Assembly: GCA_040776945.1 (NCBI GenBank)
Contig: JAXGZN010000002.1
Coordinates: 800,001-864,000, forward strand
From: Methanomassiliicoccaceae archaeon
Lineage (GTDB): Archaea > Thermoplasmatota > Thermoplasmata > Methanomassiliicoccales > Methanomassiliicoccaceae
Direction: 5' to 3'
Length of the DNA: 64,000 nucleotides
The notes beneath the pieces are model-generated. The model was not told where the DNA came from. It worked only from the letters and a program-made list of their open reading frames with translations, and made no database searches. Below, piece after piece: positions 1 through 64,000 of this stretch (position 1 is its first letter; each line of letters opens with the position of its first letter). A program made the translations under genes and the position numbers.

Positions 1-125
1 TCTCCGCCGCCATCCTGCTGGTCTCCCTCATCCCGTTCAGGGAGGTGGGCCATGACGCCAGGACCGGGCTGATCGGCTCCGAGCGCCTCAGGCCGGAGGA
101 GAACGTTTACCACAAGTGGAGGTAA
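1..125 (+). CDS. 3' end of a truncated CDS, probably a membrane protein
   Basis: Open frame from nt 3 (SAAILLVSLIPFREVGHDARTGLIGSERLRPEENVYHKWR) to TAA at 123-125, with host-like codons and a hydrophobic start. Confidence 0.45.
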   Translation, partial: SAAILLVSLIPFREVGHDARTGLIGSERLRPEENVYHKWR

Positions 126-176
126 CGGGAAGCAAAAACCAATTCGCATAAATATCCCGCTTCCCTTCGACGGTCC

Positions 177-803
177 ATGGACGGCCTGAGCGATCCCTTG
201 CTGTTCCTCGGTCTGGTGGCGTTCATCTCCCTGTCCGGCGCGCTGATGCCCGGTCCGATATTCGCGACCGCCGTGGCCAAGGGATTCAGGGACAAGCACG
301 CGGGGATGAAGATCGCTGCCGGGCATGCGGTCATCGAGATACCTTTGGTCGCAGCCATCTTCTTTGGGTTCGAGGCCGTCCTCAAGGATGACGCGGTCTT
401 CGCCGCCATCGGGCTGGTGGGGGGCGCGTTCCTGTTCTACATGGGCCTGTCCATGATGCGGACCAAGATTGAGGATGGTCAGTACCAGGGCTCGAAGCTT
501 GGCCCTTTCACCGCCGGCGTGGCCCTGACCGCCGCGAACCCATACTTCCTGCTGTGGTGGGCCACCGTGGGTGCGTCCCTCATCGGGACCGCGTTGGGCT
601 ACGGCCTGATCATACTGCCTTTGTTCGTCATGGTCCACCTGGCCTGCGACCTTGGCTGGCTGGAGTTCGTCTCCTTCTCGGTGAACCGGTCCGAACGGTT
701 CCTCACCGGACGAAGATATCGGTACCTGTTCATCGGCTGCGGCGCATTTCTCATGGTGTTCGCGCTGTACTTCGTGGTCAGCTCCTTTCAGATCCTTTTT
801 TGA
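177..803 (+). CDS. LysE/RhtB family transporter
   Basis: SGALMPGP N-terminal motif, NPY.LLWW motif, about 6 TM segments. Confidence 0.88.
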   Translation: MDGLSDPLLFLGLVAFISLSGALMPGPIFATAVAKGFRDKHAGMKIAAGHAVIEIPLVAAIFFGFEAVLKDDAVFAAIGLVGGAFLFYMGLSMMRTKIEDGQYQGSKLGPFTAGVALTAANPYFLLWWATVGASLIGTALGYGLIILPLFVMVHLACDLGWLEFVSFSVNRSERFLTGRRYRYLFIGCGAFLMVFALYFVVSSFQILF

Positions 804-2196
804 CCGAGGGTGTCGCCGACCTTGCCTCCTCCTCGGTACCCTTTTGATACTTCAACGGTAAGGCGCGGGGGACCAGCTCAAGATCGGCCTGTACGGCGAG
901 CCTTCCGCAGCATGTCGAGATATCGATGCCGATCATCTTCAGGTCGAAGGGGGACCTCTCGGACGGTATGGGGACCTCGGACAATACCTTCGGCAGCCTG
1001 GACGATACTATCTCCCGGCCCATGCTTTCAGCTATCTTCCCGAGGGTTTCGGTGGGGAGGGGCCAGGGGAGGTCTAGTTCGATATCGAGATCAGTGAGCT
1101 CCAACCTCGGCAGTGATCCTTCTGTCCTCTTTACGGTGATCTCAGCTCGCTCGAGGACGAAATCGCCGTCGATATCCCAGGATCTGACCGTGGTCCTCTC
1201 GGTCCTGGGCGCGTCCTTCTCTGGCGCCCGCCGCACGAACGCCATCAGGCGATCGATGGTTCCTCCCTTGAACCGCTCCAGCACCAGGTCCGCACGTGCA
1301 TGGATGCGGGCCGGTATCTTGCACAATATTATCTTCCCGCCCTCACCGAAGGACAGGTTCGGCCGACCAGCGCATGCGATATAGCTCACCTCGATGGTCG
1401 ATGCGTTCTTGATGGCCCTCTTGCCCAGGCCTCGCCGGCCGAGGGTCGTCAAGGTCTCGGCCGACGCCAACATTAGGTCCGCTACCGTCCTTGCGTCGGG
1501 AATGGCGAACGACAGCCTGCCTTCTATGTCGCCGATCTCCTCCACCGCCCGGGCCGCTATGTCCTCGGCCGTTCCCTCGCATACCGCTACGGTCAGGTCC
1601 CATGGTCCGGGGTCCGGCAGCGGGGCCGGGGGGAAAGGATCGTCCTCCATCCCGATCAGCATTATCACGCCCTCCGGGACTATTCTGATGTCCCTCACCC
1701 TCAGCTCGAGGGGCGGCGTGCCGGGCTTGGCCGACGACAAGGGCGCCCTTATCGGCGGCAATCGCAGCTGATGCCCATCGCTCACTCCCAGGCCCCGGAA
1801 CAGAAAGCTTTGGACGAAGGGACCGAGAACGGCCAGTAGGCCTTTCGGGAAAGAGCAGCCCAGGTTAAGACGGAGGTCCTCTATGTCCAGGCCGGCCACC
1901 GAGATCAACGTCCGATCGCCCTCCGCTCTCGCTCGTACATCGGCCCTGGCTTCCGCCAGATACCTCACTCCCATCCCCCATGGTATGGACACGGTCCCCT
2001 CGATCGGCGCGCGAAGGGTGAGGGTTCCATCGGACGTCTCTATGCGGGGAAGGGAGACCAAGGATGCCGTGTAGCAAGCATGTAACAGTTCTGAACGTCC
2101 GATGCGGCCTTCGATGCTGGGTAAGATACCGGCCTCCTCGGCCTGACGCATAAGGCGGTTGATGGCTCCGGTAGCAAGGAAGACCGCGATCGGCAT
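778..2196 (-). CDS. Hypothetical protein (472 aa), possibly a two-domain tubular lipid-binding (BPI/TULIP-like) fold
   Basis: Long ORF with an AT-rich promoter-like tract upstream (2221-2232). The fold guess rests only on a repeated beta/alpha pattern. Confidence 0.6.
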   Translation of the reverse strand: MPIAVFLATGAINRLMRQAEEAGILPSIEGRIGRSELLHACYTASLVSLPRIETSDGTLTLRAPIEGTVSIPWGMGVRYLAEARADVRARAEGDRTLISVAGLDIEDLRLNLGCSFPKGLLAVLGPFVQSFLFRGLGVSDGHQLRLPPIRAPLSSAKPGTPPLELRVRDIRIVPEGVIMLIGMEDDPFPPAPLPDPGPWDLTVAVCEGTAEDIAARAVEEIGDIEGRLSFAIPDARTVADLMLASAETLTTLGRRGLGKRAIKNASTIEVSYIACAGRPNLSFGEGGKIILCKIPARIHARADLVLERFKGGTIDRLMAFVRRAPEKDAPRTERTTVRSWDIDGDFVLERAEITVKRTEGSLPRLELTDLDIELDLPWPLPTETLGKIAESMGREIVSSRLPKVLSEVPIPSERSPFDLKMIGIDISTCCGRLAVQADLELVPRALPLKYQKGTEEEARSATPSVKKGSERS

Positions 2197-2298
2197 GTGC
2201 GGTGCTATCTTCCACTGCGCTGTTATTATAATCCACGTTGCGGCGAGGTCCGGGCCGCTGTCCGCGCAAGGGGGCCGATGGCCGGGTCCATCGCTGTC

Positions 2299-3204
2299 TC
2301 AATCCCCTCTTCCTATGTCCATCATCCTCTGGAGCGGACGCCTCGCTCTCTCCATCAGCTCATCGTTCAAGGTCATCTCAGGACCCATGGATTCCAGTGA
2401 GGAGAGGATGTTGTGCAGGGTGATGAGCTTCATCGTCGGACATACTGCGCCGGGGACCGCATAGAAGGTCTTGCCAGGGTTCTCCTTGGCCAGGCGGTAG
2501 ATCATCTCCTGCTCCGTCCCGATGATGAACTCGATCTTCGGTGATTCCCGAACGAACCTCAGCATGCCTTCTGTGGAGAACACCGCGTCGGCCATGTCGA
2601 TGACCTCAGGCCGGCATTCCGGATGGACGACGATGGCGGCGCGGGGATGCTCCTCCTTGAGCTTTGAGATCTTCTCCACGGTGATCGATTCATGGGTGGG
2701 GCAATATCCCGGCCAAGGGATTATGTCCTTATCCGTCGACCGCTGCACGAAGGAGGCGAGGTTCTCATCGGGAATGAATATCACGAGATCGGCCTCCAGG
2801 CTGTTGACTACCTTAACGGCGTTCGACGAGGTGCAGCATATATCGGCCTCAGCCTTGCACTCCGCCGAGGTGTTTACGTAGGCGACCACGTCGGCCCGGG
2901 GGAAGTCCTTCTTAAGCATCCTCACGCCCTTGGGATCGCACATGGCGGCCATTGGGCAGCGGGCTTTCGGTTCTGGATGGATCACGATCTTCGAAGGGTT
3001 GAGGATCTTGGCGCTCTCGGCCATAAAGTCCACCCCGCAGAACACGATCACATCGGCGGAGGTCTTGGCCGCGGCCATGGCCAGGCCCAGGGAGTCCCCC
3101 ACGAAGTCCGCGATGTCCTGCACTTCCGGGGCCTGATAGTTGTGCGCGAGGATCACGGCGTTACGTTCCCTCTTCAGTTCCATTATTCGGTCCTGGGGCC
3201 GCAT
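2299..3204 (-). CDS. nadA: Quinolinate synthase A
   Basis: ILAHNYQ, GDSL, FCGVDFMAE, CPMA, YVN, CPTH, HPEC and CPTMK motifs. Start trimmed to the ATG at 3204. Confidence 0.96.
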   Translation of the reverse strand: MRPQDRIMELKRERNAVILAHNYQAPEVQDIADFVGDSLGLAMAAAKTSADVIVFCGVDFMAESAKILNPSKIVIHPEPKARCPMAAMCDPKGVRMLKKDFPRADVVAYVNTSAECKAEADICCTSSNAVKVVNSLEADLVIFIPDENLASFVQRSTDKDIIPWPGYCPTHESITVEKISKLKEEHPRAAIVVHPECRPEVIDMADAVFSTEGMLRFVRESPKIEFIIGTEQEMIYRLAKENPGKTFYAVPGAVCPTMKLITLHNILSSLESMGPEMTLNDELMERARRPLQRMMDIGRGD

Positions 3205-3332
3205 TAGTTTCGTGATAAAGAGGTCGATATAAATAATTGATTCTTGAGATGAGCGCGGGTCGACCATCCAGAGAGGGGCGGGGACGCCTGGTTTCATCAT
3301 ATTTATAATTCCCGAGCATATGATGCCCCGAG

Positions 3333-3773
3333 GTGAGCGACGAGATGAGGTCATCACGCGAGGCGCAGGCGGCCAGTTACTTCCGCTGCACCAACAGGGA
3401 CAGGGCCGCATTTGAGGCCGGTATCAAGCTGGCCGCGGTCTACCACCAGTTCATCGGCACTCCGGTGAGCTCATCCAGCGTGGAGAGCCTGGAGCGGGCC
3501 ATCGAAGAAGGGGTGAAGGTGCAGCCGTTCGTCGAGTCGGTGTCGGTGCGGATCCTCAGGGAAAGCCTCCGCTGCAAGAGGAACGAGTATGACTATCAGT
3601 CATTGACGGGAGATATGCTCGACGTTTCCGTGAGCATAAGGATCGAGGGCATCAGGGTGCTTGGGCGGATGAGGTATATCGATGAGATCAAGTATCCCTT
3701 GATGTACATCGAGGGGATCGAGCACCTTGGCCATCCACGATCCAATGAAGATGGGAGCAAGGCCCCTCAATGA
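3333..3773 (+). CDS. mptD: Archaeal dihydroneopterin aldolase (MptD family)
   Basis: RAAFEAGIKL..VYHQFIGTPVS, QPFV and YPLMY motifs. Confidence 0.85.
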   Translation: MSDEMRSSREAQAASYFRCTNRDRAAFEAGIKLAAVYHQFIGTPVSSSSVESLERAIEEGVKVQPFVESVSVRILRESLRCKRNEYDYQSLTGDMLDVSVSIRIEGIRVLGRMRYIDEIKYPLMYIEGIEHLGHPRSNEDGSKAPQ

Positions 3774-3972
3774 TATTTGGCGTGGGTATCGCGATGGCCA
3801 TCATGGACCTCGCAGGACCAGTGCCTCCCCTCATATCATGATGGTCAGAGAACCTAGGCGCGAGCGTTGAGGCATTAACGCCCAGAAAAGATATTAATCA
3901 ACGGACGCCCTTACGGGCTGGCACCAGTTCCCTTTGGAGTTTCGAGGGGCACGAGTTCGCTTCGGTGACAAA

Positions 3973-4518
3973 ATGAACACCACCATCAAGATCGGCATAA
4001 CGGGATTGCCTGGAGCGGGGAAGACCCATGCATTGCTCAAGGTCATAGAGATGCTGGAGGCCGAAGGATATAAGGTCGGAGGGATGGTGACCGAACCGAT
4101 CATCGAAGATAATAAGCGGACCGGTTTCGCCATCGTTGACTGGTCGAGCAAGGAGAAGGGGATCTTCGCTCATGTGAGCATTCACTCAAAGTTCATGGTC
4201 GGCAAGTTCGGCGTTGACCTTGATGTCTTGGAGGAGGTGGGCGTGAAGGCACTGCTGAAGGCGTGCGAGGACGCCGATGTTATCGTGATCGATGAGGTGG
4301 GACGGATGGAGGTCGAGTCCCAGACGTTCATTGACACGGTGAAATATGCTTTGGACATAGAGAAGCCGCTTCTCCTTACATTGCATAAGAAATCCCGCAA
4401 TCCCCTTCTTCAGGACATCAGGCGGCGGGACGATGTCCGCATCCTTGAGGTCACTCCGATAAACCGCAATCTTCTGCCGTACAAGATAATGAAGCTCATG
4501 AAGGGCGAGCTCCTGTGA
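3973..4518 (+). CDS. Nucleoside triphosphatase, THEP1/NTPase_1 family
   Basis: ITGLPGAGKT P-loop, VGGMVT, VIDEVGRME. Start at ATG 3973. Confidence 0.9.
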   Translation: MNTTIKIGITGLPGAGKTHALLKVIEMLEAEGYKVGGMVTEPIIEDNKRTGFAIVDWSSKEKGIFAHVSIHSKFMVGKFGVDLDVLEEVGVKALLKACEDADVIVIDEVGRMEVESQTFIDTVKYALDIEKPLLLTLHKKSRNPLLQDIRRRDDVRILEVTPINRNLLPYKIMKLMKGELL

Positions 4519-5624
4519 GCCGCCCTCCCGATTCTGTTCTGGTCCGAGAGGGAACGACCGACCTGCTCGTGCCATCGACACGCTCCGTGAAGGGGCCCGG
4601 TAAGCGGGTCGGCCGAGTGTTCTTCAATGATCAAATGGCGTTCAACCGCGATGTCACGATAATGCTTCTGAAGGCCTGCCCTCGGACCAGGACCGCCCTG
4701 GACGCGATGGCCGGAACTGGTGCGAGAGCGGTCCGCCTCGCCCGCGAGGCCAGACCGGACATGGACATCGTGGCCAACGATCGCGATGCCGAGGCCTGCG
4801 AATACATAAAGGCCAACATCGAGCTCGCAGGAAGCGGCAACATCAAGGCGTCCAATGATGACCTGAGGTGCCTTCTCGCGCGGAGGGCGTTCGACTATAT
4901 CGATCTCGACCCTTTCGGCACCCCGGTCCATTTCATTCCGGCGATCATGCAGGGCCTTCGCCGGCACGGGGTCGCTGGGATAACCGCTACGGACACCGCC
5001 CCCTTGGCTGGTACCTACCCGAAGAAATGCCTCCGACGCTACGGCGCGCTGTCCATGCGCTCCCCCTTCGGGCATGAGAGCGGCCTGAGGATACTCATCG
5101 GTCATATCGCGCGGGAGGCGGCCAAAGAAGATAAGGGCCTGGAATGCCTGCTCTCGTTCTACGCGGACCATTACATGCGGGCCTACGTGAGGGTGGTGGA
5201 TGGGGGCGCAGCAGCAGACCGGACCATCGCCGCCCTCGGCTTCATCGACTTCGATCGGGCGACCGGCGAGAGATCGGTCTCTCTCGAGAGAACCTCCTCA
5301 AGGTCAATAGGCCCGCTGTGGCTGGGACCTCTTCACGACCATGACCTTCTCACGTCGATGGAGGCGGGCGAGAACCTGCAGACCATGAAAAGATGCGCCA
5401 AATACCTGGATGTCTGGAGAAAGGAGCTGGACGTCCCGTTCTTCTATGACAACGATGAGCTGGCCTCGCTGGTGCGGACCTCGCCCCGACGCCTGGATGC
5501 GGTGTTGGAGGCCCTGGGAACGGAGGGCAGGGTCTCCAAGACCCACTTTTCGCCCACGGGGGTCAGGACCGACCTTCCGCTCGAGGACGTGCTCGAGATC
5601 TACGCGTCACTGGAGGAACGCTGA
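4515..5624 (+). CDS. trm1: tRNA (guanine26-N2)-dimethyltransferase
   Basis: VFFN..MAFNRD, DAMAGTG.R, DLDPFGTP, TATD, E.GLRIL, THFSPTG.RTD. Confidence 0.93.
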   Translation: MSRPPDSVLVREGTTDLLVPSTRSVKGPGKRVGRVFFNDQMAFNRDVTIMLLKACPRTRTALDAMAGTGARAVRLAREARPDMDIVANDRDAEACEYIKANIELAGSGNIKASNDDLRCLLARRAFDYIDLDPFGTPVHFIPAIMQGLRRHGVAGITATDTAPLAGTYPKKCLRRYGALSMRSPFGHESGLRILIGHIAREAAKEDKGLECLLSFYADHYMRAYVRVVDGGAAADRTIAALGFIDFDRATGERSVSLERTSSRSIGPLWLGPLHDHDLLTSMEAGENLQTMKRCAKYLDVWRKELDVPFFYDNDELASLVRTSPRRLDAVLEALGTEGRVSKTHFSPTGVRTDLPLEDVLEIYASLEER

Positions 5625-5668
5625 TAAAATCATTCAAATAACGGGATTATATGATGGAAGTTGATTAG

Positions 5669-6970
5669 ATGCCTACCTTAGCAGTGATCGGTTCGCAGTG
5701 GGGTGACGAGGGCAAGGGAAAGATCACCGACTACTTGGCGGAGGATGCGGACCTCGTGGTAAGATGCCAGGGCGGAGCTAACGCCGGCCACACCATCAAG
5801 GTGGGCAACGAGGTCTTCGCCCTCCATCTGCTTCCATCGGGCATCATCCGCGAAAACGTCCTCTCGGTCATCGGAAATGGCCTGGTCATAGACTGCGAGG
5901 AGCTCCGGTCCGAGCTGGATATGCTGCGCAGGACCGGCCGCACGGCGGACATGCTCAGGATATCGGACCGCGCCAACGTCGTTCTGCCATACCACCGATT
6001 GCTGGACGGTGCCGAGGAGCGGGCCAGGGGTGCCAAGGGAGTGGGGACCACCGGCCGGGGCATAGGCCCATGCTACGCCGACAAGGTGGCTAGGGCCGGC
6101 ATCCGCATGGGCGACCTTCTCGACGAGGTCTATCTATGGGAGAGGCTGGACACCATTTATCCGCAGAAGGAGAAGTTCGCTCAATCGCTGGGCATCCGAC
6201 TGGAGCAGGAGAAGGCGTCCTTGCTGAGGACCCTGCTGGAGTACGGAAACCTGTTCCGTCCGTACATCACCGATACGTCGGTCCTGGTCAACGACGCCAT
6301 CAGGGACGGCAAGAAGGTCTTGTTCGAAGGGGCCCAGGGAACCATGCTCGATATCGACTACGGGACCTATCCATACGTCACGTCGTCCAACTGCACTTCC
6401 TCCGGCATATGCACCGGCGCGGGGGTGCCGCCCTCCGCGGTGCAGGAGGTCGTCGGAGTGACCAAGGCCTACACCACCAGGGTGGGGGCCGGCCCGTTCG
6501 TCACCGAGCTCCATGACGCCGTCGGACTGCATCTCCAGAACGTCGGCGGTGAGTTCGGGACCACCACTGGACGGCCTCGCCGCTGCGGGTGGCTGGACAT
6601 GGTTGTGGTGAGGCATGCGGTCCGCCTTAACGGCGTCACATCTATGGCCATGACCAAACTGGACGTTCTCGGTGATCTGCCGAGCCTAAAGGTATGCGTA
6701 GCATACGACATAGACGGACAGGTGGTCAGCGAGTTCCCCGGCAGCATTTCCCGCCTCTCACGGGCCAAGCCCATCTATGAGGAGCTGGATGGCTGGGCCG
6801 CCGCATCCTGCCGGTCCGCCGACATAGTCCGAAAGGGATATGCAGCGCTGCCCAAGAACATGCGCAAATATCTGGACTTCATCACCACGAACTCAGGGGT
6901 GCCGATAGGCATAATCTCCTTCGGCAAGGGCAGGGAGGAGACCATAGACCTCCGCAGAAGGAAATGGTGA
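5669..6970 (+). CDS. purA: Adenylosuccinate synthetase
   Basis: QWGDEGKGK, GGANAGHT, GTTGRGIGP, EGAQG, TTTGRPRRCGW. Confidence 0.98.
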   Translation: MPTLAVIGSQWGDEGKGKITDYLAEDADLVVRCQGGANAGHTIKVGNEVFALHLLPSGIIRENVLSVIGNGLVIDCEELRSELDMLRRTGRTADMLRISDRANVVLPYHRLLDGAEERARGAKGVGTTGRGIGPCYADKVARAGIRMGDLLDEVYLWERLDTIYPQKEKFAQSLGIRLEQEKASLLRTLLEYGNLFRPYITDTSVLVNDAIRDGKKVLFEGAQGTMLDIDYGTYPYVTSSNCTSSGICTGAGVPPSAVQEVVGVTKAYTTRVGAGPFVTELHDAVGLHLQNVGGEFGTTTGRPRRCGWLDMVVVRHAVRLNGVTSMAMTKLDVLGDLPSLKVCVAYDIDGQVVSEFPGSISRLSRAKPIYEELDGWAAASCRSADIVRKGYAALPKNMRKYLDFITTNSGVPIGIISFGKGREETIDLRRRKW

Positions 6971-7047
6971 TCCCTAAGGGGGTCGGCAGGTCTGACACCG
7001 TCGAAGGTTATTATTAGTCAGAGCGCGGAACAATATCCGGGACATCG

Positions 7048-7527
7048 GTGCACGTCGAGATCTTTCACGCATCAAAGTTCGGGAACGGAGAACAGGTGGC
7101 CAAGGAGCTCCAGAAGGTTCTGGTTAGCAGGGGTGCGGAGGCCGAGGTGCATCATATCCGCGATGTGAACCCGAAGAAGCTCCCGTCTGCCGACCTATAT
7201 GTGTTCAGCTCTCCGACGAGGATAGGCAAGCCTTTGCGAGGGGCGCGCCGGTTCGCTGCCAAGGTCCGTCTTCCCGCTGAGACCAAATATGCTTTCTTCG
7301 CCACCCACGGCGCCCCGCGGCCTGACAAGAGGACCGGCAGAATGCCGACCTCGGAGGAGATGGCGAAGTGGCAGCGGACGACCTCCGTCATGGAGGAGAC
7401 CTTTGATTCCATCGGCCTGATCAAGATGGCCGACATGACCTTTTACGTCACTGGCATCAGGGGGCCGCTGGAAGAGGGTTGGCGGTCAAAGGTGGCATCC
7501 TTCGCGGACCGCATCCTGCCCCCATAG
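7048..7527 (+). CDS. Flavodoxin family protein
   Basis: S.FGN.E.VA, FSSPT, and a C-terminal GPLEEGW..K...FA pattern. Confidence 0.75.
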   Translation: MHVEIFHASKFGNGEQVAKELQKVLVSRGAEAEVHHIRDVNPKKLPSADLYVFSSPTRIGKPLRGARRFAAKVRLPAETKYAFFATHGAPRPDKRTGRMPTSEEMAKWQRTTSVMEETFDSIGLIKMADMTFYVTGIRGPLEEGWRSKVASFADRILPP

Positions 7528-7609
7528 GACCCGATCGGCCCATCCTCCGGACCTGACACCGGCCCCCCAAGGGATTTATTCTCTTGGCTCAAATCTTGTT
7601 CTGAGAACG

Positions 7610-8815
7610 ATGCAGTACATTGACAACATGGAAATCGGGGGCAAGAGGCTCCTGTTGCGAGTGGACCTGAACGTTCCTTTGTCCCTTGGTAAGGTTGCGG
7701 ACGACTCCCGCATACGTGCCGTCCTCCCTACGATCCGTTACGCCCTGGACAGCGGATCCCGGCTGATCATCGTCTCCCACCTAGACCGCCCCGGGGGAAA
7801 GGTGGACCCCCGCTATAGCCTGGAGCCGGCGTGCGAGCGGCTATCCGAACTGTTGGGGTCGCAGGTTCGCTTCGTCCCGCATGTGAAAGGGAAGGAGGTG
7901 CAAGAGGCGGTGAGAAAGATGGCTCCAGGGACGGCGATCATGCTGGAGAACGTACGGTTCGACCCCGGCGAGGAGAGCGACGACCCCGCATTTGCCAAGG
8001 ACCTTGCATCCCTGGCGGACGTCTACATCGATGATGCTTTCGCTGACGCCCACCGCAGCCACGCCTCCAACGTGGGCGTGGTGGAGCACGTCCCCGCCAG
8101 CGGAGGAGGGATGCTGATGAGGAGGGAACTGTCCACGCTGGGGCGGGCCCTCGACGACCCCCAGAGGCCCCTCATAGTGGTGATCGGTGGCGCCAAGGTC
8201 AAGAGCAAGCTTGGGGTCATAGAGAACCTCTCCAGGCGTGCCGACAAGTTGGTCCTGGGGGGCCTTATGGCCCTCCCCTTCCTGATGGCCCAAGGAAGGT
8301 ATGCGGGGAAGCATGATTTCAGCGAGGAGATAATCATCGGGGCAAAGCGGATCATGGATAGGGGCGGGGAAGGGAAGTTCGTGCTCCCCATCGACCTGGT
8401 GGCCGTTGATGAGAAAGGTGAGGACTTCCACATCCTGGCGGCCGAGGACGTACGGCCGAGCATGAAGGTGATGGACATAGGCCCAAGGACCATAGAGGAG
8501 TTCTCGATGGTCCTCCGCTCAGCGCTGACCATCGTATGGAACGGACCCATGGGCGCGTTCGAGGACGATGCGTTCAGACAGGGCACGAAGGCAGTGGCCG
8601 AGGTCATCGCCGGGACCCGCGCCTTCAGCCTGGTGGGGGGAGGGGACACCGGACGAGCGCTGGAGCGCTTCGGCCTGCAGAACAGCTATTCCTATGTCTC
8701 CACGGGCGGAGGCGCCTTCCTCGAGGTCATGGGCGGACGGGAGCTTCCGGCGGTGAGAGCGCTCCAGAACGCGGACCGGACGGCCGAGGGGACCGCGTCC
8801 CCGCTGCGGACCTAA
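7610..8815 (+). CDS. pgk: Phosphoglycerate kinase
   Basis: RVDLNVP, SHL.RP, LENVRF, HRSHAS, GGAKV, WNGPMG.FE, GGGDT, STGGGA. Confidence 0.95.
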   Translation: MQYIDNMEIGGKRLLLRVDLNVPLSLGKVADDSRIRAVLPTIRYALDSGSRLIIVSHLDRPGGKVDPRYSLEPACERLSELLGSQVRFVPHVKGKEVQEAVRKMAPGTAIMLENVRFDPGEESDDPAFAKDLASLADVYIDDAFADAHRSHASNVGVVEHVPASGGGMLMRRELSTLGRALDDPQRPLIVVIGGAKVKSKLGVIENLSRRADKLVLGGLMALPFLMAQGRYAGKHDFSEEIIIGAKRIMDRGGEGKFVLPIDLVAVDEKGEDFHILAAEDVRPSMKVMDIGPRTIEEFSMVLRSALTIVWNGPMGAFEDDAFRQGTKAVAEVIAGTRAFSLVGGGDTGRALERFGLQNSYSYVSTGGGAFLEVMGGRELPAVRALQNADRTAEGTASPLRT

Positions 8816-9546
8816 CGTACCCCGGCTGCCTTCAGGGTCTCCCTCTCCAGCTCATCTTCGGACGCGAGATAGCGGCGGCCTAAGACCTCGCTCCCCTCCA
8901 TCTCATAGACAAGGGGGATCCCCGTGGGTATGTTGAGATCGGCTATCTTATCATCAGATATGCCGTCCAGATGCTTCACCAGAGCCCTCAGGCTGTTCCC
9001 GTGGGCCGACACGAGAACGTTCCTCCCTTCCATGACCTCCGGCAATATCTCCTTTGTCCAGCAGGGCAAGACCCTTTCCAAGGTGTCCTTGAGGGACTCC
9101 CCGAACGGGAGGTCCGCGGGATCCACATCCTTATAGCGGGGATCGATGATGAGCTGCGACCGCTCGCCCGCATCCAGCGGAGGGGGACGGACCTCGTAGC
9201 TGCGCCGCCAGGCATGGACGGCCTCCTTCCCATGGACCTTGGCCGTCTCCTCCTTGCTCAGGCCCTGCAGGGCGCCGTAGTGCCTCTCATTGAGCCTCCA
9301 GGAGAGCTGGACTGGCAGATACATGAGGTCCATCCTATCGAGGACGAGCCAGGTGGTGCGAATGGCCCTCTTCAGGACCGAGGTGTGGACCAGGTCGAAG
9401 GTGATGCCTCCTCCCCGCAGACGGTCCCCGGCATCGCAGGCCTCCCGGCGTCCCTCCGGCGAAAGGTCCACGTCCGTCCAGCCGGTGAAGACGCCCAGCT
9501 TGTTCCACTCGCTCTGTCCGTGCCTCAGAAGGACCAGATGGGTCAT
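8812..9546 (-). CDS. gpmA: 2,3-bisphosphoglycerate-dependent phosphoglycerate mutase
   Basis: LRHGQSEWN, FTGWTDV, LNERHYGALQG, AHGNSLR, NIPTG. Confidence 0.97.
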   Translation of the reverse strand: MTHLVLLRHGQSEWNKLGVFTGWTDVDLSPEGRREACDAGDRLRGGGITFDLVHTSVLKRAIRTTWLVLDRMDLMYLPVQLSWRLNERHYGALQGLSKEETAKVHGKEAVHAWRRSYEVRPPPLDAGERSQLIIDPRYKDVDPADLPFGESLKDTLERVLPCWTKEILPEVMEGRNVLVSAHGNSLRALVKHLDGISDDKIADLNIPTGIPLVYEMEGSEVLGRRYLASEDELERETLKAAGVR

Positions 9547-10463
9547 GCTTCAAGGTCACCCCAATATATGCTCATCGCCTCGCTGACGCTGGCGCCTTCG
9601 ACGGTCACGGCATAGACCGCATTGGAGAACCGCACCGCCTCGTCAAGCGATTTCTGGTGTATGTTCCTTCCGGTGGCGGAGCCTGAGGCCCCCGAGATGT
9701 TTATCTGCTCATGCAGCCGCTTGAGGAACTGTTCCGCCTTCATTCTGCTCCCGCCGGAGCATATAACCTTGGTCCGGCCGGCAGCACGGACCACATCCCC
9801 AAGGCGGGCCGCGGCCTCCGGCCCCTCGGGATAGTTCACCTTGGCGAAGTCCGCGCCGAGGCAGGCCGCGACCCCCGCCGCGCCGGCGATGATCCGGGGG
9901 TCCTTCTCATTGGGCACCGCCCTTCCCCGGGCATAGGACCATAGTATGACCGGCAGGCCGAAGTGATGGGCGCGATGCACGATCTGCGCCGCTTCCCGCA
10001 GCATTTGCGCCTCATGCTCGCTGCCGATATAGAACGTATAGCCGACCCCCACGACCCTCAGGTCGTTCTCCTTCCTCAGCGCCTCGACGTCGTCGACCGA
10101 CAGCCACTGGCCGCTAAGAGGCTCCGCCTGGACGGTCCTCACGAGGTTGGTCTTGGAATTGAGCTTCACGATATATGGTACATCGGGGTAGCTCATGCCA
10201 TAACGACAGACCAGACCGAACTGGGTGGCAAAGGCGCCTATCTTGGCCCTGCTTGCGATCCGGAACAGGTGCTCGGGGTCGCTGTCATCAGGGGAGATGC
10301 CTTCACCCAGGAAATCGGTGTTGAGGTGCTCGACCTTCTGGTCCCCCGCGAACAGCATCAGTCGGCCCTTGCCGGAGGTCATGACATCATAGTTGCTCTT
10401 GAACGTCCTGCGCATCACCACCGGTACGTCCAGAGGTATCACCGCGTCATCTAGCTCTGACAT
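9543..10463 (-). CDS. Class I fructose-bisphosphate aldolase (DhnA/FbaB type)
   Basis: FAGDQK.EH, VKLNSKT, W.Y.RG, Schiff-base Lys in ADFAKVNYP, GRNIHQ. Confidence 0.88.
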   Translation of the reverse strand: MSELDDAVIPLDVPVVMRRTFKSNYDVMTSGKGRLMLFAGDQKVEHLNTDFLGEGISPDDSDPEHLFRIASRAKIGAFATQFGLVCRYGMSYPDVPYIVKLNSKTNLVRTVQAEPLSGQWLSVDDVEALRKENDLRVVGVGYTFYIGSEHEAQMLREAAQIVHRAHHFGLPVILWSYARGRAVPNEKDPRIIAGAAGVAACLGADFAKVNYPEGPEAAARLGDVVRAAGRTKVICSGGSRMKAEQFLKRLHEQINISGASGSATGRNIHQKSLDEAVRFSNAVYAVTVEGASVSEAMSIYWGDLEA

Positions 10464-11427
10464 ATCCCTCCTTCGTAAGGTCCTTGACCGTTATCTTCGG
10501 CAGCATCGCCAGCACATCGTCCTTGCCGGCCCTCGCGGTACCCGGCTTCAGCACCGTGGCCGTTCCCGCAGCGGTGCCGTACCTCAGGCTCTCCAACGGT
10601 CCCAGCCCGTTGACCAGGCCGTAAATGAAGCCGGCGACCGCGGAATCCCCCACACCGATGGTGTTCACCACCTCCACCTTAGGTGTCCTGGCCCACAGGG
10701 CCCGTTCTTCGCCAATCAGGACCATTCCGTCGGCGTCCAACGATGCCAGGACCGTTCCTGCGCCGGAGGAGCGGAGCGAGCTCGCGGCCTCCACCACATC
10801 GTCGATGCCATGAAGCTCCCGGCCCGCCAGCTCCCCCAGCTCATAGCGGTTCGGCTTGATGTAGTCCGGTCCGGCCTCGATGCCCAGCCTGAGAGCCTCG
10901 CCTTCGGCGTCGAGGAACGTGGTGATGCCTTTCTTTCGGAGCATGCTGATGATGCGGCCATAGGTGTCTTCTCCCGCTCCGGGGGGCATGCTGCCGCCAA
11001 TGGAGAAGACGCTGGCGTCCTCCAAGCCGCTGAGCTTGTCGAATAGCGTGTCCATCTCTCTGGAGGTGACCTTCGGGCCGCTCGCTGTGATGAGCAAATG
11101 ACGTCCTGTCCGGTCCTCATGAACTATGATGTTGGTCCGGGTCTCCCCTTCCACCTCGATCAGGTCGGTCATCACCCCTTCGCATGCTAGCCGCGCTTCC
11201 AGCTCCTGCCCGGTATACCCTCCGTAGAAGCCCATGGCGACGTTGGGCAGGCCGAGGTTGGTGAGCACTCGTGAGACGTCGATCCCTTTTCCTCCCGGAT
11301 AGCGGCACTCCCTCTTCACCCGGTTCGACTCATTGAAGTCCAGACGGTCGATCCAGAAGGTACGGTCGATGGCGGGGTTAAGGGCGAGGGTGTAGACCTT
11401 CCTCTCACCTCCGGACATGGAGGTCAT
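10447..11427 (-). CDS. PfkB-family (1-/6-)phosphofructokinase
   Basis: LNPAID, PGGKGIDVS, KPN..EL and the NTIGVGDS anion-hole motif. Confidence 0.88.
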   Translation of the reverse strand: MTSMSGGERKVYTLALNPAIDRTFWIDRLDFNESNRVKRECRYPGGKGIDVSRVLTNLGLPNVAMGFYGGYTGQELEARLACEGVMTDLIEVEGETRTNIIVHEDRTGRHLLITASGPKVTSREMDTLFDKLSGLEDASVFSIGGSMPPGAGEDTYGRIISMLRKKGITTFLDAEGEALRLGIEAGPDYIKPNRYELGELAGRELHGIDDVVEAASSLRSSGAGTVLASLDADGMVLIGEERALWARTPKVEVVNTIGVGDSAVAGFIYGLVNGLGPLESLRYGTAAGTATVLKPGTARAGKDDVLAMLPKITVKDLTKEGYVRAR

Positions 11428-13880
11428 CTCCCTTCCTTTTCGAGCTTCTTTTCCATGTCCATCACCTTCACGGTGATCGCCAGGAGGGAGTCCGGGTTCA
11501 CCGATATGGAATCGATCCCCTGTTCCACCAGGAACTCGGCGATCTCCGGATAGTCGCTCGGCGCCTGACCGCAGATGCCGCTGTGCCTGCCGTTCCTCTT
11601 CGCTCCCTTGACGGCCATGGCCAAGGCCCTCATCACCCCCGGGTCCCTTTCATCGAACTCCTCGGCCAGGATCTCCGAGTCGCGGTCTATGCCCAGCGTG
11701 AGCTGTGTAAGATCGTTGGAGCCGATGGAGAAACCGTCGAAGTGTTCGCTGAACTCGTCGATAAGGAAGATGTTGTTTGGTATCTCGCACATTATGTACA
11801 CCCGCAGCCCGTTCTCTCCGCGCCTTAGGCCGTTCCTCTCCATTTCCTTGATGACCTTCTCCGCCTCTTCCACTCTACGGCAGAAGGGGATCATGGGGAC
11901 GACGTTGGTAAGCCCCATCTCGTCCCTGACCATCTTGAGCGCTTGGCATTCCATGCCATAGGCCTCGCGGTAGCGGTCAGAGTAGTAGCGGGACGCTCCC
12001 CTGAGCCCCAGCATGGGGTTCCTCTCGTCTGGCTCGAAGTACTTCCCGCCCAGGAGGTCGGCGTACTCATTGGACTTGAAATCGCTCATCCGCACCACCA
12101 CGTCCTTGGGATAGAACGCTGCGGCGATCGTGGCCACGCCGCGGGCGAGGGTCTCGATGAAATAGCTCCTGTTGTCTGGGAACGCGGAGGTCAGACGTTC
12201 GATGGCCTTTCTTTCCTCAGGGTCCGAGATCCTGCCTGGGTGCAGGAGGGCCATGGGATGGGCGCGGATGTAGCTGCTGATGATGAACTCCGTCCTTGCC
12301 AGGCCGATGCCGTCGTTCGGAACGAAGGACAGGGACAGGGCGTCCTCGGGATTGCCCAGGTTCATCATCATCTCCGTCTTTGGCCGCTTGAGGTCCTTAA
12401 GCGATGTCCTCTCCACCCTGAACGGTACCTTGCCCTCGTACACGAAACCCTGGTCCCCATCGGCGCAGCTAACTGTGACCTCGATCCCTCCCTCTATCTT
12501 CTGGGTGGCATCGTCCGTGCCAACCACCGCGGGGATCCCCAGTTCACGGCTGACGATGGCTGCATGCGACGTCCTCCCTCCCAGATTGGTCACGATGGCC
12601 GAGGCTGCCTTCATGACCGGTTCCCAGTCAGGCGTGGTGCTGTTCGAGATGAGCACCTCTCCCTTCTGGAAACCAGGCAGCTCGGAGATGTCCTTGATCA
12701 CCCTGGCCTTCCCTGAGGCGATCTTGGAGCCGACGCTCCTGCCCTTGCTCAGCACCTTCCCCCGTTCCTCCAGGATGTAGGTCTCCAGCACGTCCCTCGA
12801 TCTCTGCGACTGCACCGTCTCCGGCCTTGATTGGACGATGAACAGCTCTCCGCTCTTCCCATCCTTGGCCCACTCTATGTCCATGGGCATGTCGCGGCCG
12901 AGCTTTTCCGAATAATGGTCCTCTATGGTGACGGCATTGGAGGCCAGTTCCAGGATCTCCTCGTCCGTGAGGCAGAACCTCTGACGGTCCTCGTCCGGCA
13001 CCTCGACATTGCGGGTCAGCTCATGGGAGCCGCCCAGCCCGTAGATGAGCTTCTTCTCCTTGTCCCCTCTGTCCTTCCTGATTATCGGTCTGAAGCCCTT
13101 CTTGAAGGTCGGCTTGAAGACATAGTACTCATCGGGGTTGACCGCTCCCTGGACGATGTTCTCCCCTAGCCCATAGGAGGCTGTGATGAACACCACCTCA
13201 CGGAAACCGGTCTCGGTATCGAGGGTGAACATGACCCCGCTGGAGGCCAGGTCGGAACGGACCATCTTCATTATGCCTACGGACAAGGCGACGTCGAACT
13301 GATCGAACCCCTGGTCGATCCTGTAGGATATTGCCCGGTCAGTGAACAGGGAGGCGAAGCACTTGCCGCACGCCTCCTTGAGCGCCGGATAGCCCTGAAC
13401 GTTCAGGTAGGTCTCCTGCTGCCCGGCGAAGGATGCCGTGGGAAGGTCCTCTGCGGTCGCTGAGGACCTGACCGCGACGTCGGCGTTCTCGCCGTATTGC
13501 AAGCATAGCTCATCATAAGCGGCCTTAATCTCCGACCAGAGACCGTCCGGCATCCGGGCGCCCAGGATCAGGTCCCTGACCTTCTTCCCCCGGACCGCCA
13601 GGTCAGAGATGTCCTCCTTGTTGACGCCTGTGAGCACCTCCCTCATCTGCGCCTCGATCCCTGACGTGGTGATGAAGTGACGATATCCATCGGCGGTGAT
13701 GACGAACCCGTTGGGTATCCTGACCCCTTTAGGAGTGAGCTCTCGGTACATCTCCCCCAGCGAGGCGTTCTTGCCGCCTACCGATGGAACGTCCCCGATG
13801 CCGATGTCCTTGAACCATCGTATGTATCTCGGTCCTGCGGACCTCTCTTCCGCGGCTGTGACCTGCCTCATCCTTACCAC
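11424..13880 (-). CDS. ppsA: Phosphoenolpyruvate synthase (pyruvate, water dikinase)
   Basis: VGGKNASLGEM, VRSSATAEDL, FAGQQETYLN, TSHAAI phospho-His, GSNDLTQ, ICGQAPS. Confidence 0.97.
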   Translation of the reverse strand: MVRMRQVTAAEERSAGPRYIRWFKDIGIGDVPSVGGKNASLGEMYRELTPKGVRIPNGFVITADGYRHFITTSGIEAQMREVLTGVNKEDISDLAVRGKKVRDLILGARMPDGLWSEIKAAYDELCLQYGENADVAVRSSATAEDLPTASFAGQQETYLNVQGYPALKEACGKCFASLFTDRAISYRIDQGFDQFDVALSVGIMKMVRSDLASSGVMFTLDTETGFREVVFITASYGLGENIVQGAVNPDEYYVFKPTFKKGFRPIIRKDRGDKEKKLIYGLGGSHELTRNVEVPDEDRQRFCLTDEEILELASNAVTIEDHYSEKLGRDMPMDIEWAKDGKSGELFIVQSRPETVQSQRSRDVLETYILEERGKVLSKGRSVGSKIASGKARVIKDISELPGFQKGEVLISNSTTPDWEPVMKAASAIVTNLGGRTSHAAIVSRELGIPAVVGTDDATQKIEGGIEVTVSCADGDQGFVYEGKVPFRVERTSLKDLKRPKTEMMMNLGNPEDALSLSFVPNDGIGLARTEFIISSYIRAHPMALLHPGRISDPEERKAIERLTSAFPDNRSYFIETLARGVATIAAAFYPKDVVVRMSDFKSNEYADLLGGKYFEPDERNPMLGLRGASRYYSDRYREAYGMECQALKMVRDEMGLTNVVPMIPFCRRVEEAEKVIKEMERNGLRRGENGLRVYIMCEIPNNIFLIDEFSEHFDGFSIGSNDLTQLTLGIDRDSEILAEEFDERDPGVMRALAMAVKGAKRNGRHSGICGQAPSDYPEIAEFLVEQGIDSISVNPDSLLAITVKVMDMEKKLEKEGR

Positions 13881-14034
13881 CTCGTTCTCAGACCGAACGG
13901 CGCGATAGGCCGCGAGGCTGTAGAGCCCTTAATGCCTCCCCATCATTCAGAGCGGGCATGGCGGTTCTCTATGCCTCACGCTGTGAGACCATGGAAGGGT
14001 TGCGTTTAAAAACATTGTGCGTCGGCGGACTAAT

Positions 14035-14058
14035 TGGCATATTCCTTGCCATATGCCA
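14035..14058. promoter_or_regulatory. Perfect 8-bp inverted repeat TGGCATAT-N8-ATATGCCA upstream of ppsA, candidate operator
   Basis: Read directly from the sequence. It lies next to an AT-rich tract (14075-14109). Confidence 0.35.
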
Positions 14059-14262
14059 GATTGTTCAAACATCCATATATGTAATATAAATATATCAATA
14101 TTTATTATAGTCCGGGTACGTCCGATGCCGCCTCTGCCAGGATCAGGGGCCCATGGAGCGCTCTGTTCTTTCCTCACAGTTCCGCTCAGCTGCTCAAGAG
14201 CGCCGCGCCTCTCGAGGACCGGTGCTTCGGAGATCCTGTTGATGCGGGCCGAAGCGAATGGC

Positions 14263-15249
14263 TCAGTCCTGGGGATGGGTGTGCATCTTGATCTTTCTGA
14301 GGTACTCCAGAGGGATCTCGTCCTCCAGTTTTCCTGACCTGAAGGCGTCGATGGTCTGTACCGCGTGCTCGAATATCCTGTTGATCGATTCCTTGGTATA
14401 GAACCCGATGTGGGGAGTGATCACCGTCCTGTGCGAACCGATAAGGGGATCGTTCTCCGGATGGCCCTCATCATCGATCACGTCCAACCCGGCAGCGGCC
14501 AGCCGGCCGCTGTCCAGAGCCTCGCGGAGCGCGGTCTCGTCAACTATCTTGCCTCTGGCGGTGTTGATCAGGATGCTGCCTTCCTTCATTGACCGAAGCG
14601 CCTCATGGCCTATCAGGTTCTCCGTGCTAGGGGTCAGGGGCAGATGGAGGGTCACCACGTCGCTCCTCTTCAGGAGATCCTCCAGGGAGAGATAAGGGAA
14701 GTTGTGCTCGCTGGCTAGCTTCTCGTTCTGGTATAGGTCGAAGGCAACTATCTTCATCCCGAATCCGCGAGCGATCCTTATCATCTCGGCCCCTATCTTC
14801 CCGGTCCCGACCACTCCAAGCACCTTGCCCTTGAGCTCGGTGCCGATGAACGGTCCGAAGTCGAACCTTTTCTCCTCCTTGACCGACCTGTCCGCGGCCA
14901 CAAGGTTCCGTGCGCAGGCGAGGAGCAGGCAGAAGGCATGTTCGGCCACCACGTGCGGCCCATAGCTCGGCACATGTGTCACGGCGATGCCCTTCTCTAC
15001 TGCGTGCTTGGCGGCGATGTGGTCGAACCCCGCGCTCCTTGTATTTATCATGCGCAGGTCGGGGAGGCTGTCGATCACCTTCTCGCTGACCGGCGTTCTG
15101 ATGAACACCGAGATCAGGGAGCATCCTTCCGCCTCATGGACCAGTTCGTCCTCCTCGAGCGGTCCGTCGAACAATCTCAGCTCATCATCAGGAAAGGCCG
15201 CCCTCAGCATCTCCTGATGCCCCATTGCCTCAGTGAACAGCATCTTCAT
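14263..15249 (-). CDS. D-2-hydroxyacid dehydrogenase (D-lactate dehydrogenase-like)
   Basis: RSAGFDH, VPSYGP..VAEH, GVVGTGKIG Rossmann motif, INTARG, LDV...E, TPHIGFYT. Confidence 0.88.
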   Translation of the reverse strand: MKMLFTEAMGHQEMLRAAFPDDELRLFDGPLEEDELVHEAEGCSLISVFIRTPVSEKVIDSLPDLRMINTRSAGFDHIAAKHAVEKGIAVTHVPSYGPHVVAEHAFCLLLACARNLVAADRSVKEEKRFDFGPFIGTELKGKVLGVVGTGKIGAEMIRIARGFGMKIVAFDLYQNEKLASEHNFPYLSLEDLLKRSDVVTLHLPLTPSTENLIGHEALRSMKEGSILINTARGKIVDETALREALDSGRLAAAGLDVIDDEGHPENDPLIGSHRTVITPHIGFYTKESINRIFEHAVQTIDAFRSGKLEDEIPLEYLRKIKMHTHPQD

Positions 15250-15602
15250 CCTTATCGCCCCTGGTCGTCAGGCGACCGGTCGAACGGTTTGGCCTGGCGT
15301 GCATGTTGTTCGCGCCTTGCCGATATAATCTTATTTAATGTCCTGGGTAGCCTTCGGTCAAGGCCTGGGGGCAGTTGTGAGCTGTAGACCCGCTGCGCTG
15401 CCGAAGCTTGTCTTTCTCCGACCTAGCGTAGCTTGTGCGCATATCGCGCTCTTCCCGTGCCGACATCTGGTGGAGGGCCCTTCTTATTGCGGCACGTCCT
15501 AACGAGGGACCGGGCCGAGGACCGTCCGTGCCATTCCCAGGGGCGCTCCGAACAGTTCAATAAGGCATCGATCGCACGTGGGGCGTAAAGGAGCGCATCG
15601 GG

Positions 15603-17309
15603 ATGAAAGAGGATATTGGCCTTAACCTGGGAAAATGCGGCCGAAGGGTCGACCTTCGGCTTGAGCATTGGAAAGAGATCGGATTTGCGGACAGGCTTCG
15701 GGAGCAGGACCCCACGCTGTGGGCCGAGGGGCCGGTCCCGGAACTGGCGGACCGTCTGGGATGGATCGCCCTGGGGACGACCATGCGGCCCAAGTTGGAC
15801 GAGATGGTCGAGCTCGCCATGGAGGTCAGGGATGAAGGGGTGGATTCCGTGGTGCTGATGGGGATGGGGGGCTCCAGCCAAGCTCCGCGGGTCTTCCAGG
15901 AGGTTTTCGGAAACAAAACCGGGTTCCCTTCGCTGACCGTCCTGGACACCACCCACCCCGATGCGGTAAGGGATGTGAGGGGAGGGATCGAACCGACGAC
16001 GACCTTGTTCATCGTCTCCAGCAGATCGGGCACTACCTTGGAGACGATTTCCCTTTTCAAGTTCTTTTGGAACGAGATGGAGGTGGTGGGAGAGGGGAAG
16101 GGGCACCGGTTCATTGCCATAACCGACCATGGCACCCCTCTCGCTAGGCTTGCATCGGAAAAGGGCTTCCGGAGAACCTTCGAGGCCGATCCCAACGTCG
16201 GAGGCCGTTATTCCGCGCTGACGGCGTTCGGCCTGGTGCCGGCGGCGATCATTGGTGTCGATGTGCACCATTTGCTCGACCTCGCCTTCGAGCATATCGC
16301 GGCCGATGCCGCCCATGATCAGGGCGGGCTTCGCCGCGGGCTACGCCTCGGAGCGGCGCTCGGCGAGCTGGCCAATGAAGGGAGGGATAAGCTAACCATC
16401 ATTTCTTCGAGCTCCTTGCAGGCCTTTCCTTTTTGGATCGAGCAGCTCGTCGCCGAGAGCACCGGAAAGGACGGAAAGGGGATAGTGCCGGTCATCGACG
16501 AGCCTCAGGTCGACCCGTCGTCCTACTCCCGGGACCGGTCCTTCATCGGCATCACCGTCCAGGGAGAGGAGAGGGAGGTCGAGGACCGCCTTGATCGGCT
16601 TGCTGATGCAGGGCACCCTACCGTCCATATGTGCATGCGGAGCAAGATGGGGCTGGGAAGGGAGATCCTGGACTGGGAGGTGGCGGTGGCGGCCGCCGGA
16701 GCTGTCCTGGGCATCAATCCCTTCGACCAGCCCGATGTGCAGTCCTCCAAGGACCTGGCGAGAAAGATGATGGCCGCCGGAGGAATGGACGAGAGCGCTC
16801 TGAAGGGCGTAAGGACCGTCGGCGTCGAGGACCGGGAAGCGCTGATGGATGCTTTGAGGGAGTGGTCGTCACTGGCGCGGCGCGGGGATTATATCTCCAT
16901 CCAGGCGTACCTATCTCCCAGCTCCATAACCTGTAGCGGACTGGAGGCTGTGCGGCGGGGCATCCTGGAGCGCTTGCGGTCCGCCACCACCCTGGGCTTT
17001 GGGCCTGGTCTCCTGCATTCCACAGGGCAGCTCCATAAGGGGGGCCCCAATACCGGGCTGTTCCTGCAGCTGAACGGTCCCATCTTGAACGATCTGGGCG
17101 TGCCGGAGACCGACCACACCTTTGGGGACCTGATACGTTCATCCTCATTAGGTGATTGCTTGGCGCTGGTGCATCGGGGCAGGCGGGTGCTCCGGATCGA
17201 CCTGGGCGAGGATGCCTTAACGGCAATTCGGCTTCTTGAAAGGGGCATCTTCGAACTGAGCGGCCCTGAGGAAGGGAGCTTGACCCTGGTCAGAACGGTC
17301 CATGGATAA
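15603..17309 (+). CDS. pgi: Glucose-6-phosphate isomerase, resembling the PGI part of bacterial Tal-Pgi fusions
   Basis: RLGW, GMGGSS, S.SGTT.ET, GGRYSAL, EQLVAESTGK, NPFDQP.V..SK, HSTGQLHKGGP. Confidence 0.88.
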   Translation: MKEDIGLNLGKCGRRVDLRLEHWKEIGFADRLREQDPTLWAEGPVPELADRLGWIALGTTMRPKLDEMVELAMEVRDEGVDSVVLMGMGGSSQAPRVFQEVFGNKTGFPSLTVLDTTHPDAVRDVRGGIEPTTTLFIVSSRSGTTLETISLFKFFWNEMEVVGEGKGHRFIAITDHGTPLARLASEKGFRRTFEADPNVGGRYSALTAFGLVPAAIIGVDVHHLLDLAFEHIAADAAHDQGGLRRGLRLGAALGELANEGRDKLTIISSSSLQAFPFWIEQLVAESTGKDGKGIVPVIDEPQVDPSSYSRDRSFIGITVQGEEREVEDRLDRLADAGHPTVHMCMRSKMGLGREILDWEVAVAAAGAVLGINPFDQPDVQSSKDLARKMMAAGGMDESALKGVRTVGVEDREALMDALREWSSLARRGDYISIQAYLSPSSITCSGLEAVRRGILERLRSATTLGFGPGLLHSTGQLHKGGPNTGLFLQLNGPILNDLGVPETDHTFGDLIRSSSLGDCLALVHRGRRVLRIDLGEDALTAIRLLERGIFELSGPEEGSLTLVRTVHG

Positions 17310-17496
17310 GAGGCGGGTCGGAAGCGGCACGCTCGACCGGTCGAGCCGCCGCCCGCCCTGCTGGGACGCTTTCCACCGAGCCTATGCCTGAATGAGGGCC
17401 TTGGCCCTAATGGAGGTAAGAAGGAGCGAAGGGGGCCTTGTACTGAGGGCGGTCCCTTGCCCCCGCCCTCTCTGTTAAGCCTTGAACGGTATGGCC

Positions 17497-18546
17497 TCAG
17501 GCCCTCACCATCTCCGCCTTGCGCTCCCTCCTCATCCCTCCCTTGCCGGCCATATAGGAGGCGAGGTCAAGCATGCGGCAGGAGAAGCCATATTCGTTGT
17601 CGTACCAAGCGAGCACCTTGACCATGCGGTCCCCTACGACCTTTGTCGACGGCGCATCGATGATCGATGATGCGGGATTGGTGATTATGTCCGCGGACAC
17701 CAGCTCATCCTCGCTGACCTCGAGGAAGCCTTTCATCGTGCCCCCGGCCGCGGTCCTCAGCGCATCGTTTACCATCTCCGCGGTCACGTCCTGCTTCAGC
17801 ACGGCGGTCACGTCGGTTATCGCTCCGTCCGGGATCGGCGCACGTATAGCGGTGGCGAACATCTTTCCTGCAAGCTCGGGGATCGCCCTCACCGTGGCGT
17901 TCGCCGCTCCGGTGGTGGTGGGGACCAAAGAGACCGCCGCCGCTCGCCCTCTCCTCAGTTTCCTGGCGGGGCCGTCGACCAGTTTCTGGCTGGCTGTGTA
18001 CGCATGCACAGTGGTGGCCATCAGCATCTCGATGCCGAAAGCGTCGTTGAGCACCTTGGCCACCGGGGCCAAGGAGTTGGTGGTGCAGGAGGTGTTGGAT
18101 ACCACGTCGTGCTTGTCCGGATCATACTTGCCTTCGTTGACACCCATGACTATGCTGAGGTCCACGTTGTCCGATGGCGCGCTCACTATGACCTTCGATG
18201 CCCCGGCCTCAAGGTGCATGGCCGCCTTTTCCCTGCTGCGGAACAGCCCGGTGCACTCCAGGACCAGGTCCACCTCCTCGTCCTTCCAGGGCAGCTTGGA
18301 AGGGTCCCTTTCATGATGGACCGCGATCTCCCTGGAGCCTATACGGAGCGAGCCTACAGAGCTCTCTACGTCAAACGGCGCTCTCCCATGCACTGAATCA
18401 TATCGCATCAGGTAGGCGATGTCCTCGGTCGGGAACAGGTCGTTCGCCGCGACCAGCTCGATCCCTGCCGTCGGATTGGTGGCGTAGCGCCTAGCGATCA
18501 ACCTTCCTATGCGTCCCATGCCATTGATTGCGATCCTTGTTGACAT
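17497..18546 (-). CDS. gap: Type I (bacterial-type) glyceraldehyde-3-phosphate dehydrogenase
   Basis: INGMGRIGR, YDSVHG, ECTG, SCTTN catalytic Cys, HAYT, WYDNEYG. Start at ATG 18546. Confidence 0.95.
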   Translation of the reverse strand: MSTRIAINGMGRIGRLIARRYATNPTAGIELVAANDLFPTEDIAYLMRYDSVHGRAPFDVESSVGSLRIGSREIAVHHERDPSKLPWKDEEVDLVLECTGLFRSREKAAMHLEAGASKVIVSAPSDNVDLSIVMGVNEGKYDPDKHDVVSNTSCTTNSLAPVAKVLNDAFGIEMLMATTVHAYTASQKLVDGPARKLRRGRAAAVSLVPTTTGAANATVRAIPELAGKMFATAIRAPIPDGAITDVTAVLKQDVTAEMVNDALRTAAGGTMKGFLEVSEDELVSADIITNPASSIIDAPSTKVVGDRMVKVLAWYDNEYGFSCRMLDLASYMAGKGGMRRERKAEMVRA

Positions 18547-18685
18547 GTCATCCCTCTGGTTCGATGGCATGAACATGGAACGGGATGTTTTAAAATACTT
18601 TCTGAAATATAAAAATAGGTGGCAATAGATTATTCTGAAGAGGATAAATGATTAGGGACGGCCGCCGGTCCGGCGGCCTTTGGTC

Positions 18686-19948
18686 TCAGAGCTTGGCTCG
18701 CTCGAAGCCCTTGGCGCCGAACGGTCTGGTGGCGTCGATGGCCACCTTGGAGGTCGTCCCTTTCGAGCTGGGGTCCAGCGAGGATCCGGCGGCGTTGTTC
18801 ACCACCAAGAGCGAACGGCCGGCCTGGAACCGGGTGGCCTCGGCCCACTCCACGTCCCTGTCGTTGTAGATGTCGATGTCCTCGTCCACGATGGTGACCT
18901 TCTTCATAGAGGGGTGCCCGGAGAAGGCGGCCATGGCCGCATTTATGCCATCGCCCTCCTTGATCTTGGTTATGGACACTATTCCGTGGAGCCAGCAGCA
19001 TCCGCCCTCGGTCAGCCTGACGCCGTTCACTCGAGGCACGACCTGGTTGACGGTGCGATATATTATCGGCTCCCGGGGAAGGCCCATCATCATGTAGTGC
19101 TCATAGCCCCCAGGAAGTAGCAGGTGAAATATCGGGTCCTTGCGCATGTAAAGCCTGTCGACCTCGAAGACCGGGGCCGGACGCACCGAATCATAGGTGC
19201 CAGTTATATCCATGAACGGCCCCTCGTCCACCATCTTAGAGGTGATGCGCCCCTCGAACACTATCTCCGCCTGCGCCGGGACCGTGATGCCGCTCTGGAG
19301 CTTCGCCACCTCCAACGGGGAGCCCAGCGTCCTCTCCTTGAGGGAGGAGGCGATATGCATCTCATCGGTGGCGTAATCGGTGGACATTGCTCCCGCCAGC
19401 AGTACCGGCGGGCACAGTCCCATGGCGAAGGCGGTCGGCAGGTCCTTGCCCTTGGAGCGTGCGCTCTTCCACATCGTATATAGGTGCCTGGGCACCAAGC
19501 GGATGGCGAATGACCGCTTGTCGCGAAGATGCATACGGTGGAACGAGACGTTGCTCTTACCCTCGTGCTCCGCGACCGCCACCGCCGAGGTGATGTACCT
19601 GCCCTGGTCCCCTGGGAAGTACTTAGGTATGGGGAGCTGGGTAAGATCGAACTCCGTCCGCACATCGTCCATGAAAGGGGCGTCACCAACCAGCTTCGGC
19701 GGGGATGGGGAAGCCATCGCCTCCATCAGCTTCGGCATGAGCTCGTCCTTGCGGACCCTCATGGCTCCAGCGATGCGTTCCCTAGTGGACCACAGATTTC
19801 CCGCAGCACGCATCCCGTGGAGGCGGGAGAACATCACTGGACGGGTCTGGTCCTTCATCAGGATCTTCGACACCTCCAGTTCCAAGGGGACGTCCTCGTC
19901 CACCGTGATCGCGTCCTTCATGCTGTCTAGGAGATTGCGCAGGGCCAT
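18686..19948 (-). CDS. UbiD-family prFMN decarboxylase, possibly anhydromevalonate-phosphate decarboxylase
   Basis: N.S.HRM, EGPF.D.TGTY, EH, VDEDID and SLDPS motifs. Confidence 0.88.
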   Translation of the reverse strand: MALRNLLDSMKDAITVDEDVPLELEVSKILMKDQTRPVMFSRLHGMRAAGNLWSTRERIAGAMRVRKDELMPKLMEAMASPSPPKLVGDAPFMDDVRTEFDLTQLPIPKYFPGDQGRYITSAVAVAEHEGKSNVSFHRMHLRDKRSFAIRLVPRHLYTMWKSARSKGKDLPTAFAMGLCPPVLLAGAMSTDYATDEMHIASSLKERTLGSPLEVAKLQSGITVPAQAEIVFEGRITSKMVDEGPFMDITGTYDSVRPAPVFEVDRLYMRKDPIFHLLLPGGYEHYMMMGLPREPIIYRTVNQVVPRVNGVRLTEGGCCWLHGIVSITKIKEGDGINAAMAAFSGHPSMKKVTIVDEDIDIYNDRDVEWAEATRFQAGRSLLVVNNAAGSSLDPSSKGTTSKVAIDATRPFGAKGFERAKL

Positions 19949-20069
19949 GGCCGATAATCGACCATGTTGTTAATAATGGATTGGCAATCGATAACCAATG
20001 CGATTGAGCGCGGCGAGGTGGCGCGAGGATAAATGAACGTCCGGTCCATTACCCGGCAGGTCGGTTTGG

Positions 20070-20744
20070 ATGAGGACCTTCAGGCTTGAAATCGGGGCCG
20101 CCGGAACGGCGGTGCCCGCGGTCATGATGATGCCCGAGGCCCCGCGAGGGGCGGCGGTCATCGTACATGGATACGGCGGATGCAAGGAGGAGCAGCTCGG
20201 GCTGGCCTTGAGGGTTGCGGAGAACGGTCTGGCCGCCTGCACGATCGACCTGCGGGGCCATGGGCAGAACCCCCTTCCTCTCGATGGCGATGTTTCCGAA
20301 GATGTCGAGGCGGCGATCGCGATCGCTCGCAGATATGGTAGGGTGGTCGCCATCGGCCATTCCCTGGGAGGCCGCCTGGCACTGATCAGCACGGCCGATT
20401 TCGCCATAGGGCTATCACCGCCGCTGGACCCTGGCTACTGTGCTCGGACCCAGGATCTTTTGCAAAAGCTCCGCGCTTACCGCGTGCGACCGGACGATGG
20501 GTCTACCGTGTTCGAGATCCTTAGGCACCTGCCGCCCGTCCGCGAGGGCGATCTGGAACGAGCGATGGTCATCTACGGCTCCCGGGACGTGCCGGAGATC
20601 GTGGAGGCCGGCGATGCCTTGAGGGCCAGTGGCCGCAACGCGGTCAAGCTGGACAAGGCCATCCATGGAGATACATACCTCTTGGAGAACGCGTTCGCCG
20701 CTCTCACCGGCCAATTGGAGCTTTGGTTCCCCCGTCGATCATGA
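20070..20744 (+). CDS. Alpha/beta hydrolase
   Basis: VHGYGG, DLRGHG, GHSLGG nucleophile elbow, downstream D and H. Confidence 0.85.
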   Translation: MRTFRLEIGAAGTAVPAVMMMPEAPRGAAVIVHGYGGCKEEQLGLALRVAENGLAACTIDLRGHGQNPLPLDGDVSEDVEAAIAIARRYGRVVAIGHSLGGRLALISTADFAIGLSPPLDPGYCARTQDLLQKLRAYRVRPDDGSTVFEILRHLPPVREGDLERAMVIYGSRDVPEIVEAGDALRASGRNAVKLDKAIHGDTYLLENAFAALTGQLELWFPRRS

Positions 20745-21174
20745 GCGGCCCGGGGACCGCCCGGGACCATGATGACGGCCTCTCCTCCTCCAAGCGTCGG
20801 GTCCTTTCCCCCGGTCCTTTGCGTCGGCATCCCCGCGGCGTTGGTATGCCGATCGCCCTATAGGTTTTTTCTTGACCTAGCAAGCGCGCCTCCTCTGCAA
20901 TGCGGTCCTAAGATGAAAGGGCATGGCCGAGTACCTCGCTCGGCCTCGGATGGTCCTGCCAATAAGGTTGTGTTTTATCCGCATACCCCGCAGCCCTGGT
21001 GCCAAAAAAACGATCGCGCGCTGCCAAACGTCACCTCGCCCCTTCCTTCCATCGTTGCGGCCATCATGATCCTCCGGAGGCTCGGTCTTCATCCGCAGTA
21101 CCTTCAGGTCCGATCGGGGGAACGGAAGTGCTCCAACGCCGAACCGTAGCGCTTAATACTGACAACAGATATCG

Positions 21175-21201
21175 ATAGCACGAATTCAAAATAGGTGATA
21201 T
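21175..21201. promoter_or_regulatory. Candidate NikR-like operator ATAGCAC-N13-GTGATAT
   Basis: Imperfect inverted repeat, 21/27 identical to the motif at 27182-27208. Confidence 0.5.
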
Positions 21202-22028
21202 TTACGCAAGCATGCTCAGGTGTCGATTGGTCGTCGGTGTGGAGCGAGCGGTTCGGAAGAGCCATGGAGGTCCAGGTTACAAAGGACTATTATCAGGACG
21301 AGGAGCGGGCGCGCAAGTACAGCCAAATGGAACATCTTTGGATGGACGGCGAGGATAGGGTGGCGGGGTTCGACCTCGATCCTTCGTGGACGGTCATAGA
21401 CGTGGGGTCCGGTCCCGGGATAATGACCGTGCCGCTTGCCAAGAGATGCGCCAAGGTGACAGCGGTAGAACCGTCCCCTCACATGGTCAAGTTCCTTCAG
21501 GCTAGGGCCGCGGCCGAAGGCCTGACCAACATCGACATCATCAAGGCCAAGTGGGAAGAGGCGGAGGGGTTAAAACCGCATGATGTGGTCGTTGCCTCCT
21601 ATTGCCTCCTCATGCCCGACATCAAGGCCGCTCTGCTCAAGATGAACGGCCTGGCAAGGGAGAGGGTATACATCTATTGGTTCGCTGGGACAACGTATTG
21701 GGAAAGGACCCGCATCGACCTGTATCCCATGATCCACGGACGCCCATATCATCCCGGGCCCAAGGTGGACGTGATCTATAATGTGCTATACCAACTGGGC
21801 ATCTATCCTGACATCGAGGTTCTCGGTCAGGGCCGGGTCAGGGAGAAGGGCATGTCGATGGAGGAGGCCCTTAGCGACCTCCGAGACCTGTTGATGCTGT
21901 CCGATCGGTCCCATGATCGGTTGCTCAGGGAGTACATAGAGAAGGAGTACAAACTTAGCGGGGATGCTCTCTTCCGGCCTGACTGCACGGTAAGGGTCAG
22001 GCTCAGCTGGAAGCCTTTTCAGAAATGA
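21195..22028 (+). CDS. Class I SAM-dependent methyltransferase
   Basis: VIDVGSGPG motif I, AVEPS..M, DVVVAS. GTG start uncertain. Confidence 0.85.
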   Translation: MIFTQACSGVDWSSVWSERFGRAMEVQVTKDYYQDEERARKYSQMEHLWMDGEDRVAGFDLDPSWTVIDVGSGPGIMTVPLAKRCAKVTAVEPSPHMVKFLQARAAAEGLTNIDIIKAKWEEAEGLKPHDVVVASYCLLMPDIKAALLKMNGLARERVYIYWFAGTTYWERTRIDLYPMIHGRPYHPGPKVDVIYNVLYQLGIYPDIEVLGQGRVREKGMSMEEALSDLRDLLMLSDRSHDRLLREYIEKEYKLSGDALFRPDCTVRVRLSWKPFQK

Positions 22029-22740
22029 TGGCGGGCGCGGGGGATCGTGCGCCCGACCCTACGCCGGACGCTTCCATGAGCACCACCCGCTCGCTCATCC
22101 ACTCGACCACCTTATGATCATGGGATATGAACAGATAGCTGACACCGGTCTCTGCCTGGACCCGTTTTAGCAGCCTGAGGATCTGAGCCTGCACAAGGAC
22201 GTCCAGCATTGAGGTCGGTTCATCGGCCACGATGAGCGAGGGGTTTAAGGCCAGCGCCCTGGCGATGGCGACCCTCTGCATCTGTCCGCCGGAGAGCTGA
22301 TGAGGATACCTTCCAGACAGCGACAGGTCCAGACCGACAAGGGACATCAGTTCCTCGACCTTTTGCCTCCTCTGTCCGGGCTTCATATCAGAATGCAATA
22401 CCAATGGCTCGGCGATGCTCCTCTCGACCCGATAGAGGGGGTCAAGCGACCCTTCGGGGGACTGCGCGATAAGCGCCATTTCCTTGCCCAGGGCCTTCAA
22501 CCTCCTTGTCGGCGCGTGGGTGATATCCTCTCCTTTGAACATAATGCGGCCGCCGTCGGGCTCTATCAGCCGCAGGACGCACCTGGCCGCGGTGCTCTTC
22601 CCGCAGCCGCTCGGTCCGACAAGGCCGACCGTCTCTCCCTCTCCGATCTTCAGGTCCAAGGCCCCCACTGCCGTCACCTTCCGGCGGTTGAGCAGCCCAG
22701 CGGTAAACTCCTTCCTAAGCCCAGTGACCTCCAACAGCAT
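22003..22740 (-). CDS. Nickel/peptide ABC transporter ATPase (NikE/OppF-like)
   Basis: GPSGCGKST, LSGGQMQR, DEPTS, SHD. Confidence 0.92.
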   Translation of the reverse strand: MLLEVTGLRKEFTAGLLNRRKVTAVGALDLKIGEGETVGLVGPSGCGKSTAARCVLRLIEPDGGRIMFKGEDITHAPTRRLKALGKEMALIAQSPEGSLDPLYRVERSIAEPLVLHSDMKPGQRRQKVEELMSLVGLDLSLSGRYPHQLSGGQMQRVAIARALALNPSLIVADEPTSMLDVLVQAQILRLLKRVQAETGVSYLFISHDHKVVEWMSERVVLMEASGVGSGARSPAPAIISEKASS

Positions 22741-22741
22741 C

Positions 22742-23671
22742 CTAATCCCTCACTTTCAACCAGCAATAGCATGTTCTCTCTTCGCTCAGGCGCACCGGCG
22801 GCGGCTCCTCTGCGCAGCGGTCATGGGCATGCTCGCAGCGGTGGGAATAGCAGCAACCTCTTAGAGGTGCCGGACGGTTGAGGTCACGGTCCCGGCCGAA
22901 GCCTTTCTCAGGCGTCGAGGATACCAGGTCAGCGGTGTAAGGGTGCTCCGGCCGGCCCAACAGGTCCTTGGTCCGCCCGCACTCCACCACCCGCCCCCCG
23001 AACATCACCGCCATCCGCGACGACAATGCCTTGGCCACGTCCAGGTCATGAGTGATAATAATGCCGCTCCGGTCTCCCTGCAGGACCGAGCGCAATATCT
23101 CCATCGTGCGGTCCTTTGATCCAGGGTCGAGGCCTTTGGTAGGCTCATCGGCCAAGAGCAGCGTTGGTCCCAAGGACAGGGCGATGGCGATGGCGACCCT
23201 CTGCCTCATTCCTCCAGATAGCTCATGCGGGTAGGCGCCCGCCTTCTCAGGCGGCAGTCCGACATTGACCAGCGCATCTCGGGCCTTCTCCTCTGCCTCC
23301 TTGTTCAGCATGGACAGGCGGAGGCGGTAGGGCTCAGAGACCTGCCGAACGATGCGCATGGTGGGGTCCAGGGCAGAAGAGGGGTTCTGCATGAGCATGG
23401 CTATCTCCAGTCCGCGCAGCGTTCTCATCTCCGCCTCACTAAGAGCGGTCAGCTCGGTGCCCTTCCACATGATGCTTCCCCTCACCTCAGCGGTGCGCGG
23501 AAGAAGGCGCATTATCGCTCTGGCAAGAACGGTTTTTCCGCAGCCGGTCTCTCCCACCACAGCGAGGTTCTCTCCTTCCTCGACATCAAGGTCGACAGAG
23601 CGGAGCACCTCTACCTTTCCCGTGCGGGTCTGGAACTCGACGCTGAGGCCGCGCACCTCCAAGATGCTCAC
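22742..23671 (-). CDS. Nickel/peptide ABC transporter ATPase (NikD/OppD-like)
   Basis: GETGCGKT, LSGGMRQR, DEPT, HPYT and a Cys-rich C-terminus. Confidence 0.92.
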   Translation of the reverse strand: MSILEVRGLSVEFQTRTGKVEVLRSVDLDVEEGENLAVVGETGCGKTVLARAIMRLLPRTAEVRGSIMWKGTELTALSEAEMRTLRGLEIAMLMQNPSSALDPTMRIVRQVSEPYRLRLSMLNKEAEEKARDALVNVGLPPEKAGAYPHELSGGMRQRVAIAIALSLGPTLLLADEPTKGLDPGSKDRTMEILRSVLQGDRSGIIITHDLDVAKALSSRMAVMFGGRVVECGRTKDLLGRPEHPYTADLVSSTPEKGFGRDRDLNRPAPLRGCCYSHRCEHAHDRCAEEPPPVRLSEERTCYCWLKVRD

Positions 23672-24531
23672 GCGCTCACCTCCAGCAGGCGGTCCTCTCT
23701 CGGGTCAAGGTTCTCTCGAACGCTTTCCCCGAGGAAGTTGAAGGCGAGCACCGCGATCACTATCATGATCCCTGGGATCACGGTCAGGTGTGGTGCGGTG
23801 GTCATGTACGGCACGCCTGACCGCAGCATCGCTCCCCATTCCGGCGTCGGCGACTGGACCCCCAGGCCGAGGAAGCTGATAGCGGCGGCATATATGATGA
23901 CCTGGGCAAGGTCAACGCTGACAAGTGCGAGGAGCGGGCCCCTCGCGTTGGGCAGGATGTGCCGGAGAAGGATGTGCCGGGCCGGCGCCCGCATGACCCT
24001 GGCCGCCTCCACGTAACCCCGCTCCCTCAAGGTGAGGGAGGATGCCCTTGCTAGACGTGTGTAGGCCGGCCAGCCTGTCAGAGCGAGGGCGAAGGCAAGG
24101 TTCGTTGGGCTGGAGCCCATCAGGCCGGCAATGACCAGGGCGAGAAGTATCCCGGGGAAGGCGAGCATTACGTCCACCACCCTCATGAGGATGATATCGA
24201 CCGCTCCTCCGTAGTAACCGGAGATCAGGCCCGTGATCGTGCCGATCAAACTTGCCAGCGCGACCGCGAGCAGCGCAATGCCCAAGGTGTACACTCCTCC
24301 GAAGAGTACCCTGGACAGTATGTCCCGGCCAAGCTCGTCCGTACCCAGTGGATGGTCCCCTCCCGGCCCTTTCAGGCGGGAGCTGAGATCGACGGCATAG
24401 GGGTCGAACGGAGCCAAAAAAGGGGCAAGGACCGAGATGGTGACGAGTGTGATGATGATGACCGCGCTGGCCAAGGCGACAGGGTCTTCCTTGGCTATGC
24501 GGACCAGAGCGCGCCGCAGGTCATCCTTCAT
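23668..24531 (-). CDS. Nickel/peptide ABC permease (NikC/DppC-like)
   Basis: HPLGTDELGRD, EAA loop, SFLGLG..P.PEWG. Confidence 0.92.
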   Translation of the reverse strand: MKDDLRRALVRIAKEDPVALASAVIIITLVTISVLAPFLAPFDPYAVDLSSRLKGPGGDHPLGTDELGRDILSRVLFGGVYTLGIALLAVALASLIGTITGLISGYYGGAVDIILMRVVDVMLAFPGILLALVIAGLMGSSPTNLAFALALTGWPAYTRLARASSLTLRERGYVEAARVMRAPARHILLRHILPNARGPLLALVSVDLAQVIIYAAAISFLGLGVQSPTPEWGAMLRSGVPYMTTAPHLTVIPGIMIVIAVLAFNFLGESVRENLDPREDRLLEVSA

Positions 24532-25456
24532 AGCGGACCCTCGGATCGATGACAGCATATAGGACGTCTATGAGCAGCGTTATCAAGCAGAAGAGGACCG
24601 CGATCACAAGGACGCATCCTTGGACCATGGAGAAGTCCTTGAGCATGATCGAATCCACTAGGAGCTTGCCTACCCCAGGCCATGAGAACACGGTTTCCAC
24701 GACCATTGCGCCCCCGATGAGGAAACCCATCTGGAGGCCCGCGAAGGTGAGGACCGGGAGCATCGCGTTGCGCAGGGCATGGTGCCTCAGAACTTGGCGC
24801 TCGTCCAAACCGTTGGCCCTCGCCATCAGGACATAGTCCTCGTTCAGAACCTCCAAGAGAGAGGAACGGACCAGCCGGGTGGTTATTGCGCTCATGCCCA
24901 AGGCCAGGGCTATCGAGGGCAGGACGATGTGCTCCAGACCACCGGCCCCGTACGATGGGAGAAGGTCCAGCCATACCGAGAACACAAGTATCAAGATCAG
25001 GCCGAGCCAGAATGAAGGGACCGACTTTGCGAGCAGGATCAGGGTGAGGCCCATCCTATCCTTCCATGTCCGATGGCGCAACGCGCACCATGTGCCTAGC
25101 CCGAGGGAGATAGAGAGGGACAGGGCCAGGCTGGTGGTGGCCAGCGAAAGGGTGGCGGGGAGACGGTCGGTGATCTCCTGGGTTACCGCTTTGCCCGTGA
25201 TGAGCGAACGGCCCAGGTCCAAGCTGACGATATGCTCGGCCCACCGGTAGTATTGGACGTACCATGGCTGGTCGAAACCCTCCGCCTTTTTTATCATCTC
25301 CACCTGTTCGGGGGTCAGGTCGGTCCCGTACCGGGCCTCTGCTATAAGGAGAGCAGGGTCTCCCGGAGATACCTGCATCAGGAAAAAAGTGAGCAGCGTG
25401 ACCCCGAAAAGGATAATGCCTATCAGGGAAACGCGCTTGGCGATATACCTCCTCAT
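24521..25456 (-). CDS. Nickel/peptide ABC permease (NikB/DppB-like)
   Basis: PGDPA, QY..W, DLG.S, LPAT, PSFW, E.VFSWPG.G, DPR. Confidence 0.93.
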   Translation of the reverse strand: MRRYIAKRVSLIGIILFGVTLLTFFLMQVSPGDPALLIAEARYGTDLTPEQVEMIKKAEGFDQPWYVQYYRWAEHIVSLDLGRSLITGKAVTQEITDRLPATLSLATTSLALSLSISLGLGTWCALRHRTWKDRMGLTLILLAKSVPSFWLGLILILVFSVWLDLLPSYGAGGLEHIVLPSIALALGMSAITTRLVRSSLLEVLNEDYVLMARANGLDERQVLRHHALRNAMLPVLTFAGLQMGFLIGGAMVVETVFSWPGVGKLLVDSIMLKDFSMVQGCVLVIAVLFCLITLLIDVLYAVIDPRVRYEG

Positions 25457-25506
25457 CTACCCCACCGGCAGACCGTTGGGAAAATATGGGGGGCAAGCCC
25501 CTGTGA

Positions 25507-27090
25507 TCAACGCACCACGCTCACGCCCTCTAGATTGAGCCAGGGGTCCTCCGCGCTTATCCAATAGCCTTTCACGTTCATGCGGTAGGCCACGATCTTC
25601 TTCTCATGAACGAGGTAGAACCCGGGCAGCTCGTCGATGACCCATTCCTGTAGGTCACGGTATAGTTGGGCCTGCTGGGTCAGATTGGAGGTGGCATCGG
25701 CCGACCTAGCCATCTGATCGAAGGTGGCATTATTGTAGTGGGACCAAAGACCGCTGGAGTCGTGCAGGAAATAGTGTCGAGGGTATGGGCCCCATACGAA
25801 ATAGCCAGTGCGCAGGATCATCCCAAAGTCCCCCGAGGCCTCCTTGGCATTGAACGTCGAGGTGGGGAGCTTCTCCACCTGCACGCTCATGCCCGCCTCG
25901 CGCAACATGGCGGCGATAGCGTCGGACATCTCGCTGAACCGGGCCGCCCAGGCATCCTCAGTGGTCATTATCAAGGAAGTGCTGAACTTGATGCCGTCCT
26001 TGTAGTAGTAGCCATCGCTCTCCTTGGTCCATCCCGCCTCCTCCATGAGCTCGTTGGAGCGGGTCAAGTTCTTTGTGTACAGGTTGATGCTGTCATTGCC
26101 GTACATCATGGCGGGGGAGGTTGCCCGGCCCTGGGCCGCCATTCCCTGGCCGCTCAGTAGCTCCCTCACGATCTCCTCGGTATCGATGGCCCATGCCACC
26201 GCTTGACGGACCCGCACGTCGGTGAACGGACTTACCGAGGCGTTGTGGGCATCGTCCTTGGTATTGAACTGCAGGAAGTCGGTGAAGGTGGACAGTCTGG
26301 CCTGGACTCTGATCCCGGCACTGTTGTTCAGATCGACCACGTCGCCCTCTGATACCTTCAGTATCATGTCGACGTCCCCTGCCTTGAGGGCTAGCTTCCG
26401 GGTATTGGGGTCCTTGATGACCTTGAACACCACCTTGTCCAAGGCCGGCCTTTCGCCATAATAGTTTTCGTTCCGGACCAGCACGATCTCCTGATCGGTG
26501 GTCTGGGACTCGAACTTGAACGGTCCGGTGCCGATTATCTTGCCGTTCCACTTTCCATCTTGGGCGGCCATGTTCGGCGACATGACCGGCCAAGCGATGT
26601 GGGTCAGATAATAGGGAAGAGCGCCCATTGGCGCCTTCATCACAAACCGGACCGTATGGTCATTGACCTTCTCCACGTAGTTGACCCTGGCCAGGACCCC
26701 GAAGTTCTTAACATAGGTGCTGTTGCCATATGAGAATATCACCGCATCGGCGTTGAAGTCCGAGCCGTCATGGAACTTTACACCCTTGGTGAGATTGAAC
26801 TGCCAGCTCATCCCGTTGTCAGGGGTGTACCAAGAGGATGCCAGCCCCGGTATGAGTTTGAGGTTGGTGTCAAGCCTGGCCAGAGTGCCATAGACCTGGG
26901 CCCATACGAACCTAGTGTCGCCGTCCGCAAACTTCTCCAAATACCAGTTGTTCACGTCCGAGCTGATCGCCACTAGGAGCTTGCTCTCTTTGTTTTCCTC
27001 CTGCGGCGGCGCCATGACGATGAGCGCCGAGATGATTACTATCGCTACGACCGCAATGCTAGCTACGGCTATCCATGATCTCTTCAACAT
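25507..27090 (-). CDS. ABC substrate-binding protein, family 5 (NikA/DppA-like), with N-terminal membrane anchor
   Basis: PGLA.SW, KFHDGS.FNA, GTGPFK, VRQA. Start at ATG 27090 after a GGAAGAGAGG tract. Confidence 0.9.
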   Translation of the reverse strand: MLKRSWIAVASIAVVAIVIISALIVMAPPQEENKESKLLVAISSDVNNWYLEKFADGDTRFVWAQVYGTLARLDTNLKLIPGLASSWYTPDNGMSWQFNLTKGVKFHDGSDFNADAVIFSYGNSTYVKNFGVLARVNYVEKVNDHTVRFVMKAPMGALPYYLTHIAWPVMSPNMAAQDGKWNGKIIGTGPFKFESQTTDQEIVLVRNENYYGERPALDKVVFKVIKDPNTRKLALKAGDVDMILKVSEGDVVDLNNSAGIRVQARLSTFTDFLQFNTKDDAHNASVSPFTDVRVRQAVAWAIDTEEIVRELLSGQGMAAQGRATSPAMMYGNDSINLYTKNLTRSNELMEEAGWTKESDGYYYKDGIKFSTSLIMTTEDAWAARFSEMSDAIAAMLREAGMSVQVEKLPTSTFNAKEASGDFGMILRTGYFVWGPYPRHYFLHDSSGLWSHYNNATFDQMARSADATSNLTQQAQLYRDLQEWVIDELPGFYLVHEKKIVAYRMNVKGYWISAEDPWLNLEGVSVVR

Positions 27091-27181
27091 ATCCCCTCTC
27101 CTTCCCTCGCCCTGGAATGCGAGATATTTTAATCCCTGGGCCAGGCTCGACGGCTCGGCCGAGCGCGGCCAAAGCCATTTA

Positions 27182-27208
27182 GTAACACTAATTCCAAATA
27201 TGTGATAC
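27182..27208. promoter_or_regulatory. Candidate NikR-like operator GTAACAC-N13-GTGATAC
   Basis: 6/7 inverted repeat in the divergent promoter region, immediately before a TATATAA box (27211). Confidence 0.55.
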
Positions 27209-27257
27209 CGTATATAACCGTTCGCAGAAGGCAGAGAAAGGCACAGGACAGGATACC

Positions 27258-27881
27258 ATAGCTTCGGCAAGGAGAGAGGTCAACCCCAAGCAGAGGGAGT
27301 TTTTCAACGGCAGGGCGAGCGAGTGGGACAGCACGGTCGCCCATGATCTGGAGAAGGTCAGGACCATAGTCGAGAGCATGGGTCTCAAGCACGGAGCGGG
27401 GATCCTTGACGTGGGGACAGGGACGGGCGTCACCATCCCATTCCTGGAGAAGAAAGTAGGGTCTGACGGAAGGATCGTCTGTGTCGATTATGCCGAGAAC
27501 ATGATCGCGATCGCCAAGTCCAAGCACCCCGTGGACCGGTTCCCCAACGTTGCCTTTATCGTGAGCGACGTCAACGACCTGGCGATGGAGGGGGACTTCG
27601 ATGCCATACTCTGCTATTCCTGCTTCCCTCACTTCATCGACCAGGAGGGTACCCTTAAGCACCTGACCAACGGCTTGAGGAGGGGCGGGAGGCTCATGGT
27701 CGCCCATTCCCAGTCCCGCGCCGACATCAACAAGGTCCATATGGAGAGCGGCGAGGTCGTGGAGAAGGATTACCTTCCCGCCATGGAGGAGCTGAGGGGG
27801 ATGATGGAGAGGGCCGGCCTTGCCGTGGCGAGCAGCGTCGACAATGATGACATGTTCTATATAATCGGGATAAGGCGCTGA
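27258..27881 (+). CDS. Class I SAM-dependent methyltransferase (UbiE-like); start probably non-canonical
   Basis: ILDVGTGTG, VD.A..MI and FD motifs. An in-frame REFFN..A.EWD segment lies upstream of the first ATG (27378). Confidence 0.8.
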   Translation: MASARREVNPKQREFFNGRASEWDSTVAHDLEKVRTIVESMGLKHGAGILDVGTGTGVTIPFLEKKVGSDGRIVCVDYAENMIAIAKSKHPVDRFPNVAFIVSDVNDLAMEGDFDAILCYSCFPHFIDQEGTLKHLTNGLRRGGRLMVAHSQSRADINKVHMESGEVVEKDYLPAMEELRGMMERAGLAVASSVDNDDMFYIIGIRR

Positions 27882-28266
27882 ACGAATTGCGCCGCCGCCT
27901 CACAAGCGTTTACCTTGGCCGATGCATCCCTCTCTGGCCCAGAAGGTCCCCCAAACGAACCCGGCATCGTCCCCGGCCACCGTTGGCGCTCCGCTCATCC
28001 TCGACGCACTTCCGCGCTCAGTCCTTCCGCACCATAACCCTCGGACGGCCAGAAGTTCGATGCCATCGCGGCCCTGCCTCTTCACATCGGCGCTGTCGGA
28101 GTCCCAAGGACCCATGCCCCGCGGGCGCCTGCCCCCTCAGCACCCCAAAACTGCTGTTGAGGGGCAGCGGCGGGGTGCGTCACGGCAGAGAGAGGACGTC
28201 CCTCCTCAATGCTCGCTTCCTCCTTCCGACTGGAAGGCCCCGGGAGAGGAAAGGTAGAAAAGAAGG

Positions 28267-29967
28267 ATGGTCGATAGCCGCGTGATGTCCGCCGAGCTGA
28301 AGGAAGCTATCAGGAAGTATGCGCTGCAGAACGCCTGCCTGTTCGGAGGCAAGGCCAACCCCAAGGCGGTCATGGGGAAGGTCCTGGCCGAGCGGCCGGA
28401 CCTGCGCTCCAAGGCCAAGGAGGTCTCCGCGGCGGCCGAGGAGGTCTGCCGCGAGGTCGAAGGAATGCCGTTCGAGGACATCCAGAGGGCCGTAGAGGCC
28501 ATTGACCCCAACCTGCTTAAGCGGACCAAGACGGAGAGGAGGAACGTTCTGCCCGATCTCCCGGGTGCGGTCGAAGGGAAGGTCGTCATGCGGATGGCCC
28601 CCGGCCCGTCAGGTCCGCTGCACATCGGCCACACCCGGGTCGCTTTGCTCAACGATGAGTACGTGAAGCGGTACAAGGGAAAGTACATCGACCGGCTGGA
28701 GGACACCAACCCCGAGAAGATCGACCCAGAAGCCTATAGGATGATCCCTGAGGATCTCGCATGGCTCGGCGTGCACGTGGACGAGACGGTGGTCCAGTCG
28801 GACCGGTTCGAGATCTACTATGACATAGCGCGCCAGCTCATCGACATGGGCAAGGCGTATGTGTGCACCTGTCCTCCCGAGCCGTGGAGGCAGATGAAGG
28901 AGGAAGGGAAGGCATGCCCGCATCGCTCACAGAGCAGCGAGGAGGCCAACGAACAGTTCGACAGGATGCTATCACACGGGTTCGGCGAAGAGGAGGCGGT
29001 CCTGGTGGTGAAGACCGATCTCAAGCACCCGAACCCCGCCGTCCGGGACTTTGTCGGGCTAAGGGTGGTGGACTCGGTGCCCCATCCGAGGACCGGCGAC
29101 CGTTACACGGTGTACCCGATGATGAACCTCTCAGTGGCGGCGGACGACCACCTGCTGGGGCTGACCCACGTCATAAGGGGGAAGGACCATCTTAACAACA
29201 CCCTGCGGCAGGAGTACATCTTCAACTATTTCGGTTGGAGGAAGCCTTCTTATCATCACTACGGCCTCGTTCACATCCCTGAGGCGATCCTCAAGACCTC
29301 GACCATCCATAAGGGCATCCTCGGCGGCGAGTACTCAGGCTGGGACGATGTCCGCCTTGGCACGGTCAGGGCGCTTGCTAAACGCGGCATCAGAGCAGAG
29401 GCGATCCGCAGTTACTGGCTCGACGTAGGCATGAAGGACGTGGACATCGAGTTCTCCTGGGAGAACCTGTACGCGTTCAACAAGCAGATCATCGATCCAG
29501 TGGCCGACCGTTACTTCTTCGTGTGGGACCCGGAGCCCCTGGAGATCGTAGGCGTGGACGTCCTGGAGGCCCGCTCGCCCCTGCATCCCGATCATCCAGA
29601 GAGAGGCACCAGGGACCACGTCCTTCGCCAGCCCATAACGGTCCTGATGACCAGAGAGGACCTTGAGGGGTTACGCGAGCGCGGCACCGTTCGGCTCAAG
29701 GACCTATGCAATCTCCGTTGGGAGAACGGCAAGGGGGTGTACACCGGCAACGACCACGGCGTGCTGAAGGAAGGGGTTAAGATATCCCACTGGGCCCCCG
29801 CCGATGGCGTGGAGGCAGAGGTCCATATGCCCGACGGATCGGTCAGGAAGGGGATCGCTGAACGGTTGCCTGTCCAAGAGAAGGACAAGGTCGTGCAGTT
29901 CGAGCGGTTCGGGTTCGCCCGAGTCGAGACCACGTCCCCGCGGTTGGAGGCATATTTCACTCAGTGA
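28267..29967 (+). CDS. gltX: Glutamate--tRNA ligase (archaeal type)
   Basis: R.APGPSGPLHIGH, EDTNP, THVIRGKDH, GWDD.RLGT, QFERFGF. Alternative start at 28285. Confidence 0.96.
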   Translation: MVDSRVMSAELKEAIRKYALQNACLFGGKANPKAVMGKVLAERPDLRSKAKEVSAAAEEVCREVEGMPFEDIQRAVEAIDPNLLKRTKTERRNVLPDLPGAVEGKVVMRMAPGPSGPLHIGHTRVALLNDEYVKRYKGKYIDRLEDTNPEKIDPEAYRMIPEDLAWLGVHVDETVVQSDRFEIYYDIARQLIDMGKAYVCTCPPEPWRQMKEEGKACPHRSQSSEEANEQFDRMLSHGFGEEEAVLVVKTDLKHPNPAVRDFVGLRVVDSVPHPRTGDRYTVYPMMNLSVAADDHLLGLTHVIRGKDHLNNTLRQEYIFNYFGWRKPSYHHYGLVHIPEAILKTSTIHKGILGGEYSGWDDVRLGTVRALAKRGIRAEAIRSYWLDVGMKDVDIEFSWENLYAFNKQIIDPVADRYFFVWDPEPLEIVGVDVLEARSPLHPDHPERGTRDHVLRQPITVLMTREDLEGLRERGTVRLKDLCNLRWENGKGVYTGNDHGVLKEGVKISHWAPADGVEAEVHMPDGSVRKGIAERLPVQEKDKVVQFERFGFARVETTSPRLEAYFTQ

Positions 29968-30100
29968 AACGGGCACGGCGGTCCCATCGGCGCAGGCCGC
30001 CGGAGCGCCAGCGCATCGCACGCATCCGCTCCGGGGAAGCCCTTCGGAACGAGTGAACGACGTTGAGAAGGGCGGCACAGGCCTTTCGGAAGCCCGGTGA

Positions 30101-30736
30101 CTAGAGCAGGCCCACGGAGGAGAGGGTGGACCACAGGAGGCTGATGCTGACATATATGAGAAAAATGCCGCAGACCAGTTGGATGGCACGGAAGGTGCGG
30201 TCGGTGATGTACCGCCGCCCCACGCTGACGACGTAGGCGAACAGGGGGCACCACAGGAGGCCGGCGGCGATGAACCCGAACATGAAAACCGCGTAATGCT
30301 CGGCCGCAGGATGGGGGGCGATGGCCGCGATGGTCGTGGCCCCGATGCCCAGCCAGAACGCCAATTGGAACGGGTTGCTGGTAGAGAGCACGATCCCGGT
30401 CATGATGTCCCCGCGGTCGGTCACGGAGGCCCCCTCCGGAATCCCCCCGCTCTTCGCTTCCGCCAATGCCTTGATCGCCAGATAGAACAGGAAAAGGCAG
30501 CCGATGAGTCCCAGGCCGAGCCTCACCGGCACGCTCTCGAACACCACCGCCAGGCCGACCAAGGCGATGAATGCCCACACGAGGTCGCCGACGAGGGAGC
30601 CGAACTGGACCCAAAGGGCCGGACGGTACCCTCTGCTGATGCCCCTCCTCAGTGCTTCGGCCGTGACCGACCCCGGGATCGCGCAATATACGAACTCGAG
30701 CACGAAGGCAGTGGCGAATATAAGCTCCAGTTCCAC
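30101..30736 (-). CDS. LysE family transporter
   Basis: PG.V....RRG, G...GD and SNP....FW motifs; hydrophobic. Confidence 0.85.
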   Translation of the reverse strand: MELELIFATAFVLEFVYCAIPGSVTAEALRRGISRGYRPALWVQFGSLVGDLVWAFIALVGLAVVFESVPVRLGLGLIGCLFLFYLAIKALAEAKSGGIPEGASVTDRGDIMTGIVLSTSNPFQLAFWLGIGATTIAAIAPHPAAEHYAVFMFGFIAAGLLWCPLFAYVVSVGRRYITDRTFRAIQLVCGIFLIYVSISLLWSTLSSVGLL

Positions 30737-30777
30737 GCCACCGAGAACGCCCGGGCCGATTTAAATGTAGCCGGTCC

Positions 30778-31230
30778 TCAGCTCCTCAGGGAAACAAGGG
30801 CCTTCTTCTCCTCTTCTAAGAACCTCTTGTCCAGCTCTTCCTTCTTGGCTTCGTCGAACGACCGCTGCACCAGCTCCAGGACGTTGCCTTCCTCGATCTG
30901 GAAATGCAGGGAGATCATGTTGTTGGCCACCACCAGGCGGGGTATCCATACCTCCTCGGTTATCTCCACGTCGGCAAGGTCCCTCAGCATGCTCCTTATG
31001 ATCTTATGCTCCTCCATCGCCTGAAGGGCGATCGGCCTCACCTGGATGTCTGAGAGCAGTTCCCGGTATATCGTGCTCTTTTCTCCCCGCTCATGGGCCT
31101 CAACCCTCGATATCAGCTCGATGTACGACCTCCCGTACCTCTCAGCATCATCTATGGGGCCCCGAAGGAGGTCGTTCAACATTTTCTGAAGCTCCGAATG
31201 TTCCTCTTTCAGACGATCGACGATGTTCAT
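30778..31230 (-). CDS. Hemerythrin (HHE) domain protein
   Basis: L.EEH, H...E...IY, EEH and H...EE motifs. Confidence 0.85.
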   Translation of the reverse strand: MNIVDRLKEEHSELQKMLNDLLRGPIDDAERYGRSYIELISRVEAHERGEKSTIYRELLSDIQVRPIALQAMEEHKIIRSMLRDLADVEITEEVWIPRLVVANNMISLHFQIEEGNVLELVQRSFDEAKKEELDKRFLEEEKKALVSLRS

Positions 31231-31291
31231 TCCCACACCTCGTTCCAACACCTCCTGGGAGCCCAGCTGTATAAGTGGATTGCGGAGGCCC

Positions 31292-33208
31292 CTACAGGGA
31301 CAGCAGGAAGTTCGCCGTCCCGCCCAGCAGGAAGGCCATGGCGATGGAGGCCATGGAGACCGCCACCGCCTCCTTCAGCCCGAACTCCTTGGTCAACGCG
31401 GAGAAGACCCCGATGCACGGCATATATGTGGCCATGACCAGGGCGAACACGAAAAGCTGCTGAGGTGTGAGCACCTGCCCCAGGTCCGCGGAGGCGGTGA
31501 GAGAGAAGATGACGAACAGGATCTGCAGCGCCATCTCCTTTCGCAGGACCCCGAATATCAGCGCTACGATGATCGCCGGAGGTAGGCCCAGCAGCCCTAC
31601 GGTAATGAAGCTGAGGGGGTCCACCAGCGCGTCGAGTATGTTGTACGCCATCAGCAGCTCCAGCAGCAGGCTACCTGCCAGGAGCAATGGGAAAGCGATG
31701 ATGAAGAAATCGTTTATCCTCAGCCAGGTCTTCGAAAGGATATTGCTGGGAGAGGGCATCGAGAGCTCAGGGATCTCGATCACCAGGCTGGCCGGCTCCG
31801 CCCGCAGCACTACATGGAGCACCCTGCCGAGGACTAGCGCCAGGGCGAGAAGCACAAGGTAGATCAATCCCGCCCACAGTAACCCGGATTGCTGGCCGAC
31901 CGTTCCTATGATTATGACGGTCTGGGCAGAGCAAGGCACCGCCATGACGATGATGGTCGCCAGGATCAATCTCTCCCTCTTCGATTCCAGAGTGCGGGTG
32001 GCAAGGATCGCCGGCACATTGCAGCCGGTGCCAACGACCATCGGGATGATGGCCCGTCCGTGCAGGCCGAGTCGGACCATAAGGCCGTCTAGCAGCATGA
32101 CCGCTCGCGGCAGGTACCCTGAGTCCTCCAGGATGCCGAGGATGAGGTAGAACACCAGGATGTATGGTATGACTATCGCAAGGATGGCCTGGATGGACAG
32201 GTCGATGCCCGAGGCGATAGCCTCACCTACGGTGCCTCCGATGAGGGCGGCGAGCTGATCGAAGACGTTGCCCGTCACCCCAGTATAGGCGTCCAGGATC
32301 AGCTCTTCCAGGAACCCTCCGATGATGACGACCGAGAGGAAGATGCTGACCAGAACGGAGATCAGCAGTGGGATGCCCGTTCTCGGCCTCAGGGTGAACT
32401 CGGAGATGCGGTCCTTGATCGACATCTCCCTCCTCGGGAGCCAAGCGGTGACCTCGCCGGCGATCCTTCCGGCCTCACCATAGCGGTCCCGGGCGATGTG
32501 CACTTCCACATCCTCATAGTGCTCTTCCCGGAACTCCTTGCGCCATTCGTCCGCCAGCCTCTTTATTATTGGACTGAACTGCTTTGTGAAGTAGGGGTTC
32601 CCTTCCAAAAGCTTGATGGTGGCTCCTCTGATGGGATAACCGGAACCCGTTTCCACCGCTCCCGCTGCGACCTCCTCCAGAAAGGCCTCGATGTGGCTGT
32701 CGTACCTCGTGACGAAGTATGAACGCTGCACGCTGCCGGAGACCACGAAGTCCATGAGCTTGTCGACGCCCTCGCCGGTGAGCGCTACGGTAGGCACCAC
32801 CGGCACCTTGAGTATGCCGCTCAGCTCGTCCACGTCCAGGGTGAACCTCTTCCGGGCCTGGTCCATGAAGTTAAGGGCGATGATGACCCGGTACCCCAGC
32901 TCTATCAGCTGGAGGACCAGCACAAGTCCCTGCTCCAGCCTGGTCGCGTCCAGCACCGCTATGACGTAGTCTGGGGCCTTCTCCGCCAGAAGTGTCGTGG
33001 CAACCCTCTCGTCCTCGGTGACCCCCGATAGGGAATAGGTCCCGGGCAGGTCGAACACCTCGATCCTCTGCCCCTTGTGCGTCACCATGGAGGATTCGAA
33101 CTGGACGGTGGTGCCGGGATAGTTCGCGGAGATGACCCCCACTCCGGTGATGCGGCTAAAAAGGGCCGATTTGCCGACATTGAGGTTGCCTGCAAGAACG
33201 ACCTTCAT
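31292..33208 (-). CDS. feoB: Ferrous iron transporter FeoB
   Basis: G1 GNLNVGKS, NYPGTT, DLPGTYSL, NFMD, EDSGY..R, GCNVPA, PCSA and PC motifs. Confidence 0.95.
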   Translation of the reverse strand: MKVVLAGNLNVGKSALFSRITGVGVISANYPGTTVQFESSMVTHKGQRIEVFDLPGTYSLSGVTEDERVATTLLAEKAPDYVIAVLDATRLEQGLVLVLQLIELGYRVIIALNFMDQARKRFTLDVDELSGILKVPVVPTVALTGEGVDKLMDFVVSGSVQRSYFVTRYDSHIEAFLEEVAAGAVETGSGYPIRGATIKLLEGNPYFTKQFSPIIKRLADEWRKEFREEHYEDVEVHIARDRYGEAGRIAGEVTAWLPRREMSIKDRISEFTLRPRTGIPLLISVLVSIFLSVVIIGGFLEELILDAYTGVTGNVFDQLAALIGGTVGEAIASGIDLSIQAILAIVIPYILVFYLILGILEDSGYLPRAVMLLDGLMVRLGLHGRAIIPMVVGTGCNVPAILATRTLESKRERLILATIIVMAVPCSAQTVIIIGTVGQQSGLLWAGLIYLVLLALALVLGRVLHVVLRAEPASLVIEIPELSMPSPSNILSKTWLRINDFFIIAFPLLLAGSLLLELLMAYNILDALVDPLSFITVGLLGLPPAIIVALIFGVLRKEMALQILFVIFSLTASADLGQVLTPQQLFVFALVMATYMPCIGVFSALTKEFGLKEAVAVSMASIAMAFLLGGTANFLLSL

Positions 33209-33210
33209 GG

Positions 33211-33870
33211 TCAGCACTTCCGGACCATGACCTTGGAGGCGTGATCGCGGGCCAATGCTATCTTCATCTCCCCCAGCTGGACCAATATGGGTCCGCCGAT
33301 GGGGATCCTCTCCTCGACCTTAATGGAACGGCCGGGAACGAAGCCCATGGAAATGAGCCTCTTGATCTTGGCCGAGTCCTCGCAGGACAGGTGGGTTATC
33401 TTGCCGAGCTCTCCGTCGGACATATCGGTCAGCGGCACTGAGAAATCAGGGTCCGGAGCGGAGGGGGGTTCGCATACCGGTATGGGGTTCCCGTCCGGAC
33501 AGCAAGTGGGATAGTTCAGCAGCTGATTGAACATCTCCACAGTGTCATCGGATATATTGTGCTCTAGCTTCATGGCCTCCTGATGGCCTTGCTCCTTGTC
33601 CATCCCCACGATGTCGACGAGGAAGCGTTCCAGAAGCCGATGGCGACGCATGATGCGCTCCGCCACCGTTCGGCCCTTTGGGGTTAGGGTGACGCCTTTG
33701 TACCGCTCATAGTTCAGATAACCTTCGGAAGCGAGCTTTTGGGTCATCTCGGTGACGCTGGCGGGAGTGAGGTCCATCTTGGCGGCGATCGCGGTCGTCT
33801 TCACCGGGCCGTTCCCCCTGGTCAGGTCGTAGATGCAGGCGAGGTAGTCCTCGGCGTTCTCGCTTACCAT
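33211..33870 (-). CDS. DtxR/MntR-family metal-dependent repressor with C-terminal FeoA domain
   Basis: EDYL..IY, ASVTEM, RRHRLLE.FL, LEH.IS, CP.GNPIP, and a FeoA-like RL.SMG..PG...GGP segment. Confidence 0.93.
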   Translation of the reverse strand: MVSENAEDYLACIYDLTRGNGPVKTTAIAAKMDLTPASVTEMTQKLASEGYLNYERYKGVTLTPKGRTVAERIMRRHRLLERFLVDIVGMDKEQGHQEAMKLEHNISDDTVEMFNQLLNYPTCCPDGNPIPVCEPPSAPDPDFSVPLTDMSDGELGKITHLSCEDSAKIKRLISMGFVPGRSIKVEERIPIGGPILVQLGEMKIALARDHASKVMVRKC

Positions 33871-33903
33871 GGCATCGCAGAACCAGAATGGAATTAATAT
33901 AAC

Positions 33904-33918
33904 TTTGGATGACCGAAA
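33904..33918. promoter_or_regulatory. Candidate DtxR-family operator (TTTGGATGACCGAAA)
   Basis: Imperfect palindrome beside the TATA-like tract upstream of the dtxR-feoB operon. Confidence 0.35.
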
Positions 33919-33923
33919 ATAGT

Positions 33924-34961
33924 TTAGATGTCGCGGAACGGAACGATGTCGCAGCACCCGCACTCGTGGCACATGGTGTGCAGCGTGTACGAGGTCAGCC
34001 CGTGCCTCTCCAGCACCTCCCGCTGCTTGCGGGCGAGGTCCAGCATCCGCTGGGGAGAGATCGGTTCCAGCTCGCCCAAGGCCTCGGTCATCGGCCCCCT
34101 GTTCAGCTCGTTCAGGCGCAGCGGCCGCAGCGTGGCCACGCACCCTAGGCGGGCCAGGGCCTCCACGCCCTCCAGGACGTTCTCGTCGGTCTCCCCCATC
34201 CCCACGATGATGTTGGACGTTACCTTCCCGCGTCCGAAGACCTTTCCGGCGTAGGAGATCGCCTCCATGATGCTGTTCTGGTCCTGCTCGCCGCACACCT
34301 TCTCGAATATGCCGCGGTCGAACGTCTCGATGTTCAGCTTGATCTCGTCGGCGCCGGCGGCCTTCAGCTGGTCAACCTGCTCCAGTCTGTCGATGTACGG
34401 CTCCACCCCTATGGGGATGTCGGGCAGCCTCTCGCGGACCTTCCTGATGACGTATGCGAGCTTGTCTACGGTGCTCTGGGGGTCGCTGACGACCGCGGAG
34501 GTTATGGCCACTGCCTTGAGGTCCGGCCTCTCTGCCAGCTTCAGGATCATGGCCACCACCTTGTCCGGGTCGAGGTCCTTGGTGATCCTCTTGTCCAGGG
34601 AGGGGGATGTGCAGAAGCGGCAATGGTAGATGCACCGGGTATCGAGATTGAAGAACGCCTGCTCCGGGGCGTGGGCCAGCGTCGGGCGGATCTCTACGTT
34701 CTCAACAAGAACCTCGCTGCCGCGCATTATCGTATAGAGCGGCCCATTCCCGATCAGGGCGAACTCCCCCTCCTCAGTGGTGAACGCCTTCTTTAGCCGC
34801 GCCCCTCCGAAAGCGAGGACGATGGATGCCGAGCCCGCCCCCGGCCCGGCCGTGGAGCGGGACACCGGGAAAGGGGGCCGGAAGTTCTCCGGGACCTTTA
34901 TCGGTCCGCCGGCCAGCAATATCGCCTTCTTTCGCGCAATCAGCTCGCGGTCCTCTTCCAC
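33924..34961 (-). CDS. Radical SAM protein, biotin-synthase-related, function unknown
   Basis: CIYHCRFC (CxxxCxxC) and IVGMGET motifs, plus an extra C-terminal CHECGCC. Overlaps the cysS end. Confidence 0.88.
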   Translation of the reverse strand: MEEDRELIARKKAILLAGGPIKVPENFRPPFPVSRSTAGPGAGSASIVLAFGGARLKKAFTTEEGEFALIGNGPLYTIMRGSEVLVENVEIRPTLAHAPEQAFFNLDTRCIYHCRFCTSPSLDKRITKDLDPDKVVAMILKLAERPDLKAVAITSAVVSDPQSTVDKLAYVIRKVRERLPDIPIGVEPYIDRLEQVDQLKAAGADEIKLNIETFDRGIFEKVCGEQDQNSIMEAISYAGKVFGRGKVTSNIIVGMGETDENVLEGVEALARLGCVATLRPLRLNELNRGPMTEALGELEPISPQRMLDLARKQREVLERHGLTSYTLHTMCHECGCCDIVPFRDI

Positions 34962-36346
34962 TTGACGCCCTCCGAGGTGTCCTGCAGCTCCACGCCGCTC
35001 TCCTTGAGGCGGTCGCGTATCTTGTCCGCGAGATCGTACTGCTTCCGCTTGCGGAGCTCGTTGCGGACCTCGATGAGGATGTCGATGATCTCGCCGGAAC
35101 GGTCCTCCTTGACCTCTGGCGCAGATGGAAGAATGCCGAACACCGAGTCCATCTCCTCCAGCGCCGCGAGGATGTCATTGGCCCCCTGGGCGCCCAGCTC
35201 GCCGGCCGCCAGCAGGCGGTTGGTCTCCCGCACCAGCTCGAACACCTCGGACATCGCCGCCCGCGTGTTGAAGTCCTGGTCCATGGCATCCACGAACCGC
35301 CTGCGGAAGTCCGCTGCCAGGTCGGCGGCGCCGCTTCCAGGCCTGGCGCTCCGGGCCACCGCCTTGAGCTCATGATATGCGTTGTGCAGCCTACGCAGGC
35401 TGGCGGCGGCCTCCTCCAGCGCGGCCTCGGAGTACACCTGAGGGCCGCGGTAGTGCGCAGACAGCACGTAGAAGCGGACCTCCTCCTTGGTGTGCTTCTT
35501 CAGAACGTCCTTGACGGCGAAGAAGTTCTTCAGCGATTTGGACATCTTGGCGTCCTGGACCTGGAGCATCCCGTTGTGCACCCAGAACCTCGCCAGGGGC
35601 TTGCGGTTGGCCGCCTCGGACTGGAGGATCTCGTTCTCATGGTGAGGGAAGATCAGATCGTTGCCTCCGCCATGTATGTCGATCGTCTCCCCAAGATAAT
35701 CGGTGCACATGGCCGAGCATTCGATGTGCCATCCCGGCCGGCCCTTGCCCCAAGGTGAGTCCCATGAGATCTCCCCAGGCTTGGCGGCCTTCCACAGCGC
35801 GAAGTCGTACGGGTTCCTCTTCATCTCGTTGACCTCGACCCTGGCCCCGGCCTGCATGTCCTCCAGCCTCTGCCCGGTGAGCCGCCCATAGTCCTCTACC
35901 GCGTCCACGGAGAAGTACACGCTGCCGTCCTCGCTCTGGTATGCGAAGCCCCGGTCGATGATCCTCTGGACCATGGCTATGATCCCGCCGATGTTCTCCG
36001 ACGCCTTGGGATATGCGTCGGCACGGCGGACCCCCAGGGCGTCGATGTCCTGAAAGTACCGCTCGATGTACATCTTGGACAGGGCAAGGGGGTCCATGCC
36101 CATTTCCGCCGCGCGGTTGATGATCTTGTCGTCCACATCGGTGAAGTTGGTGAGGTGCGTAACCTCGTACCCGCGGTAGCGCAGGTACCTGGCGATCATA
36201 TCGAAAACGATGATCGAGCGCGCGTGGCCCATGTGGATGTCGTCGTAGACGGTGACGCCGCAGACGTACATCTTGACCTTGCGGTCGTCGAGGGGCACGA
36301 ACTCCTCCTCGCGCTTGGTGAGCGTATTGAACATTCTCAGAACCAA
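34940..36346 (-). CDS. cysS: Cysteine--tRNA ligase
   Basis: YVCGVTVYD, HMGH, DVDDKII, DFALWK, PGWHIEC, HHENE, KMSKS. Confidence 0.97.
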   Translation of the reverse strand: MVLRMFNTLTKREEEFVPLDDRKVKMYVCGVTVYDDIHMGHARSIIVFDMIARYLRYRGYEVTHLTNFTDVDDKIINRAAEMGMDPLALSKMYIERYFQDIDALGVRRADAYPKASENIGGIIAMVQRIIDRGFAYQSEDGSVYFSVDAVEDYGRLTGQRLEDMQAGARVEVNEMKRNPYDFALWKAAKPGEISWDSPWGKGRPGWHIECSAMCTDYLGETIDIHGGGNDLIFPHHENEILQSEAANRKPLARFWVHNGMLQVQDAKMSKSLKNFFAVKDVLKKHTKEEVRFYVLSAHYRGPQVYSEAALEEAAASLRRLHNAYHELKAVARSARPGSGAADLAADFRRRFVDAMDQDFNTRAAMSEVFELVRETNRLLAAGELGAQGANDILAALEEMDSVFGILPSAPEVKEDRSGEIIDILIEVRNELRKRKQYDLADKIRDRLKESGVELQDTSEGVKWKRTAS

Positions 36347-36379
36347 ATTATCCCGTCCTGCTAATGGGCCGGTGCCTCA

Positions 36380-37024
36380 TTAACCTTTTTTTAGCTTATC
36401 CTCGAGCGAGGCAACGCGGCCCTCCAGGCGCTCGATGGACCTGCTTATGTCATTGAGAACGTTAACGACCGGATCTGGCAGGTTTTCCACCCGCAGCTGG
36501 GGGACCGCTCTCTCGCCGTTCCTTCGCACGATCTTTCCCGGTATTCCGACCACAGTGCTGTTGGGCGGCACATCCTTGACCACCACCGATCCCGCCCCGA
36601 TCTTAGAGCTCTCTCCAACCACGATGTCTCCGAGCACCGTGGCGTGCGCCCCGATGATCACGTTGTCCCCTATGGTCGGATGCCTCTTCTCCTTAAGAGT
36701 GGAGACACCCCCCAGGGTCACGCCTTGGAAGATGGACACGTTATCGCCTATGATGGTGGTCTCCCCGACCACCACGCCTGTTGCGTGGTCTATGAAGAAC
36801 CCTTTGCCGATGGTCGCTCCGGGATGAATGTCGGCGCCGGTGAGCACCCGGGCCCAATAGTTGAGCAGTCGGGCGAGCTTGTACTCACCCTTCATGTAGA
36901 AGCGGTGCGAAAGGCGATGGATGAGGATGGCATGAAGGCCGGGACTGAACATCAGGGCCTCGGAGAACGATTTCGGCGCCGGGTCACGCTCCAGCACCGT
37001 CCTCACGTCATCTTTCCAGGACAT
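36380..37024 (-). CDS. cysE: Serine O-acetyltransferase
   Basis: RDPA, DIHPGA, FIDHA, RHPT and hexapeptide repeats. Confidence 0.95.
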   Translation of the reverse strand: MSWKDDVRTVLERDPAPKSFSEALMFSPGLHAILIHRLSHRFYMKGEYKLARLLNYWARVLTGADIHPGATIGKGFFIDHATGVVVGETTIIGDNVSIFQGVTLGGVSTLKEKRHPTIGDNVIIGAHATVLGDIVVGESSKIGAGSVVVKDVPPNSTVVGIPGKIVRRNGERAVPQLRVENLPDPVVNVLNDISRSIERLEGRVASLEDKLKKG

Positions 37025-37140
37025 GGAGAACGATTGTGAATATCTCAGTGGGGTTTAATGTTACTGTCGACCGTGCGGCCGATCATAGACATAGGGAACG
37101 ATTAATAGCCCACTCGCTTCTTCCGTGCCCTGTGGCGGCC

Positions 37141-37728
37141 ATGAACGAGGTCCTGAAGAACATCTACGAGCGGCGTTCGGTGCGCTCCTATGCCGAGAAG
37201 AGCGTTCCTGAAGAGACGGTCCGGGAGATCATCAAGGCCGGGTTCCATGCCGCCAACGGAGTGAATGCCCAGGGGCTGAGGTTCGCGGTGATCACCGACC
37301 GGGCGAAGCTGAAGACCTACGCCGAAAAGGCCCGGGTGATGTCCCTCATCGCCTTCCAGAGGTTGAACGAGCAGCGGCCGAGCGAGGCGACCTCCAGATT
37401 GATCAGGTCCCTCTCCAACCCAGAGAACGATATCTTCCACGGCGCTCCGGCCGTCGTGTTCATATTCACCACCCCCGCCTGTCTGACCCCGGTCGAGGAC
37501 GCTTCCCTGGCCGCGGGGAACATGATGCTGGCGGCCAGGAGCCTAGGGCTCGGAAGCTGCTGGATCGGCTTCGCCAAGAGCCTGGGCGGTGACCCTGAGT
37601 TCGTGAAGGAGATGAACGTACCCGGGGACCATTCCCTGGCGGCCTCGTTGATCCTCGGCTATCCGAAGAACGAGGGATCGAGGCCATCGGTACGGGACGA
37701 GCCGAAGATCCTGGGCTGGTTGAAGTAG
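37141..37728 (+). CDS. Nitroreductase family protein
   Basis: RRSVRSY, NMMLAA.SLGLGSCWIG, LGYP. Confidence 0.9.
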   Translation: MNEVLKNIYERRSVRSYAEKSVPEETVREIIKAGFHAANGVNAQGLRFAVITDRAKLKTYAEKARVMSLIAFQRLNEQRPSEATSRLIRSLSNPENDIFHGAPAVVFIFTTPACLTPVEDASLAAGNMMLAARSLGLGSCWIGFAKSLGGDPEFVKEMNVPGDHSLAASLILGYPKNEGSRPSVRDEPKILGWLK

Positions 37729-37818
37729 AGGGCGCTCGAGCGGCCGGTCAGCTCCCCTTAAAGGCCGGTTCCAAGAACGCTCAACGCGGAACGCGTCGCT
37801 TAGACGGTCGTTGAAAGG

Positions 37819-38139
37819 TCACAGAAGGACCAGGTTCACTACGAAGGACGCGACGAGGCCCGGAAGCGACAGGACTATGCCGAGAAATGCCAGCGTGTTC
37901 CCCTCGCTCTTCTTGGACAGGGACACGGCTCCGAGGATGACACCCGCCGGGGTGAAGATTGTGGGCAGCACAATGAAGCTGGCCATGCCCAGCACCACCG
38001 AGCCTATGGCCCAGTTCCTCTCCGGAGCGCGAACGGATGATGGTTGAGGATGGTAGTAAGCGGGCGGGCAGGGTGAGGGCACCGGAAACCTATTGCCGCA
38101 CCTCGGGCAGAAGCTGCCGATCGGGACCACCTCCCGCAT
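37819..38139 (-). CDS. Small membrane protein with zinc-ribbon, Pro-rich linker and two TM helices (DUF4190-like)
   Basis: FCPRCG, Pro/Tyr linker, AIGS.VLG..S and A..GIVLS helices. Confidence 0.65.
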   Translation of the reverse strand: MREVVPIGSFCPRCGNRFPVPSPCPPAYYHPQPSSVRAPERNWAIGSVVLGMASFIVLPTIFTPAGVILGAVSLSKKSEGNTLAFLGIVLSLPGLVASFVVNLVLL

Positions 38140-38294
38140 GTCGAGAAGAATATGACCAGAAATCAATGTCGGGCTATTTAATATCATTATGGTATTACTA
38201 TTATAATTATTTATGATTATGTCCTGTTCTCAACCCTGATGTTAAGGGCCTCGATCGTGCGATAAGTGTAGGAGACCGGGCATTAAGAAATGAG

Positions 38295-38397
38295 TGGGGC
38301 CGGGACCGAGATTTGAACTCGGGTGTACGGATATCCGCCAATGGCCTGCTGCCATGGTAGGCTGCAGTCCGCCACATGGCCGCTCTGTCATCCCGGC
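38295..38397 (-). tRNA. tRNA-Cys(GCA) with a 29-nt intron at 37/38; CCA encoded; discriminator reads C73
   Basis: Cloverleaf: acceptor GCCGGGA/TCCCGGC, anticodon arm GCGGA-CTGCAG^A-TCCGT, T arm CCGAG-TTCAAAT-CTCGG. TAATATAT box lies about 25 nt upstream. Confidence 0.93.
38333..38361 (-). other. Archaeal tRNA intron with bulge-helix-bulge motif
   Basis: CUGC (32-35) pairs with intron GCGG. The 3-nt bulges are AGC and ATA, with an internal ATGGC/GCCAT hairpin. Confidence 0.88.
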
Positions 38398-38612
38398 GTC
38401 TGGGGTAGAATTGGCTACCCATATATTAGAATATCGTACCCACGTTGAACTGGATAAGCGGGATGATTGGTTTCTTTTCCTCCTCGAGCTAAAACGAAAC
38501 CAGTCCCCCACTGGTCGATATGCTAGTGCTTGTTCAAATTACATAAATCTTGATAGAAACAAAAAGAAACGATTTCTGTTGATCGCCTTCTATAATCAAT
38601 GGACCCTAGGTT

Positions 38613-40243
38613 CTATTTCGAAAATTGTTCACATGACCTGCACACACTTTTTTTCTTCATGAATGCTCCCCTAGTTGTAGAGCAGATGGAACATGTCACC
38701 CTAGTGCAGACCGAACATATTGTTCTATGTTTCTCGCAAATAAGCCTGCCGCAGATCTGACATGGATTTGAACAGGTGTGGCAAATAAGTTGGTTGCAAA
38801 TATTGCATGCAACGGACAGGTGCTCATTACAGTATCTCTGGCCACAAGAAGAACATTGCACATTGTGATTGTCACATAACCACTTTCCGCACATGGAGCA
38901 CTGAACGATGTGCTTATCGCATAACGCATCTCCACAAACGTCACAGACAGCACTGGTGGTCTTTCTCTGGATCTTGACCAGACTCTTCAGTAAATGGTTT
39001 GGACAGACAGTAATGGTATCTTCAAGCATTGTTCCGCTTCCCGCTAGCATCCTTCGAGCATGAATTCTGCCAGATGAGCTGAAACCAAGTTCCCATAAAG
39101 GCACAAATATGGGTCTAGTGTCGTTTAGAACGATTTCGTCATTTCTAGGTACATAGACCTTAGAGGTCATATGGCCGTTCTTAGTAGTGTATCTGAATTC
39201 TTGCGTATTGTGTCTAGTGATCTCAAGTAGGGCTCGCCTTTTTGCTTCCTTCCTATCGATCATTGGAACGATTTTGACCAATTCATAATTGGCCCCGCCA
39301 CTAGAAAAATAGCTATTCGAGATCCCTAATGCTAACTCTCTTGATATTGCTACATCTTCCGCTAATTCTCCGGTGAATGCTTGTTTTATTTTTCCTAATC
39401 CGGATGATAAGCTTGCGTCGATTATCGCCCCATCCTCTCTTTGCAAGAATATTTCATCGGGATCTATACCATTTATGACACAGAAGCCAACGTCATTGAT
39501 CCTTTTTACAGAACCATCAGGCAATCTAAAGTCAGCTCTCAAACGATAGCTTATTCGATAATATGGCTTCCAGACCAGTCTTGCGCTTTCAATCATTACC
39601 TTTTCTGAGTTTCTAAGGTTAAGCTTGGTCGCTTCCTCAAAGCTCACTTGTTGGGGCACCGCGTGCATGAACCTTTCTTGATGGTTGGGAGAACGACCGC
39701 TTCTCAGTTCCAGTATGCGCATAGCCAGATCGTCCTTCTCCCAAATTGTTATGCCATTGGCTTCTGCTACTTCTTTTGCGTCATGTGTTATTCTTGAATA
39801 AACGACAAAAAGCCCGTTCTTTATGCCAGTCGCTTTCAATGCATTGCAGAAGTAGTACACCTTTTCCCTGCCAACAGCATTTAAGTAGTACTTGCACTCA
39901 ACCGCTTTCTGAAGTTGTGTACCATCTCTACTCTTTGTTGTAAGTATATCTATCTCCCAATACTGACCATCGGTTCCGAGGAGTCTAACGTTCCTTTGGG
40001 TCGAGTAGCCCTCAGAAGCAAGGATCTCTTCTATTAGCACTTCGAACTTGTTCCCTAGGTCCTTTCTAGAAAGAGAGGTGCTCAGGCGTTCCTCTGGATG
40101 TTGTTCCTTTTCCTCTTCGTTATTGAGCACGTATGAACTGTTGTATTTGCACTCCCCTGAAATTATTTGATTGCCACAGCCTGTGCAGAACTTTGCTGAT
40201 AGATCTGCAACGGATGGCCACATTGGGAGCAGAACCTAGCCAT
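38613..40243 (-). pseudogene. Zinc-ribbon + Mrr-like PD-(D/E)XK endonuclease + Cys/His-rich repeat protein; apparent 1-nt frameshift near codon 11
   Basis: G..FE, EIDI...VECK nuclease motifs and a C-terminal CxxC..C..H array. The N-terminal MARFCSQCGHP (ATG 40243) is out of frame with ..AKFCTGCG. Low GC. Could be an assembly error. Confidence 0.7.
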
Positions 40244-40592
40244 GGAGTGCCAGATTATGTGTGCCAGCTTATAATTGTTGCATGGGCATCAAGCTATTGC
40301 TTAAACCATCATGCTGGCGATAAGCGAGACATCAAAATTGAGGACGATATCTTAGACCATCCTAAAAAATGATCATTAGGTACTTTCCAACAGCGTGTTG
40401 TTCTGCAAGATGCCTTACCGCATCAGGATCAAAAAAAAGCATGGTCCATAGAACAGGCCTACCTATCTTGCGGATTCAATGCTTTGATTCGTTAGTAATA
40501 TAACGTTATAACATCGGATTCATTGTCTTTTTCCGCTCTTTTCACGAGACCTGCATAAATCGGTGCCGCTCCGTTATTTCAGCACCTAGGTA

Positions 40593-41582
40593 ATGACCAT
40601 GTCAGACCACTTGGACGCACATGATGGAAAATCGCCGAGAATGGACCCCCGACTGGATATCTGCGACCTATATGCTTTTCAGAGCCCGGGCGATCCCGGA
40701 AGGACCGTTCTGGTCCTTAACGTCAATCCCTTCGCCCCCACCGGCGCCGACGCCTTCCACCCGGACGCTATCTATGAGATCCTGGTGGTTTCAGACGGTA
40801 ACGCCGACAGCGACCTGGCGTTCCGCTTCACATTCTCCGAGAAAGAGGGCGGGAAGCAGCTGGCGACGCTGCGAATGGCCCGGGGCGGGGAGGCTCAGAG
40901 CGGGAAGCTGGAAGGAGACGTCCTGTTCAAGGACGTGCTGGTGGACCTCGAAGGGAACGTCCAAGTTTCCGAGCAGGATGGTTTCCGGCTCTACGTGGGG
41001 ATGCGCAGCGATCCCTTCTTCTTTGACCTCAAGGGCTACCTCAACGGGATGCAGTTCACCGGAGACGACTTCTTCCTGGACAAGAACGTCTTCAGCATGG
41101 TCCTGGAGCTGCCCAACAGCGAGATGGGGAGCGATCCTCGTGTGAACATCTGGGCCCGCGTCATGATGCCGAAGAACGGATCTTACATCCAGGTGGACCG
41201 CATGGGTCACCCCTTCATGAACGTCGGCTTCACCGCGCCCGAGGACAAGGACGCCTTCAACCAGAATGTTCCGGCACGAGACCGGGAGCTCTTCACCGAC
41301 AAGGTGGTCAAGCTGCTGGTGTCGAAGGGGCGGGACCCGGATAGCGCGAATAGGGAGGCCCTCAAGCTGCTGCCGGACGTGCTATCTTACGATCGCTCAC
41401 GCGCAGCGGGCTACCCCAACGGACGGACGCTCAGGGACGACATCATCGACCATCAGCTCGCCATCCTGACCAATGGCAAGGTGACCACGGACCGGGTGGG
41501 GCCGCACGATGACCTTGTGGACGATTTCCCCTACCTCGGCTCTCCGCGGCCAATCAAGCAGGAGATAAAGGAGCCGAGCTGA
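40593..41582 (+). CDS. DUF4331-like protein
   Basis: SDHLD, DI.DLYAF, G.R.DPFFFD, Q.DR.G.P, NGR.L.DD..D, FPYL. Confidence 0.8.
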   Translation: MTMSDHLDAHDGKSPRMDPRLDICDLYAFQSPGDPGRTVLVLNVNPFAPTGADAFHPDAIYEILVVSDGNADSDLAFRFTFSEKEGGKQLATLRMARGGEAQSGKLEGDVLFKDVLVDLEGNVQVSEQDGFRLYVGMRSDPFFFDLKGYLNGMQFTGDDFFLDKNVFSMVLELPNSEMGSDPRVNIWARVMMPKNGSYIQVDRMGHPFMNVGFTAPEDKDAFNQNVPARDRELFTDKVVKLLVSKGRDPDSANREALKLLPDVLSYDRSRAAGYPNGRTLRDDIIDHQLAILTNGKVTTDRVGPHDDLVDDFPYLGSPRPIKQEIKEPS

Positions 41583-41892
41583 GGAGCTCATTGATGCCTG
41601 CGTGACTGTGCGGGCAGGGTTGGCCGCGAAGAGCTCGGGGAGGACCGCATCTCACTGGCAGGGGACCATTTCGAGGGTTGGCCGGTGGTCGCTCCCATCC
41701 GGCCGACACGGGCCCAACGCATCTATCGCTTCATGGCTTGGAAGCACGTGCATGGCGACCGCGGCGGTCCGGACCGGTCCACGCTCGAGCGGTCTGCCGA
41801 TCGCTCATGTTGCACCCGTCAAGGCCTCGAGGCTAGGCCAAGGCCTCCGTTCCGGAGCAATGTTAAATATTCTGAACGGACTGCTCCCGCCG

Positions 41893-42732
41893 ATGCTGCC
41901 AGGACACTGCAAGGACGTGGCGGTCAAGGACGTCGAGTTCCCTCTCACCAAAGAGGACATCGCCCGAGAGATCGTTGGAAAGAAGGCGTATACGAGATGC
42001 GACCACTATGTCCTCAGGAACGGCGGGGCGCTCGCCGTCGTCCGCATATCCAAGGCCGAGGGCAAGGAGCTGTTCCGGCCGATCATCGAGCACGAGGTGA
42101 TCGCCCTGCCCGAAAGCACCGTCTTTATCCGGGACCTGTCGGTCGACGTGCTCAACGCGCCGGCGATGGCGGTGATGGCCCGAAGGTTTCCCGGCAAGAC
42201 GGTAGTGGTCGAGGGGCAGTTCAACCACATATCCTTCGTTCAGCCGGGGGGGATATTGGACCTTGAGGTTCTGGACGTTGTCCCTCCCTCGCCGTCCAAG
42301 CTGTCCGTCCTTGTATCCAGAGCACTGGAGTCCGGCATGGTCGATCTCCCCGTGATCCCGAGCTTCAAGGAGGTGGACCTCAACGAGCTCGTCACGCGGG
42401 TGAGCACCGAGGCCGTTCTGTTCCCCTGCGAATCCTCCGGGCTTAGAACGGAGAAGCCCATGTACTTCCTGGACCAAGTGCCGTCGATCGACAAGGAGAT
42501 CACCTTGATAGGATGCGACCTCTCCGCCCGCATCTACCGCTCGCTGTACCGTCAGGAAGTGCCTCGCATCGAGATGTGTCCCCAGGAACTAGCGCCCGCC
42601 GACGGGAGAAAGCGCCTGGTGAAGTGCTGCAAGGTTCGCAACGGATTCCAGATCAAGGACGGCCTGGCCATCGTGCCATGGGGGGCGACTGTCCAAGAGG
42701 TCGCAGATGCTATAACGGCTCTTTTCTCGTGA
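41893..42732 (+). CDS. Conserved hypothetical Cys-containing protein
   Basis: Host-like codon usage from ATG 41893 after a TTAAATA box. Cys motifs FPC, IGC, CP, KCC. Confidence 0.75.
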   Translation: MLPGHCKDVAVKDVEFPLTKEDIAREIVGKKAYTRCDHYVLRNGGALAVVRISKAEGKELFRPIIEHEVIALPESTVFIRDLSVDVLNAPAMAVMARRFPGKTVVVEGQFNHISFVQPGGILDLEVLDVVPPSPSKLSVLVSRALESGMVDLPVIPSFKEVDLNELVTRVSTEAVLFPCESSGLRTEKPMYFLDQVPSIDKEITLIGCDLSARIYRSLYRQEVPRIEMCPQELAPADGRKRLVKCCKVRNGFQIKDGLAIVPWGATVQEVADAITALFS

Positions 42733-43168
42733 CCGTCTTGGATAGGCCCCGGGCATGATTGATGGCCCGGAAGGCGTCCTCCTGGCGGCCGAGCTTCGAC
42801 AGCACCTCAGCGACCGCGTACCATGCATCTGCATCCTCTGGCTCATCTATGAGATGCTCCTCCAGAATGCCAAGGGCGGTCTTGAACCTTCCCCGCGCCA
42901 CCTGCTCCCTGGCGCGCTGGTGAACGGTCTTGGACCGCTCGATATGATCGGACATGGTCTCCTTGGCCTCTTTCACCACATCGTCCAGCGCGTATTGGCT
43001 GAGCCATGGATATCTGGCGCTCACGGTCTTCCGGAACGCTTCCTCCTCCTGTGGATCGGTCTCCGCAGTGCCGTCCTTGAACATCCTTCGGGGCACGTTG
43101 ATCTGGAGGTTGCCGTGGTACATCTTGATGAAGTTGGGGTTGTTCTGTGCTCGCGCGGCGCTCTTCAC
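42710..43168 (-). CDS. TPR-containing protein
   Basis: C-terminal P.DA.AWY..A..L..LGR..DA TPR pattern. Confidence 0.7.
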   Translation of the reverse strand: MKSAARAQNNPNFIKMYHGNLQINVPRRMFKDGTAETDPQEEEAFRKTVSARYPWLSQYALDDVVKEAKETMSDHIERSKTVHQRAREQVARGRFKTALGILEEHLIDEPEDADAWYAVAEVLSKLGRQEDAFRAINHARGLSKTVTRKEPL

Positions 43169-43247
43169 GCCACGTCGTTAAGCGGTCGCCGATAAAACAC
43201 TTTCCTTTCCATGACACGCCTGGAAACGGTCACGCCGAAAAGATATA

Positions 43248-43844
43248 ATGCCGCGCCGTGATTTCGATCCATCGATGACCGCGATCCGCGTGGCCGCTCC
43301 GCTTCTCGCCCTGTCGCTCGCTGCGACCATAGCCCTCGGAACCGCCGGTGCGGACTGGTCCGCGGAGGTCAACTTCACCGGGGACGTCCATGTCAACTTC
43401 AATGAACGCATTCACGTAACGGTGAGGAACACCGGTGCTGGGGACATGATCGTCCGCTCCATTGCCCTCACCATCAACTGGCCGGGAACGCCCACTTGGT
43501 ACGAGGTGTTCGCCGGTTCGGAGACGGTATCAGCCGGCGAGACCAAGGAGTTCGTGAGCGAGCAGCTCAGGATGCCTGACGAGGCGGAGGGCACCTATCC
43601 GAGCTTCGTCACCGTCGTGGCCGCCGGAGCGGATGGGCGAGATGTGCAAAAACAATTTCCCGCCACCATCGACGCCACCAGGTTCACCATCTCCGCCTTT
43701 GGCGTTCCAGAGGAGGTGTTCGTCCCATTCATGGTGACCGTCGTTCCGATGGCGGTGACGCTCCTGTTCTTTCGCCTGGAGCGTTCTGGGGAGTGGCCGT
43801 TCCTCCAGGCGGTCCCAAGGTTCGGTCAAAGGTCCCGGCGGTAG
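43248..43844 (+). CDS. Hypothetical surface protein (signal peptide, Ig-like beta domain, C-terminal TM)
   Basis: Hydrophobic N-terminus, VTVRNTG motif, C-terminal hydrophobic helix. Confidence 0.65.
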   Translation: MPRRDFDPSMTAIRVAAPLLALSLAATIALGTAGADWSAEVNFTGDVHVNFNERIHVTVRNTGAGDMIVRSIALTINWPGTPTWYEVFAGSETVSAGETKEFVSEQLRMPDEAEGTYPSFVTVVAAGADGRDVQKQFPATIDATRFTISAFGVPEEVFVPFMVTVVPMAVTLLFFRLERSGEWPFLQAVPRFGQRSRR

Positions 43845-44026
43845 TACGCATATGCGGTGTAGGTCGCGAAGAATATGAGCAGCATGAGGCTAAGGCCGGC
43901 GATCGGCCCGTTGCCGAGAGAGATGCCTATGACGAGGGTCGATAAGGATGCCGCGGTGAAAGCGATGAATGCCTTGAGCTCATGGGCCCTCCACCACCAT
44001 AGGCGGGAGGGCCGGTCGCCGGTCAT
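43826..44026 (-). CDS. Small two-TM membrane protein
   Basis: 66 aa with two hydrophobic helices; GGGAG before the ATG. Confidence 0.55.
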   Translation of the reverse strand: MTGDRPSRLWWWRAHELKAFIAFTAASLSTLVIGISLGNGPIAGLSLMLLIFFATYTAYAYYRRDL

Positions 44027-44042
44027 GCTCCCGTTATGAGGC

Positions 44043-44243
44043 TCAGTATTGAATAACTATGCTGCGGCAGTCCCGGCAGCGGAACCCTTCCATGAAGCAG
44101 AAGCCGAGCGCATCGGGCTTCGCCAGCCCCTCGAGGCCCATGCTCTTCGTGCTCCTCTCGGCCATCCATTTGACTCCGCCGATGAAGCTCTCTGAGCGAA
44201 CGAATCCGTGCTCCATCTCCTTGCCGCACTTGGGGCAGTTCAT
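44043..44243 (-). CDS. Small zinc-binding protein (M.CPKCG..M..G ... C..C type)
   Basis: MNCPKCGKEMEHG and FRCRDC motifs. Confidence 0.75.
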   Translation of the reverse strand: MNCPKCGKEMEHGFVRSESFIGGVKWMAERSTKSMGLEGLAKPDALGFCFMEGFRCRDCRSIVIQY

Positions 44244-44383
44244 CGGAATACTCCGAGCCCCGAACATAGTGGATGCATATACATATTTCTAACCAAAGAT
44301 AATATTCTGATTTTTTGGACCGTGAGTAAAAACATCGACGGTCATGGAATAATGTTATATTCCGCCCGCCGAATCGGCCCTCC

Positions 44384-45553
44384 ATGGACAATGTGGCGGT
44401 CAGTCCCTTCAACCCGGTGCTCAGGGGCACCAAGGTCATCGTCTATGATTCCACTCTGCGCGATGGGGAGCAGACCCCCGGGGTCGCGTTCTCGCCGGAG
44501 CAGAAAGCGACCATAGCCAGGATGCTGGACGACGCTGGTGTCCATCAGATCGAGGCCGGGTTCCCGGCGGTGTCGGAGAACGAGGTGCGGACCATCAAGG
44601 CCATCGCCGACCTCGGACTCAAGGCCGATATCCTGGGATTGTCCCGGGTGACCAAGGGGGACATCGACGCCGCCGTGGACGCGGGCGTGGACATGGTCCT
44701 GTTGTTCGTTGGGACCTCGGAGATCCATCTCAAGTACAAGATGAAGAAGAGCCGCGAGGAGGTCCTGGCCATGACCGCCGACGCGCTCGATTACTGCCGC
44801 TCCAGGGGGGTCCCGGCATCCGTAAGCGCGGAGGACACCACCCGGACGGACCTGGAGTTCCTCATGCGGTTCTACCGCGAGTCAGAGGCGAACGGCGCGG
44901 TCAGGGTCGGTGTGACCGACACCTTGGGATGCGCCACACCAGAGGCCATCGCCGATCTGGTGACGCGCGCCAGGGGCGAGGTCCGAGTGCCAGTGGCATT
45001 GCATCTCCACAACGATTTCGGCCTGGCGCTGGCGAACGCCATCGCCGGCGTCAAGGCAGGCGCGGCCGCCGTCACCACGACCGTCAACGGCATCGGGGAG
45101 CGTGCCGGTAACGTTCCGCTGGAACAGTTCGCCGTGGCCCTGAAGTACCTTTACAGCCTGGACATAGGCATCGACTGCACCAAGATGAAGGAGCTGTCCG
45201 ACCACATCTGTCGGGCCTCCGGGCTGCACAAGCCGAGGAACCAGCCGCTGGTGGGAACGAACGTCTTCGCCCACGAGTCCGGCATACATGTCGCGGCCAT
45301 CTTGAACTGCCCGATGACCTACGAGTCGATCCCGCCTGAGGCGGTCGGGAACGAAAGGCTGATCATCATGGGCAAGAAGACCGGGGTCAACTATGTCAAG
45401 CGCCGGCTGGAGGAGATGCGGGTGGAGGCCGATGACGAGCAAGCGGCGGAGATATGCAGGCGCATCAAGGAGCTTGGGGAGAAGAAGGGCAGGGTGAGCA
45501 ATGCCGAGTTCATCGACATCGTCGCCCAGGTGGTCCCTAGATCTTCACCTTGA
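44384..45553 (+). CDS. Homocitrate synthase / isopropylmalate synthase family (lacks the regulatory domain)
   Basis: DSTLRDGEQ, IEAGFP, HLHNDFGLA, GERAGN, AHESGIH. Confidence 0.9.
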   Translation: MDNVAVSPFNPVLRGTKVIVYDSTLRDGEQTPGVAFSPEQKATIARMLDDAGVHQIEAGFPAVSENEVRTIKAIADLGLKADILGLSRVTKGDIDAAVDAGVDMVLLFVGTSEIHLKYKMKKSREEVLAMTADALDYCRSRGVPASVSAEDTTRTDLEFLMRFYRESEANGAVRVGVTDTLGCATPEAIADLVTRARGEVRVPVALHLHNDFGLALANAIAGVKAGAAAVTTTVNGIGERAGNVPLEQFAVALKYLYSLDIGIDCTKMKELSDHICRASGLHKPRNQPLVGTNVFAHESGIHVAAILNCPMTYESIPPEAVGNERLIIMGKKTGVNYVKRRLEEMRVEADDEQAAEICRRIKELGEKKGRVSNAEFIDIVAQVVPRSSP

Positions 45554-46307
45554 GCCCGGCATCGTCCCTTTTGCACTTGCCGAACTCGGTCATCCTCGAT
45601 ATCTGTTCCCCGGTGAATATCGGGCCTTCGACGCAGACCCTGAGGCCGTCGATCACGCAGGAGCCGCAGAGGCCGGTGCCGCACTTCATGATGCGCTCCA
45701 GAGACAGCTGGCAGGGCACCTTGTTCTCGTTGCAGGCCTTCAGCAGGTACTTGTTCATGATCTCGGGGCCGCATCCCAGGACCATGTCGTACCGCTTCTC
45801 GCGCATCATAGCGTCCGCAAGGCTGACCACCGTGCCCTTGATGCCGTAGCTTCCGTCGTCGGTGGAAACCCTCACATCGTCCGATGCTTTCCTGGCCCGC
45901 TCCTCGAAGATTATCTCACCGGCATCGCGCGCACCGATGGCCACGTCCACCCTGCTGCGGTCGTTGACGGCTTCGACCGCGGTCATGATCGGGGACATGC
46001 CTACCCCTCCTCCGACCGCGAGGATGCGCCGGGGAGTAAGGTCCCAGCTGTTGCCATACGGACCCCTTAGCCCGACAAGGTCGCCCACGTTGAGGGCCGA
46101 CAGAGCCTTGGTGGCCTGCCCCACCTCCTTCACTGTGATGCTCGCCACTCCGCTGATGTGGGACAGGGCCATGGGAATCTCGTCCACCCCGGGTATCCAT
46201 ACCATGACTATCTGCCCCGCCTTAGCCTCCATCGGCCGGTCGAACAGCAGGGTGGTGATCCCCCTGCCGGAACGGATGCGCTCAGTGATCCTGGCCTCAA
46301 TGAACAT
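45537..46307 (-). CDS. pyrK: Dihydroorotate dehydrogenase electron transfer subunit
   Basis: RGPYG, GGG.G..P, TDDGS, CGPE and the MKCGTGLCGSC...C..GP 2Fe-2S motif. Confidence 0.93.
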   Translation of the reverse strand: MFIEARITERIRSGRGITTLLFDRPMEAKAGQIVMVWIPGVDEIPMALSHISGVASITVKEVGQATKALSALNVGDLVGLRGPYGNSWDLTPRRILAVGGGVGMSPIMTAVEAVNDRSRVDVAIGARDAGEIIFEERARKASDDVRVSTDDGSYGIKGTVVSLADAMMREKRYDMVLGCGPEIMNKYLLKACNENKVPCQLSLERIMKCGTGLCGSCVIDGLRVCVEGPIFTGEQISRMTEFGKCKRDDAGLKVKI

Positions 46308-47211
46308 GCGCCGCCCCCACGATCTCGCTGAGCCTGTTGAGCCCATTGGCGGCCATGTGCTCCGCTAACCCGTCGCAGATCTCCCTGAACACCTTGAGGC
46401 CTCTCCTGCCGACGGCGCTGCCGACCTGCACCGCGGTGGCGCCGGCCATCATGTACTCCAGGACGTCCCTCGAGCTCTCGATGCCTCCCACTCCCACGAT
46501 GGGCAGCTTGACGGCCTCGTGGAGCTCGTAGACGCAACGCAGGCCGATGGGCTTGATCGCCGGGCCGGAGAGACCCCCGGTCGTGTTATGCAGTATGGGC
46601 CTTCGAGCCTCCACCGATATTGCCATGGCCTTGACGGTGTTGATCGCCACGATGGCGTCCCCGCCGGCCGCCTCCACAGCCCGGGCGACGTCCAGCAGGC
46701 GGTGCGTGTTGGGCGTCAGCTTGGCCATTACCGGGACGCGCACCGCGTCCTTGACCGAGGAGACGATCGCGTGCACCGCGTCGGGATCGATGCCGACCTC
46801 CATTCCGTATCCTTTGGCATGCGGGCAGCTCAGGTTGAGCTCGATGGCCGCGGCGCCGTAGCTCTCCATCTTGATTGCGAGCGAGGCGAAGTCCTCAGGG
46901 ATGGCGGCGAATAGACTTCCGATGACCGGCACGCCGCTCTTTGTTGCGATCTCCATCTCCTCGGCGAAGGCCTCGATCCCCGGTCCAGGGAGGCCCATGG
47001 CGTTGATGTACCCGTCAGGCAGTTCCACCAGCGTGGGGTTCGGATATCCTTTACGGGGCTCGAGGCCGATGGACTTCGTGACCAGTCCCCCGGCCCCCGC
47101 CACCGCCACCCGGAGCAGGGAGTCCCCGGTCTCTCCCATGACGCCTGAGGCCAGCAGCGTAGGGTTGCGGAGCTTGATCCCCGCGAGGTCAACTTCGAGT
47201 GCGGTCATCAC
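46297..47211 (-). CDS. pyrD: Dihydroorotate dehydrogenase class 1B, catalytic subunit
   Basis: LASG, TKS, NAMGL, ELNLSCPH, KLTPN, INT, GGLSG.AIKP. Confidence 0.96.
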   Translation of the reverse strand: MMTALEVDLAGIKLRNPTLLASGVMGETGDSLLRVAVAGAGGLVTKSIGLEPRKGYPNPTLVELPDGYINAMGLPGPGIEAFAEEMEIATKSGVPVIGSLFAAIPEDFASLAIKMESYGAAAIELNLSCPHAKGYGMEVGIDPDAVHAIVSSVKDAVRVPVMAKLTPNTHRLLDVARAVEAAGGDAIVAINTVKAMAISVEARRPILHNTTGGLSGPAIKPIGLRCVYELHEAVKLPIVGVGGIESSRDVLEYMMAGATAVQVGSAVGRRGLKVFREICDGLAEHMAANGLNRLSEIVGAAHVH

Positions 47212-47359
47212 GTGCTCCGATGGAACATCGGAATGTAAAGCCTTCGCTGAGCAGATGTCAGCGGACCGACCTCTTTAAGAATGGGCGGGCGTGAGAAAGA
47301 GAAAGAAGTGATTTCAGGAAAAGGGAGAGGCTGAGAGGCCTCGCCATAGCATAGAGACT

Positions 47360-48982
47360 TCACCTCTTTGGCGGCGATTCCTCTATATGGATAGGCGAGT
47401 CCGCGTCCGACTCGCAGGTGTCGTGCTCGTGTGGCCTCTTGGCGTCCGGGGGCAGGGGCGGCTCGCGGCCGACCTTGCGCAGATAGTCGTGAATGGCCTC
47501 GTGCAGCGCGTCGGCCGCCAGGTTGGAGCAGTGCATCTTCTGCGGCGGCAACCCGCCGAGGTTGTCGGCGACGTCCTTCCTGGTGATCTTCAGTCCCTCC
47601 TCGAGGGTCTTGCCCTTCGCCAGGTCGGTGACCATGCTGCTGGTGGCGATGGCCGCCCCGCACCCGAAGGTCTTGAACTTGACGTCGATCATGATGTCGT
47701 CCTTGACCGAAATGTATATATACATCATATCTCCACAGTTGTGAGTCGTAAAGGAATCAGTCACAAAGGAATGTTGCCCTGCAATCTCAAAATTGTAGAC
47801 CTTGCCTGTGAAATACTTTGTTTCGATCGATGTGATGGGGGTATAAAGATAGCCATCTTCAATCCAAGAATGGTCTTTTTGTCCTCCGGCTAAGGCACAA
47901 TCCATCTCTAATATTGCACAAAGCTTTTTCAGAGAGCTGCGGTCCCCTACATGTATGCGGTATGCCTCACTGTGGGAAATGCCCTCCATGAGCGAACCTT
48001 TCTCCTTATATACTGAGGGGATTATCCCTTGCCTAAGAAGAAGAGTCTTGATCTGACCAGCTAACTGTTCGGATATTGTTACGTAGCCCCCCCGGGAGCC
48101 TTTCCTTTCAAGATTGATATATCCATCTCCCCTCCATAGTCCCTTGAGCAGGTGTGTCTGCTTCTCGGGCGGCAGGAACAGCAAAAAATCAGGGATATGC
48201 TTATTCGCTGCCCCACTACCAAATAACGATTCGAAGAACCTTGCTAGCTTGGGTTTATATGTATTCACGCATGCAACATTCTGGTGGTCACGGGGGGTTA
48301 TCGAAGCCTCGATTCCAAACAATGAGCGAATACAGTTCTGAACATCTTGATGATATTCGCTCTCATCAAGGTTGAAAGAGAAGCAAAGATGTCCTCTTCC
48401 ACCCACAGTAACAGTGTTCCCCTCAGACAGATAGTAGCCAGCAAGCCTCAGGAAATCCTCATTTATCTTGATACGTTCGGGCAGAGCGTACCTGTCTTCA
48501 GCGGTGGTTCTTAGGTCAAGAGGCATTTCGAAGAACTCCTGGTCCTTGGTCACCTTCAGGATGGGATAGACGGCGATGTCCCGGCGTCCCAGGTCGCTGA
48601 CGTGGTGCCATTCGGGCCTGAGCTTCTTCTTGTGCCTGGTGTAGTTGTACTTGTGCTGCTCCGGCCTCTTGACCGCGAGCACGAGGTGCTCCGGGGTCAT
48701 CTCCACCGTGCCTAGTTTGTTCTTGAGCCGGACGATCGGGCCGCTGTAGTCGCGCACCGAGCGCTGCTCGACGGTCGAGTACACCCCCTCGTGGGTCAGG
48801 ACCCTCTCCTTGACCGGAACGTCCTCGATGCGTTGATAGTGATTGTTCAGCTGGACCAGCGTTCCGCTGACCAGGCACACTGGGTTCCCGACCTGCCCGA
48901 TCCCATCAGCGTCGGGTATCTCTCCCACATTATGGGGGTTCGTGAAATGCTCCATGACCTTCTCAGTGTACGGTGGCGACAT
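47360..48982 (-). CDS. iscU: Fe-S cluster scaffold IscU/NifU-N interrupted by an intein (160 aa after splicing)
   Basis: Y...VMEHF.NP.NVG...G.VGNPV | CGD...KFKTFGCGAAIATSS...LP..KMHCSNLA. Lies directly downstream of iscS. Confidence 0.95.
   Translation of the reverse strand: MSPPYTEKVMEHFTNPHNVGEIPDADGIGQVGNPVCLVSGTLVQLNNHYQRIEDVPVKERVLTHEGVYSTVEQRSVRDYSGPIVRLKNKLGTVEMTPEHLVLAVKRPEQHKYNYTRHKKKLRPEWHHVSDLGRRDIAVYPILKVTKDQEFFEMPLDLRTTAEDRYALPERIKINEDFLRLAGYYLSEGNTVTVGGRGHLCFSFNLDESEYHQDVQNCIRSLFGIEASITPRDHQNVACVNTYKPKLARFFESLFGSGAANKHIPDFLLFLPPEKQTHLLKGLWRGDGYINLERKGSRGGYVTISEQLAGQIKTLLLRQGIIPSVYKEKGSLMEGISHSEAYRIHVGDRSSLKKLCAILEMDCALAGGQKDHSWIEDGYLYTPITSIETKYFTGKVYNFEIAGQHSFVTDSFTTHNCGDMMYIYISVKDDIMIDVKFKTFGCGAAIATSSMVTDLAKGKTLEEGLKITRKDVADNLGGLPPQKMHCSNLAADALHEAIHDYLRKVGREPPLPPDAKRPHEHDTCESDADSPIHIEESPPKR
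47738..48877 (-). mobile_element. 380-aa intein with LAGLIDADG homing endonuclease
   Basis: Block A CLVSGTLV, block B MTPEH, endonuclease motifs LAGYYLSEG and LKGLWRGDG, block F VYNFEIAGQHSF, block G THN followed by Cys+1. Confidence 0.96.
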
Positions 48983-50153
48983 TGTAGTCCACTCCCTCCC
49001 TCAGCGGTGACATCTTCCTCAGGTTCTCTACTATCGGCCCGATGGTGGTGATGAACCTTTCGGCTTCATCCATAGTATTGAACTTGCTCAGCGACAGGCG
49101 CAGCGATCCATGGCACTGCTCGTGCCTCAGACCGAGGCTGCGCAGCACGTGCGAAGGCTCAAGGCTCTTGGTCGAGCAAGCCGAGCCGGTGGAGGCGGCG
49201 AAGCCCTTCATGTCCAGGTGCAGGATCATGCCCTCGCCCTCGATGTAATCGAACCGGAAGTGGGCGTTGTTGCACAGGCGCTTCTCGCCCCGAGGTCCGT
49301 TGAGATAGGAGCGAGGGACCGAGGCAAGCGTTCCCTCTATGAGCCTGTCGCGTATGCGGGACATATTGGCCACGCTTTCCTCCATCTCAGCCATCCCGAT
49401 CTCGAGCGCCTTTCCCAGGCCAACTAGCCCGGGGACGTTCTCCGTAGAGGACCGGAGCCCTCGCTCGTGTCCTCCTCCGTAGATCAACGGCCGCAGCTTC
49501 ACCCCCTTCCGGATGAACAGAGCGCCCACGCCTTTAGGACCGTGGGCCTTGTGCGCCGATAGCGAGAGCATGTCGACCTTGAGCTTGGACAGGTCGATCG
49601 GGACCTTGGTGATCGCCTGGACGGCATCTGTATGGAACAACGCCCCGCCCTCTTTGGCAACCTCTGCGAGCTCCCTGATGGGCTGAATGGAGCCGATCTC
49701 GTTGTTCGCTGCCATGATCGAGACCAGCGTCGTCTCCTTGGTCAAGGACTCCTTGAGATCCTCGATGGACACCAGGCCTTCGGCATCTACCGGAAGGTAG
49801 GTGACCTGGAACCCCTGGGTCTCCAGGAACTGGCAGGTGTGCAGTATGGCGTGATGCTCAACCATAGAGGTGATGATGTGACGGCCTCTGGACGCAAGAG
49901 CGTACGCGGCCCCCTGCAGTGCCAGATTGTCGGATTCCGTGCCGCCGGACGTGAAGATTATGTCCCTTGGCGAGGCCCCCAGGGCCTTGGCGGTCCGCTC
50001 CCTGGCTAGCTCCATAGCATCGTAGGCGTCCCGGCCGAAGGAGTGAAGGGAGGATGCGTTGCCATAGCGTTCAGTGAAGTATGGCAGCATCTCCTCCAGG
50101 ACCCGGGGGTCCACCTTAGTGGTGGCGCTGTTATCGAAATAGACCTTGTCCAT
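48963..50153 (-). CDS. iscS: Cysteine desulfurase, IscS/NifS group I
   Basis: YFDNSATT, GNASSLH, FTSGGTESDN, SAHK PLP lysine, STGSACS catalytic Cys. Confidence 0.96.
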   Translation of the reverse strand: MDKVYFDNSATTKVDPRVLEEMLPYFTERYGNASSLHSFGRDAYDAMELARERTAKALGASPRDIIFTSGGTESDNLALQGAAYALASRGRHIITSMVEHHAILHTCQFLETQGFQVTYLPVDAEGLVSIEDLKESLTKETTLVSIMAANNEIGSIQPIRELAEVAKEGGALFHTDAVQAITKVPIDLSKLKVDMLSLSAHKAHGPKGVGALFIRKGVKLRPLIYGGGHERGLRSSTENVPGLVGLGKALEIGMAEMEESVANMSRIRDRLIEGTLASVPRSYLNGPRGEKRLCNNAHFRFDYIEGEGMILHLDMKGFAASTGSACSTKSLEPSHVLRSLGLRHEQCHGSLRLSLSKFNTMDEAERFITTIGPIVENLRKMSPLREGVDYNVATVH

Positions 50154-50187
50154 CTGCTCACCTTTCAACCTCGAGGACATATATCGG

Positions 50188-50217
50188 ATGGATATAAATA
50201 ACAATAGTTAAATCCAT
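50188..50217. promoter_or_regulatory. Inverted repeat ATGGATATAA-N10-TTAAATCCAT between the divergent iscS and sufS-like genes
   Basis: 9/10 arm match; overlaps the TTTATAT box of iscS. Confidence 0.45.
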
Positions 50218-50326
50218 TCCGGATGCCCTCATACAAGATGGACCACGGTGCTGGTGGATAAAAAGGGTTTTCCTTCCGGGAGCGGCACAGGCTGAAATAT
50301 GCGGAAGCGGAATACGAGGGCTGCCC

Positions 50327-51538
50327 ATGGACGTCGAACGGTTGCGCATGGACTTTCCGCTGTACTTAGGTCCGGAGCGGGACCTCATCTATCTGGATAA
50401 TGCCTGTCAGTCGATGAGGCCCAAGCAGGTAATAGACGCTATCTCCGAATACTACACTGATTATCCGGCGTGCGGGGGTCGATCCGTTCATCGGCTCGCC
50501 ACCAGGGTGGCCGTGAAGATCGAGGAGGCCCGTGAGAAGATAGCGGGGTTCATCGGCTGTTCGGACCCATCGTGCATCGTCTTTACCAAGAACTGCACGG
50601 AAGCGATCAATTTGGTGGCAAAGGGGTTTCCATTCCGCAGAGGGGCGGCCGTGCTTACAACGGACATGGAGCACAACAGCAATCATGTCCCCTGGCTCCA
50701 GCTCCAGGCAGATGGAAAGATCAGACATCGGACGGTTAGGACCCCGCCCTCCGGGCTCTTCGACCTTGAGGCGTACGAGGAGGAGCTGGCCGAAGGAGCG
50801 GACATGGTCTCGATGGTCCACACCAACAACGTCACGGGGACCACTTTGCCGGCGAAGGAGGTGATAGAGGCCGCTCACGACCGTAAGGCATTGGTCATGC
50901 TCGACGGAGCGCAGTCGACCCCGCATCAGCCCATAGATGTGGGCCGTCTCGACGTAGATGCGTTCTGCTTCTCGGCCCACAAGATGCTTGGCCCATCGGG
51001 GGTTGGCGTTCTGTACGCGAAGATGGAGGTGCTGGAGAAGATGCAGCCCTTGCTCGCAGGCGGAGGCAGCGTAGGCATGACCGATTACGAGAGCGTGGAG
51101 TTCCTGCCGCCTCCAGAGAAGTTCGAGGCCGGCCTGCTGAACTACTCCGGGGTGATCGGTACAGCTGCCGCTGTGGACTATCTCCAGGCCATAGGAATGG
51201 ATGAGGTGGCGGAGCACGATAAACGCTTGAACCGCTTTGTTACCGATGAGGTGAAGGGCATGGACCGGGTTACTTTGCTAGGCCCAGAGGACCCCGCGCT
51301 CCGCGACGGTCTTTTCTCTTTTAACGTCAGGGGGATGACGTCTCACGATGTAGCGATGATCATCGATGAGATCGCCAAGGTGCAGATACGTTCGGGCATG
51401 CACTGCATGCACCCGTTCTTCCGCTCCCGAGGTCTCGACGGATGCGCCCGGGCATCGTTCTACCTATACAATACAGAGGCCGAGTGCCGGAGATTCGTAG
51501 AGGCCCTGGCTCACATAGTGGATATCTTCTCCAGCTGA
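50327..51538 (+). CDS. Cysteine desulfurase, SufS-like group II
   Basis: YLDNA, EHNSN, DGAQS, SAHKMLGP, RSGMHC, RASF..YNT. Confidence 0.9.
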   Translation: MDVERLRMDFPLYLGPERDLIYLDNACQSMRPKQVIDAISEYYTDYPACGGRSVHRLATRVAVKIEEAREKIAGFIGCSDPSCIVFTKNCTEAINLVAKGFPFRRGAAVLTTDMEHNSNHVPWLQLQADGKIRHRTVRTPPSGLFDLEAYEEELAEGADMVSMVHTNNVTGTTLPAKEVIEAAHDRKALVMLDGAQSTPHQPIDVGRLDVDAFCFSAHKMLGPSGVGVLYAKMEVLEKMQPLLAGGGSVGMTDYESVEFLPPPEKFEAGLLNYSGVIGTAAAVDYLQAIGMDEVAEHDKRLNRFVTDEVKGMDRVTLLGPEDPALRDGLFSFNVRGMTSHDVAMIIDEIAKVQIRSGMHCMHPFFRSRGLDGCARASFYLYNTEAECRRFVEALAHIVDIFSS

Positions 51539-51906
51539 ACCTCTCCGCTTACCGATCGGACCATCAGGGCATCTCCCGGGCCGACCTCCATTGTTCCAAC
51601 CTCTCTCCCGCCCTCGATCAGTGTGACCAGGTCATGGAACGTAACTGCCCCTCCCGCATGGACCCCCCAACGTTCGAACGTCCATGGACCGTGGCCTCTC
51701 ATCATCTCCCGCATCTCCACCTTCAGGTCGGCGGTGGCACCGCTCCTCTGGAGATCGGAGACCATCGAAGATAGGGCAGAGGCCCCTTCGTGGTCCATAC
51801 CCCGCTCTATGCTCCCGTTGAGGCCGGCGAAGGAGGTCATGATCGCCGCCATCACCACCAGCCCAGCGATGATGGCCCACACCCGGGACAGGACGAACTC
51901 CATCAT
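51511..51906 (-). CDS. Hypothetical membrane-anchored protein (pilin-operon associated)
   Basis: N-terminal TM helix; translationally coupled to the upstream gene. Confidence 0.6.
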   Translation of the reverse strand: MMEFVLSRVWAIIAGLVVMAAIMTSFAGLNGSIERGMDHEGASALSSMVSDLQRSGATADLKVEMREMMRGHGPWTFERWGVHAGGAVTFHDLVTLIEGGREVGTMEVGPGDALMVRSVSGEVQLEKISTM

Positions 51907-52373
51907 CCTATCGGCTCCAGGGACGCTATCGCTCGTCCCTCGAACCTGACACACTCCACCGCTATCGTATATTCTCCTCCGCCGAGGACCAATGCCTGAC
52001 CTCCAGCGGTCATCTTAGCCGGAGGGTTCTCCGGGGCCAGGGTGGCGAACGGCACGGTGCCGCTTACGCACCTGATGGTCATTGAGGCCGTGGTGCCCAA
52101 AGGCCCGCCGGCCTCTAGGCGGAGGTGAAAGCGGTCGGCGTTGCCGGGCAGCGAGATGGACACGATCCTGCGGTTCCCCTCCCCTGAGGACATCACATCC
52201 TCGACGGTCTCCGCAAGCCTGTGGGCCTCTGCCGCGAGGACCGCCCGGGTGGTGGTACGCTCAAAGCCCTCCACGCTTCCCACGACCACTGGGACCGTAA
52301 GGGAGATTAGCAACGACATTATCAACAGCTTGAGTGGCATTCCCTCCAGACCCCTTTCGTCCCAGCGCTTCAA
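51903..52373 (-). CDS. Pilin-like protein with class III signal-peptide-like N-terminus
   Basis: MKRWDERG/LEGMPLKL followed by a hydrophobic helix. Confidence 0.6.
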   Translation of the reverse strand: MKRWDERGLEGMPLKLLIMSLLISLTVPVVVGSVEGFERTTTRAVLAAEAHRLAETVEDVMSSGEGNRRIVSISLPGNADRFHLRLEAGGPLGTTASMTIRCVSGTVPFATLAPENPPAKMTAGGQALVLGGGEYTIAVECVRFEGRAIASLEPIG

Positions 52374-52377
52374 ACCA

Positions 52378-52857
52378 TCACTCCGAGATGACTGGAATGG
52401 TAAGTGAGCTGTCCGTGCCCATCCCGCTCTTGGCGACCGTCACGGTGATGAACCCTACCGACCTTCCGGTCTGTGAGGCGGTAAGTCCGCTGAGGGCGGC
52501 CTTTCCTGAGCTGTCGGTCGTGCCATGCGGCTGCTTCCCTTGAGCGGTCTGTACGTTGCAGCCGTCGAGCACTACGGTGGCGCCCTCGACCGGCTCGCCG
52601 CTCTGGTCAAGGACCGTGATCACCAGCATGAAGCTCGAGGAGCGGTATATTCCGTCCCTGTCAGGATCGCTCAGTATAACCTCGGACGGGTTGGAGTACA
52701 CCGCGTCGATCGTCCTCGGGGCGCTGATCCCGCCCATCCAGCTGAGGATCATCGCCGTCCCCAGCCCGGCTATGACGACCATGATCATAAGCTGCAGCGG
52801 AAGTCCCTCGATGCCCGCGCTCCTGTCCTTGCACATGCGTTTTGAGAAATGCCTCAT
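52378..52857 (-). CDS. Pilin-like protein with class III signal-peptide-like N-terminus and Ig-like domain
   Basis: KRMCKDRSAG/IEGLPLQL plus hydrophobic helix; V.D..G.PV.GA.V...TD..G motif. Confidence 0.65.
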   Translation of the reverse strand: MRHFSKRMCKDRSAGIEGLPLQLMIMVVIAGLGTAMILSWMGGISAPRTIDAVYSNPSEVILSDPDRDGIYRSSSFMLVITVLDQSGEPVEGATVVLDGCNVQTAQGKQPHGTTDSSGKAALSGLTASQTGRSVGFITVTVAKSGMGTDSSLTIPVISE

Positions 52858-52915
52858 GGTTCTCCCGCCGCAAGAGGGGCGGAGGGGATATCTCATCCAT
52901 ACGGCTACATTAAGG

Positions 52916-53488
52916 CTACGAGGTCACTTTGAGCTCGACCTCTTCCACCGTGGAGTACTGGGGCCCGCATTGGGTCAGTACGCTTTTTTTTAGCCGGATC
53001 CTGTCCACATATATCGTGCCGAAGTCGCCATGGACGTTGTTCTCAATGACCTGCCTCACAGAAGGACTCGGCATTTCCGCTCTGGACCTGGCTACCGTGA
53101 TGTGAGGGGCGAAGCGCCGCCTCTCCCGCTCGAAACCTTGCGCGGAGAGCGATTCGTCCAGTCTGGTGGCCATGGTCGCCATGGGAAGGGTGTCGTTCAT
53201 GCCTATCCACACCACCCTGATGCGGTTCTTGGAGGGGAACGCTCCCACACCCTTCAGGGGTACCGTGAACGGTTCGATGCCCTGGACGGCGTCCCTCATC
53301 GCTTCTATGATGCCCCCGACCTTCTGCTCGGGCGTTTCTCCAAGGAACTTAAGGGTGATGTGGATGTGGGCAGGATCAACGACCTTGAGAGAAGGTTCAG
53401 CGTTCTTCAGCGATATGATAAGCTCCTCAACCTCATGGACCCTGGCAAGATCGATCGATATGAAAGCGCGGAAGGTCATCTCCATCAT
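52916..53488 (-). CDS. thpR: RNA 2',3'-cyclic phosphodiesterase (2H family, LigT)
   Basis: R.FI.I, HITLKFLG, FP...RV.W, PHITVAR, GPQY. Confidence 0.93.
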   Translation of the reverse strand: MMEMTFRAFISIDLARVHEVEELIISLKNAEPSLKVVDPAHIHITLKFLGETPEQKVGGIIEAMRDAVQGIEPFTVPLKGVGAFPSKNRIRVVWIGMNDTLPMATMATRLDESLSAQGFERERRRFAPHITVARSRAEMPSPSVRQVIENNVHGDFGTIYVDRIRLKKSVLTQCGPQYSTVEEVELKVTS

Positions 53489-53638
53489 CTGGTAATCGTC
53501 ACTTGATGACCTTCAATATGTCGGCCTTCCGGATTTCGTCGCGCTGCGGGCGATTATCATCTTATTCGGCGCGAGGAAGGCGTTGTCCGTCCCGGGACAT
53601 TCGAAACGCTAATAACTTGAGCCTGTATTGCTCCTCCG

Positions 53639-54589
53639 ATGCCTCACGACCTCATCATCATCGGCGCCGGACCAGCGGGCCTCACTGCAGGCATATATGC
53701 CCGCACAAGAAAACTGACCACCCTCATCATCGATGCTACCGCAGCGGGCGGGCAGCTCGCGAGCTTGTACCCCGAGAAGAGCATCGAGAACTGGCCGGGG
53801 TATGTGAGCACCGATGCCGGCCACCTGTCCAACAACCTCATCGATCATGCGCGGTCGATGGGGTGCGATATCAGGGAACATGAGCGGGCGTCTGGCCTCG
53901 AGGACAAGGAAGGCCTTCTGGTAGTGAACACTGACAAAGGCTCTTACGAGGGCAAGGCGGTCATATTGGCCACCGGGATGGGGCTGTTCAAGCCGAAGCG
54001 CGTGGGCGCCGTTGGAGAGGAGAGGCTCGAGGGCCGGGGGGTCTATTACAAGATGCCTGAAAGGGAGTACCTACTGGGCAAGGAGGTCATCTTCGTCGGC
54101 GGAGGCAATTCCGCATTGGAGATGGCTTTGCTGGCCTGCGAGTGCTCGGACACCTGCGTGGTCCACCGGCGTGATGTCTTCCGCGCCGACGAGGCCGTCG
54201 TTGAGAGGGTCCAGAACTCCGAGATCGAGACCATCATGAACGCCGAGGTCGTGGAGATCAAGGGAGAGGACCGCGTGGAGAGCGTGGTGCTTAAGCAGAA
54301 CGGCAAGCTGACGGAGCGGAAGGCCGATGCCGTGGTGGTTAACATAGGGACCTCGAACATCTCCGATGACATGAAGAAATGGGGAGTGGAGCTGGAAGAG
54401 GGATTGATTAAGGTCGACACCGACATGTGCACCTCCCGCCGGGGGGTCTTCGCCTGCGGGGACGCAGTTGCCTATAAGGGCAAGTACAAGCAGATCGTGG
54501 TTGCCTGCGGAGAAGCGGCCATAGCCTCCAACAGCGCCTACAAGTTCATTAAGGAGCCGTACTGGGCCAAGCCTGCCCCTCATAATTGA
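53639..54589 (+). CDS. Thioredoxin-reductase-fold FAD oxidoreductase without CxxC, probable ferredoxin-NADP+ reductase
   Basis: GAGPAG, GGQL..LYPEK, GGGNSA, HRR..FRA, GD...Y.GK. GVYY occupies the place of the CxxC. Confidence 0.8.
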   Translation: MPHDLIIIGAGPAGLTAGIYARTRKLTTLIIDATAAGGQLASLYPEKSIENWPGYVSTDAGHLSNNLIDHARSMGCDIREHERASGLEDKEGLLVVNTDKGSYEGKAVILATGMGLFKPKRVGAVGEERLEGRGVYYKMPEREYLLGKEVIFVGGGNSALEMALLACECSDTCVVHRRDVFRADEAVVERVQNSEIETIMNAEVVEIKGEDRVESVVLKQNGKLTERKADAVVVNIGTSNISDDMKKWGVELEEGLIKVDTDMCTSRRGVFACGDAVAYKGKYKQIVVACGEAAIASNSAYKFIKEPYWAKPAPHN

Positions 54590-54864
54590 GTCCCTGGGCC
54601 CGCTGCCCTGGCCGATCACCATCTAAGAAGGCCCATCCAGCGTTCCTTCTTGTCCGCGCTCGAGGTGTCGGTGGATGGTCGAGGACGAGGAGGCCTGTCG
54701 GCCGCACAGTTGCCTGTGGCCGCTCCGACCCTCTCAGGCCCTTTTCCCGTCCCCTCGCCCCGAACGCACGATCGATGTATGCAGTGGGAGCCGTCCCTCG
54801 ATGAGAGAGACCATGTCCTTATAGGCATGGACAGGAAGGTCCAGTTCACCTGCGGGATGGATGG

Positions 54865-55608
54865 TCAGGCATGATATCCATGGATCCTCCACCTGAGGTA
54901 AGATATGGCGACCAGCACCAGTCCTATGGAGAAGCCCAGGCCGATGCCGTTCGCCACGGGACCGAAGCGTGACTCGAAAAGCTCCCCGAAGGAGGCGAAC
55001 ATATTGAAGGTGGAGTGCATGACGATGGCGGCCACGAGGTACGGCCACCAGTGGTCGGCGTACGACTTGGCCCTGGCCACTCCGTAGCCGGAGATGGAGG
55101 TGGCGGAAGCATGCATCAACAAAGAGGAGATGCTGCGCACAACCGCGAGAGAGACGAACGCTGCGAAGCCGCTTGTGAACAGGGCCGTGCCCTCATAAAG
55201 AAAGTTCTCGGTCGCCGCGAAGCCCAGTCCGCAGGAGGCCCCGAATACCAATCCATTGCGCGGCCTCCATATGTACCGGGAGAACCGCATCACGATCATG
55301 GTCTTGACGAACTCTTCTATTATGGGGGCGATCACGATGATGATTATGAAGGTGATGAGGTTGGGGTAACGGACAAAGAGGTCGTACTCCCTGACCAGCG
55401 ATGAGTTGAGGATGCCCGCGGCCGCGACCTCCAGCACGGTTGCGGCGATCACGGCGATGACCGCCCCGCCCAGGAAGGTCAGGATCAGGTCGTCCCACCT
55501 CTCCTTCCTGCCCCTCTCCCCCCACCGGATCCATACCAGGGCCAGGAAGGCCGGGATGTAAGCTGCCGAGAGAAGAACGACGACCGACATAAGGTAGTCT
55601 GGCAGCAT
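54865..55608 (-). CDS. PrsW-family intramembrane glutamic protease
   Basis: APIIEE..K, GLGFAATEN, H and H...N motifs. Confidence 0.9.
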   Translation of the reverse strand: MLPDYLMSVVVLLSAAYIPAFLALVWIRWGERGRKERWDDLILTFLGGAVIAVIAATVLEVAAAGILNSSLVREYDLFVRYPNLITFIIIIVIAPIIEEFVKTMIVMRFSRYIWRPRNGLVFGASCGLGFAATENFLYEGTALFTSGFAAFVSLAVVRSISSLLMHASATSISGYGVARAKSYADHWWPYLVAAIVMHSTFNMFASFGELFESRFGPVANGIGLGFSIGLVLVAISYLRWRIHGYHA

Positions 55609-55712
55609 CCTTGGAGTGTAGCGGGAACGGAGTTATAAATCCCACCGGTGCTTGGATTTGATAAAATCAGGGAAGGGTGGAGCAGAGCTCCAATTGGGTC
55701 GAGACCAGTTGT

Positions 55713-55886
55713 TTACTCGTCCACGGTTATGGCGTTGTTCGGGCACTCGTCCACGCAGGCGCCGCAGTCCACGCAGTCCTTCTCGTTGACCACTGCGATA
55801 TCGGTGACCTTAATGGCCGACTGAGGGCATACGTCCTCACAAGCTCCGCATCCAACACACTCGTCAGCGTTGATCTTTGCAACCAA
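55713..55886 (-). CDS. 2[4Fe-4S] ferredoxin
   Basis: CVGCGACEDVCP and CVDCGACVDECP; TTG start after GAGGTG. Confidence 0.95.
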   Translation of the reverse strand: MVAKINADECVGCGACEDVCPQSAIKVTDIAVVNEKDCVDCGACVDECPNNAITVDE

Positions 55887-56110
55887 GTCTAACACCTCAG
55901 ATGATTTGTTCCACTCAATCTTATGGTTCTATAAAAAGTATTCCCCGGACCGCTTATGCCTGATGCAAAGGATTTGGACCGGTCGTGAGCTGGGCCCTGC
56001 CTGCCAGATGCCGCCAAAATGCTCATCCGCGCTGCACCATCACAATGCCGCGCTCCGGCATCCTGCGATGGTCGGGCGCGAAATCATTGAAATAGGCCCA
56101 TCCTGTTCTG

Positions 56111-57184
56111 GTGCCAATGAGGTACGTGTCCGGGAAGATCCTTACAGAGGAGGGCTTCCAGGATGGTCATGTCGGTTTCGAGGACGGCATCGTCAAGGAG
56201 GTAGGCAGGGGGAGGGCCAAGACCAGCGAGGCTGAGGGGATCATAGTGCCCACCTTCGTCAACGCTCACACCCACATCGCCGATTTCGTCGTGCCGGTGG
56301 ACCTCTCCCTTTCATTGGCCGAGGTGGTGGCACCCCCGGACGGCCTTAAGTACAGGGTGCTATCGTCCACTCCTGAGCAGGTTCAGAGGGAAGCGATAGC
56401 GTACATGTCCGAGCTGATGTTCCGGCGGGGCACGTCCGCCTTCGCCGACTTCCGTGAGGGCGGGGTGAAGGGCGCGAGCCTCATGTCCTCAGCGCGGTGG
56501 GCATGCCCCTGCATCCTAGGAAAGCCTCAAGCCCCGGCCTTCGACCGCGAGGAGATCGATGAACTGCTGAAGATCACCGATGGGGTTGGCCCGTCATGCG
56601 TATCGGACTGGGACTATGAGGAGCTTCGCTCCCTATCCTCGTACGTTCGGTCGAAGGGCAAGACCTTCGCCCTCCATAGCTCAGAGAGGATCAGGGAGGA
56701 TCTGGACAAGGTTCTCGATCTAAGGCCTTCGTACCTCATTCACATGACCCAGGCGACCGATGCCGACCTGGAGCGCTGCGCTCAGCTGAACGTGCCTGTG
56801 GTGGTGTGCCCCCGGTCGAACATGTTCTTCGGGATGGTCCCGCCCCTCGCGAGGATGGTCAGGGCCGGGGTGACGGTGGCCTTGGGCACCGATAACGCAA
56901 TGATATCGATGCCTGACCTTTTCGTGGAGATGGAGTTCGCGGCGAGGGTCCTCCGTCAGCAGGGCATGGGGCGGCTGGATTGCGTTTTGCCCATGGTGTT
57001 CAGCAATGGGCGAAAAATTATAAATCGGGGCCAACTGATAGAGTTTGAACCAGATACGGAATGTGACCTTATGGTCGTTCGTTCCAAGCATGGGGAGCCC
57101 CTCACCGACCTGGTCCTGCGCACGGCGGGCGAGGAGCCACTATTGGTCTGCGCAGGAGAAAGGACATGGAGAGGAGCTCGATGA
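56111..57184 (+). CDS. Metal-dependent amidohydrolase/deaminase
   Basis: P.FVNAHTH, H..E, H, CPRSN, LGTDN. Confidence 0.88.
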   Translation: MPMRYVSGKILTEEGFQDGHVGFEDGIVKEVGRGRAKTSEAEGIIVPTFVNAHTHIADFVVPVDLSLSLAEVVAPPDGLKYRVLSSTPEQVQREAIAYMSELMFRRGTSAFADFREGGVKGASLMSSARWACPCILGKPQAPAFDREEIDELLKITDGVGPSCVSDWDYEELRSLSSYVRSKGKTFALHSSERIREDLDKVLDLRPSYLIHMTQATDADLERCAQLNVPVVVCPRSNMFFGMVPPLARMVRAGVTVALGTDNAMISMPDLFVEMEFAARVLRQQGMGRLDCVLPMVFSNGRKIINRGQLIEFEPDTECDLMVVRSKHGEPLTDLVLRTAGEEPLLVCAGERTWRGAR

Positions 57185-57633
57185 ACAGGTTCAACAAGAT
57201 ACTGATCCCGACCGACGGAAGCGAGAACACCAAGTCAGCCATCGCCCAAGGACTGGAACTGGCCAAGGCGATGGGGTCCGAGGTCACGGCGCTGTACGTG
57301 GTCGATCAGGCGTCGTTCGTCAACTTCCCCATGGACGCCACCGTGGTCAGCATCTACTCCCTCCTCGAGAAGGAGGGCAAGGAGGCGGTCGATTACGTGG
57401 TCCGGGAGGGCGAGAAGGCCGGGGTCAAGGTAGAAGGAAAGGTCGTGGAGGGCAACCCTGCGAAGAAGATCATCGAAGAGGCAGAGAACTACGACCTGGT
57501 GGTAATGGGCACCCTCGGCCGCACGGGAATATCCAAGCTTCTCCTGGGAAGCGTTGCCGAGAGGGTCGTCAGGCTCGCTCCCTGCCCCGTCCTGGTCGTC
57601 AGGACGGCGTCAGAGGCGGAGGAGAAGGAATGA
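57181..57633 (+). CDS. Universal stress protein
   Basis: ILIPTDGS, G.P...I, DLVVMGT.GRTG....LGSVAE.VVR.A.CPVLVV. Confidence 0.95.
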   Translation: MNRFNKILIPTDGSENTKSAIAQGLELAKAMGSEVTALYVVDQASFVNFPMDATVVSIYSLLEKEGKEAVDYVVREGEKAGVKVEGKVVEGNPAKKIIEEAENYDLVVMGTLGRTGISKLLLGSVAERVVRLAPCPVLVVRTASEAEEKE

Positions 57634-58475
57634 CCGTCATAAGCCAGGTGATGACCCACAATCCCATCACTGCTGAGATCCCGGGCTCACGCAACGACGT
57701 CCTTAAGCTTATGGTGAAGCACAATCTGACCGGGGTCCCCATTGTAAAGAGGACGGACGGCAGCCTGGCCGGAATGGTCACCCGCAGCGACATCTTCGCC
57801 CACCCCGAAGAGGACCAGCTCGCAATGGTAATGAACCGAGACCCTCTCACCCTATCGCCGCAGGACTCGGTGGAGCACGCCGCATCCATCATCGTCAAGA
57901 CCAAGGTCACCCATTTCCCGGTTGTCGAGAACGGCAAGCTCGTTGGCATACTGACACCTACAGACCTCCTGAACGAGGTCGAGAAGAAGGCCTCTGGAGT
58001 GCCGGTCGAGGAACTGGCGCTGTCTCCATGTGTCCCAATATTCCAGGACTCACCGCTCAGGGTCGCACTGGTGACCTTTAAGGTAAGCGGGGTGAGTGCG
58101 CTGCCGGTGCTGGATGCCAATGGTCGTCTTTCCGGAATACTCACCGACCGCGATGTTTTCAACAAGAGCCTCATCAACGGCTCCATCGCCCTAACCGCCC
58201 TCGGCATCGGGGGGGACGAGGACGAGTGGACCTGGGAGGGGCTGAGGAACGTCATGAAGCTGTGGTTCGAGGTGTCCAAGATCGAGGTCCCCGCCATTCC
58301 GGTGAGGGACATAATGGTCCGGTCACCCACAACCGTATTTAGGAAGACCAGCGTATCGGAGGCCGCCAGGACCATGAGGCGCAACGATTTCGGACAGATG
58401 CCAGTGGTGGACACCAAGGAGAATCTGGTGGCCATGCTGTACGATTTCAACGTGATCTCCATCCTGGCCCCGTGA
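57630..58475 (+). CDS. Four-CBS-domain protein
   Basis: Four repeats of hPVh...hhGhhT..D; ATG overlaps the usp stop. Confidence 0.9.
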   Translation: MTVISQVMTHNPITAEIPGSRNDVLKLMVKHNLTGVPIVKRTDGSLAGMVTRSDIFAHPEEDQLAMVMNRDPLTLSPQDSVEHAASIIVKTKVTHFPVVENGKLVGILTPTDLLNEVEKKASGVPVEELALSPCVPIFQDSPLRVALVTFKVSGVSALPVLDANGRLSGILTDRDVFNKSLINGSIALTALGIGGDEDEWTWEGLRNVMKLWFEVSKIEVPAIPVRDIMVRSPTTVFRKTSVSEAARTMRRNDFGQMPVVDTKENLVAMLYDFNVISILAP

Positions 58476-58506
58476 AACGTTCCGACCTAACGAAGAGGTA
58501 AATGAC

Positions 58507-60210
58507 ATGGATGCATCAGACGTTCTCTCGCTGTGCAAGCGCAGGGGTTTCCTTTACCCCTCCTATGAGATCTACGGCGGCGTCGCCGGGATGTTCGACT
58601 ATGGTCCCCTGGGCACCGCGATGAGGAACAATATCGTGGAGATATGGAGGCGCCTATATACACTGGGCGAGGGGTTCGTGGAGATCGACTCGGAGACCAT
58701 AGGCCCTGAGATAGTGTTCAAGGCCTCCGGCCACGTGGACGAGTTCGCCGACAAGATGGTTAAGTGCAGGTCATGCGATGAGGCGCACCGGGCCGATCAT
58801 CTGGTCAAGGACCTCCACCCCAATCCCGGGACCCTGAAGGACGCGGAGCTGGACGATCTTATCCGGGAAAGGGGCGTCACCTGCCCGGCATGCGGGGGCG
58901 AGCTTTCCACGGTCGAGGAGTTCAACCTCATGTTCAAGACCGTGATCGGTCCTGGGTCCGGAAGGGTCGGATATCTTCGCCCGGAGACGGCCCAAGGCAT
59001 CTTCGTCAACTTCCCCAACCTCTACCGCTACAATCGCGAGAAGCTTCCCCTGGGCGTCATCCAGGTGGGGCGCGGCTACCGCAATGAGATATCCCCTCGC
59101 CAGGGGGTCATCCGCATGCGGGAGTTCAACATGATGGAGTGCGAGCTCTTCGTGGACCCCGAGGACAAGACCTGGCCTCGCTTCGATGACGTGAGGGGCG
59201 AGAGGCTGAGGCTGCTCGTGAACGACGGCCGCGAGCTGGAGATCACGGTGGGCGAGGCCGTGGAACAGAGGATCATCTGCAACCAAGTGCTCGCCTACTT
59301 TGTCTGGTTCACTCAGGAGTTCCTTAGGTCCGTAGGCGTGGACGGCGAAAAGCTCCGCTTCCGCCAGCACGAGAGGGATGAGATGGCCCACTATGCCGCT
59401 GATTGCTGGGACGCCGAAGCGCTCCTCAGCTTCGGCTGGACCGAGATAGTGGGCATCGCCGACCGGGGCTGCTGGGACCTTTCCAGGCATATCAGTTTCT
59501 CGGGAGTGGACATGTCCGTGTTCAAGAGGTTCGACGCTCCTCATGAGGTGGAGAGGGACGTCATCAAACCGAAGTATGGCCTCTTGGGCCCCAAGTTCAA
59601 GGCCCTTGGTGCAAAGATAGGCAAGGCGCTGGAAGCCACCGACCCATCGATGATCGTAAACGGCTCGGTCACCGTGGAGGTGGAGGGAACGAAATATGAC
59701 ATCGGACAGGAGATGTTCGACGTCGCCCGCGTTAAGGAGAAGGTCTCCGGGGTAAAGGTGATACCTCACGTCATCGAGCCGTCGCACGGCCTGGACCGCA
59801 TCACCTACGCCTGTTTGGAGCATGCCTACGACAAGAAGGAGGACATGGAGACGCTCCGGCTGTCATCGGCGATCGCGCCCATCAAGTTCGGGGTGTTCCC
59901 TCTGATGGCCAGAGATGGCCTGGACAAGGTAGCGATGCAGATCGATGAGGACATCCGGTACACTGGCATAGAGACATACTACGATGATTCTGGCTCCATA
60001 GGCCGTAGGTACGCGAGGATGGACGAGATAGGCACCCCGTACTGCATCACCGTGGACTACCAGACCCTCGAGGACGGCACCGTGACGATAAGAGAGCGTG
60101 ACAGCCAGGAGCAGGTCCGTGTAAAGGTCAAGGACCTGCCAGTGGTCACACGGGCGGTTCTTTGCGGCGCCAATATCGAGCAGTTCGTGGACGGGAACGG
60201 TCCGGAGTGA
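58507..60210 (+). CDS. glyS: Glycine--tRNA ligase (alpha2 type)
   Basis: DYGPLG, LRPETAQG, RNEISPR, HYA.DCWD, VIEPS.G.DR, SIGRRYAR.DEIG. Confidence 0.97.
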   Translation: MDASDVLSLCKRRGFLYPSYEIYGGVAGMFDYGPLGTAMRNNIVEIWRRLYTLGEGFVEIDSETIGPEIVFKASGHVDEFADKMVKCRSCDEAHRADHLVKDLHPNPGTLKDAELDDLIRERGVTCPACGGELSTVEEFNLMFKTVIGPGSGRVGYLRPETAQGIFVNFPNLYRYNREKLPLGVIQVGRGYRNEISPRQGVIRMREFNMMECELFVDPEDKTWPRFDDVRGERLRLLVNDGRELEITVGEAVEQRIICNQVLAYFVWFTQEFLRSVGVDGEKLRFRQHERDEMAHYAADCWDAEALLSFGWTEIVGIADRGCWDLSRHISFSGVDMSVFKRFDAPHEVERDVIKPKYGLLGPKFKALGAKIGKALEATDPSMIVNGSVTVEVEGTKYDIGQEMFDVARVKEKVSGVKVIPHVIEPSHGLDRITYACLEHAYDKKEDMETLRLSSAIAPIKFGVFPLMARDGLDKVAMQIDEDIRYTGIETYYDDSGSIGRRYARMDEIGTPYCITVDYQTLEDGTVTIRERDSQEQVRVKVKDLPVVTRAVLCGANIEQFVDGNGPE

Positions 60211-60389
60211 CTTCCGGGAAGGTCCAGCGCAACGGTCCCATCGGGCCTGACCGCCCGAGTGGTTCCGCTTTGGCGACAATGACAGCCAAGGTTCAATAGC
60301 CTAGAAGGCGTTTTCCTGGCCAGGAACGAGTTCGCGCCATCGCTGGCGTAAACCTCTTCATGCAAATCCCGAGCAAACGAGGAGAAACA

Positions 60390-61589
60390 ATGAACGCACA
60401 GGAGATAGCGGGGATGAAGAAGAGGGAGCAGCTCAGGTCGATGATCGAGGCGATCAAGTTGACCGACCTGATGACCAAGGGGTTCGACACGGTGAGCCCT
60501 GAGGAGCAGCTCTCGGACGTGCTCAAGAGAATGGGGCAGCTTGACCTGCACGAGATGCCGGTCAGCCTGGACGGCAAGAGGTTGATGGGCGTTGTGAGCT
60601 ATGGAACGCTGTTGAAGAGGAGGAATCTCCCCATCACCACCAAGGCGGGCTCCATAGCCGTAATGCCTCAGGAGATCACCCCGGACACGCTGGTCACGGA
60701 GGCCGCGGAGGCGTTCATGACCTCCGGCTTCCGGCAGATACCGGTGGTCAGAGGGCAGATCATCCAGGGCATCATCTCGCGTACGGACATGATCAAGATC
60801 GTCCAGGGCATCAAGGACCTGCGGGAGCTGAAGGTCAGGGACATCATGACCGAGGACGTGCAGACCGTCGGCTCGGAGGATCCCGTGGAGGCCGCCCTCC
60901 TTTCCATGAAGAACCTGACCATCAGGACCCTGCCGGTGGTGGGCAAGGAGAACCGTCTGGCCGGGATCGTGGGCATCAAGCAGGTGGCCAACTATAACTG
61001 GAGGGAGAGGAAGAGGGAGACCGTTGGCGAGATGACCGGCGACAACAGCCCCATCAAGGTCAATGTCTCCTCGGTCCAGCTGGATTCGGTCATCACAGTG
61101 GAAGAGGGCGCGGCGCTTGGCAGGGCGGTGGAGCTGATGCTGGAGCACAAGGTCTCCACCCTCCCGGTCGTCGATGGGCAGAACCTGGTGGGCATAATCA
61201 CCAAATATGACATCATCGAGCTCCTGGCATCGTTCCGGCAGAGAGACATGGTGTACACGCAGATAACCGGCCTGGACTCAGAGGACAAGTTCGCGGCGGA
61301 GCAGATGGAGAAGGACATCACCGCTTCGCTGCAGAAGATAGCTAAGATCTCGAGGCCCATGCTGTTCACCCTGCACGTCACCAAGTACAACTCGCAGGCG
61401 ACGTCCAACAAGTACTCGCTGAACGGACGCCTGATCACCGAGAACAAGGTATGGGTGGCATCGGCGGTGGATTGGGACCTCAACAGGGCCACCATCGACC
61501 TCATGCAGCGACTGGAGCGCAGAGTGGTGGAGCGGAAGGAGGAGAAATTGGACCACCGCAAGAAGGCCAGGAACATCGGGCACCACTGA
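60390..61589 (+). CDS. 4xCBS protein with C-terminal HPF/RaiA-like domain, paralog 1
   Basis: Four CBS repeats, then about 100 aa ending ASAVDWDLNRATIDLMQRLERRVVERK; GAGGAG RBS. Confidence 0.85.
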   Translation: MNAQEIAGMKKREQLRSMIEAIKLTDLMTKGFDTVSPEEQLSDVLKRMGQLDLHEMPVSLDGKRLMGVVSYGTLLKRRNLPITTKAGSIAVMPQEITPDTLVTEAAEAFMTSGFRQIPVVRGQIIQGIISRTDMIKIVQGIKDLRELKVRDIMTEDVQTVGSEDPVEAALLSMKNLTIRTLPVVGKENRLAGIVGIKQVANYNWRERKRETVGEMTGDNSPIKVNVSSVQLDSVITVEEGAALGRAVELMLEHKVSTLPVVDGQNLVGIITKYDIIELLASFRQRDMVYTQITGLDSEDKFAAEQMEKDITASLQKIAKISRPMLFTLHVTKYNSQATSNKYSLNGRLITENKVWVASAVDWDLNRATIDLMQRLERRVVERKEEKLDHRKKARNIGHH

Positions 61590-61608
61590 GCTGCGAAAAA
61601 CGCTGAAA

Positions 61609-61629
61609 CCTTTTCTTCTTTCCATTTCT
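61609..61629 (+). terminator. Pyrimidine/T-rich archaeal terminator candidate
   Basis: CCTTTTCTTCTTTCCATTTCT just after the paralog 1 stop. Confidence 0.4.
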
Positions 61630-61759
61630 GGTCCCGGTCCGCGTGCTACAACATAAATACCCGGGGCCACACTCAGGATAATCGGGCTGATATGCGCTCC
61701 CCGCTAGCTTTGAGAACGGGCATGGGGAGCGAGGCCAGTTCCGCAATGGGAGGTTTTTG

Positions 61760-62962
61760 ATGCCGGCTGAGGAATTGGTAGGTGTGAACAGGAAGGAAAG
61801 GTTGAGGACCGAGGTCGACAGCATTGGCCTGGACACGCTCATGAGCGAGAGTTTCGAGGCAGTATCTCCGTCCGATACTGTCAATGCCGTGCTGAAGAAG
61901 ATGAAGGAGCTGGACATCCACGAGGTCCCGGTGACCTCGGACGGCAAGCGATTGCTAGGGGTGGTCAGCTACGGCACCCTGCTCAAGAGAAGGAACCTGT
62001 CCGTCGACGCCAAGGCCAATACAGTGATGATGATGCCGCAGCTGGTGACCACTGCGACCCCGGTGACCGAAGTGGCAGAACTGTTCATCAATTCCGGCTA
62101 CCGGGAGGTGCCGGTTATGAGCAACGGTTCGATAGCCGGGATGGTGTCCCGCTCCGACCTGCTTAAGGTCGTGAGGGATGTCCGGGAGCTGAGGAGGATA
62201 CCGGTCAGCGACATAATGTCCTCCGACGTGAAGAGCGTTAAGCTGGACACCAGCGCAAAGGACGCGGTTCAGCTGATGAGCGCGCTGGACGTCCGGGTGC
62301 TGCCGGTGGTCGACGACAACGAGAAGATCATCGGGATCGTGGGCATAAAGGACATAGCGCTGATGAACTGGCATGAAAGGATCCGCATGACCCTCGGCGA
62401 GTTCACGGGGGAGAAGGGCTCAGTGACGGTCAAGGTCGGTTCGGTAGCGGTGGAGCCGCCGGTGGTGGCGCCGCCGGGGATGGAACTGGGAGAGGCTGCT
62501 AGGCTGATGCAGGAAAGGCATATCTCGACCCTGCCAGTGGTAGAGGGCGGCAAGATCCTCGGGATCGTAACCAAGTACGACCTCATCGAGCTCATAGCAT
62601 CCCTACGGCAAAGGAACATGATGTACACCCAGATATCCGGGCTTCGGGACGATGACAGGTTCGCCCAGGACATGATGATGAAGGAGATCGAGCAATCCAT
62701 GAGGAAGATATCTCCCATCGCCACCCCTCTGATGTTCGACCTCCACGTGGGCATGTACAACGACGAGGGATTGAACTACAAGTACTCGCTCCACGCGCGA
62801 TTGACCACGGACGACCGCGTGTTCACCGCCAGTTCGGTGGAATGGGACCTTATAAGGGCGACCGCGGACCTGATGAGGACTTTCGAGCGTCGGGTCATCG
62901 AGCATAAGGAGATGAAGCTGGAGCACCGCCGGAGGACCCGGAACATCGGTCACAGCTACTGA
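61760..62962 (+). CDS. 4xCBS protein with C-terminal HPF/RaiA-like domain, paralog 2
   Basis: Collinear with paralog 1 (DGKRL.GVVSYGTLLKRRNL, TKYD.IEL.AS.RQR, RNIGH); GGAGG RBS. Confidence 0.85.
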   Translation: MPAEELVGVNRKERLRTEVDSIGLDTLMSESFEAVSPSDTVNAVLKKMKELDIHEVPVTSDGKRLLGVVSYGTLLKRRNLSVDAKANTVMMMPQLVTTATPVTEVAELFINSGYREVPVMSNGSIAGMVSRSDLLKVVRDVRELRRIPVSDIMSSDVKSVKLDTSAKDAVQLMSALDVRVLPVVDDNEKIIGIVGIKDIALMNWHERIRMTLGEFTGEKGSVTVKVGSVAVEPPVVAPPGMELGEAARLMQERHISTLPVVEGGKILGIVTKYDLIELIASLRQRNMMYTQISGLRDDDRFAQDMMMKEIEQSMRKISPIATPLMFDLHVGMYNDEGLNYKYSLHARLTTDDRVFTASSVEWDLIRATADLMRTFERRVIEHKEMKLEHRRRTRNIGHSY

Positions 62963-63076
62963 AAGGAACGCTGGAACCTCTTCCCGTCCGGGGAGCTCGG
63001 CCTAATGCCTGCACCCCCGGACGGACCGTGACCAGCCAAACCCTTTTTAATCGAATGGTCATGTCGAACTCCGTCC

Positions 63077-64000
63077 ATGTCACAATATGAAGCGGTGCAG
63101 GCCGAGAGGAAGTGGCAGCAGAAGTGGAAGGAGTGGGAGATCTATCGTTTCGATCCATCCTCTTCCAAGCCCGTGTACAGCATCGACAACCCGCCCAGGT
63201 ACACCTCTGGCTCGCTGCACCTTGGGCACGCCACCGGCTACTCGCTCATCGACTTCGCCGCTCGTTACAAGAGGATGCGCGGCTACAACGTGTTCTTCCC
63301 CCTGTGCTTCGACGTCAACGGCACGCCCACGGAGGTTAAGGTGGAGAAGAAACACGGAATCACCAAGCTGACCGTTCCCCGCCAGGAGTACATCCGCCTG
63401 TGCTCGGAGTTCGCCAACTCGTTCATCGACGAGATGACCGAGCAGTTCGAGGTTCTGGGGGAGAGCATGGACCCGTCCGTCTATTACCAGACGGACGCTC
63501 CCTACTACCGGCGCATCACGCAGATAACCTTCCTCAGGCTGTTCAAGAGGGGGCTCGTCTACAAGGGCACCTATCCCGTGAACTGGTGCCCCAGCTGCAT
63601 CACGGCCCTGGCGGACGCGGAGGTCGAGTACTCCGACAACATGACCAAGCTGAACTACATCAGGTTCCGGATGAAGGGGTGCGATGAGGACGTCATCATC
63701 GCCACCACCAGGCCGGAGCTGCTCTCCGCCTGCCAGCTCGTGGCGGTGTCGCCGGAGGACCGGGAGAAGGAGCGGCTGGTGGGAAGGACCCTGCTGACGC
63801 CGATCTACAACAAGGAGATCAAGGTCATAGCCGACGAAAAGGTCGACCCGGCCTTCGGCACCGGGGTGGTCATGATCTGCACCATCGGGGACAAGACGGA
63901 CCTCGAGTGGGTCATGAAGTACGGCCTGCCGCTGGACAAGGCCATCGACGAGCAGGGCCGGATGACCCGCCTGGCCGGCAAGTACGAGGGGTTGTCCGTC
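63077..64000 (+). CDS. valS: Valine--tRNA ligase (partial, runs off the window)
   Basis: MSQYEAVQAERKWQQKW..., IDNPP.Y.SGSLHLGH, NWCP.C.TALADAEV, IATTRPELL, GTG.VM. Confidence 0.93.
   Translation, partial: MSQYEAVQAERKWQQKWKEWEIYRFDPSSSKPVYSIDNPPRYTSGSLHLGHATGYSLIDFAARYKRMRGYNVFFPLCFDVNGTPTEVKVEKKHGITKLTVPRQEYIRLCSEFANSFIDEMTEQFEVLGESMDPSVYYQTDAPYYRRITQITFLRLFKRGLVYKGTYPVNWCPSCITALADAEVEYSDNMTKLNYIRFRMKGCDEDVIIATTRPELLSACQLVAVSPEDREKERLVGRTLLTPIYNKEIKVIADEKVDPAFGTGVVMICTIGDKTDLEWVMKYGLPLDKAIDEQGRMTRLAGKYEGLSV

Follow-up and report, generated by a model that had tools for sequence, protein, structure and literature searches.

The iscU/nifU gene considered here lies on the minus strand of the window (the whole 64,000-nucleotide stretch that was analysed, from a contig of a Methanomassiliicoccaceae archaeon), directly downstream of a gene for a nifS-type cysteine desulfurase. 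It is confirmed to carry an in-frame class-1 intein with a LAGLIDADG endonuclease domain, inserted before the first ligand cysteine of the Fe-S scaffold. The features of the locus, with the evidence for each in brackets, are as follows.

48963..50204, minus strand: nifS-type cysteine desulfurase, upstream of iscU (TIGR03402 FeS_nifS, 548.5 bits against a cut-off of 530.75)
47360..48982, minus strand: iscU/nifU precursor ORF, 540 aa, coordinates including the stop codon (ORF list, Pfam, NCBIfam)
48878..48982, minus strand: N-extein, IscU residues 1-35 (MSPPY...QVGNPV, 35 aa) (translation)
47738..48877, minus strand: intein, 380 aa, CLVSGT...FTTHN (Cys1...His-Asn), proposed name IscU-a allele (translation, homologues, AF2, Foldseek)
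48686..48697, minus strand: splicing block B, TPEH (TxxH) (translation; homologue alignment)
48419..48451, minus strand: LAGLIDADG motif 1, LRLAGYYLSEG, with acidic Glu187 (translation)
48122..48151, minus strand: LAGLIDADG motif 2, LLKGLWRGDG, with acidic Asp286 (translation; within Pfam LAGLIDADG_3, residues 275-354)
47738..47806, minus strand: splicing blocks F/G, GKVYNFEIAGQHSFVTDSFTTHN, with the penultimate His and terminal Asn (translation; TIGR01443, residues 394-416)
47735..47737, minus strand: codon of Cys+1 (CGD), the first of the IscU cysteines that bind the cluster and the predicted nucleophile in splicing (translation; 7c8m alignment)
47360..47737, minus strand: C-extein, CGDMMYIYISVK..., IscU residues 416-540 and stop codon (47360-47362) (translation; Foldseek)
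47660-47662, minus strand: second ligand, Cys441 (translation)
47528-47533, minus strand: ligand-site His484-Cys485 (translation)

The 3′ end of nifS overlaps the start of iscU by 20 nt. Domain models recognize both components of the precursor: Pfam NifU_N is matched in two separate stretches (E 2.3e-42) and NCBIfam TIGR03419 (NifU_clost) scores 189.3 bits (cut-off 187.9), while Pfam LAGLIDADG_3 (E 2.6e-13; 50.5 bits, cut-off 22.5) and the NCBIfam intein_Cterm model TIGR01443 (20.2 bits, cut-off 15.6) identify the insert; with 18.3 bits, Pfam Intein_splicing stays under its cut-off of 35.8. On the N-terminal side the intein has Cys36 (block A) and T96-P-E-H99 (block B), as class 1 requires, and at the C-terminal junction (...THN-C) the His-Asn pair is followed by Cys+1. 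Each of the two LAGLIDADG motifs ends in an acidic residue, Glu187 in LAGYYLSEG and Asp286 in LKGLWRGDG. Removal of 380 from 540 residues is predicted to leave a product of 160 aa, and the ligand set of the scaffold is complete (C416-G-D418, C441, H484-C485). The boundaries, the 380-aa insert, the splicing and LAGLIDADG motifs and the 160-aa product had all been given in the original prediction, and they agree with the translation and the homologue comparison.

The exteins are those of an ordinary IscU. An intein-less protein of the same genus (L014), collinear with the exteins, matches 7c8m ('Nitrogen-fixing NifU domain protein') at E 1.4e-56 with the CGD, GCG and HCS motifs aligned, and its ligand residues fall on C38/D40 and H106/C107. 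The earlier claim that Cys+1 is itself a cluster ligand is borne out by the same alignment, in which CGD of the intein-less allele corresponds to Cys38-Gly39-Asp40 of this solved IscU. Relative to the intein-less archaeal IscU proteins 7c8m and 4eb5 (A. fulgidus), the gene of the window adds the 380-aa insert and a C-terminal tail of about 35 aa, which is proline- and acid-rich and modelled by AF2 with low confidence. Empty sites are found close by: the N-extein end ...VGNPV runs straight into CGD in the same-genus alleles L013 and L014, and GNPx-CGD is contiguous in these two and in loci L099-L102. By genome, intein-less alleles with the unbroken site are present in G001 and G003 of the same genus and in G015, G017, G019 and G023 of sister genera; G001 and G003 encode an IscU of about 160 aa lacking the insert, with EVGNPVCGDLM and EVGNPQCGDIM at the site.

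Conservation of the intein was assessed in the best 120 database homologues; its length stays within 374-382 aa. A search for IscU inteins at the GNPx/CGD site had been proposed with the original prediction; all 120 of these homologues carry an intein there, as do 33 of 80 named genome loci. The Cys1, the block B Thr and His, the terminal His-Asn and Cys+1 are each invariant (120/120), as are the Cys, Gly and Asp that begin the C-extein, and 117 of the 120 retain the acidic residue at the position of Glu187, as do 117 at that of Asp286. In block F the position of the usual Asp is occupied by Asn (VYNFE), and this Asn is best taken as a conserved trait of the intein family rather than as decay, because it recurs in 119 of the 120 homologues. 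To our knowledge, the F-block Asp is not absolutely required for inteins. It is generally credited with activating Cys+1, and is the usual residue at this position according to PMC8891592.

The fold of the insert is likewise that of an endonuclease-bearing intein. In a Foldseek search with the AF2 model of the precursor (pLDDT 88.2, pTM 0.79), intein structures are matched at probability 1.00, with TliVMA (7qsu, E 4.9e-22) first and PI-SceI, PI-PkoII and PI-PfuI, all endonuclease-bearing inteins, as runners-up; the extein portion matches IscU structures, and the C-extein shares 72% identity with A. fulgidus IscU (4eb5_C). The predicted HINT and two-motif LAGLIDADG fold is shared with TliVMA/PhoVMA (7qsu, 7qss, 7qst), PI-SceI (1vde, 1lws), PI-PkoII (2cw7) and PI-PfuI (1dq3), at E values of 4.9e-22 to 1.7e-14 and an identity of only 10-18%, and in a sequence search of the PDB PI-PkoII was the sole intein match (E 2.2e-5). 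The solved inteins differ from this one in their hosts, which are VMA ATPase, DNA polymerase and RNR rather than IscU; block F of the present intein also has Asn in place of the usual Asp. The best curated intein model is NF045703, which describes the intein-containing tetraether lipid synthase Tes, a radical SAM protein (E 2.8e-18, 65.1 bits, residues 163-416); the score is far below the 1700-bit cut-off because the intein part alone matches. Tes is another archaeal Fe-S enzyme with a related intein, although the host protein is different from IscU.

As the original prediction had supposed, IscU does not appear among the intein hosts described in the searchable literature. In full-text searches, whose reach stops short of supplementary tables and InBase, no publication describing an intein in IscU or NifU came up; the NCBIfam intein-containing models matched were those for Tes, RecA and GyrA, with none for IscU, and the only intein host in Fe-S biogenesis described in the searchable literature is SufB. 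In the SufB intein of Mycobacterium tuberculosis, oxidants cause Cys1 and Cys+1 to join in a disulfide, and its splicing is needed for SufBCD assembly (PMC8529194); its Cys+1 is Cys612, preceded by Asn611, which is intein residue 359 (PMC8891592). Both this and the IscU element are class-1 inteins with Cys1 and Cys+1 in a core Fe-S assembly protein that is inactive until spliced. The two differ in host and pathway, SufB of the SUF system against IscU of the NIF/ISC type, and in that the Cys+1 of IscU binds the nascent cluster directly; moreover, the M. tuberculosis intein is known from biochemistry and the IscU intein from sequence.

The composition of the intein marks it as foreign. Its GC content is 0.510 as compared with 0.619 for the C-extein, and 4% of window segments of the same size have a value as low; GC3 is 0.62 against 0.91 on the extein side; the intein is lower in GC than its exteins in all 10 intein-bearing relatives. 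An insert of deviant GC in a metagenome-derived genome could be a chimera in which an intein from elsewhere was joined to iscU during assembly, and it was for these two features alone that such an artefact was considered, no point having been found in its favour. Among 80 independent genome loci, 33 show the same in-frame architecture, as do 120 of the 120 best protein clusters. A contig of a DNA run also spans the whole stretch in one piece, although this run could be the one from which the assembly was made, and contigs of three RNA-library runs bridge both intein junctions. By this recurrence and contig cover the artefact, which is hardly credible, is effectively refuted. The RNA-library contigs are unspliced and have no joint at the junctions, and such contigs can include DNA; they support transcription and fit removal of the intein at the protein rather than the RNA level. 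Together with the intact frame and catalytic residues, this retention of the insert lends indirect support to protein splicing. None of the DNA- or RNA-run contigs joins across the intein, so that they show no intein-less allele in the same population, an observation that does not imply absence of such a variant, as contigs drop rare ones.

Within the host family the intein is present in 10 of 24 genomes, counting that of the window, and in the other families of the order in none of 17. Intein-less alleles are placed among intein-bearing ones in two genera in a tree of the exteins, which is short (about 400 nt), has many poorly supported nodes and was used only for this intermixing. The intein tree, for its part, roughly tracks the genera, so that ancient vertical inheritance followed by losses, and not ongoing homing, could account for much of the pattern. 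The intein evolves under purifying selection, with pN far lower than pS in its splicing part as well as in its endonuclease part; dN/dS is 0.09-0.18 in three of six pairs, dS being saturated in the other three. In a genome of the same genus (G002) a Val replaces the first catalytic Glu, and the endonuclease is therefore decaying in at least one lineage. Taken together, the patchy presence among close relatives and the purifying selection on the endonuclease part lend indirect support to homing.

The reading frame is broken in 4 of the 10 intein-bearing alleles of the family, by stops and frameshifts in G005, by a frameshift within the intein in G022 and by indels in the C-extein in G008 and G013, and in G004 only a C-terminal remnant of iscU is left. 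The genomes with broken alleles are metagenome-derived drafts, and the breaks may be assembly errors. A link between intein presence and gene decay was considered and dropped, since the comparison (4 of 10 intein-bearing alleles broken, against one remnant among seven intein-less) involves few and related genomes with draft errors likely; the intein-less set consisted of G001, G003, G015, G017, G019, G023 and the G004 remnant, with divergent, paralog-like alleles left out.

These decayed alleles, together with the SufB-type system that is also encoded in the genome, might be taken to mean that the intein no longer splices and that iscU is being lost in the lineage, with SUF doing all Fe-S assembly. 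The gene of the window gives little room for this: its 540-aa frame is open, all catalytic and ligand residues are intact, pN is far below pS, iscU is covered by RNA-library contigs and nifS lies directly upstream, overlapping its start. The broken alleles of the relatives may themselves be assembly errors. On this evidence a dead gene is very improbable. The original prediction had also allowed for another iscU copy doing the job; this falls away, as no second NifU_N locus is found in the genome, which is 99.8% complete.

We consider it likely that the genome's one iscU/nifU gene carries a canonical class-1 LAGLIDADG intein, and that this is a selfish mobile element, tolerated by its host and serving as no selected switch. 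It is probably an ordinary homing intein, still mobile, at a new host site; we infer splicing, endonuclease activity and homing alike from sequence. The nifS-iscU mRNA would be translated into the 540-aa precursor, in which Cys1 would undergo an N-S acyl shift assisted by the Thr and His of block B. Attack of Cys+1 on the thioester, followed by cyclization of the terminal Asn, would then ligate the exteins into a 160-aa IscU laid out like that of sister species whose alleles lack the intein. Once released, the intein would act as a two-motif LAGLIDADG enzyme that cuts intein-less iscU alleles and copies itself into them. The choice of site may reflect both a highly conserved stretch and a source of the cysteine needed for splicing: the site lies in one of the best-conserved parts of the gene, and the target of the endonuclease would therefore be stable. 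The host would tolerate the selfish element because splicing is, by prediction, efficient, and if splicing did respond to oxidants or metals, this would be a side effect of Cys1/Cys+1 chemistry rather than a selected switch.

The alternative put forward in the original prediction is that the host uses conditional splicing to gate IscU maturation, with a disulfide between Cys1 and Cys+1 on oxidation, or metal binding or persulfidation of these cysteines, holding the precursor inactive until conditions become reducing. Both cysteines are present, Cys+1 is itself a cluster ligand and the genome has no second iscU; the M. tuberculosis SufB intein is the closest precedent in Fe-S biogenesis, as described in PMC8529194, and relatives of this intein occupy further Fe-S or redox cysteines (OFOR-beta, ferredoxin, TrxR-like CxxC, radical-SAM CxxxCxxC and the second IscU Cys). 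A Cys+1 intein must insert at a conserved cysteine in any case, however, and such cysteines are often ligands, while the wider clade often occupies non-metal sites. The intein is present or absent within one genus, where physiology should be shared, frames are broken in 4 of the 10 intein-bearing alleles of the family, and the SufB-type system is encoded as an alternative; the foreign composition of the intein also speaks against regulation, and its conserved endonuclease residues are explained by mobility and not by regulation. Lineage-wide retention, as expected of a selected regulator, was not found (10 of 24 family genomes, four of them with broken alleles, and none of 17 in the other families), and the patchy distribution and broken alleles therefore argue against a selected function. 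A host-controlled switch is, on this evidence, unlikely, and the IscU intein alone does not establish a new regulatory principle.

A tolerated homing intein at this position is of interest in other respects. IscU, the central scaffold of the ISC/NIF pathway, joins the list of intein hosts. The insertion site is unusual in that the predicted splicing thiol is the later cluster-binding thiol, and the gene thereby offers a clean test system for interference between intein and cofactor chemistry. Related inteins are found at Cys1 and Cys2 of IscU, at Cys15 of OFOR-beta, at ferredoxin CxxC, radical-SAM CxxxCxxC and TrxR-like CxxC motifs and, in a Micrarchaeota genome (L098), at the conserved EGC(T/S)AP cysteine of SufB. 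The wider clade also occupies non-metal sites, in DNA methylase, glycosyltransferase, acetyl-CoA synthetase and HerA. Among 153 resolved C-junctions from the best 150 cluster representatives, 121 have Cys at the +1 position, 25 have Ser, 6 have Thr and 1 has Asn. Most hosts in this same set have no connection with metal sites, and the strong form of the proposal, a clade specific to Fe-S cysteines, was rejected. It seems decidedly improbable even in the milder form, namely that related LAGLIDADG inteins form a group on putative metal- or redox-active cysteines of the Fe-S machinery of anaerobes, with maturation dependent on a reduced, metal-free thiol; if true, small-genome anaerobes (DPANN, CPR and Methanomassiliicoccales) would gain an oxygen- and metal-sensitive checkpoint on Fe-S assembly.

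The IscU-site intein is common in public sequence data and not peculiar to this genome. Current database names for the gene are plain "scaffold protein" or "NifU-like" and in part "WhiA", and a curated model for intein-containing IscU would fix the present annotation. The 33 loci with an intein at the IscU site belong to Methanomassiliicoccus, DPANN, Asgard and CPR lineages. Because it is spread over DPANN, Asgard, CPR and Methanomassiliicoccales, the allele could be used to trace gene flow between uncultured anaerobes. By record title 24 of these loci are archaeal and nine bacterial, although the CPR labels may be real or binning errors; in the intein tree, most of the nine CPR-labelled loci cluster together with two archaeal-labelled loci.

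The iscU gene of the window encodes a precursor in which two extein portions flank an intein, and the parts of this precursor are as follows.

47360..48982, minus strand: iscU precursor ORF, 540 aa (ORF list)
N-extein, 35 aa, ending VGNPV (translation of sub-ranges)
Intein insert, 380 aa, from CLVSGT to FTTHN (translation of sub-ranges)
Within the insert: block B, TPEH
Within the insert: two LAGLIDADG motifs, LRLAGYYLSEG and LLKGLWRGDG
Within the insert: F and G blocks, with terminal His-Asn
Directly after the insert: C-extein, starting CGDMMYIYISVK (translation of sub-ranges)

The ORF is matched in Pfam by NifU_N in two stretches (E 2.3e-42) and by LAGLIDADG_3 (E 2.6e-13), and in NCBIfam the exteins score narrowly over the cut-off of TIGR03419 (NifU_clost) and an intein C-terminal model is over its own. 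The ORF list, translation, Pfam and NCBIfam bear out all the coordinates, residue counts and motifs of the original prediction. Of the features that define a class-1 intein bearing a LAGLIDADG endonuclease, every one tested is present except the F-block Asp, in whose place this intein family has Asn throughout. A NifS-type cysteine desulfurase gene lies directly upstream and overlaps the iscU start by 20 nt; a second class-V aminotransferase gene, cysteine desulfurase-like (50327-51538, plus strand; Aminotran_5, E 3.9e-112), is divergent from nifS-iscU. The C-terminal tail of IscU (window 47363-47470, residues about 505-540) is proline- and acid-rich (REPPLPP...), a feature common to the intein-bearing and intein-less family alleles that were read, that of genome G017 running off its contig end.

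AlphaFold2 modelled the precursor from 114 aligned homologues with a mean pLDDT of 88.2 and a pTM of 0.79; pLDDT is below 50 in the last 28 residues only (513-540). The top Foldseek matches of the model in the PDB are endonuclease-bearing inteins, led by TliVMA (7qsu, E 4.9e-22) and followed by PI-SceI, PI-PkoII, PhoVMA and PI-PfuI; IscU structures, matched by the extein part, rank after the inteins (A. fulgidus IscU, 72% identity). By sequence alone PI-PkoII is the sole PDB match (E 2.2e-5).

The original prediction also held that the splicing nucleophile Cys+1 is itself the first cluster-ligand cysteine of IscU. The intein-less IscU of a genome of the same genus (G001, locus L014; 161-aa translation including the stop) matches the solved archaeal IscU 7c8m with E 1.4e-56, its CGD aligning to Cys38-Gly39-Asp40 and its HC to His106-Cys107, and D40 and H106 are named in the PDB titles of variants of the 7c8m protein. 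By this alignment Cys+1 is the first ligand cysteine, in agreement with the prediction.

Homologues were sought among 5.8 billion protein clusters (E <= 1e-3, length band 297-945 aa), and 1058 matches were obtained. Among the best 120 of these, PF14528 and PF01592 are both present in 120/120, a MAFFT alignment places the intein at the same site (GNxx|C...HN|CGD) in 120/120, none lacks C1, the Thr or the His of block B, His-Asn or Cys+1 (120/120 for each), and each acidic residue of the endonuclease pair is kept in 117/120. The homologous inteins are 374-382 aa long, and their source names read "iron-sulfur cluster assembly scaffold protein", "nitrogen fixation NifU-like protein" and once ".../WhiA". 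A scan of 185,579 species, one genome each, with the intein-only alignment as query and two peptide patterns, which make its yield a lower bound, gave at least 87 intein relatives, of which 80 were kept. Judged by their junctions, 33 of the 80 loci belong to the IscU site, including one truncated at the end of its contig and one with a frameshift; 37 lie at WCPG|CGDF, 3 at CA(L/T)|CD(A/G)P and 7 at single sites. According to the titles of the MAG records, with labels as given, the IscU-site loci derive from Methanomassiliicoccus (2) and Methanomassiliicoccales, from the DPANN groups Nano-, Woese-, Pace-, Iain-, Micr- and Altiarchaeota, from the Asgard Sifarchaeum and Borrarchaeum, from two MAGs labelled Methanosarcinales and, in nine cases, from bacteria (Saccharibacteria, Patescibacteria, Parcubacteria, Nealsonbacteria, Gribaldobacteria and an uncultured bacterium). 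The IscU intein is widespread in uncultured anaerobes. The full-text literature searched contained no paper on an IscU or NifU intein, though InBase or the supplementary tables of intein surveys might list one; IscU is a new host site for a well-known kind of element.

The host at WCPG|CGDF is, by Pfam, the beta subunit of 2-oxoacid:ferredoxin oxidoreductase (OFOR). The inteins of these 37 of the 80 loci (L050, L052-L066, L068-L075, L077-L083, L085, L087, L088, L090, L093, L096), with titles including Thaumarchaeota and Bipolaricaulota, are 30-38% identical to the IscU intein. Their Cys+1 corresponds to residue 15 of 5b48_B, in which Cys12 and Cys15 presumably bind the [4Fe-4S] cluster. The DNA flanks CCnGnn|TGCGGnGA are common to the OFOR-beta and IscU sites, which hints that the intein may have jumped between these hosts. 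By Pfam host calls, related inteins also interrupt a thioredoxin reductase (TrxR)-like flavoprotein within its CxxC, a 4Fe-4S ferredoxin within CIG|CAAC, and SufB at EG|CTAP, and in some related-intein proteins the C-extein starts C(V/R/E)(V)NGPGE, which may resemble a ligand motif of IspG (these Cys-site inteins together: L076, L084, L086; L095; L098; also P0146, P0262, P0268). A Caldiserica MAG (L091:2-1963, contig cut 5') encodes an IscU with two inteins, one at the window's site before the first ligand Cys (HN|CGDMM) and one at a second IscU insertion site, before the second ligand Cys (KTFG|C...HN|CGAAIA). The window's genome itself has a second intein, 27% identical (L018:1219-3351; G000:C1, intein about 355315-356397), in a 710-aa radical-SAM ORF with junctions CNFRCRH|C...VCN|CQN, where Cys+1 is the third Cys of the CxxxCxxC cluster motif. 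An intein-only search of 1.84 billion cluster representatives returned 7421 matches with E <= 1e-3, of which 220 reach E <= 1e-30; of the 153 C-junctions resolved among its 150 best proteins, 121 have Cys at +1, and the majority of hosts are not metal sites. The Fe-S theme among related inteins is real and not exclusive, and some bias of this kind is expected because conserved cysteines are often ligands.

The host family was surveyed in 24 genomes, the window's own included. The IscU intein is found in 10, with an open frame in six (G000, G002, G007 with a masked stretch, G010, G014, G021) and broken in four: L012 (G005) has stops and shifts in the iscU allele, L010 (G022) an intein-internal frameshift, and L009 (G008) and L011 (G013) respectively a 1-nt insertion and several indels in the C-extein, 15-20 codons past the C-junction. 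Another 11 of the 24 have an IscU or IscU-like gene that lacks the intein, iscU is reduced to a C-terminal remnant in G004 (L103), and no IscU match was found in G006 (67% complete) or G020. The broken alleles and the G004 remnant may reflect true decay or errors in the draft assemblies. No IscU intein was detected in 17 genomes from the order's other families, 13 of which have an intein-less IscU-like gene. Loci L019 and L020 match G007 and G002 without a difference over the initial 600 nt of the intein and so seem to represent the same loci; the NCBI label of the window's genus is therefore Methanomassiliicoccus. In G002 (L005/L020) the first LAGLIDADG motif reads GYYISVGS, Val replacing the catalytic Glu in an otherwise open intein, a substitution suggesting that the endonuclease is inactivated in that species. 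The intein-less IscU-like gene of G011 (L104) reads GNQADGD, with Asp at the first ligand Cys position, and KMSCS where KMHCS is expected.

A short tree of extein DNA has alleles without the intein scattered among intein-bearing ones in two genera; in the intein tree the sequences cluster by genus. Between relatives, intein DNA is 0.54-0.73 identical in 44 of 45 pairs (0.89 in one) and the exteins are 0.73-0.90 identical. The GC content of the intein is below that of the extein in 10/10 intein-bearing relatives; the values here are 0.510 (intein), 0.619 (C-extein) and 0.597 (whole window), 4% of equal-sized window stretches are as low as the intein, and GC3 is 0.62 vs 0.91. In the splicing part and the endonuclease part alike, synonymous differences far outnumber non-synonymous ones, with dN/dS of 0.09-0.18 in the three pairs without dS saturation.

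The IscU intein is probably a homing intein: sister species have empty sites, its composition is foreign, its endonuclease is conserved, some lineages show decay and it occurs in distant phyla, a pattern typical of such elements. Its insertion site would then be explained by a conserved DNA target, which the endonuclease would need, together with the Cys that splicing would need at +1; the DNA flanks are GTnGGnAATCCnGTn|TGCGGnGAC in 31 loci. The original prediction had suggested that the intein could act as an oxygen/sulfur switch, its splicing gating IscU maturation. Oxidant- or zinc-sensitive splicing is plausible for any Cys1/Cys+1 intein, and is documented for the M. tuberculosis SufB intein (PMC8529194, PMC8891592). 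A selected regulatory role is a stronger claim than such sensitivity; it is improbable, given how patchily the intein is distributed, that some alleles are broken and that SUF offers a backup. A SufB/SufD-core protein is encoded in the window's genome (2.17 Mb, 99.8% complete), which has no other NifU_N locus.

An intein, excised at the protein level, predicts an unspliced mRNA, as an intron would not. The sequence is present in metagenomes of digesters and sludge as well as in metatranscriptome libraries, and in three RNA-library runs contigs with at least 31 letters on each side span the N-junction (48877/48878) and the C-junction (47737/47738), with no joints; since such libraries can contain DNA, these contigs support an unspliced mRNA short of proof. 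Elsewhere in the window, 38000-40500 has its lowest GC (0.42-0.47 vs 0.60 overall) and carries an ORF of 536 aa (38613-40223, minus strand) with an Mrr_cat restriction-endonuclease domain; this stretch is probably another acquired island.
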